Shown here piece by piece: positions 1 to 64,000 of a stretch of 64,000 bases of DNA (position 1 is the first letter of the stretch; each line of letters starts with the position of its first letter). The position numbers and the translations under genes were made by a program. Below the pieces are notes generated by a model. It was given only the letters and a program-made list of their open reading frames with translations, was not told where the DNA came from and did not search any database. The stretch is from the NCBI GenBank assembly GCA_010356995.1, contig ML996699.1, positions 154,323 to 218,322 on the forward strand. Reading direction: 5' to 3'. The DNA comes from Trichodelitschia bisporula. Taxonomy: Eukaryota.

Positions 1-252
1 AGCGCCTTTCCCGAGCCGGCGTCCCACAGCCTGACCGTCCCGTCGTCCGATGCCGACGCCAGCTGCTTGCCGTCCGGCGAGAAGGCCACGGCCAAGACCC
101 CACTCGAATGGCCCTCGAGCGTCTGCAGCGCCATTCCCGAGCCGGCGTCCCACAACCTGACCGTCCCGTCGTGAGATGCCGACACCAGCTGCTTGCCGTC
201 CGGCGAGAAGGCCACGGCCAAGACCCAACTCGAATGGCCCTCGAGCGTATGC
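1..252 (-). repeat. Two tandem 126-bp WD40-encoding repeats with high internal conservation
   Basis: 1-126 and 127-252 differ at only 7 positions by manual alignment. The array continues past the left edge. Confidence 0.95.
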
Positions 253-3152
253 AGCAAGGCATCCCAGTTGTCCCTAACCTGCGGTAGTCCAGGCATCCAC
301 AGAGGCATTTGGCTTTGAAACCGCCTTCTTACAACACTTGCTGTCGGGGAAAATACCAGCGCGCTGCAATATGTCTGCAAGGGAGCTAGTTCGATGGCGG
401 ACCGGTTGTAGAGGACAAATCGTTTCATGTCATGAACAAACTCCGATAGTCGGGGACACCTCTGCGCCTGAGCCAAGTATCAGTCAAGTATCCCCACTCT
501 GCTTTACGTCCAGCTTACCGATATCATGGACTCCAAAGACACGATGGCATGGAACCCTTCGGAAACCTTTTGCATCCATCCAAGCGCCTCAAGCCAATGA
601 AGGAGATGCTCCTTCAGGAACTGATGAACTTCACCGTCGTCGTTGAGCTGAGATCCACTCTTATGAAGATGCTGCATCCAGTAGAGACATGCATACTGCT
701 TCTCAGGATGGAGGGAGCCTTCAACCTCATGACTGTCGACCTCGGTCTTGAGTACTCCAGGCCGACCTATTCCAAGCATGTCCTGCGTAAGGAAGCCAGA
801 CATGACCTGTATGCATTTCGTCGCAAGGGCTCGATGCGCCTCCTCTTCATCAACCCAGACACCTGTTTTCCCGCTTCTCCCTGGATTGAGAAGGAAGTCA
901 CGAAACGAAGGGTGATGTAAACGGAGTACGTCCCCTGGTTCCTTTGGAATGTCCAAAATGGCGTGAAGATCACCCAGTACCTGTCCCACATTCTGGCCGA
1001 GTAGCCTCCTCAAGGACGGGATGGAAAGTGAATTGAACAGGATCACGATGCCTCCAAGCACTTCCTTCAATGTGGATCGCACCTCCTCTGCATCATCGCC
1101 TTCATAGTTGGTAAGGGATTGGCGAAGAACAGTCGCGTAGATCTCGTCGAGATGCTGCTCTGGCCCTTTCACAGTGCTGTGGCTTTGACCGAGGATCAAG
1201 CTTAGTTTCTTGGGAGCCAATGTTCTTCCTTGTTGAACAAAGCGGCATGCAGTTTCAGCCCAGATGAACAGACCACTGGCGTTCCGGACAAGAGAGTCGA
1301 TGGCTTGCTCGCCTGGCCAATCTTTGTCAAAAGAGTGTTTGCGGGCTAAACGCTCGAGCTCGTGCCGTAGGAAGAAGCGGATATCATTGTCAACAGTCGA
1401 CTTCTTAATGTCGTGGAGCGCAAAGTCCAGGTGCTCGCTTGTTGGCATTTCGGATAAAGGAAACCGGATTGGCACTTCAGGTCTACTCGTTAAAAACAGC
1501 CGGAGCCGGGTTTTCTTCAGCAACTGAAAGAGATTCAGAATTTCCCCTACATCGTCCTCGCCCTCGCATTCGTCCAGGGCATCGATTACCAGGATGTACG
1601 GAGCAGAGGTGTCGCCTTCGAGCTTCGACATGGGACCGAGGATGAGATGATGCCACTGACTGCAGATAGGCTCTTCAGTGATGGTGTCTCGCTCCTTCAG
1701 AGCCTTGTAGAGAGACCGCTTTGCTCCCGACACATTGTCTGCAAGTTGCGCTGCGATGCTTGTCACGAACTTGGCGGCATGCCGGACATCTGCGCCACTT
1801 CGCGAGAAGAAGAAGCTGGCTCCAAGCCTTCCCTTCTGAAAACATTCGGCGGCCACAGTTTGAGCTACGGTGGACTTGCCGGTGCCAGCTAAACCACTCA
1901 ACCAGAAAATATTTGGCGAGTTCTCCCCGTAAGCCCAGGCGTAGATNNNNNNNNNNNNNNNNNNNNNNNNNNNNNNNNNNNNNNNNNNNNNNNNNNNNNN
2001 NNNNNNNNNNNNNNNNNNNNNNNNNNNNNNNNNNNNNNNNNNNNNNNNNNNNNNNNNNNNNNNNNNNNNNNNNNNNNNNNNNNNNNNNNNNNNNNNNNNN
2101 NNNNNNNNNNNNNNNNNNNNNNNNNNNNNNNNNNNNNNNNNNNNNNNNNNNNNNNNNNNNNNNNNNNNNNNNNNNNNNNNNNNNNNNNNNNNNNNNNNNN
2201 NNNNNNNNNNNNNNNNNNNNNNNNNNNNNNNNNNNNNNNNNNNNNNNNNNNNNNNNNNNNNNNNNNNNNNNNNNNNNNNNNNNNNNNNNNNNNNNNNNNN
2301 NNNNNNNNNNNNNNNNNNNNNNNNNNNNNNNNNNNNNNNNNNNNNNNNNNNNNNNNNNNNNNNNNNNNNNNNNNNNNNNNNNNNNNNNNNNNNNNNNNNN
2401 NNNNNNNNNNNNNNNNNNNNNNNNNNNNNNNNNNNNNNNNNNNNNNNNNNNNNNNNNNNNNNNNNNNNNNNNNNNNNNNNNNNNNNNNNNNNNNNNNNNN
2501 NNNNNNNNNNNNNNNNNNNNNNNNNNNNNNNNNNNNNNNNNNNNNNNNNNNNNNNNNNNNNNNNNNNNNNNNNNNNNNNNNNNNNNNNNNNNNNNNNNNN
2601 NNNNNNNNNNNNNNNNNNNNNNNNNNNNNNNNNNNNNNNNNNNNNNNNNNNNNNNNNNNNNNNNNNNNNNNNNNNNCGGATGTCGGCTTTTGCGCTCGGC
2701 ACACCGCCTCCGATGCCGACCAAGACGCCGAATTGAACCGAAGTGAAAGTTGACTTCATTTGAGCAACCGCCGAGGCCGCCGAGTTTGTGCCCGTCAGCC
2801 CCAAGACCATGATGACCGTATTGTGTTCGCCAACGCGGCCGAGCGTGTAGCTATTGGGATCGGAAGCGTCCCGGGGGAGAGGTTGGTGCTCTTCGTCGAG
2901 CATCTCCTGGGCTGCTGCAAGTTCAATGTCAAGCGCGCAAATCCACCCTATTATGTAGTCTTCGTGACGAAGTCGGCGGATTGGCTTTTTGTTGGTGGTT
3001 CTCTGGAGGGTAAGTGGTAAGGTTAAGGTCTGGCTGATATTGCTCGCGGGGGCAGGTGTGGTGGTCTCACCAGCAACAGGTGAGGAGGGTCGTGAAAGAC
3101 TGGAAGAGGCATGGAAGCGGTCCCGTATCGGGATCCGCTTTGCAGGTGGCAT
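1..3152 (-). CDS. Fungal NLR (STAND) protein, PNP_UDP-NACHT-WD40 architecture (HET-E/HET-D-like); 3' end beyond the window, internal assembly gap
   Basis: N-terminal nucleoside-phosphorylase-like motifs (YIIGWICALDIELAAA, DPNSYTLGRVGEHN, LVGIGGGVP). NACHT Walker A GLAGTGKST, LGASFFFSR, Walker B ILVIDALDEC, LHHPSFRDFL. Intron 468-518 (GTAAGC...CAG) joins the frame to ...APLQTYCSALVFSP...WDALLHTLEGHSSWVLAVAFSPDGKQLVSASHDGTVRLWD WD40 repeats. Confidence 0.95.
1947..2676. other. Assembly gap (N run) inside the NLR gene
   Basis: 730 consecutive N. Confidence 1.
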
Positions 3153-5239
3153 CTTGGAAATAATGATACTAGTTAAGAAATTGCGGACTTGTGAAAATGC
3201 AGGAGTGGAACTAGGAGGTTGAAGGCGAGGCTTTGGGGCTTCGAGCTGAGCTCAACTGCGGGGCAGAATGCCAAGAATGAGACTGTGAGCTGTCGGGCGC
3301 GGAGGGGACGACGAGATTGGAGGAGACACAGCCACATGCCACGGGGCATCAAGTTCTCCTACCAACTGATCAGTTTATAGACGAAGACTTCGCTGGAGGA
3401 CATACCCGGTTGTTCATCCATGTTGCACCGCCCACGCTGCTTGCGTCGTCTATGCCCGCGTCGTAGGTGCTGTACGGGATATCGAGACTGACCAGGGCTC
3501 GAGCATAAACAGGCTCAGGAGGATGTCGGAGTAGCGGTCATGGTTTTGGGTGGGAGTTTGGCAGCGTAGTGAGGGACCAATGGAGCATACAGACTGTTCT
3601 GATGAAGGAGATATGTTGAATTTGTGGCGGTAACCTGGGATGGCTGGAGCGGAGCCAGGAGACAGGGGTCGTCTCCTGGCGAGGTATATAGTCAGCTTAC
3701 GTCCTACTACTAGTTAATTAAGCAACTCAGTCATGTTCACACTTCATTTTAACAAGATACATAGTTGATTCTGTGGAAGAGGTGGCCGGGTAATGTATGA
3801 GATGGGTGTTAGCAAGCGTCCTGGTGCTGGATTAAAGGCTCGATTGGAGTTGAGCGGACGACATCGTATCAGTCATGTTTTATAGTGTCGCTAGCGCGGC
3901 ACTCGAGAAGCATACAGTACCGTGGAACAATTGAGCCCGCTGGGGCGTGCGGCCATTCTAACTGCGAAGGAAAGGTCTCATCCCCATCGAGGAGAAACGA
4001 TTGTCCATCCACAACTCCACAACTTGTCGTCAACAGACCAACAATGGCAAAAGGTTGAAGTAATAGACAGCGCCTAGCTTCCCCTCGAACTAGCCTAGCG
4101 GCTCCTCCCGTCCATCAAGCGGCCCCGCGTGGCCCGTATCCATCGCATTCCCGGCCTCGCAAGTACCCCATTCTTCTACCTCTTCGTTTGCGAATAAACC
4201 GCGCCCAGCTCTCCCCTCGTCGGATGGGCTATCGGAAATCACCTGGGCGGGCGAGACGAAGGGGTGGGCGAGACGAAAAAACGGCATGCGGGAGGACGCA
4301 TTGAGGCGGCGGCGATGGAGAGACCCAAGAGGGGCACGAGGCGGAAGCTAGAAAAAGTGGGGGAGGGCTGATTCTCGATTCGAGGTAAGCCCCATTTTAG
4401 ATTTTCTAATTCGTATAATTCGTCCGCTGGAATTTGTTAGCCATCAACAGGGATATTGAACACTCTAAGCGCCCAACTTCTTGGAAGCCTTGCATTGGGG
4501 AAACCTGACGGCAGAAAGGCCGTTACTAACCGCCGGATTTGGCGGCTATTTTCCCGCGGACACAGGTATATGTCTTCGACCTATGGCCGCATGTACAGGA
4601 AAGTGTGTACAAATTCTAGATCAAGGCTGAAAAAAAATTATGATTCTGTTCGACCGAGCAGCGTGGCTGTGGGTTAGGGGAAGGGGTAAGACGTAACGTC
4701 AGGCGTCCTAAACAACAGCGCACCTTGATGTGCTTCCCTTTCCTCATTTGAGCTCGGTTTCTCTTTCCTCTCGCCTTTCTGAGTCAGCGATTCATGGCGT
4801 CAGTAGTAAGGCTAGGAGAGACTTGGAAGCATGAGGTGAGGGTGCGGAGGCATTGAAGAGGGTCTGAAGATGGGATGAGGAGACTATAGAGGAAGACGGG
4901 CGGAAGACAACCGATGAAGACATAGCCAGACGTTGCTTCCCCGGCTCAGCTTCTTTTCAATGGCAAGTGTTGGACGAACAGTTGCACTTGTCACCCGAGT
5001 GGGCCACCCATCCGAAATGAGAGAGCACGACCTAGGCGAACATGCTTACAATACAAGGGGATCAAGGGCGTTCCTTCTTCAAGAATTGCCCAGAAAATAG
5101 AGCACACATATCGTCCGAAGACGGAGAAAACTTTGGTAAATACTGCGCCAAGATGGTCGCTTCACCGAGCATTCGAAGTCGCAGCTTCAACTTTATATTA
5201 TTCCGCCGAAGAAACCTCCCCGGTCAACCACGTAGCACC

Positions 5240-6527
5240 ATGACACTGCGCTCAGCCGCTCGCGTTACAATGGCCCGTCGCACTGTGTTGCTCTCGCTGA
5301 TTGCGATCTTGGTGATCGTTCTTCTGCTTCCGGCCCAGGTGCCTGTTTTCCAGTCAGTCACTGCTGAGCTGCAACCTGAAATCTTCGATGATAGCACCAC
5401 AGCCAGCCAGTTGCTGGAAATATTCCATAAGAGACTCATTGCCGCGGTACGCCCTTCACCAACTCACCTTTTCTGCTGCTTAGAGTCCTAACGTACCAGA
5501 ACGCGATCAATGAAGTCAACGTGTCGCTGACTGGCCGTCTCTCCGGACCACGGGAATGCGTTACGGACACCGATGACGAACCACCGGAGGTAGCGAGCGC
5601 CTTTTTTGAAGAGGAGAACACCCAGTGGAATGAGAACAAGTGTCGGGGTGCACGCCTGTATGGCCTTATGGGCATGACGCGGGAAGAGGCAACGGCTTCT
5701 TTGAAATATGATAGCGAAAGCGTCTATCACGACGACAGCTATACTGCGGAGAGCGGCTGGGAAATTCTCGGCTCCAAGTCCCAAACCCAACTCTCCGTTT
5801 TTGGTGCGGAGGATGCGTTAAATGCCTTGGGGCTGCCCGAAATAACCGGACCTGGAGCGGACAACCAAGTGCTGCATCTGGAACAGAACGACCCCTACGT
5901 GATCGATGGGAAATCGTGGCCGGTGGGTAGGCTCGCTGAACAGTAACACTCATGCTAACGCGACGAGTCATCAAACGCCAAGTTCTCGAACGTCTACAAC
6001 ATTAAGAACAACTTCATTGCTGCTTTTAGCACCTTCGGACCATCGTACTACATCGATCGGCGGTCCGTCCGCGCTCCTTTACCACCCCTCAGCCGCTGGT
6101 CAGATGCTGTCTTCCAAGTCTGGCAGAAGCTGCAGGGCGGAGGCAACGGTCGTATCAACGCTCCTCAATACGTTCTGCGCGTGGATATCACAAACCCAGA
6201 GACAAAAAGCGCCGTCAGCAGGGCCCTCAAGATGACCGCTTGTCAGCCGCCGTTGACCAAGGAAGAGAAGGAAAAGTGGCCCACGTGGCCTGGAGTGACG
6301 TACAGCACACAGCATTCCAAGGGCCAAGGGATCCTAGGTAAGCCATCTACGCTCGTATTCGGCACCTACTAACGAGCAAAGGCACGCCTAATTTGCGGGG
6401 TGTGGCGTGGCTGTTAATCAACCACAAGGAGCGGTTTGGACTGAAGCGCGTGACGGAGATTACCGTGTTCCGGACGGGTGTCTTAGGCCAACCGAATATG
6501 CTTCTGGCAAAAATCGAGGATGTTTGA
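5240..6527 (+). CDS. Uncharacterised secreted or membrane-anchored protein, 4 exons
   Basis: ATG at 5240 (or 5270) is followed by hydrophobic TVLLSLIAILVIVLLL. Introns 5447-5499, 5923-5967 and 6338-6381, each with a CTAAC branch site, keep one frame to TGA 6525-6527. The C-terminal motifs LPPLSRWSDAVFQVW, WPG and LGTPNLRGVAWLLINHK resemble a fungal hypothetical family as I recall it. Confidence 0.75.
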
Positions 6528-7414
6528 CGGAAGATTTTACGATGGACCGGTCAAAAAGTGATATCATTCGGAGCGGATGCCTGCCTTGGCCCTGACACGA
6601 CTGCTGACGGTATATCAGACGCTGGTATGCGGTCGCTACTTATTGTTAGCTCATTTTTGCTAGAAAGAACGATACCCGAATGATGAGCCTATGATATATG
6701 ACCATTGTGTACACCACGCCAGACCGTCCCAAAAGGGTAATTCCCGCCAAGGCTCACAAGACGCCGTTGCATTTGCTCCATGCACCACGCGAACATAGGT
6801 GCTGTATGAACCTGACTTCCAAGACTGGCGCAAGAATGCTGGGAGGGGACGGTGGAGGAGAGGGGGCGAATGAGGGAGGGGTCGGTTCGTAAGATGGGGT
6901 GTGTTAAGAGGAGATGAAAATGATCGGATACTGTCCTGTTCCGTCTCGGTCTGAGGACTGTGTCCGGGATTAGGACTGCTGATGAAGCGGAAGTGACAGC
7001 TCCACTTTTATTATTACTGTTATGGTAGGGGAGATTAAAAGAAGTTGACTTTGTAGGTCAAGAGACGTGGATGGGGACGACTGGTGACGATAGCCTTATC
7101 CGGGTGGACATGTTGCGTAATGAAAGCCAAGGGAGCTGAGCTCTTGAAGGTTTTGCAGCATATACTCAAGAGACTAAAGGATTGCTGAAGCTGCCCAGTA
7201 GATGGGGGGGGTGGGGTGCATAAAGATATAGAGGTGAGGTCGGGCAAGACCGCATCACATGGCATCACGTCAAATTGCCATCCGAAAAGGTCATGGCCAC
7301 ATCCATCAATAAAAGCGCCCAGAAAGACGGCCACAACTTTTTTTTGGATGCCACTGGGTCATTGCCAAGCCATCAACACTCACAGCAAGTGGCCTGTGCA
7401 CCGCTCCCCCGGGG

Positions 7415-7422
7415 TATAAATA
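7415..7422 (+). promoter_or_regulatory. TATA box upstream of U2 snRNA
   Basis: TATAAATA about 45 bp upstream of the U2 5' end, followed by a pyrimidine tract. Confidence 0.6.
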
Positions 7423-7462
7423 CCTCACCTTCCCCCTTCCAAATCCTCTTCTTCTTTTCCCC

Positions 7463-7652
7463 AGCTCTCTTTGCCTTTGGCTTAGATCAAGTGTAGTATC
7501 TGTTCTTTTCAGTTTAATCTCTGAAACGACTCTACGGAGTCAACTTCAAGATTAATCTTATTTTTGATCTTTTGTCGGTTCGGCCTCTGTGCTTGCGTAT
7601 TGTCGGCTGGCACTGTGTCGCTCCTATTGCACTACCTGGAACTGATGCGAAT
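7463..7652 (+). ncRNA. U2: U2 spliceosomal snRNA (ends approximate)
   Basis: Conserved 5' sequence CTTTGCC-TTT-GGCTTAGATCAAGTGTAGTATCTGTTCTT with branch-recognition GTAGTA at 7493-7498. Stem IIa 7507-7526. Stem IIb GACTC-TACG-GAGTC 7528-7541. IIc complement AGATTAA 7549-7555. Sm site ATTTTTG 7560-7566. SL IV loop ATTGCAC. Confidence 0.97.
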
Positions 7653-8324
7653 GACCTCTTTTTTTCATCATGGTCTTCGGCTTGTTCCGGGACTTTGGAG
7701 AAGAAATGGCTCTTTCCTTGAGCTGTGGGCCTTTGCTTGAAGGGGGACCATGTGGATGAACCGCCGCTTTGATACTACGGATTGCTAGGACCGCAGTGAC
7801 AGTACGGTCGCAATGAGCGGTAGATACATGAACTCGGTCTGCGGATACGCCTCGATGCTGGGACTACACTCGACAAGCTGATTAAATGTCTTCACGTTAT
7901 TCTGAGCTGAGATCTAAGCTCATCGTATGTGACAACTTTTCTTCCACCGCATGGACGAGTGTTGTTTTGTAAGCTCTAGGATCTTCTTAGGCAGTCGTTT
8001 TGGAGCCTCTCCAGGGGCTTGATTCATGCTAGTTCCTCTGTGGAGAAACAGCAAGAACCAGGCCCACTGAGAAACACCAGAACGACTGCCTGAGAAGGGC
8101 CCTTGACGCATACAAGACAACACCCGTCCAGCAGAGTACAATATTCAGTTCGACCCCAATTCCATCTATTCCAATCGTAAGGAGCGTGTGTCCACTCGGG
8201 CATCCAATAATCCGCCTAATCATCATCATCAAGCCTCCCAACCCGCAGGAAAATGCAAATCCAAACCCCACTCGAACCAAAAAAACGCCCCAAATGCCTA
8301 CTCATCTCCAAAAACCACACATGC

Positions 8325-9308
8325 TTAAACCACCATGAGAGCCACACCCGCAACCACCCCCCCAAGCACCAGCCCCAGAAATCCCCCCCAAGACCCCACC
8401 GTCACCCTCCCCGCCCCACTCGGCTGCAACTTTGGCCCACTGCTCCCCGTCTCCTCCGCCCCCCCCGCCGCAATCGGCTGCACAACCGCCCAGCTAGTCA
8501 ACGTAACCGGGCGCCCATCCGCCGCCGTCGTCGTCAGGAGCAATAAACTGCTCACCTTGCTCGCGCTCGGCGTTATCGTAGTCAACACCGTGCGGCCCTT
8601 CGAATCCGTCGTCTTCATAGTCGTCGGCGTGACGGGCGCAGGCACGAAGGTTGATAAGGGGGATAGGCTCGTCTGGCCTGCGCTCGTGACTACGGCGGCG
8701 GGGACGACGGTGGATGTGGTGATGGTGCGTCCGTTGCTGGTTGTGGTGACGGCGACTTCGACGCTGGTGCTCGCGGCTGCGATCACGGTGGCTGTCTGCT
8801 CCACCGTCGACCCCGCGCTGTTTGTCGTCGTCAGCGTCACGGGGACGAGGACCGTTGCCGTTGGCGTGGTGCTCGTACTCGCCGGCGGGGGCGGCGGCGG
8901 GGGCGTGCTGCTCGTCACCGTGCCATTCTGCCTCTTGCCCAGCTTCTCAAAATGTGGCTCCGGGGCCGCGAGCTCCGCCTGGCGGCGCACGAGATCGAGT
9001 GCTGCGGCGGCGAGGAGCCGGGTTGCGGCGGGGGGGTCGCGGGCGTGCACCGCTGCTACGGCCGAGCGGTCTGTTTCGTAGACGCCGTCTTGGAAGCGCT
9101 CTGCGTGTTGGTGGAGGGCGGAGTGTAGGGCGTCTGGCGGGAGGAGGTTGAGCAGGGCTAGGAACTCTGGATTCGCAGGGTGGGACTGCGTTTGTAGCTC
9201 GCGGAGGGTTTGGAGATCCGCTGGGGAGGCGGGGCGGATGTGCGGGTGTTGTTGGGCGGAGGTTAGGGGGAGGAGGAAGGCGGCGGGGAGGAGGGCGAGG
9301 GCGCGCAT
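8325..9308 (-). CDS. Secreted Ser/Thr-rich, probably GPI-anchored cell-surface protein
   Basis: Signal peptide MRALALLPAAFLLPLTSA from ATG 9308, Kex2-like RR/KR sites, Thr/Ser-rich body, hydrophobic C-terminal tail after PSGAG. Confidence 0.8.
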   Translation of the reverse strand: MRALALLPAAFLLPLTSAQQHPHIRPASPADLQTLRELQTQSHPANPEFLALLNLLPPDALHSALHQHAERFQDGVYETDRSAVAAVHARDPPAATRLLAAAALDLVRRQAELAAPEPHFEKLGKRQNGTVTSSTPPPPPPPASTSTTPTATVLVPVTLTTTNSAGSTVEQTATVIAAASTSVEVAVTTTSNGRTITTSTVVPAAVVTSAGQTSLSPLSTFVPAPVTPTTMKTTDSKGRTVLTTITPSASKVSSLLLLTTTAADGRPVTLTSWAVVQPIAAGGAEETGSSGPKLQPSGAGRVTVGSWGGFLGLVLGGVVAGVALMVV

Positions 9309-12112
9309 CGTGGGCGCTGTTGAAGGGGCGTGTTCGTCGTCGAAAAGGCCGTTGAGGGTGTGCTTTCGTTGCTTCGAGAGGTGAAGTCGGCGCCGTGGAT
9401 CGGATCTCCGCCGGGCAGGGGGCGTCGGCCGCCTTTTGAGGCCTTGCGGCTTTTTGGGGCGAGTCTGGTTTGACGAAGGCTGGGCTGCGTCGCGGTGGCC
9501 TGTGCTCTGCTGTTGCGTCCGTGTGTGTGTGGCGCTCTTTCGCGGCGGGAGGCAGGGGGTTGGATGTGTGGATGCGCGCCACGCGGCTGGGTGGCAGGCT
9601 GCGGAGGTGAGACGCGGGCGATGTGGCGCCGTGTGCAACAATTGGAAGGCGAGCAGCGGAGTCGTGGATTGAGCGACGGGGAGATAACTCTCGTACAACG
9701 ATCTACCAGTCACGACAGGCAAAAGCGAAAGAATAGATCACCCAGCGAAAGAAAAAAAGGAGCGAGAGCAAACAAACACGCCCAGCATGTCATCTTGAAC
9801 CCCGTCTTTATCCCCCGCCCCAAGCCTCCGCCCACTTTCCCAGTCCTCGCACCCGCACCGCCAGGGTGAGAATCAAGGCCGACATGGCGAAGCGCAATCA
9901 CTGTGAAGACCGCTGCGCATCACTTCACCCGTCCCAGGTCCACTTCGGCTCGCCTTTCAATAAAGACTACTGCGGTAGAGCGTGTCTATCCTTCCGTCCT
10001 GCGCCTAGCACCGCGACGCTTCCGGCCGCGTTACGTCGCGCGGGCGCCCAAGACGAGCCAATCCCCGAAGTTGCGATCCCGATGACAGAACTGCCGATTG
10101 CGACTCGGGTGGGGATACGAAAGTGCGAGTAGCCGGAGGGTGGGGATTTGCCGGGTGACGTCGTTTAGAAGGCGATAGTGTGTGCCATATTGCACGGTTT
10201 GCGCTCGGAGCCGGGGAAAGCGCGCGCACGCACCGTATACCCCGAATCCTGATCCCTCGCCCATCAGCCCGGTGCTGGGCAACGGGAAGGAAGACGAACA
10301 TCGTCATCCTCATTATTCCTGCCTCCCTCAATCCTTTCAAACGTGGTTTCCCACCGCCCTTCAACATGCACAGCCTCAGCCCCTCCTGCAGCGCAAAAAC
10401 GCAAAACGCACATGAAAAACTGAAACGCGCGTTCAAGCTCAGCTCCTCCGCTTGGCAATGCACATGAGGCTAGGAGCATTGCGTGACTGGCCCGCTTCGC
10501 ACGCTTCGCGACGCCTCTCAATGCGGATGGCGTGCGCTATTCATAGCCCCGGCATGTCAGAGCCTTACGAGGTATGCGGCGGGGGCAGGAGGGGAAACGA
10601 TCGGCGAAGAGGGGCGGGAAGGGCCACTCGCTTCTTGCTTGTGACACGGTGTTTTGGGACGACGCGCTTGTTGTGGGACGGGAGAATCGATATTTGCTAG
10701 CGAGGGCAATATTCGTGGAGGCGAGAATTATGGGTTTCCGAGTCCCGATGTTCGGAGTGCTCTGCTCTGCTTTCCCCGCGAATGGGGCTGGGAATAGATG
10801 CTGTCACATTCGTCCCGCATCCCGCGACCCGTAGGCCGGGAAGCTGTGCTAGGCAGGAGGGTCGCACAGCGTCGGTGAAGCCTCCGCGCCTGCGCGTACG
10901 CAAGACAAATACCCGCACGCAAGAATGAAGACAAGATATTCGAGCTGACCACGGCGACGCAGAAGAAAACAACTGATCTCAGCCGCCCTCCATCCCAGCT
11001 GTCTGGCCCAGCAACATGCAAGCCAGCAGGCGGAGCAAGTCAAGCAAAACAACGCGCAAGCATCCGTGCATACCACACAAGATGCAATTATTCTTTCTGT
11101 GAACGGTAGCAGCGGGGCGTCAAAATCTCGTACCACCTCACGTTGATCGCCCCAGTGATATGCCCTCGCGATGTGCACCGGGATATGGTACTCAGACCAT
11201 CTACCAGGTTATCCCGTCGCTGCAGAGAGAGCATAACTCGTTCGACTGTCAACTACGTTGATATCTCTCAACCGGAGATACCGTGGTGCCTCAACCCCGC
11301 GCTCGCATACCTTATCAAGCTCAAGCCTTCGTGGCGGCCGATACGCGAAGCTGGCAGATAGCCTTTTCCCACATCGCCACGCTCCCAGCCTCGCCTCGCT
11401 CCCAAACCCAAAGCGCCTGCCTCTTCCAGCGCGGAGCGCGGCGGGCGAGTCAGCGTTTCATCACTGACTTGCCCACCAAGAAACATCACGACATTACCAG
11501 AGAGAGGCAGATAGACCAAATACAGCGTACGTAGCGATAAAAAGCGACGTCGTCGTCGTCCCAAGCCACCCGCCGCGCTTAAAAAGTTGGCAGCTCGGCG
11601 GGCGGCGGGCGGCGGAGCGTTACAACGTCCCGTCCCGCGATGTGGAAATGAAGTTCTGCGATATGGGCGGCGCCTATCCACGGTTACCCCGCAATCTGTT
11701 TCTACTGTATCAAGGACGATAAGTCCAAGCTTGGAGCTGGGAACTTGGGCCATGGGGGCGTCGCAAGGACGAGATATATCCCCCCGAGTTCCCCTCCCTC
11801 AGCACAGGCAACGAGTAGCACCACTCTCATCCCATCCAGTCGATTATGATCACGAGTATCCTACCTACAGCCCACAGGGCCCCAACATCCATCTATACCC
11901 CGCCTGCCCCAATCCAGAAGCACATACCCCGCCAAACCAGACCCGGCCCCTTGCCCGCCTGGGAACCCACGAACGAACCATGATCCTCGCCAGCATTAAA
12001 CACCGTCCGCCTGCGAAAAGAAGACCAGCATCCACGCTCGAATAACAGACAGGCAAATGTCCAGGAAGCACAAAGACACAAGGGAATCAACACCCCCGCT
12101 CTACCCGGCCCC

Positions 12113-14734
12113 TCACCTCCCCTTAAAATCCCTCCTCAAATCCAGACTCTTCCCCGCCTGCCGTCCCCTCTCCCCCCTCCCGCCCTCCTCCCCACCCCAC
12201 CCCCCCAACTCCTGCAAACTGGCACTCTGCCCCCTTTGATGCCCCTCCCCATTCCCCGCCCGCCTCCCTTCCTCCCTCTCCCTAACCCTCTCCTCCCTCT
12301 TCTCCGCCCTCTCGGCAAGCTTCCCACGAAACCAAAGAAACGGATTCTTCCCCGCCCCCTCCTCCGACAAGCCTGGCGTCAACCCCGGCGTCCCAGGCGG
12401 ACTAAGCACGCGCTCAGCACCAAAACTCTTCCGACTCTCCCCACTGAGCACGCTACTCCGACTCGCACTAGCCGCGGCATTGGACCCAACCGTCTCCCTC
12501 CCCGCGCCGCGCCAAAACCGCTTCTTCTTCTCGGAGCCCGGCACGCCGCCCGCCGCCACCACCGCTGCCGCACTCGCCCCCTCCGCATGCGCCGTCTGCA
12601 CACCCTCGTCGAACGCGCCCGACTGCACCGTCGGGAAAGGCGTGATGCCTACGCCGCCCAGTCCGTCCGGCCCCTGGGCCTCGAGATCCGAGTGAGCCGT
12701 CGAGCGCGACCTTACCGATGGAGCGGGCGACAGCCCCGAGGGGTGCGAGCTGGTCGGGTGCAAGCTCTGACTCTGCAGCGCGGGCGACGGGGGCGGGAGC
12801 ATGGCGCCGGGCGTCGGCGGCACCAGGCCAGGCGACTGCAGCGGGGCGTGGAAGTCTTGCACCTGGGTGCCACCGGGTGCCTCAGTGCCGCGGTTCGGCG
12901 TCGGTGAAGAGTACATGTCCGGCACGGCGGGGACATCGGGAACGCTGCCTGCTCCGCTGCTCTCCGCGTCGGTGGGCAGCGGAGCTGCGGCATGGGTCAG
13001 CGACTGGACCGAGCTGTGGGCCGAGGGATTGGCGCTGCCGGGCCCGCGGCGCTTCTGCAGCTTCTTGCCGGAGGAAGGCTTGAAGAGAGCGGTTAGGCCA
13101 CGTGTAGTTGGTGTCGTAACAGGCGAAGTGGCTGGCGAGTCGTTAGGTGGCGGCAGGTCGAGCGCTTCGGGCTGCTCCGGGCGCGGTCTGGACATGGTTT
13201 CGGGCGTCGGCGTACTGGGTGTCACGATGGGGGTCTCGAGGATGGGGCCCTGGGGACCGTCTTCAGGGGCTGGCGTCTCGGGGTACGCGCCAGGTAACGA
13301 GCCGTGTACGGGGCCAGGGGTCAACGATGCGGGATGTTGTACCGGAGGCTCCGCCGGAGGTTCCACTGAGGCCGGGGAGGAGGCCTCGACAGGCTCAGCG
13401 ACCCCACCTTGCGACTGCAGAAGTCGTGTCTGACGCACAGTGGGCGACAGCGACGGGACTGTGTTGCTACGATGCACGCCGCTAGACGAAAGAGGTTGGT
13501 TTCCCGACGGCGTCATTGGAGTGACAGGGCTCGGCGCGACGGAGCTGCGACTCTGGCTCTGGCGCGAGCTGACGCTCATAGAGCGACGGACGTTGGCACT
13601 GTAGCGGCTGGCCGACGAGCCCGAGCGATGCACAGTCGTCTTCGAGCGCTTCGGACCGGTGGTCACCGTGGCGGGCGTGGGCGGGCCGGACTCGACTTCC
13701 TGCACTGTCTTCTCGTCCGCCTCGGTGCCCTGCATGCCGATGAGAAAGTGGTCCTGGTTCTCAATCAGGAAGATGAGCACATCTTGGCTCAGGCGGTACT
13801 CCGGTGGTGACATGTCGTGCGCCGGGTGCGACAGGATGCCAGGCTGAAAAATAGCTGCGAGGTTTGGCGTCGTCATCTTGTTCAGGTCGCTCTTAGACGC
13901 GAAAACGGCGAGCAGATCGAGGATGTAGAGCAGCAGCTGGCGGTTCAGTGGCGGCAGCTCGGTTATGAGCGTTTGGTAGGTGCGAATCGTCTCGTCGGCG
14001 TCAAAATGGCCCTCGGAGGGGGACTGCCCATCCATGTGTCCGACGGCCTGCGACTGGTGGCAGCGCAGCGGTTCGCGGAAGCGCTCGTAGAACTCGAGCG
14101 GGATTATAGGTTCTGGCAGCTGGTTGAAGTAGCGGCGAAGGATGTTGGCCGCATCGTGCACCGTATAGCCCGTCCAGTCGAGTCCTTTGCCATAGCGGTC
14201 GGGCGAGTTGAAAGCCTGGCGGAGTTCCTTAATACGCTTTTCCGAACCGCTGAGGCGAAATATGCCCTCGACATTGGTAGCTGTGGAGCGTTAGCGAGTG
14301 AATATGTACACGAAGGTATGACGTTGACTCGGACACACCTTTTTCCTTGAGGAATACGCCGCACTTTGCGACAACAATGGGCACGTAGCCGTAGACGTAC
14401 GACTTGCCCTCATTGTCCTGCAGCGAGATGGCCACATTGGCATAGCGAATACTAGTATGCAGCGGCACGCCGAAGATACCTTGTGGTTCAGAGACGTCGA
14501 CTAGATGGGGTAAGCTTGCAATTTGCGCGATGTGAGATGGCGCTCACCCTTCTCATCCTCACGCTTCTGGTTGCCACGCTTAAAGTTCCGCCACCATGAC
14601 GTGAGGTCACGGCGCGTGTTTGGTGCTTGCTCATCCATTAGTATGCCAGGTGAAAGAATGCCTGGTGAGAGAGGTTGCGGATGAGGCTCTGCGGGGCGAC
14701 GATGGGTGGGGTGAAGGTGGGTGCTGGGGCGCAT
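12113..14734 (-). CDS. Rho GTPase-activating protein (Sac7/Bag7-like)
   Basis: Introns 14501-14547 and 14281-14338 join DLTSWWRNF, GIFGVPL...YANVAISL...VPIVVAKCGVFLKEK and EGIFRLSGSEKRIKEL (arginine finger) to HDAANILRRYFNQLPEP and NKMTTPNLAAIFQPG. Long Pro/Ser-rich tail. The start could instead be the downstream Met (MDEQ). Confidence 0.93.
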
Positions 14735-16422
14735 AGCGCGTGTTGAGCTTCGACAGGCGAAAGCTCGCAGTGGTAATTGAAAGCACACTTGGTGCTATTG
14801 AGACGTAAAAGGTGCAGATGTACTCTTGTGCGTCCTACGCTTGTACGGGCATGTGCGACAGCGCGAACGCGATTCTTGAGATGTCAGAGGCGGGAGGTGT
14901 GGCGCGCGCTTTGTGGTGGTATTTTGGGGGGTTGCTTTGCTAGGCGGCAGCAGGAAGTGAAGGGGCGGGGCGCGGGCGCGTGCTGGTTCCTGGCTTTGGT
15001 AGGTGGAGAGGGGGGGTGGTGCAGGGTGTGAGAAATGGGATGCTTGGTTGCAGGGAGACGAGCAGAGAGGGCGACCGGTAGCCAGCGAAGGATTTGGTTG
15101 ATGATTTTGAGGAAGCGGATGAGGGATGAGATTTGAAGAGGAGTTCGATCGAAGAGGAACTGGGGGTCGATGCGGGGGTGAGGAGAAGGGGGAGTTGGGA
15201 TGAAGAAGCAGAAAAGGCTGGGGGGGTCGGTTTGAGCTTCGAGGTGGGTGGGAGGAGAGAGGAGAGAGGAGAGACAAGAGGAGAGAAGGGGAGAGGCGAG
15301 AGCGCGCAGCAGTAGCAACCAGCAACAACCAGCAGCAGGCAGTGCCAAGGGACTGGTGGCTGAGAGTTGCAGCGAGCAGGAGAAGAAAAGAGGATGCGAG
15401 AGGCGAACGATGATGCAGCAGAGCTAGAGATGTCCGGAGGAGGTTATAATTAGAGGTTGAAGCTGCGGTGATGGGGATGGCGACGAGAAGATGGAGATGA
15501 GGAGTTACAAGTATCGATGAAGTTGGAAGGTGGTGATGGGACGACAAGTTGGCGATGGAGGGGACGAGACGACTCTTTGCTTGCGATTCTCTCACTTTGT
15601 GTGTGGGCTTTCGAATCTATGCTGTATGCCCTCTAACATCTCTTGACGCTCATTTTTTTGCATCCTTTGAGGCTTCACTCTTACTCTCGTCTCTCCGTCT
15701 CTCTTTTCTGCTCCTTCGTAGTCGCCGTGCAGCTGGCGTAAGTGGATTGCACACGACGGGCTGCCTTGGCTGATGTAAGAGCTGGCGACCTTCACACCTC
15801 GTGCCTTGCGGATTGAGAGGAGAAGGGGAAAAGTTGGGCAAATACGTTGCGTAGTCGAGGGGCCTGAACACCAAGGGCTTTGTGGGCTTTGTGTAGTGCC
15901 AGGCTGCCAGGATGACAATCCCATTAGATTGTTTGATCTATTGCTTGATGCTGCTGCATCAGTTGCAGAGCACTATGAGCACGTTCAGACGACAGGACGG
16001 CGCACGCTCATCAACATTTAGCGAGTTGCGGTAGCTCCGTTACGTGTACCTCTTGCTATTATTACCTTGGGGAGTGGTGAAGAAGAGGACTACCAGATCT
16101 AAAAGCGACGAGACATATGTAATGAGGCCCGACTAAACAAGACACGAGAGAGGACCGAAACGCGCGATAGAGGCGTGAGAGGAGGAAGTGAGAGGAGGAA
16201 GCGAAAGAGAAGAGGCGATCCGCGGCAATCAGCCAACCAGCGCGCCGCATTTTTTTTGTTCAGAGTGAACATCCTGGGTCCTAAGGTCAAAGCGTCGACT
16301 GCAAGCAAAGAAACAGAGCGAGCATCTTTTTCGGCCCGGCAACCAGAGCTTATTGTACTGCACAGCAACACCTCTACCAGCCGACCCAACCAACCAGCCT
16401 CTACACCTACCTCACACTCACA

Positions 16423-16798
16423 ATGGACTCGTGCGTCTCTCTTGTCTTCCTTCATCCTTTACAGCCCCTGCTAACGTTTTCGGCAGTCTCACCTCCGCCG
16501 AGCAGCATGAGCTGGGTCAGCGCATGGAGCGGAAGCAGATCCGGGCCTTCATGGAGGTTCGCATGCTCGTTTCCCTTTGCGCGCCCCCACCCTAATACTC
16601 GGCCAGATGTACCAGAACCTCGTAACGCGCTGCTTCGACGACTGTATCACCGACTTCAGCACCAAGAGCCTGGGCTCTCGCGAGGAAAACTGCGTGCTGC
16701 GCTGCGTCGACAAGCAGATCAAGAGCCAGGAACGCCTGAGCGCTCGCTTCCAGGAGCAGAATGCCGCTATGGCACAACAGGGCAGCCTCGGGCGGTAG
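16423..16798 (+). CDS. TIM9: Mitochondrial small Tim chaperone Tim9
   Basis: Three exons give [39 protein letters not shown]...[11 protein letters not shown]...RFQEQN with a twin CX3C motif. Confidence 0.95.
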
Positions 16799-17328
16799 AT
16801 GCTTTTCAGTAAAGGAATGATGTGGCTTTGAATGGCGTTAGTGGGGATACTTGCTCTCTACTCTGCAATGTGCGGTTCCGGGGCGGATTGGAATGGGGCT
16901 GGGCAATGTGAATATGCAGTGATGTGCCTAGTCTGCTGCACGCAACGGAGTAATGACAATTGACGGTACTCTGCTACCTCCACGCTCTAGATTGCTAGTC
17001 TGGATCGTACCATAACCAACATGATGTCCACTATCGATTCATGATGACGCCACAGTGGCAATGGATTGATAGATAAGTGGCTGTGCAACAGCGATTCCAA
17101 GAAATCCAGGCCCAAGATTTCTCGGCGGACGACCTTGGCTTGCCGTCAGACGTTGCTGTGCAATCAACCTGCCAGCAGCCAGCGCCTTGAAAACCACGCG
17201 CACCCCAATCCATTTCTTGTATCCTTCAGCTTGACTTCCTTCACGTCAAAACAAACAGTTGCACCATATCGTGCCCTCCGCAACACCTTCAAAGCCACTA
17301 CACCAACTACAACTCCGCTACATACATA

Positions 17329-17511
17329 ATGGCCCTCATGTGGATGAAGAACTGGGGTGGCCGCCACGCCGGTATGTTGCCATTCTTCTTACAATGGCCG
17401 TCTAGACAGGCGAAACTAACACTCACAGGCGGTGGTGTCATCGTCGACAAGAACGGAGTGCGTCGCGCACCCTTTCGTTTCTCCCTCGGCAAATTCAGCT
17501 GCTTCCGCTAG
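17329..17511 (+). CDS. Putative 41-aa microprotein, one intron
   Basis: ATG in ATAATGG context. Intron 17372-17428 (GTATGT...ACTAAC...CAG). Spliced product MALMWMKNWGGRHAGGGVIVDKNGVRRAPFRFSLGKFSCFR with C-ending codons like neighbouring genes. Confidence 0.7.
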   Translation: MALMWMKNWGGRHAGMLPFFLQWPSRQAKLTLTGGGVIVDKNGVRRAPFRFSLGKFSCFR

Positions 17512-18118
17512 ATGAAGATGGCCCCTGGGAGAGTGGATGTTGGTTGGGGGGGACGAAGCTGGGATACGGCTCACAGCTGCATGTGCACCTTGACAAACGC
17601 GTAGTGCCTGCTCTTCTTTGAGTCGCACGGCATCGACGTTTACCTATGCTCCTACGGCTTTTTCTCTGATCATACATGATACCAATTTGCGGAGGCGTTT
17701 GTCGCGGGTAACGGGAAGCGGAGTAATGGAAACAGAGGAGATAGTTGCCAACATTCTTAAATCAGTGCCGGTACCTGCTTAAGATCAAATGTCCAGTGTC
17801 TGCATTCTTTTCATCTTAACTCGGTCTTCTCGAGTGTAGCCATCTCTGAGTACTCGGATTTCTGCCCCTCTACCGTAGTCCGCCTATGACGCACTTCTGT
17901 CGGCCCGTGCCTGACCCGCTTCTCCTCCCCCTGGTGCCCCACGTCGATCGCTTGCGCTGTGCGAGGGGTCATGGGCCCTGGCATGTGTCTTTCTGACATC
18001 GAAACAACAGAACAAGAACATCAACTTGGAACCGATTCTCCATCTCTCCATCTCTCTCCGTCTCCCTCTCTTTCTCCTTCCACATTCCCACACTCATACA
18101 CAACATCACCCAGCCACC

Positions 18119-20850
18119 ATGTCGCACCGTAGAGTCAAGGGAGTGTCGTACGATGGTGACTACGATGGCGACGATTATGACGATGACGGTGGCGACGAGA
18201 ACGGTAAGCTTCAAACCCGCAGTCCAGCGCTCGCGTCATGCGCTAACATTCTCAGTGATCTCCCCTGAGGACCGAGGTATGCGGTTGCAAGACGGCCGTG
18301 TACATGCTCACGATGCAGAACAATTGCGCCTCGGCGCCGTCGAGGTCCGTCGGCAGCTCGGTGATGTCGCTGTGACGGACAAGGAAGTTCTCGATGCACT
18401 GTGGTACTACTACTTCGACACCGACAAGACGGTCTCATACCTTAAGAGTGCGGCTCTTTCTTCATTTACGACGACTAGCTAACCCCAGCCAGACCTTCGC
18501 AAACCTACACCGAAGCCTGCTACAAAGAAGCCGAAGGAGAAGAAGGAGACTCCGTTTGACAAGGCTGCTGCTGCTGCGCAGAAGAACCCAGTTGGTGAGC
18601 CTCTCCTCCCTAAAATGCGCCCCCCCGAAATGCGTCCCACATACTGCCCGCCGGAGACTGGCCGCCTGGAGAAACATCGCAAACTGGGTACGCCCTGCGC
18701 ACACTTTCAGTGCTTCAGCTGATCCCGGCAGACCGCGCGCGTATGACGTTCCCTCTACCTTTTGTCAATCCGTTGCCGGCTTCGGCCTACTTCGATATCC
18801 CCTTGGGCAAGGTGCCGCGCCAACTCAACGCGAACCTCATCCATATGCCTATGTACCCTCCCGGCGGCCTCCTAGGCGGTGCACCACCCAAAGTCTCCAA
18901 GCTGGCAGCCCTTGCCGCGGCGAAGAAGAAAAAAATCGAAGAGGAGAAAAAGGTCGCCGCCCCGGCCGCCCCGGCCACGGATCGCGCCATTGCACTGCTC
19001 GACCGATTAACTCTGCACAAGGAGAACGCCCCTGGCAGTTCGGTCAGCCTGCGCAGCGTACCCCTCCCCGAACCCGCTGTGCAGCAGCGTCCCAAGCGCG
19101 CGTCCAGTCCCTCCAAAGAGCCCGCTCCGGATACCAAGCGCTCGAAGCCCACCGAGGCGCCTCGGGCACCCCGGGCGCTCTCCGCAGCGCCTTCGAGCTT
19201 TGCCATGGCCCTCTTCGTGGGCCGGCCTCCTGTCCCAGATGTCCGGTCTCCTAACCAGCAGGCGGGCAGCATGTTTTCTCCTTGCTTTTCATACACGAGC
19301 GAGTTGTTTGCTGAACACAACCCATTCGCAGGACCTAGCCCGGACGACATTGTGCTCAATGCGCAGAAAGGTCCGCGGCGGTCCTGATGGCCAGAACACT
19401 GGGCTGATGCATGTAAACAGGAGCAAAAGGCAAAGCCACAAAAGGCAATGCCGCGAAGCAAGAGCCCGATCTTGCACAAGGGGTGGCGGAGCTTGCGCTG
19501 GAGGGGTCACCCAAAAAGCACAAGAATCTCAATGTTGTAGAGGAGTATAAGAAGGCAAATATGAAGCATTCGGCTAGCTTTGTGGTCATCGGTTCGTAGC
19601 TTACTATCCCGTACCGCTCGGCACTCACATGTACAGGCCATGTCGACCACGGCAAGAGCACACTGATGGGGCGCTTGCTCCTTGAGCTCGGCGCCATTGA
19701 TACGAAAGCCGTCGACAAGCTGCGCCACCAGTCGAAAAAGGCTGGCAAGGCCTCCTTCGCGCTCGCCTGGGTAATGGACTCGACACCCGACGAGCGCTCC
19801 CGCGGCGTCACTGTCGACGTCGCAACGAACTACTTCGAGACGCCGAAGACGCGTTTCACCATCCTCGACGCGCCGGGGCACCGCGACTTCATTCCTAACA
19901 TGATTGCCGGCGCCAGCCAGGCTGATTTTGCAGTGCTGGTGGTGGATGCGGGCACGAACAGCTTTGAATCCGGCTTGCGCGGCCAGACCAAGGAACATGC
20001 GCTGCTGGTACGCTCTCTCGGCGTGACACGCCTCGTCGTTGCTGTGAACAAGATGGATATGGCCAATTGGGCGGAGGAGCGCTTCACCGAGATCTCGCAG
20101 CAACTGAGTGCGTTCCTAACCGCTGCCGGTTTCGCGCCCAAAAACGTCAGTTTCATCCCCGTCGCCGGTCTCCGCGGCGATAACATCGCAGCCGCACCCA
20201 CCGCTCCGGAGGCAGCTTGGTATAAGGGTCCGACGCTCGTCGCCGCCCTCGACGCTGCCGAGCCCTCGGCTCAGGCCCTTGAGGCTCCACTACGGCTGAC
20301 CGTCGCCGAAGTCTTTCGCCAGGCCGCTCACCCAACCTCGATTGCAGGCCGCATCGACTCCGGCACCATGCAGCCGGGCGATGCGCTCGTAATTGCACCG
20401 TCAGGAGCTACAGCCACAGTGCGTGCCATCGACATCGGCGGCAAATCCAGCGCGTGGGCCGTGGCCGGGCAGATCGCAGTCGTGCACCTAGGCGAGCTAG
20501 AAGGCAACATCAAGGTTGGAGACGTGGCGTGTGCGGCGGGAGCGGTCGTGCAGGTGGCCCACCGCTTCACAGTCAAGATTCTGGCGTTCGAGCATGTGTT
20601 ACCTATGTTTGTGGATGTTATGCGGGGGACGGCGGGCGTGGCCGGCCGGGTTGCGGGCCTGGTTGCCACGCTGGATAAGGCGAGTGGTGCTGTTGTGCGT
20701 AAGAAACCTCGTGTTGTGCCCCCGGGGCAGGTGGCGAGGGTTACGGTTGTTGTGGATGAGGGGGTGCCGCTTGAGGTTGGCTGGCGGGTTGTGTTGCGTG
20801 CTGAGGGGCAGAGTGTGGCGGCTGGGTTGGTGGAGGGGGTGGAGGAGTAG
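18119..20850 (+). CDS. HBS1: Hbs1 translational GTPase gene with an alternative Ski7-type exon
   Basis: HBS1_N region (DKEVLDALWYYYFD) and GTPase motifs GHVDHGKST, DAPGH, NKMD. Introns 18204-18255, 18277-18318, 18448-18492, 18595 (or 18688)-18731, 19371-19420, 19592-19636. The internal exon 18732-19370 carries SKLAALAAAKKKK, AAPSSFA and PFAGPSPDDIV. Confidence 0.93.
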
Positions 20851-20969
20851 GTGGGAGTGGTAGGAGCGGCTGGCGACTTCTTGATGCCGTGGGACTTTCT
20901 CAATGGGGATGTATCACGCCTGGGGCCTGCTTGGTGGCGCGTTCAGATTTCGGAGAGATATCCAGCAAC

Positions 20970-21054
20970 CACTCCGACAGACGTAGTCGACACGTAATCA
21001 AGCTACGTTGACACTCCGGCAGACGTAGTCGTCGACGTAATCAAGCTGCGTTGA
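20970..21054. repeat. Imperfect direct tandem repeat, 2 x ~42 bp
   Basis: cactccgacagacgtagtcgacacgtaatcaagctacgttga is followed by cactccggcagacgtagtcgtcgacgtaatcaagctgcgttga. Confidence 0.85.
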
Positions 21055-21888
21055 GTATTTCCTTTCATCGGAGTGGGTGCAGGGTGGACGGGCGTGCTTT
21101 TCCCAGTATCAACGGCAATTGCTCCTTCTCAATATCAACGCCGATGCTCGCTCACACTGTGAACGATAATGCCCCTTTCCTTTCCTTGCGCTCTACGGCA
21201 GGCACCGACTAACTGATGGCACCTACCTCACGGAGTTTGGGAAGCACCGAGTCCGATCTCATACGATTTTGCCACAGGTGGTCGAGTATAAATGCAAGTC
21301 CGTCCTGCGCTCTCTTCTTCATTCTTCATTCTCACTCTCAACCCACCACCCACCACCCACCACCCATCACGCCTCACTTCCACTCATCCACTCAAAATCA
21401 TCACTTAATTGCAAGCCCGGTTCGAGTCCAAACGGTCCATGCAGGCTTGCTAGCTCTGCTGCTCACCACTCAATACCTCTGACTGGTACACTATTCAATA
21501 CCTTGCCGACGCTTACGTGGACGATCACCAGTCATTCCACACATTCGTGGTAGTCATCGGCTCATTGATCCCCCCCAACCCAAGAGGTTTGGGAGCCACG
21601 AGGACCCGATCCATTCATCTTGTTTGGGATGGGATATATAACAGATGTCCCCGCACCTTGCTTTTCAGTCACCACATCATCTACCTTCATACCTTCTCAA
21701 CTGGCCCGCAACTACTCAACTTGCTCCGGCTCTCAGTTAATTTCGACCGTACCTACCTTCACCGCACCTCCTTCCATACCTTGCAAGTCGGCTCGTGAAG
21801 GCCCCGCTTGTTGTCGACCATCCTCTATATATACCCCTCTCCCCTCCACTCTTCGACAGACAACGCACTCTTCGACTACCTCCACAAA

Positions 21889-23720
21889 ATGAATTCTACC
21901 GCCTCCAGCAACCTTTCTGGCTTTGTCATCCCTCCCCACAACCCCTCTCCCTCCGCCGTCCCTCCACTCAACCCCTCTGCCGCCGCCTCTACCGGCCCCT
22001 CTGCCGCCACCTCTACCGCCCCTCCGTCTCTCGCCTTCACCGGCCCCTCGGCTGGTGGAGCTTGCACGCCGCTAGGTATTTCACCGACTTTACAAATTTG
22101 TTCTCTGCTAACCTGTCTTTACCAAGGCAAACAATCAATCGTACCATGGTACCTCCTGGGCCCGCCCCGCCCCCTCCAGTTGAGTCAGACACTCGAACCC
22201 GACGGCAGAGTGATCGGCTTGGAACAGGGCCGACCCATCGCGATCTTGGGGACGGCCACCGTGGCGGAACGCCTTGCCATACTCGAGGGGGACGACGGGT
22301 ACGTGTTCCCGCCAGGGGAACGGATCAAAAAACTGCAGAGGCTGCTGGAGGGGCCTGAGTTCCAGGCTCAGGCGACAAATATTCGGGCGGTCATCGAGAT
22401 GTACGAGAAGGGCGGGGTGGAGGTGGCCCGCGAGGCCTCGTCCGCCGGCCCACAAGCGCTCTGGATTGAGGTATGCATATCCGTCAACTATTCACACTTG
22501 TGTCTGTAACGTAAAGATTCTGACGCCAATTTAGAATATATCGGCGGTACAGGGCGCCCAGGTGAACACCGCGATGTACCCCGGAAATGGAGTGATGCCC
22601 ACTGCGACGATATGAGTTATTTTTCTTTAACATGGCTTCTGATTTTTGAAGTTGTTCATCGAAATTCGAGCCAAGCCGAAAACGAATGTTTGGTGGGGGG
22701 TGGGCGCCCGTCCTCCAGACGTCGGTGGTACTGGACACCGGGAGCTCGGCGATGGTGGTGTGGGAGTATGAGCTGGAGGACTTGGGCTTTCAAGGGCCGT
22801 TCGGGACCATGGTCGTCTCCTGTGCGAATGGGGTGTGTGAGCAGCTCCCAACTGTGGAGCTGTATGTCCGCCTCATCAACGTTTTTGAGAATTTGGTGTC
22901 GGATTGGTTCGAGGAGTTGGCAGTTGTTAGGACCAAGAGAGAGGGGATGTAACGATTTTCGGGTTCCAACTTGCCGGCGGTGAAGTGGAGGATGAGTGCA
23001 CCAGGAGGGCGTCCTTCCCCACCCTCACACTGCCTATGTCCAGGAGGGAGTCCTTGTAACCCCCAAGGATTCCTTCCTCTCTCGGAGCCCCGTTCGGCTC
23101 GAGGTAAGCATATCCGCCAACTGTCCGGACTTGTGTCTGTAACGTAAAGGTGCTAATGCCAGTTTAGAGCCTGGGTCAGGTGCAAGCCCCCCAGCTTGCT
23201 ACCACAACCTATCCCGCTCACTCCACCATGCCGACCGTAGAGGTATGAGGGAGTGCTGTTTATTGTTTTCTCTGGGGTTTGTTTTTCTGATATTTTTCAA
23301 GCTCTTCATCGACATCCGGATCCCTCCTCATCTTTCTGGGTTGGGCCATGTCATCCAGGCCACGGTGGCGCTTGATACAGGAAGCGCCATCACCGTGGTC
23401 TGGTGGTATGAGCTGGTGGTGTTGGGGTTTACTGACCTTTTACCGCACACATGGGTATCCTATGCAAATGGTTCTAGGGAGCAGTGTTTTTTCTGCCCGT
23501 AGAGATGCAGCTTTTGGATGGATCTGATCAGATTGTATGCGACTGGTTCTCGGAACAGGCCATCGTCAGGCGGGCCCGAGAGGGATTGCAGCGGTTGTCA
23601 GGTGCAGCCCTACCGGTCTAGAAGTTTAGAGCCAGCGCGAGGGGGGGACGACGGTACTTGTTGCCAACAACAAGTCGTAACTGGGAGCGATTCTTCCGAG
23701 TGTTCACAGTGGCTTTACCA
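21889..23720 (+). pseudogene. Disrupted gene with two tandem retropepsin-like (clan AA aspartic protease) modules
   Basis: VVLDTGS (DTG 22734-22742) and VALDTGS (23374-23382), each followed by ANG, DWF.E and R.SG. Homologous 64-nt introns 22471-22534 and 23104-23167. Lesions: donor ATATGA at 22610 versus GTATGA at 23243, frameshifts in G and T runs, in-frame TAA 22950-22952. Confidence 0.7.
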
Positions 23721-24363
23721 TTAGCATTTTGAAATCCAAGGCCTCCTTCGCACATCTACCTGAAGTTAAGGTCACCCTTTGCTGTGTACTCAGAAGTCAC
23801 AATCATGCAACGTACCTGCACTGATGCTTCGATATGTTCTCATCATTGAGAGCGACATTCTGACAAGATAAGGCTGAGACGGACCGGACCTTCATTGCGC
23901 CATCTTCTTGTGTCGGGCAGGATCAACTTGACTCCGGAGAACCTAGGCGGCACCCAACCACGGTGGTCAACTTCACTTTCGCCTTGTTACTTTGTGAACC
24001 GTTAAGCCCCCACTCTAGAAATATCATGCCTCATTCTTTTGCGTCATAACCTTGACCCCCTGAGTGCAGTATGAGCTGTCAATTACCGCCCCGAGGCACC
24101 CATCTTCATCATGTCACAACCCGCCATTTCACATGCCCAAGCTCCCGTACGCCTCATGCGCCTTGTCCCGCCAGCCTATCCCAGGTGAAACCCGCATCTG
24201 TGAATATCCCATTGGCGCCACGACCCCGCTCCAGCGCAGCCTGACCGGAAACCGGATTAGGTGGGCAACGAGCGGGAGGCGGATGTTCGCCTTAAGTAGC
24301 AAGAGCGGGGAGCAGATTTGATCAGTCAAGCAATTTCTGATTTTTCTCGTCTTTGTTGCAGCC

Positions 24364-25884
24364 ATGGCAAGCGACGCTGGTCCTACCGTTTCTGACGTTC
24401 TTTATGACGCTTTCGATCCGTTCAAGCAGTACTATGGCCACAAGGCTCTCCGCACCGTCCAGATCGCGTGGGAAGATGGATCGGGGGGGAAAGGCCAGAG
24501 GAAGGTTACGCAGTACCCTCCCGTCCCTTCGGACCCTGATGATAATGCTCCTGCGCCTGAGATACCCGAGGCTGATGTACTGGACCATTTCCTCAACTTC
24601 CATGTCGACCGAGGGTTCAAGGGCATGAATGTCCTCATCGTGCCTGTTGCCTGGCAGGCGATAGGAAGGGACGACTTGGAGCGCGAGCAACGGGAAACTA
24701 TGCGAAAAGTGTTCGAATCTTGCCGTTTCCCCAAAGCGTCCCTAGCAGCTTTCCTGCACAACGACATCGCTTATCAAGAGTTCGGGGGCACTCATCACTT
24801 GGCAATGAGGCAATGGGCCCTCATATGGAATTCCAATCCTTCTGCTGAAGTTGAAGATGCCGTCTTCCTATGGCTTCATGGCCCTCGCTCCTGGGACATT
24901 CCCGAGACATTCATATCCTTCCTCACCAAGGTGTCGGAGCCTGCGACTGACTTTCGGCATGCCGGGTGTCTCACGGCCGTGACCCTGGTCTCCAAATCGC
25001 TCGGCGAAGAGGACGAAGAGGTATACCTCATCGAGAGCGAGATCAAGGAGTACCTGCGATGCAAGCACGAAGGACGCGCACCGGTCGTCAAGCGGGACAT
25101 AACCGAGCTCTCAATCACCGCAGCGTTCGTCGCCTCTCGAATCCGACGGCACAAAGACCGTCTCGCCGCCGTCCGCGATTGCCGCAACATCGGCGAAGCT
25201 ATGAATCGCGATATCCCACTGGAGCAAGTCGTATATGCCCTCCTCGCCCGAGCAACCCGCATCATCGATGACATCACCACCTACCAATTGACCCTGCACA
25301 CCTGGGCTAGTAGCGTCGTCTCTCGCGACAGCATGGTCTCGCTCCGCACGCTCACAAATGCCTCATTTTATGGCCACACCCTCAGAAAGGAAACGGCCGT
25401 CGCCACAAAGTCCCTCGCTCAACACTCCCGCCGCGACTCTGCCTTCCTGCGCCGTATGGCGTTTGTCACAACTTCGCTGCTGCCTGCTACGCTCATGGCG
25501 CCGCACTTGCTTGCTGCGGCGCTGCTTTGGTCGGGTAGGGAGGGACCATGGGCTCGCGCGGTGGTTGAAAAACCGTGGGCACTCACGCCGCCGTTGGCGA
25601 TTCTGGTGTTTATTGTGTTTTGGGTGGGGCTCGGGAGGGTTGAGAGGCGGGAGAGGGCGGAGGATGACAGGGAGTTGGAGCGGTTGAAGGAGACGAGGGA
25701 GGCTGTGGAGGCGAGGAGGCTTGAGGAGAGGAGGCAGGTTGAGGAGGGGAGAAGGGTCACAGTGGAGGGGAGGACGGTCATTGTGGAGGATCATCCGGAG
25801 AAGAGGGAGGGGAGGAGCGCGCCGGGGTTCGGCGGGCTGAGTCGGAAGCAGAGCTCCTTCCCGCCCCAGGCGGGGGAGAAGTAG
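24364..25884 (+). CDS. Divergent fungal CorA-like membrane protein
   Basis: 506-aa intronless ORF. A helical region leads to SRRDSAFLRRMAFVTTSLLPATLMA and a second TM helix, matching the RDS..M...FLP pattern of fungal CorA-like proteins. No GMN motif. Confidence 0.65.
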   Translation: MASDAGPTVSDVLYDAFDPFKQYYGHKALRTVQIAWEDGSGGKGQRKVTQYPPVPSDPDDNAPAPEIPEADVLDHFLNFHVDRGFKGMNVLIVPVAWQAIGRDDLEREQRETMRKVFESCRFPKASLAAFLHNDIAYQEFGGTHHLAMRQWALIWNSNPSAEVEDAVFLWLHGPRSWDIPETFISFLTKVSEPATDFRHAGCLTAVTLVSKSLGEEDEEVYLIESEIKEYLRCKHEGRAPVVKRDITELSITAAFVASRIRRHKDRLAAVRDCRNIGEAMNRDIPLEQVVYALLARATRIIDDITTYQLTLHTWASSVVSRDSMVSLRTLTNASFYGHTLRKETAVATKSLAQHSRRDSAFLRRMAFVTTSLLPATLMAPHLLAAALLWSGREGPWARAVVEKPWALTPPLAILVFIVFWVGLGRVERRERAEDDRELERLKETREAVEARRLEERRQVEEGRRVTVEGRTVIVEDHPEKREGRSAPGFGGLSRKQSSFPPQAGEK

Positions 25885-26060
25885 TGCGTCTCTTTTTCTT
25901 TGGAGCGGCGTTCTCGGACAGTGATACCAGCAATGCATTTTCCTCCTTCCTGACAGGCAAATCTAGCCCATATGTGCATCCATGTCTCCGCCCAGATTGT
26001 ACATCTATATCCCCAAGAATCACCCGAGTCTCTAGTCCCCAACGCCGTAGATGCCGGAAA

Positions 26061-28070
26061 TCAAAGCATGCACACCGACACCGCCAGTGCGGCGCCCAAA
26101 ACAGCCCAACTCACGCCCACCCCGCGCGCTGCCGCGCCCTTCTTCTTCGTCGTCTTCGCCTTGCCATCCTGCAGCAGCAACGAAGGCTCATACTGCACAT
26201 CCTTCGAATTCCGCGTCCCGTTCCAGCAATACTCCTTAAAGCACGCAGTGCATGCCTTCGGCACCGCCGTCTTCGTGCGCTCCAGACTGCGGCTGAGCAT
26301 AGCGCACGCAAGGCACGTCGGCCACTGGTCATCCACCGTCCCATTCCCCATACTCGCGACATTGTACCCGTTCTCAATCATCGCGTTCCGCTCGCTGATG
26401 TTGTACTTCGGGTCGAAGGTGGACACGTTGCTCATGTAGCTGTAGGGCGTGTTGGGGAGGTAGACGAGCAGCGGCGTGGGGCCTGTGTTGTTGCTGCTGT
26501 TGCAGCCGAAGAAGGTGGGCCGGGAGTTGAGGCCGAGGTTGACGAAGGTTGCTTGGTCGGGGATGGAGGGGAAGGCGGTTCCGTTTTGCATTTCTGGGGA
26601 AAGGGATCGCATGTATGTGGCTACCAGCGCGGTGCCGTTCGGCCAGTTTGCGCCCCGGTTCAGCGTATCGGCGCTGCTGTCTACGGCGAAGATCACGTCC
26701 ACGCCGCGGATGGGCTGGATTAGCGGGTGCAGCGGGATGTTCTGCAAGTCTTCCCCACCGTCGACGAGTGTGAGCTGCCGCGAGTTCGCGCCTGGATTCT
26801 TCGCCTTATTCCACCCGAGAAACGGATTCGGCGTCCAATCCGCAATGTCATTCTGGTTCTTATCCAGCTTGCCCAACACGCTATTCAGCGCATCGCGCAG
26901 GAACTGCGGCACGCCCGGCACGGCATCCAGCTGCAGCAGGAACTGGTTGAAGAGGCTCGAGCTCGTCCCCATGACGTAGCCTGCATTGTCAAAGCCTGTG
27001 ACGCAGGCTTCGGAGCTCGGGAGGGAGCCCGCGGTGAAGTTGGACCCGACGTATTTCATGGGGGCGAAGCCGAAGAGTGTCGGGTCGTGGGAGCCCATTT
27101 CGAAGGGGGTGAATTCGAAGACCGTGGCGTTCAGGCTGATGACGATTTCGCCGGGCGCCCGGCCGTCCGCCACGATCAGCGGCATCGGCGCGTCGCCGCG
27201 ACTAAACGGCCCGGAGTCCGCAAGACTGCTCCACGTATACCCCGGCGCTCCCGCCGGCGCATTGATGAGTTGAAAACTCAGCGCGCGGCCCCAATAATCC
27301 GTAATCGAGCTGTCAAACCCGGCCTTGACCTTATCCCGCACCTGATTGAAAATGGTCATGTAATAATCCGCCTTGCTCAGCAGGCTATTACTCGGGCCCG
27401 TGAAAATCGGGTTCTGGAACTGCCACAAGTTGCCCGTGGACGATTTGTCCGGCGCCGTGGAGATGATGTCTGAGACGGAGCTGAAGTTGTTCACGTAGAT
27501 GCTGCCTACGAGCCAGCTACCCCCGCTCAGACCCGCGACGTAGGTTGATGCTTGTAGCACCCCGCCCACGTGCCCCTTGCCGGTGGAGCCTGGTGTGCGG
27601 CTGTCGAATGCCGCGAGCGCGCCGGCTCCATTTAACAGAGCCCGGTATCCGCCGCCTGAGAATGCGATTCCGACAACCGGCATGTCGTTCGCGTGCTTGT
27701 CCATCCAGGCTCCAGCGTCGAAATCCGCAATCCCGATTCGAGTTAGCAGCTCGCGCATTGCGGGGCGCGCGGTCGAGCGTCGGAGGGTCAGCCAGTCTTT
27801 TTCGCGGTTGGAGAGGGCGTGCGCGGCACGGATTGAGGGGCGGGTTGGGGGGCATGAATTGTCTACGGGGGAATAGGCGCTTATTGAAGAGGCGCGGCGG
27901 GCGAGGGAGGTTTCTTCGAGGATGGCGAGGGAGGTTTCGTTGTGGGTTGCGGGATCGAAGGCCGCGGGGTCGACTGGTTTTGTTAGCTTGCGTTGTGCAG
28001 GGGATTTGCGGGACGGACTCGCTGCGTGGGCTGTGGCGCCCGCGAGGAGCGCGAGGCTGAGGATGTGCAT
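26061..28070 (-). CDS. Lysophospholipase / phospholipase B, secreted and probably GPI-anchored
   Basis: Signal peptide, SGGGYRAL, GLSGGSW nucleophile elbow, LVDGGEDLQNIPL, hydrophobic C-terminus. Confidence 0.97.
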   Translation of the reverse strand: MHILSLALLAGATAHAASPSRKSPAQRKLTKPVDPAAFDPATHNETSLAILEETSLARRASSISAYSPVDNSCPPTRPSIRAAHALSNREKDWLTLRRSTARPAMRELLTRIGIADFDAGAWMDKHANDMPVVGIAFSGGGYRALLNGAGALAAFDSRTPGSTGKGHVGGVLQASTYVAGLSGGSWLVGSIYVNNFSSVSDIISTAPDKSSTGNLWQFQNPIFTGPSNSLLSKADYYMTIFNQVRDKVKAGFDSSITDYWGRALSFQLINAPAGAPGYTWSSLADSGPFSRGDAPMPLIVADGRAPGEIVISLNATVFEFTPFEMGSHDPTLFGFAPMKYVGSNFTAGSLPSSEACVTGFDNAGYVMGTSSSLFNQFLLQLDAVPGVPQFLRDALNSVLGKLDKNQNDIADWTPNPFLGWNKAKNPGANSRQLTLVDGGEDLQNIPLHPLIQPIRGVDVIFAVDSSADTLNRGANWPNGTALVATYMRSLSPEMQNGTAFPSIPDQATFVNLGLNSRPTFFGCNSSNNTGPTPLLVYLPNTPYSYMSNVSTFDPKYNISERNAMIENGYNVASMGNGTVDDQWPTCLACAMLSRSLERTKTAVPKACTACFKEYCWNGTRNSKDVQYEPSLLLQDGKAKTTKKKGAAARGVGVSWAVLGAALAVSVCML

Positions 28071-28137
28071 GACTGTGGTGACAATGCGGGGAAGAGAGAA
28101 CGAAGAAAGAAGGAGCCCGAGGCGGGCTGAAGGGAAG

Positions 28138-28163
28138 GAAACGAAACGAAACGAAACGAAACG
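28138..28163. repeat. (GAAAC)n microsatellite in the 5' leader of the phospholipase B gene
   Basis: About five GAAAC units. Confidence 0.85.
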
Positions 28164-29429
28164 CTGCGGGTGCGGCTGCGGCGGTGGAGGCGTATAAGGT
28201 TCTTGGTCCTCGTCAAAACGCGGGCGTCGCGATTAAAGTGTGTGTGGATTGTGGATCGCCGTGTGGTCCGGGTGCGGGGGACAGGGACCCGGATTGGAGT
28301 GTTTGAGTGTTGTAGAGACTGGACGAGACGGTGCTCAGATGGTATGGGGAAGGGGGGAGGGGAAGGGGGGAGGGGAGTGGTGGTGGGAGGCTTGTTATAT
28401 TGCGGTGCGGAAGGGGCACGCGACTGAAGTCAGAAGTGAAGTTCTTCCCCCGGGTAGTCGGATAGGCGCGGCAGGCCTAGCGACTAGCCCACGTATGTGG
28501 CGCGGGTGAGATGGGTGCCGGGTGGCTTGGCTTTCTTTGTGCACTTCAAGGTGGGAGACGTATGGATGTGAGATGGGATAAGGCCATTGGGACTTGGGGT
28601 TGATGGGATAGGTCTTTATGGGTGGGTGGAATGCTGATGATATAAGGTTACGTGTCGGGTCGGGAGTGTTGATGACGGCGGCGCGTGGTCGATTCGTATT
28701 CCGCGTGTCTTGTGTGACGAGGCTGAGGCGCTGACGTTGCGGCTCGGCGTAAGGCAGGGCGCTGCGATGTGGGTCCTAAGGGTTTACATAGTGGAGTATC
28801 GATGACTGCAAGCTCCAAAAATCAGGCATTCTGTTCACGGCACGTCTTCGGTCACTGATTTTGTATGACGATCGCGATCGGTACCTGCACGATCCGTATC
28901 CCGAATCTTATTCTCACGCCCTGATCCTTCTGACACCGCCGTGGCGCAGTTTTGAACGCCACTTCCGCGCAAAGAAATGACGTGCAGGACCCCGCGCTCG
29001 CCTAATCAATCTACGGTTCGCACCTCAAGTCTACGAAATAACCGCGCACGCTATGAAATGAGCGGACGACGGCGGTGCGGGGTCGAGTATGCGGGTACTG
29101 TGGCACAGCGAGTCGGCGCGCGGGGATAAATAGGCTGTCTGAGCAGCGGATTGAGGTTGATGAGCTGGAAGTGTGGGGGAATGTGGCTGGATAGGGTTAC
29201 GGGTAGGGCTTGTGGCAGGGCATGTCACGATTTAGCGCTCGGGTTGATGTTGAATTTGAGATCTGAGCTGGAGTACCGGTACGATTCGAGGCGGGAGAGT
29301 CCGATACAAATGCTACCCGTAGTTCTAGCTGCGCATCGGTGTGAGAGAGCGACACGGGGTTGTCGTACTGCTTCTGGAACGTCGTAGTCTTGCAATTACC
29401 CGGCTCTGGACAACCCCCCATATCTCCAC

Positions 29430-30920
29430 TCACAACCTCGCCCTCACAATCTTCCTCGCAAACGGATGTCCCTCCTCCCTCATAACCCTCCCCTCCACTA
29501 GCGCCGTATTCACCAACCCCGGATGCGCCTGCCCCAGCTCCGTAATCCCACACATCTGCATCGCCGTCTCCAACTCATCCCTCAGCAAGTCCACCGCATG
29601 CTCAACACCCTCCTGCCCATACCCCACGGCGTACAAAAACGGCCGTCCCAGAAACACAGCACTGGCCCCTAGGCACATCGCCTTGAGCACGTCAGTCCCG
29701 CGCCGCACACCCCCGTCGACAAAGACTTCCATCCGCTCCAGCACCCACGCGCACTGCGCCTGGATCTCGAGTAACACGATGATCGCCGGCTGTGCCGTGT
29801 CCACCGCCCGGCCCCCGTGGTTGGACAGGTAAATCCCCGCGCACCCCGCCTCGTACGCCCGGCGCGCATCGGCGGCAGACTGGATCCCCTTTAGGAAGAG
29901 CGGGATATCGGTGATCCCGCGCAACCATGCCAGATCTTCCCATCTTAAATCCGCGTCGATGAACCCGCCCGTTGCTCTTGCCAACCCACCCACTTTCTTC
30001 CCCGGCTCGACCTTCTGCTGCAAATTATCCGCACTAGCAATCGCGACATCCGTCTTGATCCTTTCATCCGCCTCTCTCTTCCCAACGACCGGTAAATCAA
30101 CCGTAACCACAATGGCCCGCGGGCGCAGCTTCGCAATCCCCCGCAGATGCGCCTCCGTAACCGCCCTATCCTTGTTAACATACAGCTGATACATAACCGG
30201 ATAATCCCTGGGCAGTTCCGCAACCACCTCCTGCAGACTGAAACTGCTATTCGTACTCAGACAGAGACTACTCCCCCTCGCCGCCAGTCCCCGCGCAATA
30301 GCCTTCTCGCCCTCCGGATGCGCCATCCGCGCCAGCGCCGTCGGCGCCCAGAAAAATGGAACTGAGAAATCGGCGCCTAGGACCCGTGTCTTGGTGCTGA
30401 CGTTCCGCACGCCGGTGAGCACGCGCGGGCGCAGCAATATGTCACGCCAGGCCACGAGGTTGGCTGCGTGCGTGAGGCAGTCGTTTGCGGCGCCGGAGTA
30501 GAACGCCCACGCCTTCGGGCTGTACGTCGCCTCGGCTGCGGCGGCGAAGTCGTGCATGTTCAGGATAGCGTCGAGTGGGGGTTTGGTAGACTTCAGGATA
30601 GGCGGTGCGGCGGTCGTCGAGCTGGGCGGTGCGTTTAAGGCGGTCCATTCCGCGTCCAGGGTGTCCGGATCCAAGAGGCCGATTCTCTTGCTGCTGTCCA
30701 GATGGCGGGAGACAAGCGATTCGCTGTGTACTTCATTGTACGCGGCTGTCGCGTCGCGGCCGAGGTACTGCATGATGACGGCGGCGCCGCCTGGGTGTGC
30801 GGGCAGGAAGTCCGTTACGTCCCAGATGACGTTGTTGAGGACGATCCAGGCGGATGAGGGAGTCGCGTGGTCCGCGAGGGCGGAGGCGGGGATGAGTGGC
30901 GACTGCTTCGTGTCCGGCAT
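29430..30920 (-). CDS. Flavocytochrome b2-like L-lactate / alpha-hydroxy acid dehydrogenase
   Basis: Cytochrome b5 heme motif HPGG followed by an FMN-dependent domain (LRPRVL, QLYVNKDR, TVDLP, LSNHGGR, DGGVRRGTDV, GRPFLY). No mitochondrial presequence visible. Confidence 0.95.
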   Translation of the reverse strand: MPDTKQSPLIPASALADHATPSSAWIVLNNVIWDVTDFLPAHPGGAAVIMQYLGRDATAAYNEVHSESLVSRHLDSSKRIGLLDPDTLDAEWTALNAPPSSTTAAPPILKSTKPPLDAILNMHDFAAAAEATYSPKAWAFYSGAANDCLTHAANLVAWRDILLRPRVLTGVRNVSTKTRVLGADFSVPFFWAPTALARMAHPEGEKAIARGLAARGSSLCLSTNSSFSLQEVVAELPRDYPVMYQLYVNKDRAVTEAHLRGIAKLRPRAIVVTVDLPVVGKREADERIKTDVAIASADNLQQKVEPGKKVGGLARATGGFIDADLRWEDLAWLRGITDIPLFLKGIQSAADARRAYEAGCAGIYLSNHGGRAVDTAQPAIIVLLEIQAQCAWVLERMEVFVDGGVRRGTDVLKAMCLGASAVFLGRPFLYAVGYGQEGVEHAVDLLRDELETAMQMCGITELGQAHPGLVNTALVEGRVMREEGHPFARKIVRARL

Positions 30921-31879
30921 TGTGACAACCTGAAGACAGTACGATGAGTGTAGGGGAAGTTAGGACGCGGTTCTATGAAGCTTAAGGCCGGCTCGACGCT
31001 CAGGAAGTGTGGATGGGTTAAATAGACCGCTGCGGCTACTATCTCACCGCATTGACGTGCGGGGTGCATGGTGCCGTCGTCCATCCGACGTTCGCGCTTG
31101 ACATGCAGGACATCGGGTGTGGCGCTGCGGAACGGTTCCGCCGTCTGCAGTCGGGGGAAGAGGCGCCGAGGCAGAAAGCGGGAGGCGGTCCGAAGATCGA
31201 AGCTTAACATTCGGGATGTCGGGACTCATATTTGCGATAAGTTCGCACATGTCCTGCGGGGTTGCGGATCATTTATATTCCTTGCCAACTCGAGTTCTCA
31301 AGTTCCTAGAGAAAGCTCAGTCGCGGGGAGGCAAGCTGTTTAGCCCTCCCAGGCGCCAACTACGAGTACTTCCAAAATATATAATATAAAGAGGCCTTGT
31401 TCGTCTTATCCGTTCTTGCGTACCGAGTGAGATCTCTCAGAGCCACCGGGGATGGCAGGCAAAAAGGCAAAAACATACAGCAGTTGGGATTCGCTGCTGG
31501 TCACCCACGCAACTACTAGTCAACCGATTCATAGCTTAACTTCAGTGAGCAGACGGGGACTGGTGCTTTCTAGGATCTGTGGCCGTATGTGAAAGATTGT
31601 GTTGCCAAATTGAATATGTGCAGCTGTATGTTGCAGTTCTGAAACAACCACGGACAAAATACCCCTCCACTTCGCTTTCCCACATCCGCCTCCATGCGTC
31701 GTAATGATCGGAGTTTGATGTCGAAGGCTCCACGTTGAGGCTTTGCGGAAGAGCCTGATGGGTACTGTAGACGCCCCATGACCATCGTCGACGAGGGGGC
31801 CTACTCGGGCAGTCACCCGACCAGGTTCGGCTGCAAAATCTGATCCATTCTACAGAAAAGTGTGAGATGACGCCCATAT

Positions 31880-33300
31880 ATGGAGTAGCCACTTGGACAT
31901 ACGCCTGCCAAAAAACCAGGCCATCGAGCTACCTAAGAGCTTTCTTCAACTCGTGGGTCGGCTTGTCCCACATCGTCAACTCGTAGGCCGTACATTCCCG
32001 GTCTTTTTCCAACCCCACAAGAGTGGTATGGAGTTCCTTAGAACGGTCTACGCATGTGTTGAACGCCAGAATGATATCGTTGTACCTTTTCTGATGGTCG
32101 GGCCCGCGCTTACGGGTATGGAGAGCTTGTTCAAGTCTTCATAATCTTTAAGCTCAGTCAAGAAGTCGGACAAGCCGTCAAAAAGATTTCTTCGGATAAG
32201 ACCTCAAGCTCGGAAGGTTGCCGCGTTTTCGCCATGTCAAAAAGACGGTCGTCGACCGTTTGGAGGGCGGTAGCACACCCTTCGCGAAGTCGCAACGACA
32301 TCAAGACTGCTATAAGTGCGTAGCTAAGAGTAACGGGAAATATAATATCTACGGTAACATCAAAATGCGTTGATCATGCGTCGGGTGCCAGCTATGAGGC
32401 TCAGCTGCGGGGTTATCACGAGACGTTCGATTTACAGCTCGGTCACCAGACCTAAGGGATACCCGAAAAAGTCATGCCCCCCTCTCTCCGGCTTTTGGCA
32501 GAGGTCTAGTCGCGGGGGGTGACATGACTTTTTCGATGAGCCCTTAGCCCCAAAAACGGACACATGCTGCTGTGCCGCCACTTGCTTCTTGCTGCTTCTC
32601 CTGACGGTCTATTGCAGTACAGTAAGAGGTCGCGATACCGTTCCATGACAACCGTTGGCGCAGTGAACTTCTTGGGCAGGCATACCGACCCTTACACCTG
32701 TAGATACCTCTTCTCGCTCTGCTTTTCAGCATCAAATACCCATACCATTTCAATCTTTCCCTGCAGAGAGTGTGAGATGATGCTCATGTACGGTAGGGAC
32801 TGGCGCACTTACCTCTCATCAATCATCCGCTTTCTGAGTTTGACAAGAGACGACTGAACTTCCGCATACTTCTGCCTCCATATGGCCTAAATGTCCTCGC
32901 GCTTACATTTGCGTTCTTCGTCCAGACGCAAGGTAACGGACTGGAGATCCTTGGAGTACTCTAAGCATGTGCCCGGTAGGGAAATGGCCACCGTCCACGA
33001 CTTCTCAGACTCGGCTTCTTGCTGATCCTTGAGGTCGGTTAAGAAATCGGACAATATCGTAACCAGTTCGTCGATCAGGAACAGAGTTTCGGGCAGTTGC
33101 TGTGCGTATGCAATCTGCTATAGAAGAGTTTCGCATGTATGACTGAGATTGACAAGCTGTCGACTAACTGGCACCTCATATAGCACCGTCATCGAGACTG
33201 CGATATGTGTGTAGCTGAGTGTGACGGCAAAGAACCAATATCGAAGTACGTTTATCGTGCGGTGGCCTAAGACTCAGCTGCGGGGGTCATCATGGAATAT
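31880..33300 (-). pseudogene. Two decayed tandem paralogues of an unknown helical protein
   Basis: LSDFLTELKD (32145-32173) and LSDFLTDLKD (33025-33054), each followed by TC...SK.L...R.C...W. In-frame stops (31929-31931, 32887-32889) and frameshifts. Upstream non-coding blocks also repeat about 880 bp apart. Confidence 0.6.
32464..32535. repeat. Inverted repeat / hairpin
   Basis: Perfect 13-bp arms CGAAAAAGTCATG (32464-32476) and CATGACTTTTTCG (32523-32535), extended inward by C6/G6. Confidence 0.85.
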
Positions 33301-34659
33301 TCAAGTTGCAGCCCAGCCACACAACTCGCAGCCGAACGCATACTGCTGCGCCACCACTCCTTCGCGGTGCTTCTCCCAGCGATCCACGGTAAGAGGTCGC
33401 GATGCCGCTAGTCTTTGTCGAACCACGTACCTGTACACGAAATGGGCCCAGAATCACCGAATAGGCCTCTGCCGATCACATTCGCCCACCATGTCGGTAG
33501 CATAGATGCAATATGGGACTTGACGTGCGGCACATCTAACGGAGGCCATCTCCCGGCCGGGATTCCTCCACAGGAACAGGCAGTCTTGCGAACCGCTACC
33601 CTGTTAATTATGCCGTCATATGGAGTTTCAAGCGTTTCAAGCACGGCAAGGCTGAGGCCAAGACTCCGGCGCGGCAGTGCCCTGCAATGATTGACGATAT
33701 CTTCCGAGATCCAGGCTGCGATGCGCTGGGACCAGATCGGGGTTTGCTGAGGCCGATGCGGTTATATGTGCACTTTGCTTTGCTTTAATGCGGTGTTTCG
33801 GGTTCGAATGGGCACTTTGGGGTGGTGCCCGGATCGTTTGCAGGCTTAGTCTGGTGAGATCAACATGTTCATTTCCGTTGATAAAGAGGGGGATATGACT
33901 CCCTACATAAAGCGGCTGCTATTCCGCTCTTACAGGGCGGGCTGATTCCGCAACGGTTCTTCCAGTAATGAAGGCGTCCTGGCATCTGGAGACAGAATCC
34001 ACATTTCGCTAATGAGCATGTGAAGCTTGAAACTTCAAACGCCGTGCTGAACCGGAAGAATTCCTAAATATCATAAGCCATTGAACTATGCGGGTTATGC
34101 GAACGCAGAAGATGTACCAGTTCTCCCAACCCATCCCCAAATCCAAGAACAACCCGAAGCCAGCACATCCCAGCCTCGCCCTCTCCATCCCAGACAAAAT
34201 CGGCCACGCCCCGACGTCAACCATCCCCGATCGCCCAACCGAGCCCCGCCCTCTCATCTCGATCGATAAACGATCCCCAGCCATAAACCACCATGCGCGA
34301 TCGATCCCGCCGCGCACTAATCCGCGCCGGTATGGGGTAAATTGCGCCCACCCCGCCCCCCTCACCCCGCGCTGAACGAGCGCAAAGCGACTGGTCCACC
34401 CCCGCCCGAGCGCCCGTTTCCAGACCGCGAGATGAGTACCATACACTCCGCGATATACAGCACCATAACCTACCCCATCATCCTTTCCGCAAGCAAAATA
34501 CTGCGTCTATGCATCCGACGTCAGACCCCAGGGCGTGTGGGCGTGTGGGCGCTATATAACCCTTCAAAGCCCGTAGCCTTGCGCCCGCCCATCCCACGCT
34601 CCCTAGCTCACATTCCTTACTCCCAACAGCACTTAACCCACGTCACTCATTATCCCAAA

Positions 34660-35679
34660 ATGCGCTCCCTCACCCTCCTCCCCCTCCTCGCCACCGCCGC
34701 CCTCGCGCAAGACGCGATCCCAGCCCCAGCAGGCGCCGACACCGCCGCCGGCCCCGCCGCCTGCGCGCCGCTGCACCTCATCTACGCGCGCGCCACCACC
34801 GAGCCCCCCCAAAACTACGCCGAAGACTTCGACGGCGCGGCGGCCAAGATTTGGTCCAAGGGCTACGGGGCCGCGGGGTACAGCCTGTACACCAACATTT
34901 CCTCGCTGATCCCCGGCGCAACGGGGTACCCGGTGCATTACCCGGCCTCTATGGGCCAGAGCGCGCCGAAAGGCGTCGAGGACATGATCGCGCAGGTGAA
35001 GAAGCAGATCACCGCGTGCCCCGACCAGAAGTTGGTCTTGGGCGGGCATAGCCAAGGAGGGATGGTGACGGTGTCTGCGATTCCGAAGATGGATGCCGAG
35101 AGCTTGAAGAAGGTGGTTGCGGTTGTTATGTTTGGGTCCCCGGGGTGTCCGGCGCAGGTGCAGGATCGGTGCAAGAGTTATTGCAATAAGGGCGATTTTG
35201 TGAGTATGCCCCCGGGATGGCGGGATGTGGGCTGATTGAGGCAGGTGTGCGACTCGGCGGGCGGGGCGAAGGGCGGTGCGAAGGGCGGTGCGAAGGGCCC
35301 GGGTATGCCGGGTATGGCTAAGGGCGGTGCGGGGGGTATGCCGAGTATGCCTAAGGGTGGGGCTGGGCCGTCGATGCCCAAGGGTGGGATGCCGAGTGCT
35401 AAGGGCGGTATGCCGAAGATGCCGAAGATGCCCAAGGGTGAGGGTGCTGGTGCGCCTGCGAGCGGGGGTATTGCGGCGGGTTCGCTGGATAGGCGCATGC
35501 GGTTTATGGAAAGGCGGTCGAGCTTTGCGGATGAGTGCTCTAGCCTTGGTGAGGTGGAGGCGCTGCATGTTGCGAAGGGGAGCGGGAACGCGCATTTGCT
35601 TTACAATTCGGATGGGTACTATGTTAAGGCTGGGGCTTGCTATGTTCTGGACTTGTACAAGAAGGCGGGTGGGAAGTAG
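34660..35679 (+). CDS. Secreted CE5 cutinase / acetylxylan-esterase-like protein
   Basis: Signal peptide, ARATTEP, CPDQKLVLGGHSQGG (Ser 35050), VMFGSP, YCNKGDFVC, AHLLY. Intron 35200-35244. Confidence 0.9.
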
Positions 35680-35862
35680 GCTGGGCGGTTGATGCGCCTG
35701 CTGCGGCTTTCTGTTCTAGTAACATGATTAGCTCTCTGCTTGCAATTAGCAATGCTCAGTTTAGTTCAAAGCTTTGGTTCGAGATCAATGTGATATCACG
35801 TGAGGAGCAGCATCTCCTAGTCTGATTCATCTCATTGCCATCATACATCGTCGAATGCCTAA

Positions 35863-38020
35863 TTAGATCCTGATGATATCCACACGACTCCTCGCAAACA
35901 TACGATGCGCAACCAGCTCATCCTTCTCGCGATCAGAGTCCGTAATCTTCGGCGGCAGCACCGTCATGCGTGCGTAGGTGCCCGGACCTCGTTTCTTCGA
36001 CAGCGTCCCCGGATTGATAGCCAGCACTGATTCGATGACCTAGCAGCGGAGTCAGCAAATCGTCATCAAAGAAGTAATAGCCATCATCATACCTTTGCAA
36101 ATGGCGGCAGCACCGAGGGCGTAATCAGCACGTCCGGCCGCACATTCAACCACTCCCCCAGCTTCAAATAACTGACGTCCAGCATAGCCCCCAGCGGCGC
36201 GAACTTCACCTCCCCAGCCCTGTCACCATCATCCTCATTCCCTCCAGGCGGCTGCCTGTCGAGCGGCGGGTACACAGGAAAGAAATGCCGCTGCTCAACA
36301 ACCTGCCTACACAACCTCGCCAAAACATTCTCCTGCCTCGCCTTGCCGCCCGCAATCTCACACGCACGCAACTGGTCCAGCACATCCTGGGACGAAATCC
36401 CCGCAACGAATTCGTTCAAACTCAGTGTCACGGGGTTGGTGACTATGGAGACCTGTTTCGGCAGACCGAGATCCTTCTTTTGGAGGCGATCTTGTGGCCA
36501 GGCGGCGTGTTTGGAGATGACGTCCCGGACGGAGGGACACATTATTATGGAGATGGTGGGGACGGCTTGGGTTAGCTCGATGATGGGGGTGGAGATGTGG
36601 TAGCGGAAGACGTCGGTAAGGGTTGCGCGGTCGGGCGGGACGGGCCAGGATTCTGGGAGCGAGACGTCGCCGGTTTGGACCTTGGGGTGCTCGGCGTCTA
36701 GGAAGGGGCCGGAGAGGATGAGCATGTCGGCGTTGGTTTCTTGAGCTTTGGTTAGGAGCGCTCGGAGAGGGCTGTAGTTGAGGGCAGTATCGGTGGTGTA
36801 CGGTCCTGAGGCAATGAGGATGTTCAGAGGGCGAGCGTCGGTCGGGTCAGGATCGAGGTCGTCACTTTGACCCAGACGGGCATTTATTTCGTCGAGCTTC
36901 ACGACCTCAGACGCAGCCGGCGGGAGTATGGGAATGGTGAGGAAGCTGTTGACGGAAAAGAACTCGCCCGAGGCGTTAGTTCCACGCACCGCAACGATCT
37001 TGCCGGGGAAGAGTTCGAAACTAGGGATGTTCTCCAGCTTCAGTGGAATGCGGTGACCAGAGCCTGTTCTCCGGGACGTCTCGAGCACAACAGATGCGGG
37101 GTTCAGTTTGCCGTCCAGGGAATCAGAGGCAATGCGGCCGACGGCCACGATCTCACTCTGGTTTTCATCGCAAGGGTTGCCGAAATCGCCGTCCTCTAGT
37201 TTGTGATGCTCCTGCACGAGAGTGATGAATTCGTCTATCCGGTCGTCGAGCACTTCGGACGCCTCGGACAGCTTCATAGCCATTGTCTTGTATGAGAACT
37301 TGCTTAGGTCGGTATTGGCCTTGAGCTTTATGCGTGGTTCTGGGGCCGGCTCGTCGGGGGCGTCAGGTACGGGTATATGGTCGTTGAGCGTTTCCACGAT
37401 TTGGCCTGCGTTCGGACGGTCCTCGAAGTTGGCAGTCCTGGCGGATTAGCGCCTACCAGATCCATGATCAGAATATGACTTACGGAACACCGTTTAAATC
37501 CGGAGTCTTGAGCTCGCCAGGAGAGCTCACGAAGTTCATCTTACTCGCCTTTGCCATGGGCGTCTCAAAGGCCGACTTGCGCTTCACAGTGCTACCGCCT
37601 CCGGTTCTCATGACTCCCGCTCGAGGCGTGTTCGGAATAAGACCATCCAGCCTGACACAATCAGTCCCAAATCCCAATACCGTCGAACCAATTGCCTTAC
37701 ATCCCAAGAACATCCCCGCCCGCCCCAACCCGCGGCGTACCCCCCAGAGGGCGCTTATCCATAGCCTTCGCTTGCTTCGCCCTCGTCTCCCTTTCCAAAA
37801 TCTCCTGCAAATCCTTCTTGAAGTCCCTCGCCGTCTTCAAATCCAACTTCGTCTCCTCCGCACCCATCTTCATGCAGTACGACTCCCATTTGTAACTTAG
37901 CTCCTCGGGGTCGATATTATGGATCCGCAGGATAGAATTCAACTCCATCAGAACCTCCGGGCGGAGCGCGTCTCCATGTGGCGCAAAGTGCTCGTTGAGT
38001 TCGGCGTCGAGGTCGGCCAT
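35863..38020 (-). CDS. POL12: DNA polymerase alpha/primase B subunit
   Basis: ELSYKWESYCMKMG, VAVGRIASDS, LETSRRTGSG, ASGPYT, GPFLD, PDVLITPS, INPGTL. Introns 37652-37700, 37438-37483, 36040-36092. Confidence 0.96.
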
Positions 38021-38092
38021 GGCTGTGCGATGTGTCGTGAACGTTGCGTAGAGGGAGTGTGGCCGTAAAGTGCTGATGCTAAAGTTTGGAAG

Positions 38093-38123
38093 ACGCGCTC
38101 GCGCGGGAAACGCGACAACGCGA
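38093..38123. promoter_or_regulatory. Cluster of MCB-like (ACGCG) elements upstream of POL12
   Basis: ACGCG at 38093, 38110 and 38118, 70-100 bp upstream of the POL12 ATG. Confidence 0.6.
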
Positions 38124-38352
38124 GCCCCGGTCGCACATTGCCCAATAGCATCGCCATGGTACAAGATGCCCCGGCCCTGCATACTTGGCGCCATCTTGCC
38201 CGCGCTTTCAAGCCTTCAATCCCAATTCGGCCATTAGGTCTCCCATCCGCATCACCGCCTTTTCGAGTCTCCAGCATATCTTCCTCGCCCCGCCCTACAG
38301 TACCGACCCCATATCACCCCTCAATCGTACGCGGCAGGTATCTCCCGCAACC

Positions 38353-39562
38353 ATGGCCACCGCAGCAGTCGATGACATCGCCTCCAAAGAAATAGCCGAC
38401 GATGCAGTCATGGCCGAAAAGAACGCCCTCTCGACCAGCGACGCAAGCCAACCCACCCCCGCCGACAAACCCGTCGAGCACGATCCCGAGAAGACTCCCG
38501 CCAGCGAACCAGCCTCCAAACCCGCCGCCGCCGCACCCATCGACCTCAATGGCCGCGTTACCACACCCCTCCCCTATCCCCTCCCACACTGCCAGCCCGA
38601 GCCCCAGCCGACAGTCGCCGAAGAGCACGCAAAGAAGTACGACGAGCTGCTCGCAACCGTCTCGACCTGGACCACGGTGCCCAAGACCTCCGGCCGCAAC
38701 GCCGAAACCGAGCCCCTGACCGACGCCGACCGTCTCTGGCTAACCCGCGAATGCCTCCTCCGCTACCTGCGCGCCACGAAATGGAACGTCCCGGAGGCAG
38801 CCCGGCGCCTCCTCGCAACCCTAACCTGGCGCCGCGAATACGGCCTCTTGAACTTCACACCGGAGTACATCTCGCCCGAGAACGAGACCGGCAAGCAAAT
38901 GATCGTCGGTTTCGACAACGACGCGCGGCCCTGCCTTTACCTAAACCCGTCGAAGCAAAACACAGACGTCAGCGATCGGCAGCTGCACCACCTGTTCTAC
39001 ATGATGGAGCGCGTGATTGACCTCATGGGTCCCGGGCAGGAGACTACAGCGCTCCTCATCAACTTCAAGGAGACGAGCAGTCGCAAGAATCCCGGCGTCA
39101 TGCAGGGCAAGCAGACGCTGAATATTCTGCAAGGGCATTACCCGGAGCGCTTGGGGCGGGCGCTGATTAGCGAATGTGAGTCTGACAACCCTCTTTCGTA
39201 ACGAGTGCTGATGAACAGTGCCCTGGTACGTCACGACCTTCTTTAAGCTCATCTCTCCCTTCATCGACCCTGTTACCAAGACGAAGATGAAGTTCAACGA
39301 GCCTCTGACCGACCATGTGCCGACGAGTCATCTTGTCAAGCACTGTGGCGGCAAGCTTGATTTCGAGTATGACCACTCTATCTATTGGCCGGCTCTGAAC
39401 GCACTCTGCGAGGCCCGCCGGCGAGACTACACGGTGCGGTGGGAGAAGGCGGGCAAGAAGATTGGCGAGAGCGAGTCATACTTGCGGGGTGGGGAGGCAA
39501 AGTGTCTGAGCGGCGAGTACGCGGGGACCGATTTCCCTGAGGGATTTGCCCAGACCAAATAG
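38353..39562 (+). CDS. PDR16: Sec14/CRAL-TRIO phosphatidylinositol transfer protein, Pdr16-like
   Basis: WLTRECLLRYLRATKW, TLTWRREYG, ENETGKQ, ILQGHYPERLG, PFIDPVTK. Intron 39176-39218. Confidence 0.92.
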
Positions 39563-39871
39563 TAGACCATACGGATGTAGACCGTCGGAAGTTGAAGCAT
39601 TGTAGATGGTGTCATGTGAACCTTGCATAGCTTGCTTGTAGATAGCATCTCATATGTACGGTCATTCAACTCCACACTGCAAAGTCACTGCCTTCAGTAT
39701 GAGCCACGATCGAGGGTCATGAGAAAATCGGGTTTAATTCCCGAAACTAGCATCCGCGCCGAGATCCCAGAGGAAGACAATGCAGACCCATGATTTAGAG
39801 GCTCCCGAGTCGCTTGCCGTCCCAATCGTACCCAGTCACCACTCTTCAACTCCCCAACCAAGCAAGTAAAT

Positions 39872-40179
39872 TTACCGGTGCTACGCTGGTCAGTGGTGTT
39901 TCTTGTCTCCAATAATATATGCTGACCTTGATGAAGCCGATGTCCTGAGACTTCTCGCGGAAGCACTGACGGCAGATGTTCAGCCCATACTTGCGGATCA
40001 GACCAGCAGTGTGGGCGCAGACGCGGCTGTCTCCGTTAGCCATTATCCAAGTCTGGATTCCAGCATATTGTCCGCAAGCGATTGCAGTATCTCGGAATAG
40101 CAGAGGGAGAGGCATACCAGGAGCGGGAGCCCTTGCCGTAGTTGCGCGGGCGCGAGTACCAAATGGTTTCGTGAGACAT
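39872..40179 (-). CDS. RPS29: 40S ribosomal protein S29 (uS14)
   Basis: [56 protein letters not shown]. Introns 40027-40117 and 39881-39926, plus a likely 5'UTR intron 40203-40254. Confidence 0.98.
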
Positions 40180-40606
40180 GATTGCGGTTGTGGGAGTGGA
40201 GGCTGGCGGCTAATTAGCACACAAAAATTGACGATAGACTAAGCGTTGACATACCTGATGAGACCTGGTCGTTAGTCGTCCACTGGGGATTGAAGTTGCA
40301 ATGTCGTCGTCGCGAGGTGGTGGGAAGACGCAAAATGTATGTGGATGCTGGGTGGAGGACCGCTCGGCTACGGGCCAAGGTTTGGCCGGTCCGTGCACTG
40401 GAATTTGGCACTAAGCCGCACTTGGAAGTGCGTATACCAGGCGAGATTTTTGAGATAGCTTTCATCTCAGCGAACTCAGTCACCGTCTTCTCATCTCAAG
40501 ATTACTGCACCAGACGTAATTGGAGTTTCATCGTTAAGCTATCGCGTACTTGATCCAACCATCATCATCAATCTAGCAAGTCGGTATCCTACAGAGCCCT
40601 GCGGTA

Positions 40607-41567
40607 CTACCCCCTTGTAACATTGAACGTCAACGACATAGTCTGATATCCTTCCGGAGTGTCTTCATCAATGTTGTTAATATCCTTGACACCTGGCACG
40701 GCCTTCCTTAGCTTGTTCCACTCTGGAAGTTTGGACTCCACTTCAACATTCCATTCCGTGCCCGTCTTCTCTCCGACCTCCTTCCACAGCTCTCGGAATG
40801 AAGCCTCGTCGTGCCTCCAAATCTTTTCCGTAGCTGAACCAGCCTTTTCCCCTGGCCGCGTCACGAGTGCTGCAGGACTTCCACCCAGCTGCCACCCGAA
40901 AATGGCGTTTCCCTTCTCCGGCTTGAGTAGCTTTGTGGCAGCAACTGATGCTTGGACTTGCTTGTCCCAGTCCCAAAGATGGAACAGCATGGATGCCCAT
41001 ATAAAGTTAAACTGACCTTCCGCCATCCTGAATACTGGATCCTCCGAGTTCAACACGTCACCCACCAAGAACATGAACGGAGGTTCGCCGTCGCCATCAC
41101 GAAAGTATGCGTTGCCGCAATCTATCAAGCCTTGATCAAGGTCGGCTCCAATGACGCTGGACTTCGGTGCGCCATCAATCACCAGCTTGCGCATGTTTTG
41201 GCCGAGCCCACAGCCGAGATCGAGAAGTGTTTCGCCATCTTTCAGGCGTTCGAGGATGGAGGAGTACGCAGGATGAGTCGAGATAGTGGGGAAGGTAAAG
41301 GACAAGGTGCCGACGCAACCATAGGGAGCGATAGCCAAAGCTTTGTCACGCTGAGGAAGAGGTCAGGAACCAGCGCCAGCGTGGAGAGTAGAGAATGGAG
41401 ATAGTATGGCGGCCACGTACGATGCGATAGATGTGCTCTATCTGCTCATCAGCTGGAACTTTGGCGTAGTCTAGCAGCTCCGTTTGGGCAGGCCGGAGCT
41501 CTGTGATGCGGTCCACGATGATAAAGGTTTCGGAAGGCGCCGACGCAGTAGTGGCTTCCTCAGACAT
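40607..41567 (-). CDS. SAM-dependent methyltransferase (AusD/Trt5-like fungal family)
   Basis: HIYRIRDKALAIAPYGCVG across intron 41351-41420, motif I LLDLGCGLGQ, and ASMLFHLWDW. Confidence 0.88.
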
Positions 41568-43589
41568 AGTTGCAGTTGTGCTACCCACTCGACAATGCAC
41601 TCGGGAACACTGCACTCTTAACTGGGCACGGATGGCAGTGACACTGCCGGCTGCAGCAGACCGCTGCATCTTCGTTACTGTACCGCGGCTCGGAGGAGCA
41701 AATAGCAGGGCGGGGTAGAGCAGGCATCAAGATACGAGGCAGACATCGTATTACTCTTGTGCAGTTCAGCCTGCGCTGCAAGTTCGACATTTCCGGGCAA
41801 GGACGAGTCCGATTGATCCGAAAGGCTTGTCGCATCGCGGCATCAATTTGACGGTCGACATTGGGCAGCTGGGTACCGCTCTGCCGCTGTGGCTCAGCTC
41901 ATGATGTCTCTGTTTCAATCACATGGCCCCTCGGCCACGCCGGTAACGCGTCCGTCATGATGCGTCTTCGATCTGTGGATGGTTGCGTTCCAGATGAAGT
42001 TGGCGCCTGGCGCTTTGTGCAGATGAGCGGTTCGTGCACGATACTTGGCTCAGTCTTGGAGAAGGGTGAGATTCATCATCCGGGATGATCTCGATGATTG
42101 CCTCTTAAGATGCTTGTCCACTTTCTATGAGCTTGATAAAGGACATCGGCGTGCTGTCAAGGTCCGCGACCGGATTATGGGGATCCCGACTAGCTAATAA
42201 AGCTCTGAACCGTGGTTCTCATCGGACGCCAACGGTTCTTATATTCTCTTCAACATTTGGCATATCAGCCCACCATCCTCCCGTGAATCAAGCTTCTTAA
42301 AGCTTACGAGTACCCAGCTTTGGTGCGGGGTACGACGACATGTGAATCGAGGACGCGCAGCCAAAGTCTCGTAAAGCTGCTCCTACGGTACGGTATGAAG
42401 TGAGTGGCAATTGCTGGGCGGCGACTACGGGTACGAGTAAGGTTAGTTTGCGGCGTGCACGATGCCATCATGATCCGCATTTTGGAATTTGGTACACTCG
42501 GCATGCGGCGACACGGAAAGAGATCTTTGGCGTCTTGGTAGTTGTTCTGGTGGTTGAAGAGTGGTTCGGGAACCAGTCAAGACGAAGGGCGACAGAAACG
42601 TTTGCCAATTGTCATGCATAAGGCCTGCGGCCGCCATGACGTCCGATCATTAGGTACCTTTTTGGTGTTCAGCAGGCGCCTTGTCCCTCCTCCAGTTCAT
42701 TGAAAAAGGTGTCCTTTCTTGCATTGCTTGCACATCAGAACTCACCAGACTTTCTCCCTTCAACAATCTCCTCCGTAGACGCTGAAGTGCGAATAACCTC
42801 ATCTTCCGCCATTTTCTCACCCCTCCTCCTCCAAGTCAAACTTCCCCACACAAGGCGTTTCCTCCCCCAGTCCAAAGGAACTGCACCCCACGCGCCTTGT
42901 CTCCTCTCAGGCCCTTCAACCCCAGTTCCTTGTTGCAGCCACCGGCGCTGCGCAATTCCCCCACGTCCATTTTCATTCTTCCGCCTTGTCTGCCCGGTCC
43001 ACTCATCGTGGTCCCGCTCCTCTGCGGCGAGCCCATCCAGACTCTCCACACTACTAACCTAGTGACTTGCCCGGTCTGAGGTGAGCGCGTGCGCGTGCAA
43101 AAGTCGCCCTTTAATCCTGCGCCGTCTGAGTCGAAATCTCCCGAGTCTGCAGCCGAGAGGGGCGAGAGAAGGAATATAGAGAAGGGCCCCTTTGCCCGCA
43201 CCGAGCCGCTTTCAAAGGAAGTCGTATTCGAAGTCCCACCACCAAAGAACCACGCCGCAAACAGTATCTCCGTCGCTTACAACCTCATCTATCTCTCTAT
43301 TCGCTATTCGCAGTATCTCATACTGCGCTTTGCTCACTTGTGCTGCTTGACAGGGTTCGGAGAGTTGCTTGACTTTTGTGCTTCAATAGTGGATCGTTTG
43401 CGCCTCCCCGCACCGCCAGCTTGTTCACCTCCCCACTGCCGCGCTCGCATCTGCATCTCCACCACCGGAACAGATCGACTTCCGGCGGGGGGGCCTTCAT
43501 CGGCTAGATTCCCCTAGTTTTAAAAGCACAGGCGGCCCTGCATCCTCTTCCCACTCCCCTCACAGGTTCTCAACCCCCGCCACCAACCT

Positions 43590-45419
43590 ATGGCCCGCGA
43601 GCACACATTCCACAAGCTCAAGCTCGACACCCACGCCTCCAAGCCTGTCAACTCACCCTTCAGATCCATCAAGCGTCGTGATCATGACGACACTTTCACC
43701 TACTCTCCTCATGGCCCCGTTGTGCCGGCCGACGCTGTGCTAAGCACGGATGACCTGGTGAACAGTCTCCCCGACGTCGATGACGCGAGGTTTGGCTTCG
43801 ACATCCAGAAAAGCGCCGCTACTTCTAGCACCACTGATCATACGGCCTCGCTGCGCGACCGCAGAACGTCCATCAGCTTCGCTCCACATGTCACTACCGA
43901 AGATGGCCACAAACGCTCGCTGGGTGAGCCTCTCCCCAAGCAAGAGGATAAGCCAACGACCGCCGCACTCTCTATGCTGGACACCAGGCTCCCTCACGAC
44001 AACCGGCGCAAGAATGGCTTCACAGACCACGCGGACAAGTCAGACCGAGCAGGTCGCCCCCGCTTCGTCTACGGCGAAATCGGCGGCGCTCGCATTCCCG
44101 CCGCGAACGATTACGAGAGAGTCGCCTCCCTGACCTCCGCGACGACTGCCTCTCCCCGCACCGAGGAGATCCACACTCCGCTGAACGAGTATCTCCTCTC
44201 CCCGATTTCGGGTTCTCCGGGCGACTTCTCCCCCTTTAGACCCGGCGGCCTTGCCCTCCGTTCCTCCTCCCAGCGCTCGCGCCGCTCAGAAAGATCCGGT
44301 AGCGTACGTCATTCCTCGTCGCGCCGCTCCACCCGTTCCGGCCACCCATCCATGTCTCCAGCCAGCGCCTTCCTGAGTCTCTACAGCAGCGGCGAGTCAG
44401 CCGTAGCCGTCGAACCAGACAGCGAAGGGCAAGAAATCGGCGACCACACCGGGTACATCATCGGGCGGCAAATAGGGGCCGGAGGCACCAGCACAGTCAA
44501 AGAAGTCTACTCCATGGAAGCAGGCATCAAAGTCATCCGCGCCGTCAAAATCGTCCGCAAGCAAATCCGCGACAAAGATGAGCGCGAGAACGAGAAAGCC
44601 CAAGCCGAACTTGAGCACGAAGTCGATATCTGGCGCTACCTGAAGCATCGCTATATCCTCCCCTTGTTCGCCGTCTACGATACCCCCTTCGCAACCTTCT
44701 GCATTACGCAGCTCAACCGCGGCGGCACGCTTTTCGACCTCATGCGCGCCCGCCGCCGCCTCGCGCCCGCGGACCGGGGATTGCCGAACCATCTCGCGCA
44801 ACGCTACACCTACCAGCTCGCCGCGGCCATCCGCTACTTGCACGAGGACATGCGCGTCGTGCACCGCGACATCAAGCTCGAGAACTGCCTCCTCGACATG
44901 TCGGCCCCGGACGCCGCGGCGGTGGGGGGAAACGTGCTGCTGTGCGACTTCGGGATGGCGGACTTCATCCATAACGAGAGCCGCATCGACGCCGAGGCGT
45001 CGCCTTCGCAGAGTCCGGGGCGCAGTCTGAGCGGGTCCGATTTACTCTCTACTACCGTAGTCGGGAGCCTGGAATACACGGCGCCGGAGCTGATTGGGCT
45101 GAGCGAGGCGGTGTACAGCACGGCGGCGGATATGTGGTCTTTTGGCGTGGTGGTGTATGCGTTGTTGACTGGGTCCCGCCCGTTTCAGCATGAGTTGAGG
45201 GAGAAGTTGGTGCTTATGCTTGCGAAGGGGGAGTGGGACCCGCGGCCGCTGGTGGAGGCGCCGGCGGTGAGGGAGGGGGGGGCGAAGGCGGTGGAGCTGG
45301 TGCAACGGTGTTTGGTGTTTGAGCCGGAGGAGAGGTGGAGTGTGGGGAGGGTGTTGGAGAGTGGGTGGTTGGAGGGAGTGAGGGGGGAGTTGGGGGATGG
45401 GATTGAGGGGTGGGCGTGA
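43590..45419 (+). CDS. Ser/Thr protein kinase (CAMK-like group) with a long Ser/Arg-rich N-terminus
   Basis: IGAGGTSTV, RAVKIV, HRDIKLEN, DFG, GSLEYTAPE, DMWSFG. Single exon. Confidence 0.93.
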   Translation: MAREHTFHKLKLDTHASKPVNSPFRSIKRRDHDDTFTYSPHGPVVPADAVLSTDDLVNSLPDVDDARFGFDIQKSAATSSTTDHTASLRDRRTSISFAPHVTTEDGHKRSLGEPLPKQEDKPTTAALSMLDTRLPHDNRRKNGFTDHADKSDRAGRPRFVYGEIGGARIPAANDYERVASLTSATTASPRTEEIHTPLNEYLLSPISGSPGDFSPFRPGGLALRSSSQRSRRSERSGSVRHSSSRRSTRSGHPSMSPASAFLSLYSSGESAVAVEPDSEGQEIGDHTGYIIGRQIGAGGTSTVKEVYSMEAGIKVIRAVKIVRKQIRDKDERENEKAQAELEHEVDIWRYLKHRYILPLFAVYDTPFATFCITQLNRGGTLFDLMRARRRLAPADRGLPNHLAQRYTYQLAAAIRYLHEDMRVVHRDIKLENCLLDMSAPDAAAVGGNVLLCDFGMADFIHNESRIDAEASPSQSPGRSLSGSDLLSTTVVGSLEYTAPELIGLSEAVYSTAADMWSFGVVVYALLTGSRPFQHELREKLVLMLAKGEWDPRPLVEAPAVREGGAKAVELVQRCLVFEPEERWSVGRVLESGWLEGVRGELGDGIEGWA

Positions 45420-46879
45420 GGGGTGAGGTGGTAGACCGGTGGTGCCGCTGTTGCAGTCGTCTTGATACCCGTTTTTGCTTACCTGGTTCAGTTCGTTGTT
45501 AGGTGTCAAGGGTGATTGCGAGATCTCGGTTTGTCTTTCTCCTTGGATGGGGTCTTGTCAGCTTTGCTCGGAGTTGGTGGAAGGATGGGAACGGATGATA
45601 TCCAGCGTTACAGTACCGCGCTCTACTCAAAAAGTTCGACGTTTGTCCAGCGTGGAGTTGGGCTGGCAAGTGGGGAGGGATCGGGGTCATGGGGGGATAT
45701 CCGGGCGGTGGGTTTTGCATTTGCTATTTGATTGTTTGGCAGCGCGAAGCTCAGCACTGGCATTTTGATCTCCTCTTTATGGGCGGTAGTGGGGCCGTCT
45801 TTTCTTTGTCTACGGTGGGGGGTGGGTTTGTTAACCGGCTTCTCTACTGCGGGATTTGGATTCGGGTGGAATGGGAAGGGTCATACTCGTATGTCTGGAG
45901 ACATGGAAAATTGTCGCTGGCTTGTGTATGTATGCGGTGGGATGGATAGCTGGTGGCAGACGTCCCGGTTGCGCTGTCGCTGGGCAATTGTGGTATGTGA
46001 GGAGTAATCATGCTACTTATGCTGGATGGATGCTGATGTAGTTGCTGTGTGAGAGAGAACTCGAGGGTATCCGGGGGGCTTCGTAATATCCCGCTTTAGC
46101 CTCGACTTCATACTCGACTTGGGACATGACGGCTCTGCCCTTCATGGTAGACCTGATAGTAGCTCATTCCACATTCCATGAAAGGAGAATGTAGTTCTAG
46201 ACCTCACGCTCACCGGGCCACGACGGTTAGTCCATAGGGGGAGGGATATCACAGCATTCAGACTCGTGGCCAACACTTCAAGCAGACTCATTATCACTCT
46301 CGAGTCTCTTCAAACTCCATTCAAACGAGCCGCAGTCAAATCAGTCCAAGTCCACTCATCACTCAGATTCGGCATTAACTGTAGCAGCAGCACTCTATAT
46401 ACTCCCACCATGCAATCCAGCAGCACCCTCTCCCGCACCCACACCAATATTTTATCCCCACTGACCCCATCCCCGAAAGGCACTCACCAAAGGAGCACAC
46501 ATTCACACCAAAATACACACAATTACAAGGAGCGCGCGCCCAGGCGACAATAAAAAAGGGTGGTGCTATGTAGAACAGAGAGGAAGGAAAAAAAGATCAG
46601 GTAAAGGTCTCTCTCTCATGGGTGCCCCTTCTATGTCCTAGATCGGTAAACCAGACAAATATGCGACTCGTACGCGGCCCGCCATATGGCGATGCTACAC
46701 TCTTAATCCCACAGCCCCAAGCGAGCATCATATCTTCACCCTACGAAGTGGTGAGATACAAAACTCCACACGGAGGATACATCCCCCCAAGGTCTCGTCC
46801 ACCCAAGACCCACAATGCCGCAAAAGAGCCCACAAAGCCCCAAACTCCAAGCAATGCAACCCCGCCATCATACCAATCA

Positions 46880-48906
<2,027 letters not shown>

Positions 48907-51900
48907 TGACCACTTGTGCTCAGTGGAGCACGCTACAACATCAAATGACCGTTTCCTCTACCATACACCGCAGAACATTGTTTGCGACGAGGACGAACGA
49001 AGGTGGTATTTGGTTTTGGCCTGGTCGGAGATAAGACGTGGGCTGGGTGGCGAGTGGAGGTTGTTGGGTGGTGGAGGTCGGAGGTGGAGGCGAAGGGAGG
49101 GTTTGCGCGCTTGCGGCCCACCACGGCGTGAGAGCTACGAGTCAAGGAACAACCAGCAGCTGCACAGAGTAAGGCAGGGGCCTCAATGTGTTTTGGAGGG
49201 GTGGCAATATAGTTTGATGTACTATATGCCAGAGAAGCTAGAGGGCGGGAGGGAGCGTGCGCGAATCGGGGTGGTGCGTAGGGTTCCTGTGGACGGATGT
49301 AAGACCCAGGCCTAGGATAGAACGGTAGGAACGAGCGTTGACAGATGGCGAATGGCGAGGGTAGGGATAGAAGGGTGCGTGATGAATTAAGAGTACTTCA
49401 GTGGCGGCATGAGCAGTGGATGGTGTGGTGGTAGGGGAGTTCGAGAGTCCGGGGGATGGGAGGTACGAAGTTGCTGCTAGGAGTGAGGAGGGAGGGGAAG
49501 AGGGAAGGGACGTTGGGAGGGGGTGGGGGTGGATGGGAGTGGGAGAAGAAAGAGGGATTGGGATCGGATAGAAGGATATCCCAGTTCAATAATCAAAGAT
49601 CAAACAGCGACGCCAAAAGAGGCGAGGAAGAAAGAAAGCAGAGGAGGATGGGGAAAAGAGAGAGAAAGAGATGAAGATGAGAGAAATGCGCGAAAGGCCA
49701 AAGGACATTAGACAGATCGGGCTAGCTATGCCAGACTAGCATGGACCTCTACCACGGGCTTATCCGTCCTTGAACGGGGGTGGGTGTAGAATTGAGAGAA
49801 GTCTTGATGCGTTGTGTGCGTGTGTGTTGCGACAACGCCAGGTGGGGTATGCACTTTCGTGCATACGTACAGACACGATACAGTTAACTGCTACTAGCCT
49901 TTACAAGATGAGAGAAGCTCTTCTGCACGAGGAACAAGTGAGGAAATACGGAGCGGAGGAAGCGGAGACACCCTAAGAGACGCGATGGTGACAAGGGTGC
50001 CACGGGTCGGTGGCGTTCGGGGCGAGGATGAGGAGTGGAGGGAGGGGGTGAAGGAGGAGGGGAGGGGAGGGGGAGGGGGGATAAGAAGCGGGAGGGGTTT
50101 TGATTCATCCACAGTCCACATGGGCAGTATGCACTGCGATCTCCTTACCAGATACACACCCACACTCTTACCCAGCCACATCCCCACCAAAAACACTCCT
50201 CGTGCATCGCGGGAGGATTTGAGACCTGAAGGATTGAGTTGAGAAGCAAGATGCAGAATGTGTTGACGTGAAAGCTGTCAAGCTTCCTTCCATTCCTTCC
50301 GCTCATTCCCCTTCTAAATTCGGCTTGTCCAATGTAGGAAGCTCTTCAATCGGTAATCCCAGGTCTCGATGCATGCTGATCCTGTTCATACCCGTACCTC
50401 GTACTCCCTACAGCATGTCAAAGGCTTAGGAGTACGTACAGTACTCTCTTCTATCCACCTATCCATACCCAGCCATCACTGCGCTCATCCCCATGCATCT
50501 CATAGGTAGCTAGCTCTCATGCCGGCGGCCCCTCTCTCTCGTATCGTGACGGGCTCCTTCACGCAGTCTTACAGTAGCTCCAATCCCACCTGAAGAGGGT
50601 ATGCGTGAAGATGCTTCGTCAGGTTCATAAGATCCAATAAACGCTCCTCGCTTGGACAGTCTGACGTCGATATCCCTACATTCCCCCTCCCCCACGCTCT
50701 GCTTCTCCACACGTCTCCCCAATCCAACCACGGCTCACCCAAACACTAGGCTCGGCATGGGAGAGCCTGTCGCCATCTGCAATAAAACCGCAGATATATC
50801 CCCCATCTTGCCCGTCCACACCTTCCTTATCCCCACAAACTTCTTGCGTTCCCTTTCGCCTCCGAACCTAACCCTCATCTGCCCTACGCCCACGACCTTA
50901 CTTTCCCAATCCCCAGTCTCCATTCCCGCGATCAACCCTCCCACTTGGTCTCCGCAATCCTCGCCCTGTCGGTCTACCCGCAACCCATGAGAAAAAGCCC
51001 ATGAAGGAACTACCCGTGCCGTGCCCCAGTGCCCCACCTTCTCGCGCCGCCCCTCTCCATGCCAGACAGAAAGACGCCAGCTCTCGAGCCCCCCGGTTGC
51101 CCCACATATCGCGGCGCCTTAGCCCGTCACCGCGACTGCTTCCCGCTTATTTTTTCTGTCTCTCAGATGACGCCCTCGCCCGCTCTAAGATTGCTGTCTG
51201 TGACATCTGAGGCTGAAGCTGAACGGGATGAGCAAAAGGCTAATATACCCGCAAGGCAAACGTCTTTTCAAACCCTTCCGCAGAGCGCGGTAATAACGGT
51301 CCATTTTGCAACCTTCCCCCCGTATGCCGCACAACCCGTGGCTTTATTCCCTGATCTACCGGCACGGTGCGTTTCAAGTAGACCCGGGCAGCGCGCACGT
51401 TTTCTTGCTCACCATCCCCCTTGCGGATCTCCCTCCCCCTCCCCTCGCCTCCCTTTCCCCGCGAAACGTGGCCTGCAGGTCTCGCGCAAGCGCCAGCCTC
51501 CGCTCGTGGACGTCCGTCGCAAAAGGCGCCTTAGCCGTCGGTAAGCCGAAACCCTTGAACCAGAGAAAGATAGCAACTCTCTTTTTCCCCCAGTCGCGCG
51601 CCCTTTCCGCCAGACATGGAGGCAAAACAAAATAATTCTCACAAGCCAACTGGATCCTGCGATTTGCGCCTCTGACCGCAAATGTGCGCGGCGCGTCGGC
51701 GGCAGCAAGCCTCCGTTCACATCTTGCAGCCTGGCTGCATCCCGCAGATGAAGCCTCTCAATTTTGCCCAGCGCAATCTGCCACCATGCCACGAGGAGAC
51801 CGAAGCCGCGCCCGTATTGCATGTGCTGGGATTGGTCGCCTTTTTCTGGGCGTCCATCATCTCCAGTGCGTGATGGTGTTTTGGCGTCAGAAGAGAGACT

Positions 51901-54900
51901 GAGGCTCATTGAATGAATCCTTTGTTGCGATCAGAGACGGGTTAGGACGTTGGCCTTGCGCACTGCATCTGCAACATAACCAATGATGATCCTTACGCGC
52001 CCACCGTACCGAGATCCGCAGGCTCCCGTGCTTCTCGAAGAAATGACTCCGCCGAATCTTTCCGGTAAGCAAGCTCATTACCGCATCCGTCCCCCCTCGC
52101 CATCTCCACAGCTTCGGCCTCGTGGCACTGGCGAGGATAATAGGGGCAAAAGGGGAAATCTTCTGGAAGGTGCAACGTGGAAGGGCCAAGACTGTCTCAA
52201 ACAGTGGCACGGACGGGCTCAGTGTGTGAGAATGAGAGCACGGACGGTAAAAATACCTCATTCCCTCGGGTTGGCCGCTTCATGGCACGGCTCTTTTTGT
52301 GTTACCGTGTCCCTTGTGCCTTGTTGGCGTATTTTTTTGGGGGCCTCCTTACGAGATGGATGAGTGGCCTGGCCGTTCGCAAATCGACCGCCATCGGGCT
52401 GGGGGCTGAGACAAGGGCGACTGTGACGTTAATATCCCTGTGCACCAGTGTTGGAAGTGCAAAGCTTCGTGCTTGGGTGCGTACGGAGTACTAAGCACAG
52501 GGAGCTTAGCTGCAGCAGGCTGCAGTCACTTACAGCCGTGAAGCTGGAGACGAAAAGGCGGAAGAAGGATCACGAGTTGATGTTGATCTCGCTGTTGTGC
52601 GACATTCGATGCTTTCCAGAAGCGGGGGCCTTTGAGGCCAATGCGGAGAAGGCGCAAATTAGGTTCTCCATGTCGAAAAAAGCAGTTGACGATTGGATTG
52701 CTCGATCACGGATGCCGATGTTGCTTCGTACCGTAAATGCCGGCAACCGGGACGAAGGAGGCCGGCGTCAAGAAAGCTGGATGGCTGCAGGCCCGAAGGA
52801 TTTTTGCGGGCTGCCTAAACTGTGATCCTTCTGTTGTCGAATTGGAAGCGCCATTTCCTCGGAGTTGGTTCTTTGTGGCCTCGGTATCAAAATCGCCAAC
52901 CGCCAGCCCCAACTTCATCTCCTGCATCGTCACAACTCCTGGTTCAACTGATAATCAAGTGGAACTTCGAGATAAGAACGACCCAGCAACCAGGACAGAC
53001 CAGTCAAAGGCCATGAGATTCGCATCACCCAAAGAAAAAACCGTCGTTGGCATCTCTACTCTTTTCCCAACTCCCTGACTCGCGATGCAGGCCCAAGGCT
53101 TGTACCACACCCTCGGGTCCGCCGGTCCAACTCTATATTCGCCACGTGAGCCTTCAAACTTCCCACTGCACGCCGTCAGGCCGCGCGCGCACAACCACGC
53201 CTATTCGGCGAATATTGCAAATGCGGTGAGCACCGCATGCCGGTGATTGACTCGCTCCCATCCGAGCCCTCACGATCCAGTCGTCTCCCTCACGGCAAGC
53301 CCAACCCTCAGCAATCGCCTGCACCTCCCCCGGCCCCACCTTCGGTCCGGCCTCGTATTTGGCCCAAACATCGCTTCCCCCGATACCAACCCCGTTCGAT
53401 ATGGCCGTCGTCCATTCTGCCTTCCCATCGCAGGCCGCGTTTGTCGACTCGTCCTCAGGCTGATTGAAGCGTCGCTACGGGAGCCCCAATCGCGGTCCGA
53501 GTTGGCCGTTGTTAGGCCCGCGCGCGGGTGGATCCCCTGGCCCAAGCTTGAGAGGTAGGGTTCGGAAGGCATCCGCTAACGCCACTTGCCCCACTGCGCT
53601 CCCACCTGGTGAGGGTGAGACGTGTGGGATACACAGCGCTTCCCGAGGGCGCTGCCCGAGATTGGCTCGCGGGTGCTTCCTTCTAGAATCTGATCTTGTT
53701 GCTGCTGTGCGACGTGGGGATGCGAGGAGATTGGCTCGCGTTGCAGTGCTGGCTGTAGCTATCCGTATTGTGAAATGGAGCTGTGATGGAATATTCCGAC
53801 TTCTCATGGAACTTTCCGTAGTTGGTACGTAAGGACGCGGAAAGCGGCCTCGCAAAGATGCAAAACGCGGCAGCAAGACGAAGACGCGTACCGGAGTAAT
53901 CTTCGCCTTCCGAGATGCTTCGGTTGACTTGCGGTCAGGTCTCCGGGATCCGCATATTAACGTTTCGCTCCCTACGGGTACCTGTAATGCGAACCCGATA
54001 CAGATAGCCAGCGCCCACCTCGCCCTTCGCTTCCGCAATGGCAATGCGACTTCCGCCCTACGTAACCGTTCGCGAACCTCCCGAGCTCGTATCCTCACCG
54101 TACCGGTACGCACACCATCCCAATAGAGCCAGATCCTCGTCGAACCACCCGCCCCTCGGGATCCTCATCGCACAACTGCTCCTCGCGGAAAACAGGCCGC
54201 GCACCGTGCAACATCCCTCCCCAAGAAGAGGGCTTAACGGCCGCCCGGCCACTCACTCGGAAGCAGCACAGCGGCATCGCCAACCCCGCCACCCATCTCC
54301 CATCTTCTTAACCCGCGCTCGCTAAGCTTAATCCCCGCCCCCAACCACATTTATTCCCGAGCCACAATTCCGTCCTCGACGATCATCACCACGAGCGCAG
54401 TGTGCGCAGCTCTTCATCACTCCCACACCTCTCGCCCTAAACCGGCCTCAAAGCCGATCCGCAGTCCAGACCCGACCACCAGCCTGCCCCACATCCACCC
54501 CGAGGCCGCCCCACGCCCATCCTCACAAGGCGGTGTAACGCATTTTTCCCAGCCGCCGCACACGCATGCGCAGCTCTCCACGCCCGCCAAGCCGGGACGT
54601 CCGGAGCCTTGGCTCCTGTATACATATCTCCGGGTCCTAAGCCGGACGCCGGAAAGCCGATGGCTATATCCCGATTCTGCTTCAGAGATACGGTACAGCT
54701 AATTGCGTATCCGCCATAAGGCGGGCCTGTTCCGCGCACCATTGAAGGTTCGTCCCGCGCCCGACTTTCTTGGCGTGCGCTGCCGGATGCGCCTCCGGCG
54801 CGGGCGTGCGTTGGTCCGCGCGCCGGGCGGCCTCTCAGTCTCGGGTCCGAGGGCAGATATGCCGGAGAAATGGGTTTGTCCGGTAGGTTCTTACGGTTCG

Positions 54901-55686
54901 CGTCCATTGTAGACGCGGTTCGCGTCAGCCTTGGGCTCCTGGCAGGAGAAGTTTCTTTTGCGCGGCTGGCGGCAACGCGGCGCTTACGCGGGTTCAGCCT
55001 TGTCACCCGGGAACCGTAGGATTCTTCCCTGGCTTGGCGTGGTTGCACAGCGTGTGATTTGGGGCGCGGGGTGCATGTGCTCATGGGTGGTTTGCGGGAA
55101 GGTGAGGATTTTTGGGCATCGACGGGGATGGCGCATCAAAAGGATTGGTGTTGGGTTGTGCGGAGTGTGAGTTGAGGCCCAAGGGGCCGGCGGTGGATCA
55201 CGGTTGCCTTGGCGGAATGTTTTATGGGATTGGTCAATGGTCGAAGGATCCGATGGAGTTTGAAAGCCACGATAATCCTTCTGGCTGGCTCGTGCATGCC
55301 TAAAGAAAATGGGACGTGTCTGATTTTTGCAGTCATTGCCAAGGCTATGATGCCACTTCCGGAAGTTATGTTTTCATTGCCACGCACATGGAACATTCCC
55401 AGAGGCTTCCAGTTCCATTGGATTACATTTGAGGCGTTGCTCGTGCTTTGTGGAGTGGCTCTGAAAACCCATAGAACCTCTTTGTTTCGTTTCTTTGGAG
55501 GATTATGAGCCCCAGAGATCGGATCAGCATAAAGATCAAGAACCACAAGGAGGCCAAAATGAATGACCAGAAACCGGTATTTTCCAAGTAGAGTTACAAG
55601 CTACGGGTTCGACCTCAGTACTTGTACAATGAAGAGCCCTGGGTATGCCATGCGAACGAAGCTTGAGAATGTATGCACAGGACCTT

Positions 55687-57545
55687 TCAATGGCGCAGAG
55701 CCTCGATATCAACAACCTATGGAGTTAGCTTCCGTCCACCTTGGGGCCAAAAACTCACCTCCTTGACGGCCTCCGTCGTAAACACCAACGGGCTCGTCTC
55801 CCTCACGCAAACACTGTCCTCAATCCTAATTCCCATTCCGCGGAACGCTTTCGGCCACCGCTCATCATCAGGCACATAAATACCAGGCTCGATCGTCACA
55901 CAATGGCCGGAGAGCAGCGTCTCCGTTCGGGGATACCCAGGCGAATCGTGCACGTCCAGGCCGATGTAGTGGCTTAAATGGTGCGGGAAAAGCGTCTCGA
56001 GCGCGCCACCCGTCATGTCGAAACCGAGTTGCTTGAGTGACTCTTTGAGACCCGTCTCAGCCATCCGGTGCAGCTTGTCGAGTGTGGTTTGGGCGTCCTC
56101 ACGGCAGAGAGAAACGCATTGCCTCTGCACGGTGAGGATAGCGGTGTATAGATCCTCTTGCGCGGTAGAGAACTGGCCACTGCTAGGCCATGTGCGTGTG
56201 ATATCAGCGATATAACCGCCATATTCCTGCAGTAAGTTAGACAGCCACTCCGTGGGAATAGTTCGCAGAGAACATACGCCACCGGCATCCACGAGAATCA
56301 TATCATCCGGACTGCAGCTTGTTAGCATGCATCAAGGGCTCAGTCGTACCACCAACCGAATGACATCATTGTTGCGAACATAGTGAATGCTCAAAGCGTT
56401 CTGAACTGGTCAGCTGGATTATGCAAGAGCAAGATTGCCCACCTGTCCAGCCGCAATGACTGGCACATATGCCGGCCCATCGCAACCGTTAATTTTGAAC
56501 TGATAGTCCAAAAAAGCAGCAAGGTCTTTCTCCTTGCTAAAGGATCGTCGCATGGCATCAGTGATTGCTCTGCCCGAAATTTGCCCAGCCTTGCGCATAT
56601 TGACAATCTCAGCCTCGCTCTTCCTCGCTCGTAACTGGTTCAACAGCGGTCTGAGCGGTTCCACAACTCCAGTGGATTCATTGAATGCCTTTGCAATGCC
56701 ATTAGACGCCCTCAGTGGCATGCCACTCAGATAACGTGCAAACTGGCTTGAGGTCTGGAAACTTCGAGGAAGGTCTGTAAAGATTTTCTCCGCTCCATTG
56801 AGGATCTCTGGGAGCTCCCCCTCAATCTTTCCGATATCGCTTGCCTGCAAAATGCTTAGAGCGGATACTGGGAAACCGTGCAACACACCTCGTCAGCATT
56901 GAAGACATCCAAGGCTGCCTGAACACCCGATCGTGCTCCCTCCCAGAGCTCAGATCGTGGATTATTAGGCCGCACAAAGAGATGGAACACGGGTTCTGAT
57001 GATCTGTTTGCTGCTGAAGATTAGCAATCAGCTGACATCGATGAAAGGATCTTACCGATAACAGCTACCGCCTCAGGCTCATTGAATCCTACCGGGCTGT
57101 CAGTGCAACCCGGAACCGTACGCTAGGAATTGAAGTTACCCGTCAGGTAGAAGAAATCTGGGTCTTGATGGAACTCATAGAATACGGCGCCGGAGCGGTA
57201 TTTTATATCAGCTGCAGGGATGATGGCGACGGAGTTTTGAGGTAGTAGCCGAGCGAGGCTGTCCCGGCGTTGAGCATATTCTAGGGCAGATATGCCTGGA
57301 GTGACTAGAATCGAAGATGAGTGTCAATGCTGACAGAAGTGGTAGAGATACTACAGAATTTCCTAACCTTCACCTGGCCCGAGGATGTGCGGATGCGTCT
57401 CATAGACAGGCTGGCCAAACTTCAGATCGGCGGCAGAGATTGTACCATTCCGCCTTGCGGTACCACATTTCAGATAGCGGATCGAACTATTCCATGATCG
57501 TACTGGCCGGGCGGCGAGACGTAGGTGTTGAAGAGGCCATGACAT
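55687..57545 (-). CDS. ICP55: Mitochondrial Xaa-Pro aminopeptidase (M24B), intermediate cleaving peptidase 55
   Basis: Arg-rich presequence, FGQPVYETHPH, FHQDPDFFYLT, LVDAGG, DITRTWP, HYIGLDVHD, TIEPGIY, GIRIED. Multi-exon; last exon VVDIEALRH*. Confidence 0.92.
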
Positions 57546-58075
57546 GCCTCGATCGGGGGAAGTGATCAATTTGGAGGTTGAAGAAGGAGATTATGTGAGG
57601 GAAGTCAGATGACAAGGAGCTGTGGGGAAGGGGGAATGGTTGAATTGCATCTGCATTGCTTTGCTATCCTGCGAGGGGACGTCGAGTTTGGCTCGGGGGT
57701 GGTTCGCGGGAAGCTCTTATCGATAAACCACCAAATCAGGCTACCGAAGCAGGGAGATGAAGTGGGGGCTGCATCGAGGTTGCAGGTTGCCCCGCCGTCG
57801 CACATGTTTGCCTCATGCGCCTGATACTGTGCCAGCACCAACCAAGACGAAGGAACGACGATGGCCGGAGGGTTGGAAGTCTAAGCTGCGTCCTCCTACC
57901 TGCTCGGCTGGGGAAATCGTCCATAAGTAGCAGCCCTTCCTCCTCTTTCTCACCTTCTCGAATGCTCACTTCTCATCACATCCTCCGCTTCACGACACTC
58001 TCAATTGTTCCACCTTTTGTCTTCACGCCTTTGTCCTTTATCAACTTACTCTTGCCAACTCGGCGTTTCACCACT

Positions 58076-59064
58076 ATGGCCTCCAAACCAATCCCCGGCA
58101 TTAAGCAAGAGGACATCGAATCCTTCCATGAATTCATCCCGAATTGCACCCGCGTACTGGCCCTCATCGGAGCGGGCCTCTCAGCCTCCTCCGGTCTTGC
58201 AACATTTCGCGGCGTTGGTGGCCTGTGGAGAAACCATGATGCAATGCAACTTGCAACCCCAGAGGCCTTCCAGGCGAACCCAGCTCTTGTCTGGCGTTTC
58301 TACTCGTACCGTCGACACATGGCGTTGAAGGCGAATCCCAACCCCGCACATTATGCACTAGCCGAGTACTCGAAGAGGATGAACGGAGGTTTCCACTCCA
58401 TATCTCAGAACGTCGACGGTACAGTGCATATCTCTCGTAGCTGCGCACACTAACGGACGTCAAAGGTCTCTCTCCTCGCGCCGGCCACCCCAGCGAGTAT
58501 CTCCATCTGGTGCACGGCTCCCTTTACGATGTCAAGTGCACGAATTTCTTCTGCAGCTACATCGAAAAAGGTAACTATGCCGACCCCATCGTCCCGGCTC
58601 TTGATCTACCGGCCGACGAGTCAGACCCTACGACCATTGATGCCCTCGCCACACGTCAAGTGCGTGAACTGGACATTTCCGACGCGTCGGTACAACTCCC
58701 TGAAATTGCTGAGAAGGACCTGCCTCACTGCCCGAGCTGTAACGAGGGCCTCCTGCGTCCAGGCGTTGTCTGGTTTGGCGAGTGGCTTCCGGACTCGGTG
58801 ATCAATGACATAGACAACTTCATCAACGCTGGACCCATCGACCTGATCATGGTAATCGGAACCGGTGCAAAGGTATACCCAGCCGCCAGCTACGTTATCA
58901 AGGCGCGGAGTAAAGGCGCCCGGGTGGCGGTGATCAACACTGACCCGGACGATGAGCCGCCGGGTGGGATGAAGAAGGGGGACTGGTTCTTCAATGGCGA
59001 TGCTGCGGCCGTTCTTCCTGAATTGCTTAGGCCGATTATTGGAGAGCTTGCGGTTCCGACATAG
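58076..59064 (+). CDS. Class III sirtuin (SIRT5/CobB-like NAD-dependent deacylase)
   Basis: GAGLSASSGLATFRG, FYSYRR (YxxR), SQNVD, HGSL, two Cys pairs (CTNFFC, CPSC), RPGVVWFGE, VIGT..VYPAA. Intron 58419-58465. An in-frame upstream ATG lies at 57962. Confidence 0.93.
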
Positions 59065-60159
59065 AAGCTGATTTGGGCTTCTGGTGTCTCGACAGCGGCG
59101 TTTCTCTCCGCTTTCGGCGATGATCTGGCGCAGGGATGATACGTTGAAGAGTTTATGTCGATGTCAGGCGACTACTAAGGGCCGAGAAAAAGTTTAACAT
59201 GTGGTTGACAATTCGTCATTACGATGGTATGGATTATGAGCGGATGTGGTGCCGGGAGTTTATGGGGCGTAATAGGGCTAATCGGCTGCCGTCTAGTAAT
59301 AGGAGAGTAATAGAACCAATTACGAGCAAGGCTCTTGACCATCATGGCGCGAACTGCTATCCGGAAAGCACCTGAGCCCCCAGGTCTGCCCCAAAGTAGC
59401 GTGCAACCACCCATCATCAACCGTACTCCCCCGCCGAGCAAATCGCCCCAATCTAGGCGCCTTCCCTGCACCCTCGTGGCACCTCTGTGGCCGCCGGGTT
59501 GGGTCACTGAGGTCTTGGGATCCGGGTAGCATCGCGAGACCCTTGGCGGCGACGGCAAAAACGGGTAATTAGCAGGTGCGAGGTATAGATGGCAATCTGC
59601 GATAGGGGTGTGGGGGGGCGGGGCGGTTGATTAACTGTATCTCGCTGGCTTGATTTCCGATACTCTGCCCGCACCACGACATGTGAGACCGAGAAGCAAT
59701 GAGCCCCGCGCTCCCCGGAGGAGGGATGGGCGCGGAATGTCCGTGGCTGGAGATGGGGGGCATGGGAGTGTCAGGGGGCGTGGGCCCGTGATGGGGTGGG
59801 ATTGCTGGGGTGGGAGGTGGGATGATTGCGCGATGGGGGACGGAGAAATTAGAGTTGGGGATGGGGCGTGCGGAGGGGGGCTCCGAAATATGCGAGATGG
59901 CCTTTGCGGGCCTCGCGTGGGAGGGTTGCCGCTTTTGGACGAGATGGGAAGTTTGTATGTGGGGGAGCGCTGCTTTGGGAAGGGGACGGACATCTCACTG
60001 CTGTGGACTACGAACTGGGCTGCTTTGATCAAAAGAAGTAAATTTTTGTACACAAGGCTTCAACTGCGAGTTATCGCAGCAGAACGAAGAAATAAGAAGC
60101 AAGACATCACGCGGCCGCCCTGGCGGATTTCTGGGAATAGAGATACAAGTGCCAGAATG

Positions 60160-61705
60160 CTAATAAGGGTAATCAAAAGCGATAAGTGAGCCTACGATGC
60201 CCATCACCTCGTCCAGCTCGCCCTTCTTGTTCTTCATTCTGCGTCGGAGTTAGCTATTACGGAAAAGGGGCAGAGAGGAGAGAGCATACCCCGCGTGGGC
60301 GGTGAAGTCGTAGTTTGCCCGGATATACAGCGAATCGCCCTTCTTGATTGGCACGGGGTCGGTGTAGAAGCAACCCTCCTGGACGTCGATGTGCTCGATA
60401 TCCGTATTGGTATGGTTCCCCGCGCGCAACTGGCGCTTGTCGTGGCCCATGCCGCCCATGCCATGTCCGCCCATGCTGTAATGCGGATAGCTAATGCATA
60501 TGCGCTGATCGTTCTTGAACACCTCGGTGCTAGTACCGCCGTCGTGCATATGGCCGTTGGAGCCCATAATCCAACCATTCTTGCGACTAACCCAGGGAAT
60601 CGAGTACTCGGTGAAGACGGTGCGGACCGGCTGCTGCGACTTGGTGAGGTTGGTCTGGCCGAAGGGATTGACGTCAGGGACGCCGCTGCAGCGCGGCGGG
60701 CCGATGGATGTCCAGACGACCTTGCCCTCCTTGTACTCGGCGGGGAAGCCGTCGATGACGTCGTAGGTCAGCGTCAGCCACGTCCATTTCTCCTTGTCTT
60801 CCATGTTCATCAGCTCCGTGTTGATGAGGAAGGTGTCGCCGGCGCGCAGGTGGTAGCCGGACTTGATGGACGAGTTTTGCAGGGTGAAGTCGATGTCAGT
60901 GCGCTCGTTACCCGTCTCGAAGAGGTGCTCCATGTACCCTTGAAGTCCGTCTGGGCACACGGCGTCCCGAACCTGGAAGCCGAAGTTGAGCACCACCGCA
61001 TGGTGGAGCCAGGCCTTAGACGTTAGTTTGGTCGGTTCAAGGCACTAAGACACCTACCCCATTCGCCTGTTTAGCAACAGTACCATCCGCATATTCCAGG
61101 GAAGCACCAAGGCGCAAAAGAATGCAGTCTCCAGTACACGGCTTTTTCGCATTGACCTTAATCGTGTCCGTCAGCCCGGACGTGTGCGTCAACTGCGACT
61201 CGAGGTTTTTCTCCTATTCCCCATCAGCTTCGATTTCCCTCCGCTCTTTCCACAAGACGTACAGAGGTCGGAGGGATGCGATACGGCCCATAGCGAATCT
61301 TGTGACGTGTCGCGCCGTTTAAAAGTGGACTCTTCGATGTCTGAACCTCCGGTACTGGGGAAGTTGGCCTTGGTGTGTTCCATAACTGAACTTCGTTGAG
61401 AAGCGAGCCCAGCAGGGCGACCGTGACAGGGTCTGACTGCCGCTTGTTCAAGTCGGACAAGCCGAGCTTGCTCTTCAGCGCCGGTGATGCATTTTGCAGA
61501 CGTGCCTCCAGAATCATTCGGCCTTCCGCTCGTCAGCATGCGCCTTGAACCATGGATATTTCCTCAACCTACTCCTTGACGGCAGCGACTGCAATAATGT
61601 GTTCAGAACGTTGGTCTTCGCAAACCGCGCCTCTGCAGTCTGCTCCACGGGCACCGCCGTGACCGCGTACACGCAGAGAGAAACAAGCAGGGTCCGTAAC
61701 CTCAT
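60160..61705 (-). CDS. Secreted uncharacterised protein with PHM/DBH-like copper-ligand motifs, 5 exons
   Basis: Signal peptide MRLRTLLVSLCVYAVTA, then KIRYGPY, LEYADG, AWLHH, ELMN, GHMHDGG, VMGI. Four introns with branch sites (first 61523-61572) keep one frame to TAG 60160-60162. Confidence 0.8.
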
Positions 61706-63552
61706 CTTCGATATGAAGAGGTACAGATGAGGGTGGGTGGAAGGGGGGGGGGGACGCGCAAACAGGCGAAAGACAGGAGCCAACGGATGTCAAAACTTAA
61801 ACACAGGTTCTCGCTGCTGGCCCACCGTGCTCTCTCTCTCTTCCGCTTCTCTTATTGATCCCTCTCTATACTAGACTTATCGTGTAAGAGTGCCGCCGGG
61901 GGCTGCGATGGGACTTAAGTCTTAATGTGACCCCCCGCTTTCGCACGAACCTAGTGTCCGCACGGATAGATCCTCAGCCCGACACACCACATGAACTAAC
62001 CGTGGCGATAGACGCATCTACCCACATCTCTTAGCAAGAATAGGGAGAACCCAGCGCTTCATTCGTCCGAGTAGCATGCCTGTGAGAATGGGAAGAAGGG
62101 TCCGAGCCACGGAGTCTGCAATAACAGACGGACAATTGGACCGGGGCGATGTGGCGATGTGGCGAGAATGGCCGTTAGTTTAAGCGAGTAAAAAGCTTTT
62201 GCTCCTCTATGTGAGCATATGTGTATATTGAAAACGCCTAGATCGCCTGCCGCAGATGTGGGAGGGGGTGTCTTGGCAGGACAAGCAGTCACGGACTCGT
62301 CAGACCAGATAATCGCTGAAGAGGTTACCCCAGTCCCAGGTTCATTGGGCATGACAGGCCGGATGCGGGCTTCGACTCACTTTCCACGGAAGGATGCAAC
62401 AATCTAGAACGTCGAGAGTGGTGGGAGATCGGATGAGCCAAGGTGTATATACTACGGCAGACTCCGGCGGATGCGCGGCGGGGTAGAAAGATCGTAGTGG
62501 AAATTTGCGGCCACATGCCATTTCAGCACGTACCAAAGCTAGGCGGGTATTCTGGATAAGCGAGAACCTTGGGGAGACTTCTAGGTGACCGACATGCGCT
62601 TGAGATGTTGAGGGCAGGACGGAGGAAGCTGGACCGGATGGCGATACGTCTCCCGTGGATACTAGTTCTAACCCAGAATCCCTAGCGGAACACCGTCACA
62701 AATAGCAACCCTAACCATCCTCTCGACATCCTGGCTACGGTAGAGCCGCTTGGAGATGGCATCCAGAATGAAGAAGAGAAAATTGCTGAGGTTGTCGAGG
62801 AGTCAAGAGGGACAGAGGCGAGGTCCAAGCACGTTGTTGCCAATTGATATGGTCCAAGACAAGCCCCACGTCGATGCGAGGCAGGCCTAATATGTTTCGT
62901 CCAATAGGACCATCACAGCCCAAGCCTCCGGTAAACGAACCTCTCAACTCCCTTCAGCCTAAGAGCGGAGAGGGAGACAAGGACGCATTGTGGCATCGTA
63001 CCTGTGATCCTCAGAATCCTCAATATGAGGGAAAGCCTTATACGGCCTTGCATTCCCGGCATCTCCCATTGCTCTCCAAAGCCAAAGCTAAGACAAGCTC
63101 TTTGGCTCCGCCCCAGGTTGGTAGCAATGTAACTCGCGTCCCTGCGTCCCCTAAAAGAGGGTGGAGAGAACGCTACGATCTGTCCAACCTTATCAAAACG
63201 ATCATCTCTAAGAGTGTCACTTGCCCTTCTCGCTACACGCTCGTTCGGAACAACTAACCGAATCTCTTCCACGCCGTTGGCCTGTCCAGTGAGCATCTCA
63301 CTTACCCCCTAGGCGGCCAATTCACAAACCCCTGGACGTCCACCGTATGCGCGGAAATGCAGGTACCATATGGCCGTTAATTAAAGAACCGTTGAGTTTG
63401 CGAGAAGGGAACGCGTGGACGGCAGCGCCGCCCCATTGCCCAGCTGGACGCAAATACGCAAAATATAACAGAGTAGTGAGCCGCCAGTTGTTGACAGTTC
63501 CCCGCACTGCGTTCCGAAACAAGGCCCTCGATTATTTCCTCGTGTGCGTCGC

Positions 63553-64000
63553 ATGATAGGCGTCATGGCGAGGCTCAGCCAGGCGCGTGGTATGACCAGA
63601 CTCGTCCGGTGGCTCTGGATCGCCGCCATCTGCTCATCATCCCTATTGGCCACTGCCCGGCCCGAAGACACCTTTGCATTTTCCGCCGAGGCCATCGAGG
63701 CCGCCGCAAGGGCAGAGGCCGTCGACAACCGTGACCTAGGGAACATTGTCCTGCCGGAGAACGACACCTTCTACACGGCACCGTCGGGTTTCGAGAAGAC
63801 CGCTCCGGGTACTATCTTGCGCTCCCGGCCGGTGCCAAACCCGCTTACCATCAACAACAAGGACGCCATCAACGTGAAGGGAGCATGGCAGATTCAGTAC
63901 CGTACCCAGAACAGCGTGGGTGAGCCGGAAGCCGCCGTCATGACGGTGTTGGAGCCGTACAATGCCAAGAAGAATAGCTTGTTGGTCTACCATTACTTCA
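63553..64000 (+). CDS. Secretory lipase (LIP family), 5' part; continues past the window
   Basis: Open frame from ATG 63553 (or 63592) with a signal-like segment, then PENDTFYTAPSGFEKTAPGTILRSRP, AWQIQYRTQNSVG and VMTVLEP. Confidence 0.88.
   Translation, partial: MIGVMARLSQARGMTRLVRWLWIAAICSSSLLATARPEDTFAFSAEAIEAAARAEAVDNRDLGNIVLPENDTFYTAPSGFEKTAPGTILRSRPVPNPLTINNKDAINVKGAWQIQYRTQNSVGEPEAAVMTVLEPYNAKKNSLLVYHYF

Follow-up and report, generated by a model that had tools for sequence, protein, structure and literature searches.

At the SKI7/HBS1 gene of the dung fungus Trichodelitschia bisporula, a dothideomycete, a strong donor at position 18595 appears to have a choice of three phase-1 acceptors, at 18732, 19332 and 19421, within a putative single locus; we give this reading a probability of about 0.85. 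The gene lies on the + strand of the window (the whole 64,000-nucleotide stretch of DNA that was analysed), with its ATG at 18119 and its TAG at 20848-20850. SKI7/HBS1 is a textbook case of one gene that yields two proteins with separate jobs, one an exosome adaptor, the other a GTPase for ribosome rescue. In the proposed scheme, all mRNAs would share exons 1-4, encoding an acidic N-terminus and the HBS1_N domain, and a 3' part encoding a linker and an eEF1A-like GTPase. Splicing to 18732 would bring in the whole 639-nt exon, giving a Ski7-type protein of 786 aa (817 aa via a second donor at 18688) with both exosome-binding motifs. Splicing to 19332 would retain a 39-nt mini-exon only, giving a 586-aa Hbs1-type protein in which PSPDDIVLNAQK is kept, and splicing to 19421 would skip everything, giving a 573-aa Hbs1 with no Ski7 motif. 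We observed the joints of the two short forms, the exon body of the long form, the excision of the 50-nt intron that follows it, and the homology of the motifs. As judged from Lachancea kluyveri, yeast and human homologues, the long form probably serves as a Ski-complex/exosome adaptor, and the short forms would partner Dom34. The features of the gene are these.

18119..18203, + strand: exon 1, with ATG 18119 and an acidic N-terminus; joint of 18203 to 18256 in RNA contigs; matches public protein P0001 exactly.
18256..18276, + strand: exon 2, 21 nt; flanking joints present in the contigs of each RNA run.
18204-18255 (52 nt) and 18277-18318 (42 nt), + strand: introns flanking exon 2, from RNA contig joints.
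18319..18447, + strand: exon 3, HBS1 N-terminal domain (Pfam HBS1_N).
18448-18492, + strand: intron after exon 3, 45 nt, from an RNA contig joint.
18493..18594, + strand: exon 4, common to all forms; its 3' end is the phase-1 donor GTGAGC (18595), where RNA contigs stop or branch.
18595..18687, + strand: optional 93-nt in-frame extension; frame open up to GTACGC (18688), coding in the public 817-aa model P0001.
18688..18731, + strand: putative 44-nt intron, GTACGC..CAG, with a CTGAT branch-like site; its acceptor is that of the 137-nt intron 18595-18731.
18732..19370, + strand: Ski7-specific exon, 639 nt, encoding LLGG..SKLAALAAAKKKK, LLDRL, AAPSSFAMAL (SKI7-like motif) and NPFAGPSPDDIVLNAQK (Patch 4-like / S3).
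19332..19370, + strand: 39-nt mini-exon behind the distal 3' splice site ttcgcAG/G, encoding (G)PSPDDIVLNAQK(G); joint of 18594 to 19332.
19371..19420, + strand: 50-nt intron with the non-consensus donor GTCCGC, an in-frame TGA at 19385-19387 and CTGAT 16 nt before the AG.
19421..19591, + strand: Lys-rich linker exon, common to all GTPase-bearing forms; contigs and joints.
19592-19636, + strand: intron after the linker exon, 45 nt, donor GTTCGT, from an RNA contig joint.
19637..20850, + strand: eEF1A-like translational GTPase (G domain, domains 2 and 3; Pfam); the RNA contig extends to 21073/21091.

The RNA data are contigs, not reads, of two runs, X1 and X2, from one sample of one study, with 0 mismatches. 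We treat both runs as RNA on the ground that seven GT..AG introns are spliced out of their contigs. Depths are written X1/X2 and are rough, coming from contigs of one biological sample. The coordinates and sequence statements of the preliminary description all proved right. It had predicted that excision of 18595-19420 (826 nt, GT..AG) would skip the long exon and preserve the frame; the sequence bears out the frame, and the joint of 18594 to 19421 was found exactly in the contigs, at a depth of 224.1/646.3. The joint of 19370 to 19421, also anticipated there, was recovered exactly as well, on a 69-nt contig (121.7/322). An abundant third joint, 18594 to 19332 (116.5/318.9), was absent from that prediction. 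The body of the long exon is represented by a 630-nt contig over 18731-19360 (32.2/92.8).

All three forms are in frame. The shares of full skip, mini-exon and long exon came to 0.60/0.31/0.09 in X1 and 0.61/0.30/0.09 in X2, within a contig flow that is itself unbalanced (upstream contig depth 551 vs three outflows totalling ~373). The long exon is present in RNA, and its upstream join is putative: no contig covers 18598-18711 or 19371-19419 in either run, and the joints of 18594 to 18732 and of 18687 to 18732 are missing from the contig list, rare, low-depth short branches being lost in contig making. Because contigs drop rare variants, these gaps are uninformative on the second donor and on the read-through form discussed below. 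With exon 18732-19370 and the 18594-to-19421 skip both seen in RNA, the earlier proposal that one gene makes Ski7-type and Hbs1-type forms held.

Domain searches with Pfam supported the identity of the gene. PF08938 HBS1_N matched exon 3 at E 7.2e-13 (49.2 bits vs a cut-off of 26.4). Downstream, GTP_EFTU matched at E 2.9e-48, GTP_EFTU_D3 (31.4 bits) and GTP-eEF1A_C (28.4 bits) both scored above their cut-offs, and GTP_EFTU_D2 reached 22.2 bits, under its cut-off of 30.3; GHVDHGKST, DAPGH and NKMD were seen in the GTPase translation. No Pfam family matched the 639-nt exon or the linker exon. Public protein P0001 (817 aa) represents the long form only, with the second donor 18688. The public annotation gives the least abundant form only, and in fungal proteomes annotated with a single model for each gene the Hbs1 forms of this locus are lost.

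The Ski7-specific exon reads as first described, encoding SKLAALAAAKKKK, AAPSSFA and PFAGPSPDDIV, and both of its junctions are phase 1: G18594 and G19370 each open a codon. It had 357 database relatives at E<=0.001. When we aligned it with 40 relatives, LxGG, SKL, LAA, P..FA and F..PSPDD..AQ were invariant, and the exosome-motif columns were invariant among all 41 aligned sequences. With the motifs as defined in the relevant passages of PMC6143672, AAPSSFAMAL stands against the consensus A+PShFAahL, and NPFAGPSPDDIVLNAQ against PF..SPDDIV. A profile of the alignment retrieved five PDB sequences at E<=10, led by the human 'Isoform 2 of HBS1-like protein' (9g8m_E, E 3.7e-6), in which PSxFA and SPDDIV were both aligned, and yeast Ski7 (8qcf_L) was matched at E 1.9e-4; the exon motifs thus align with Ski7 and HBS1L, as had been proposed. 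Both chains belong to solved exosome structures. The pattern exceeds chance on the strength of the 357 relatives, the PDB profile matches and the RNA junctions, and by motif homology the Ski7-type isoform carries both exosome-binding motifs. The first description had singled out PSPDD as the exosome-binding motif. Its presence in human HBS1LV3 stands, but in the sections of PMC5389692 on motif function it plays a minor binding role there, the principal one falling to the RxxxFxxxL/SKI7-like motif.

The 18594-to-19332 joint falls between PFAG and PSPDD. Marshall 2013 (PMC3597508), in its account of ascomycetes, describes SKI7/HBS1 as having one intron with alternative 3' splice sites, with motifs S1 and S2 between the two 3' sites and the intron just upstream of motif S3. 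Reading PMC5389692 together with the motif passages of PMC3597508, S3 probably corresponds to the SPDD motif. The joint places acceptor 19332 in the class so described, the canonical distal 3' splice site of ascomycetes, just upstream of S3. Across relatives, which fell into 42 clusters, the distal-site AG was retained in 27 of the 35 clusters with a G-starting codon there, against a background of 0.278 for A at third positions (binomial 1.9e-9 with phylogeny ignored, the sequences being metagenome loci whose relatedness is not modelled). The AG persists despite residue changes (TCA, ACA, CTA). We also noted that this internal AG sits at a synonymous site. The donors on either side differ: the one homologous to 18595 is phase 1, has a purine at +3 and is consensus-like in 16/16 clusters where it could be located, vs a purine at +3 in 3/17 for the donor after the mini-exon (Fisher 1e-6, relatedness of loci ignored). 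The conserved weakness of donor 19371 presumably lets the small exon be skipped.

A rival account concerns the upstream end of the long form, which may use donor 18688 and its 44-nt intron, bypassing 18595, so that two small introns lie inside one large one. As first pointed out, GTACGC at 18688 lies in frame 93 nt past GTGAGC at 18595 and defines a 44-nt intron whose size is indeed similar to the gene's other introns (52, 42, 45, 50 and 45 nt). The 93 nt amount to 31 open codons, and the 44-nt intron is GT..AG with CTGAT ~10 nt before the AG. P0001 is identical to the 18688-donor model, and the 630-nt long-exon contig begins exactly one base before 18732. A contig start at that base would, in a de Bruijn graph, imply at least two upstream contexts in the reads. 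Among relatives, the frame is open from the homologous donor into the Ski7 exon in 6/16 clusters. Weighing against this donor, the bin 18598-18711 has a depth of 0 in both runs and the 18687-to-18732 joint is unlisted, which is weak evidence given how contigs lose low-depth short branches; the conserved consensus-like donor is 18595; and the 31 extra residues are without counterpart in Venturia models, by eye. In one relative cluster, the read-through stretch changed at the three codon positions 18/17/14 times vs 21/20/50 in the exon, a non-coding-like pattern, and the read-through frame was closed in one of its three members. The open read-through in relatives was accordingly rejected as a sign of a coding extension for the one cluster tested, with its closed frame and its want of a third-position excess. 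We regard use of donor 18688 as a real possibility, though less likely than not.

Could only one of the short forms be functional, with either the full skip (18594 to 19421) or the mini-exon joint (18594 to 19332) being in-frame, tolerated splicing noise? The two forms differ by only 13 residues, in a disordered linker, and both joints are known from one sample. The PFAG codons, moreover, consist of a pyrimidine run followed by CAG/G, such that a conserved peptide could mimic an acceptor and explain use of the site. However, in X1 as in X2 each joint has several times the depth of the long exon, and the synonymous-position AG is kept far over background. The 18594-to-19332 joint also fits the distal-site class that PMC3597508, in its experimental passages, demonstrates for ascomycetes, and the conserved weakness of the donor that follows the mini-exon is consistent with selection for skipping. 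We consider noise an unlikely explanation of either joint, and the three-acceptor scheme the better one.

Less probable again is a GTPase-less Ski7, in which long-exon transcripts would keep the 50-nt intron and stop at the TGA at 19385-19387, giving 330 aa (361 aa with the second donor). Such a product would comprise the N-terminus and both exosome motifs, like vertebrate HBS1LV3. Read-through of GTCCGC at 19371 does reach the in-frame TGA, as predicted; the residues before it are G-P-R-R-S. In relatives the donor is non-consensus, with a purine at +3 in 3/17 and T at +6 in 0/17, and an in-frame stop was present in 17/17 usable introns vs 13/17 and 11/17 for the two remaining frames (Fisher 0.010), falling within 17 nt in 7/17 vs 6/34 (p 0.07). 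This count left out 25 of the 42 clusters: 15 in which the downstream motif was not found, eight whose top donor was off the AAR G/GT place, one with GC there and one that is intronless. Stop conservation is also not specific, since selection for NMD and branch-site-like TRA motifs both predict in-frame stops in retained introns. Among 265 homologous proteins, 146 are ORF calls terminating 14-58 residues past the S of SPDD, one of which, P0049 (406 aa), comes from an annotated Aspergillus genome and ends the same way; the tails of these ORF calls, however, are unconserved past the donor-derived codon. For basidiomycetes, Marshall 2013 proposes, in the section of PMC3597508 on this point, that the intron after the alternative exon may stay unspliced, yielding a protein that lacks the GTPase domain.

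The absence of contig cover over 19371-19419 is uninformative in either direction. The depth of the 19370-to-19421 joint (121.7/322) is nearer that of the mini-exon joint alone (116.5/318.9) than the sum with the long exon added (148.7/411.7), a difference within contig noise. Depth arithmetic on the 69-nt contig over that joint was set aside as a test of intron retention; it is not decisive because flows are ~30% off elsewhere in the same gene. The conserved weak donor and the in-frame stops in relatives (17/17) fit a read-through form and are no proof of it; we think its production rather improbable.

A wider reading, which we hold tentatively and rate as unlikely, is that Pezizomycotina generally possess a three- or four-way switch. 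A proximal acceptor would give Ski7, an internal one Hbs1 with the Csl4-binding Patch 4/S3, and the next acceptor Hbs1 without Patch 4/S3, all in phase 1 and with the mini-exon donor kept weak; the weak donor and early stop would also yield an HBS1LV3-like, GTPase-less Ski7. If such a multi-way switch is true, fungal exosome-binding capacity would be graded in steps rather than two-state. The weak mini-exon donor and the kept synonymous AG make two contrasts testable: Hbs1 with vs without Patch 4/S3, and a vertebrate-like GTPase-less Ski7 in fungi. A literature search on Ski7/Hbs1 in Pezizomycotina returned nothing beyond PMC3597508, and in the part of the Trichodelitschia literature searched, the SKI7/HBS1 gene was not found as a topic.

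Set beside known systems, the T. bisporula gene resembles those of Lachancea kluyveri, Aspergillus nidulans and Saitoella complicata, for which the corresponding passages of PMC3597508 describe one gene with one donor and alternative 3' sites, as here. In those ascomycetes the proximal site gives Ski7 with S1 and S2 and the distal site Hbs1; their counterparts here are 18732 and 19332. Isoform-specific function is known for L. kluyveri only, according to the same source. Unlike these genes as described there, T. bisporula has the intron 19371-19420 after S3, and the acceptor of that intron is the most used, removing S3. The resulting 18594-to-19421 skip parallels Cryptococcus neoformans and Ustilago maydis, which, in the account of PMC3597508, make Hbs1 by skipping one or more Ski7-specific exons; the unspliced intron proposed there likewise parallels the read-through idea. 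Those two are basidiomycetes, whereas in the T. bisporula gene skipping and an ascomycete-type alternative 3' site occur together.

Beyond fungi, plant HBS1/SKI7 genes (Arabidopsis At5g10630 and Selaginella LOC9652039; Brunkard and Baker 2018, PMC6143672, in its description of isoforms) show the same set of combinations that the mini-exon form and the full-skip form represent here. The plant genes have a zinc finger and another exon structure; T. bisporula instead has a single 639-nt exon, divided by an internal acceptor, that holds both motifs. Human HBS1LV3, as characterised in the pertinent parts of Kalisiak et al. 2017 (PMC5389692), has its N-terminus in common with Hbs1 and carries a SKI7-like RxxxFxxxL region and PFDFxxxSPDDIVKxNQ. 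An alternative last exon deprives it of the GTPase, while all confirmed T. bisporula forms retain the GTPase. Taken together, this is a known fungal arrangement, well confirmed and slightly richer here, with a modest new twist. The locus adds a dothideomycete whose RNA displays, within one gene, both the alternative 3' site of ascomycetes and exon skipping in the basidiomycete style.

The interval 18119–20850 on the + strand reads as a single gene rich in introns. Pfam placed HBS1_N on exon 3 (E 7.2e-13) and GTP_EFTU (E 2.9e-48) plus its C-terminal domains on 19636–20847, and matched zero families to the 639-nt exon. Checks on the sequence bore out the gene model of the preliminary description: exon 18732–19370 is 639 nt long with phase 1 at each end, and excision of 18595–19420 (826 nt) preserves the frame. 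Likewise, the second donor (GTACGC, 18688) lies 93 in-frame nt past the first (GTGAGC, 18595) and delimits a 44-nt intron, and TGA at 19385–19387 terminates the frame when the weak donor (GTCCGC, 19371) is read through. A word-indexed protein search returned a public 817-aa protein, P0001, that is 100% identical to the exon peptide; it comes from T. bisporula, which belongs to the Dothideomycetes, Phaeotrichales. P0001 is the same protein as the isoform modelled with the second donor, which means that only the long form has been deposited as annotation.

Expression was read from contigs of X1 and X2, two runs of one sample from one study whose RNA label is only a guess. Over 17800–21200 the contigs carry zero mismatches and seven GT..AG joints, so they come from spliced RNA.

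Introns joined in the RNA contigs (coordinates after the tool's stated cut shifts; depths as X1/X2)
18204–18255, + strand, intron of 52 nt
18277–18318, + strand, intron of 42 nt
18448–18492, + strand, intron of 45 nt
18595–19420, + strand, full-skip intron of 826 nt, depth 224.1/646.3
18595–19331, + strand, intron to the distal acceptor, 737 nt, depth 116.5/318.9
19371–19420, + strand, intron of 50 nt, depth 121.7/322
19592–19636, + strand, intron of 45 nt

The predicted 826-nt skip (18594|19421) is thus present in both runs, as is the predicted 50-nt intron at 19371–19420. The long exon is also expressed, as anticipated: a 630-nt contig covers 18731–19360 (depth 32.2/92.8), beginning one base before the predicted acceptor. 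The contigs further contained a junction that had not been foreseen, 18594|19332. Depth shares in both runs were 0.60 for the full skip, 0.31 for the mini-exon and 0.09 for the long exon, rough values from one sample with non-additive contig depths (551 for the upstream contig against ~373 summed over the outflows). The sole deposited annotation, the long form, is the least abundant class, and the Hbs1 forms of 573 and 586 aa are absent from that annotation. Downstream, the contigs extend to 21073/21091. The 3′ UTR there holds two adjoining 20-nt direct repeats (20970–21054; each present twice, 95% identity, 42–43 nt apart), jointly a ~42-nt tandem duplication, bracketed by a 16-nt inverted repeat (20962–20977 / 21068–21083).

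The unforeseen junction uses an acceptor, ttcgcAG|G, within the PFAG-PSPDD codons and leaves a 39-nt mini-exon (19332–19370) encoding PSPDDIVLNAQK. Marshall et al. (2013, PMC3597508) showed for three species, L. kluyveri, A. nidulans and S. complicata, that a single intron has two alternative 3′ splice sites. Motifs S1 and S2 lie between the two sites, restricting them to the long form, and motif S3 comes shortly after the intron. S3 seems to correspond to the PFDF..SPDDIV motif, judging from the Figure S5 legend of that paper and from the previously identified PFDFxxxSPDDIVKxNQ cited by Kalisiak et al. (PMC5389692). On that equation, 18594|19332 is the classical ascomycete Hbs1 junction.

Scanning metagenome contigs with A1, the alignment of the exon peptide with 40 relatives, yielded 80 relative loci, PSPDD being present in 79; with the window these formed 42 clusters at 70% identity. 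The distal AG spans two codons: its A is the last base of the codon lying two before P, and its G opens the codon after that. It is kept in 27 of the 35 clusters with a G-starting codon there (background share of A at these third bases 0.278; binomial 1.9e-9, without correction for relatedness), and it stays despite residue change (TCA, ACA, CTA). The remaining 7 clusters have Lys at this place, with a codon ending in AG in 4/7. Two loci, L068 and L078, are intronless after the SPDD motif, their frame continuing into the GTPase; both still keep the AG before PSPDD, a plain alternative-3′-site architecture.

The exon itself is Ski7-like. LxGG, SKL, LAA, P..FA and F..PSPDD..AQ are invariant across the 40 relatives in A1. 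[quoted passage not shown] Searched against PDB sequences, the A1 profile gave 5 matches at E<=10. The best was human 'Isoform 2 of HBS1-like protein' (9g8m_E, E 3.7e-6), with both motifs aligned; the others were yeast Ski7 (8qcf_L, 1.9e-4; 8qca_E, 4.9e-4; 5jea_K, 0.029; 5g06_P, 0.032). The expected alignment of the exon motifs with Ski7 and an HBS1L isoform was thus found. In human HBS1LV3, Kalisiak et al. (PMC5389692) assign the main exosome-binding determinant to the RxxxFxxxL region and a minor role to the SPDD motif.

The predicted GTPase-less Ski7 depends on the weak donor. The downstream linker motif was recognisable in 27/42 clusters. Excluding L078 (intronless), L003 (GC instead of GT) and 8 whose best candidate donor lay off the AAR G|GT place left 17; L068, too, has a continuous ORF after SPDD. 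Donors of the 17 are GT[T/C/G]CG-like: +3 is a purine in 3/17, +5 is G in 16/17 and +6 is T in 0/17. By contrast, the upstream donor homologous to 18595, placed in 16 clusters, has a +3 purine in 16/16 (p ~1e-6). A conserved weak donor behind a 39–48-nt exon fits selection favouring skipping, and intron retention would need one as well. All 17 introns contain an in-frame stop, against 13/17 and 11/17 in the other frames (Fisher 0.010), and the stop falls <=17 nt into the intron in 7/17 in frame versus 6/34 (p 0.07). A GTPase-less Ski7 would be in keeping with this conservation, but selection for nonsense-mediated decay of transcripts that retain the intron would lead one to expect it just as much. 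Among database homologues, 146/265 end just past the motif; most of these were called as ORFs from unspliced DNA and are uninformative on expression. The stretch 19371–19419 lacks contig cover in X1/X2, which carries no weight against retention. An unspliced-intron route to such a protein was already proposed for basidiomycetes (Marshall 2013, PMC3597508); a GTPase-less form here, if true, would extend that proposal and add no new principle.

By eye, the early stop often forms part of a YTGAY word resembling a branch site, roughly +8 to +20 into the intron (CTGAT at 19383–19387 in the window; TTGAT, TTGAC or GTGAT in relatives), and another such word lies near the intron 3′ end. At the conserved donor place after the SPDD motif, the related loci L003, L024 and L033 read GGC TCG CTT instead of the G|GT found in others; the intron seems either to open with GC or to use a shifted donor, and the read-through tail SLAS plus TGA is identical in all three.

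Use of the second donor, 18688, with its 44-nt intron in the long form is possible but rather doubtful. The public 817-aa model uses it, the 93 nt between the donors are open in frame, and the long-exon contig starts exactly at the acceptor, which in a de Bruijn graph would imply at least two upstream contexts; the candidates are 18594|18732, 18687|18732 and unspliced RNA. However, 18598–18711 lacks contig cover, and the conserved donor is the first. Read-through from the first donor into the Ski7 exon is open in 6/16 relative clusters (L003, L026, L027, L030, L034, L066), far above chance; there the intron is stop-free and a multiple of three long, and its retention would not break the frame. 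In the only cluster examined, L003, however, changes by codon position are 18/17/14 in the read-through stretch versus 21/20/50 in the exon, and the frame is closed in 1/3 members; the stretch lacks a coding-type pattern of substitution and therefore evolves like intron.

These two predictions, the second donor and the GTPase-less form, remain cheaply testable. For a fungal SKI7/HBS1 locus with alternative splicing, every hallmark open to testing is present here, and the gene is well confirmed as a further case of this known arrangement. It differs from the ascomycete cases described in PMC3597508 in having a third acceptor, which also removes S3 and forms the most abundant junction.
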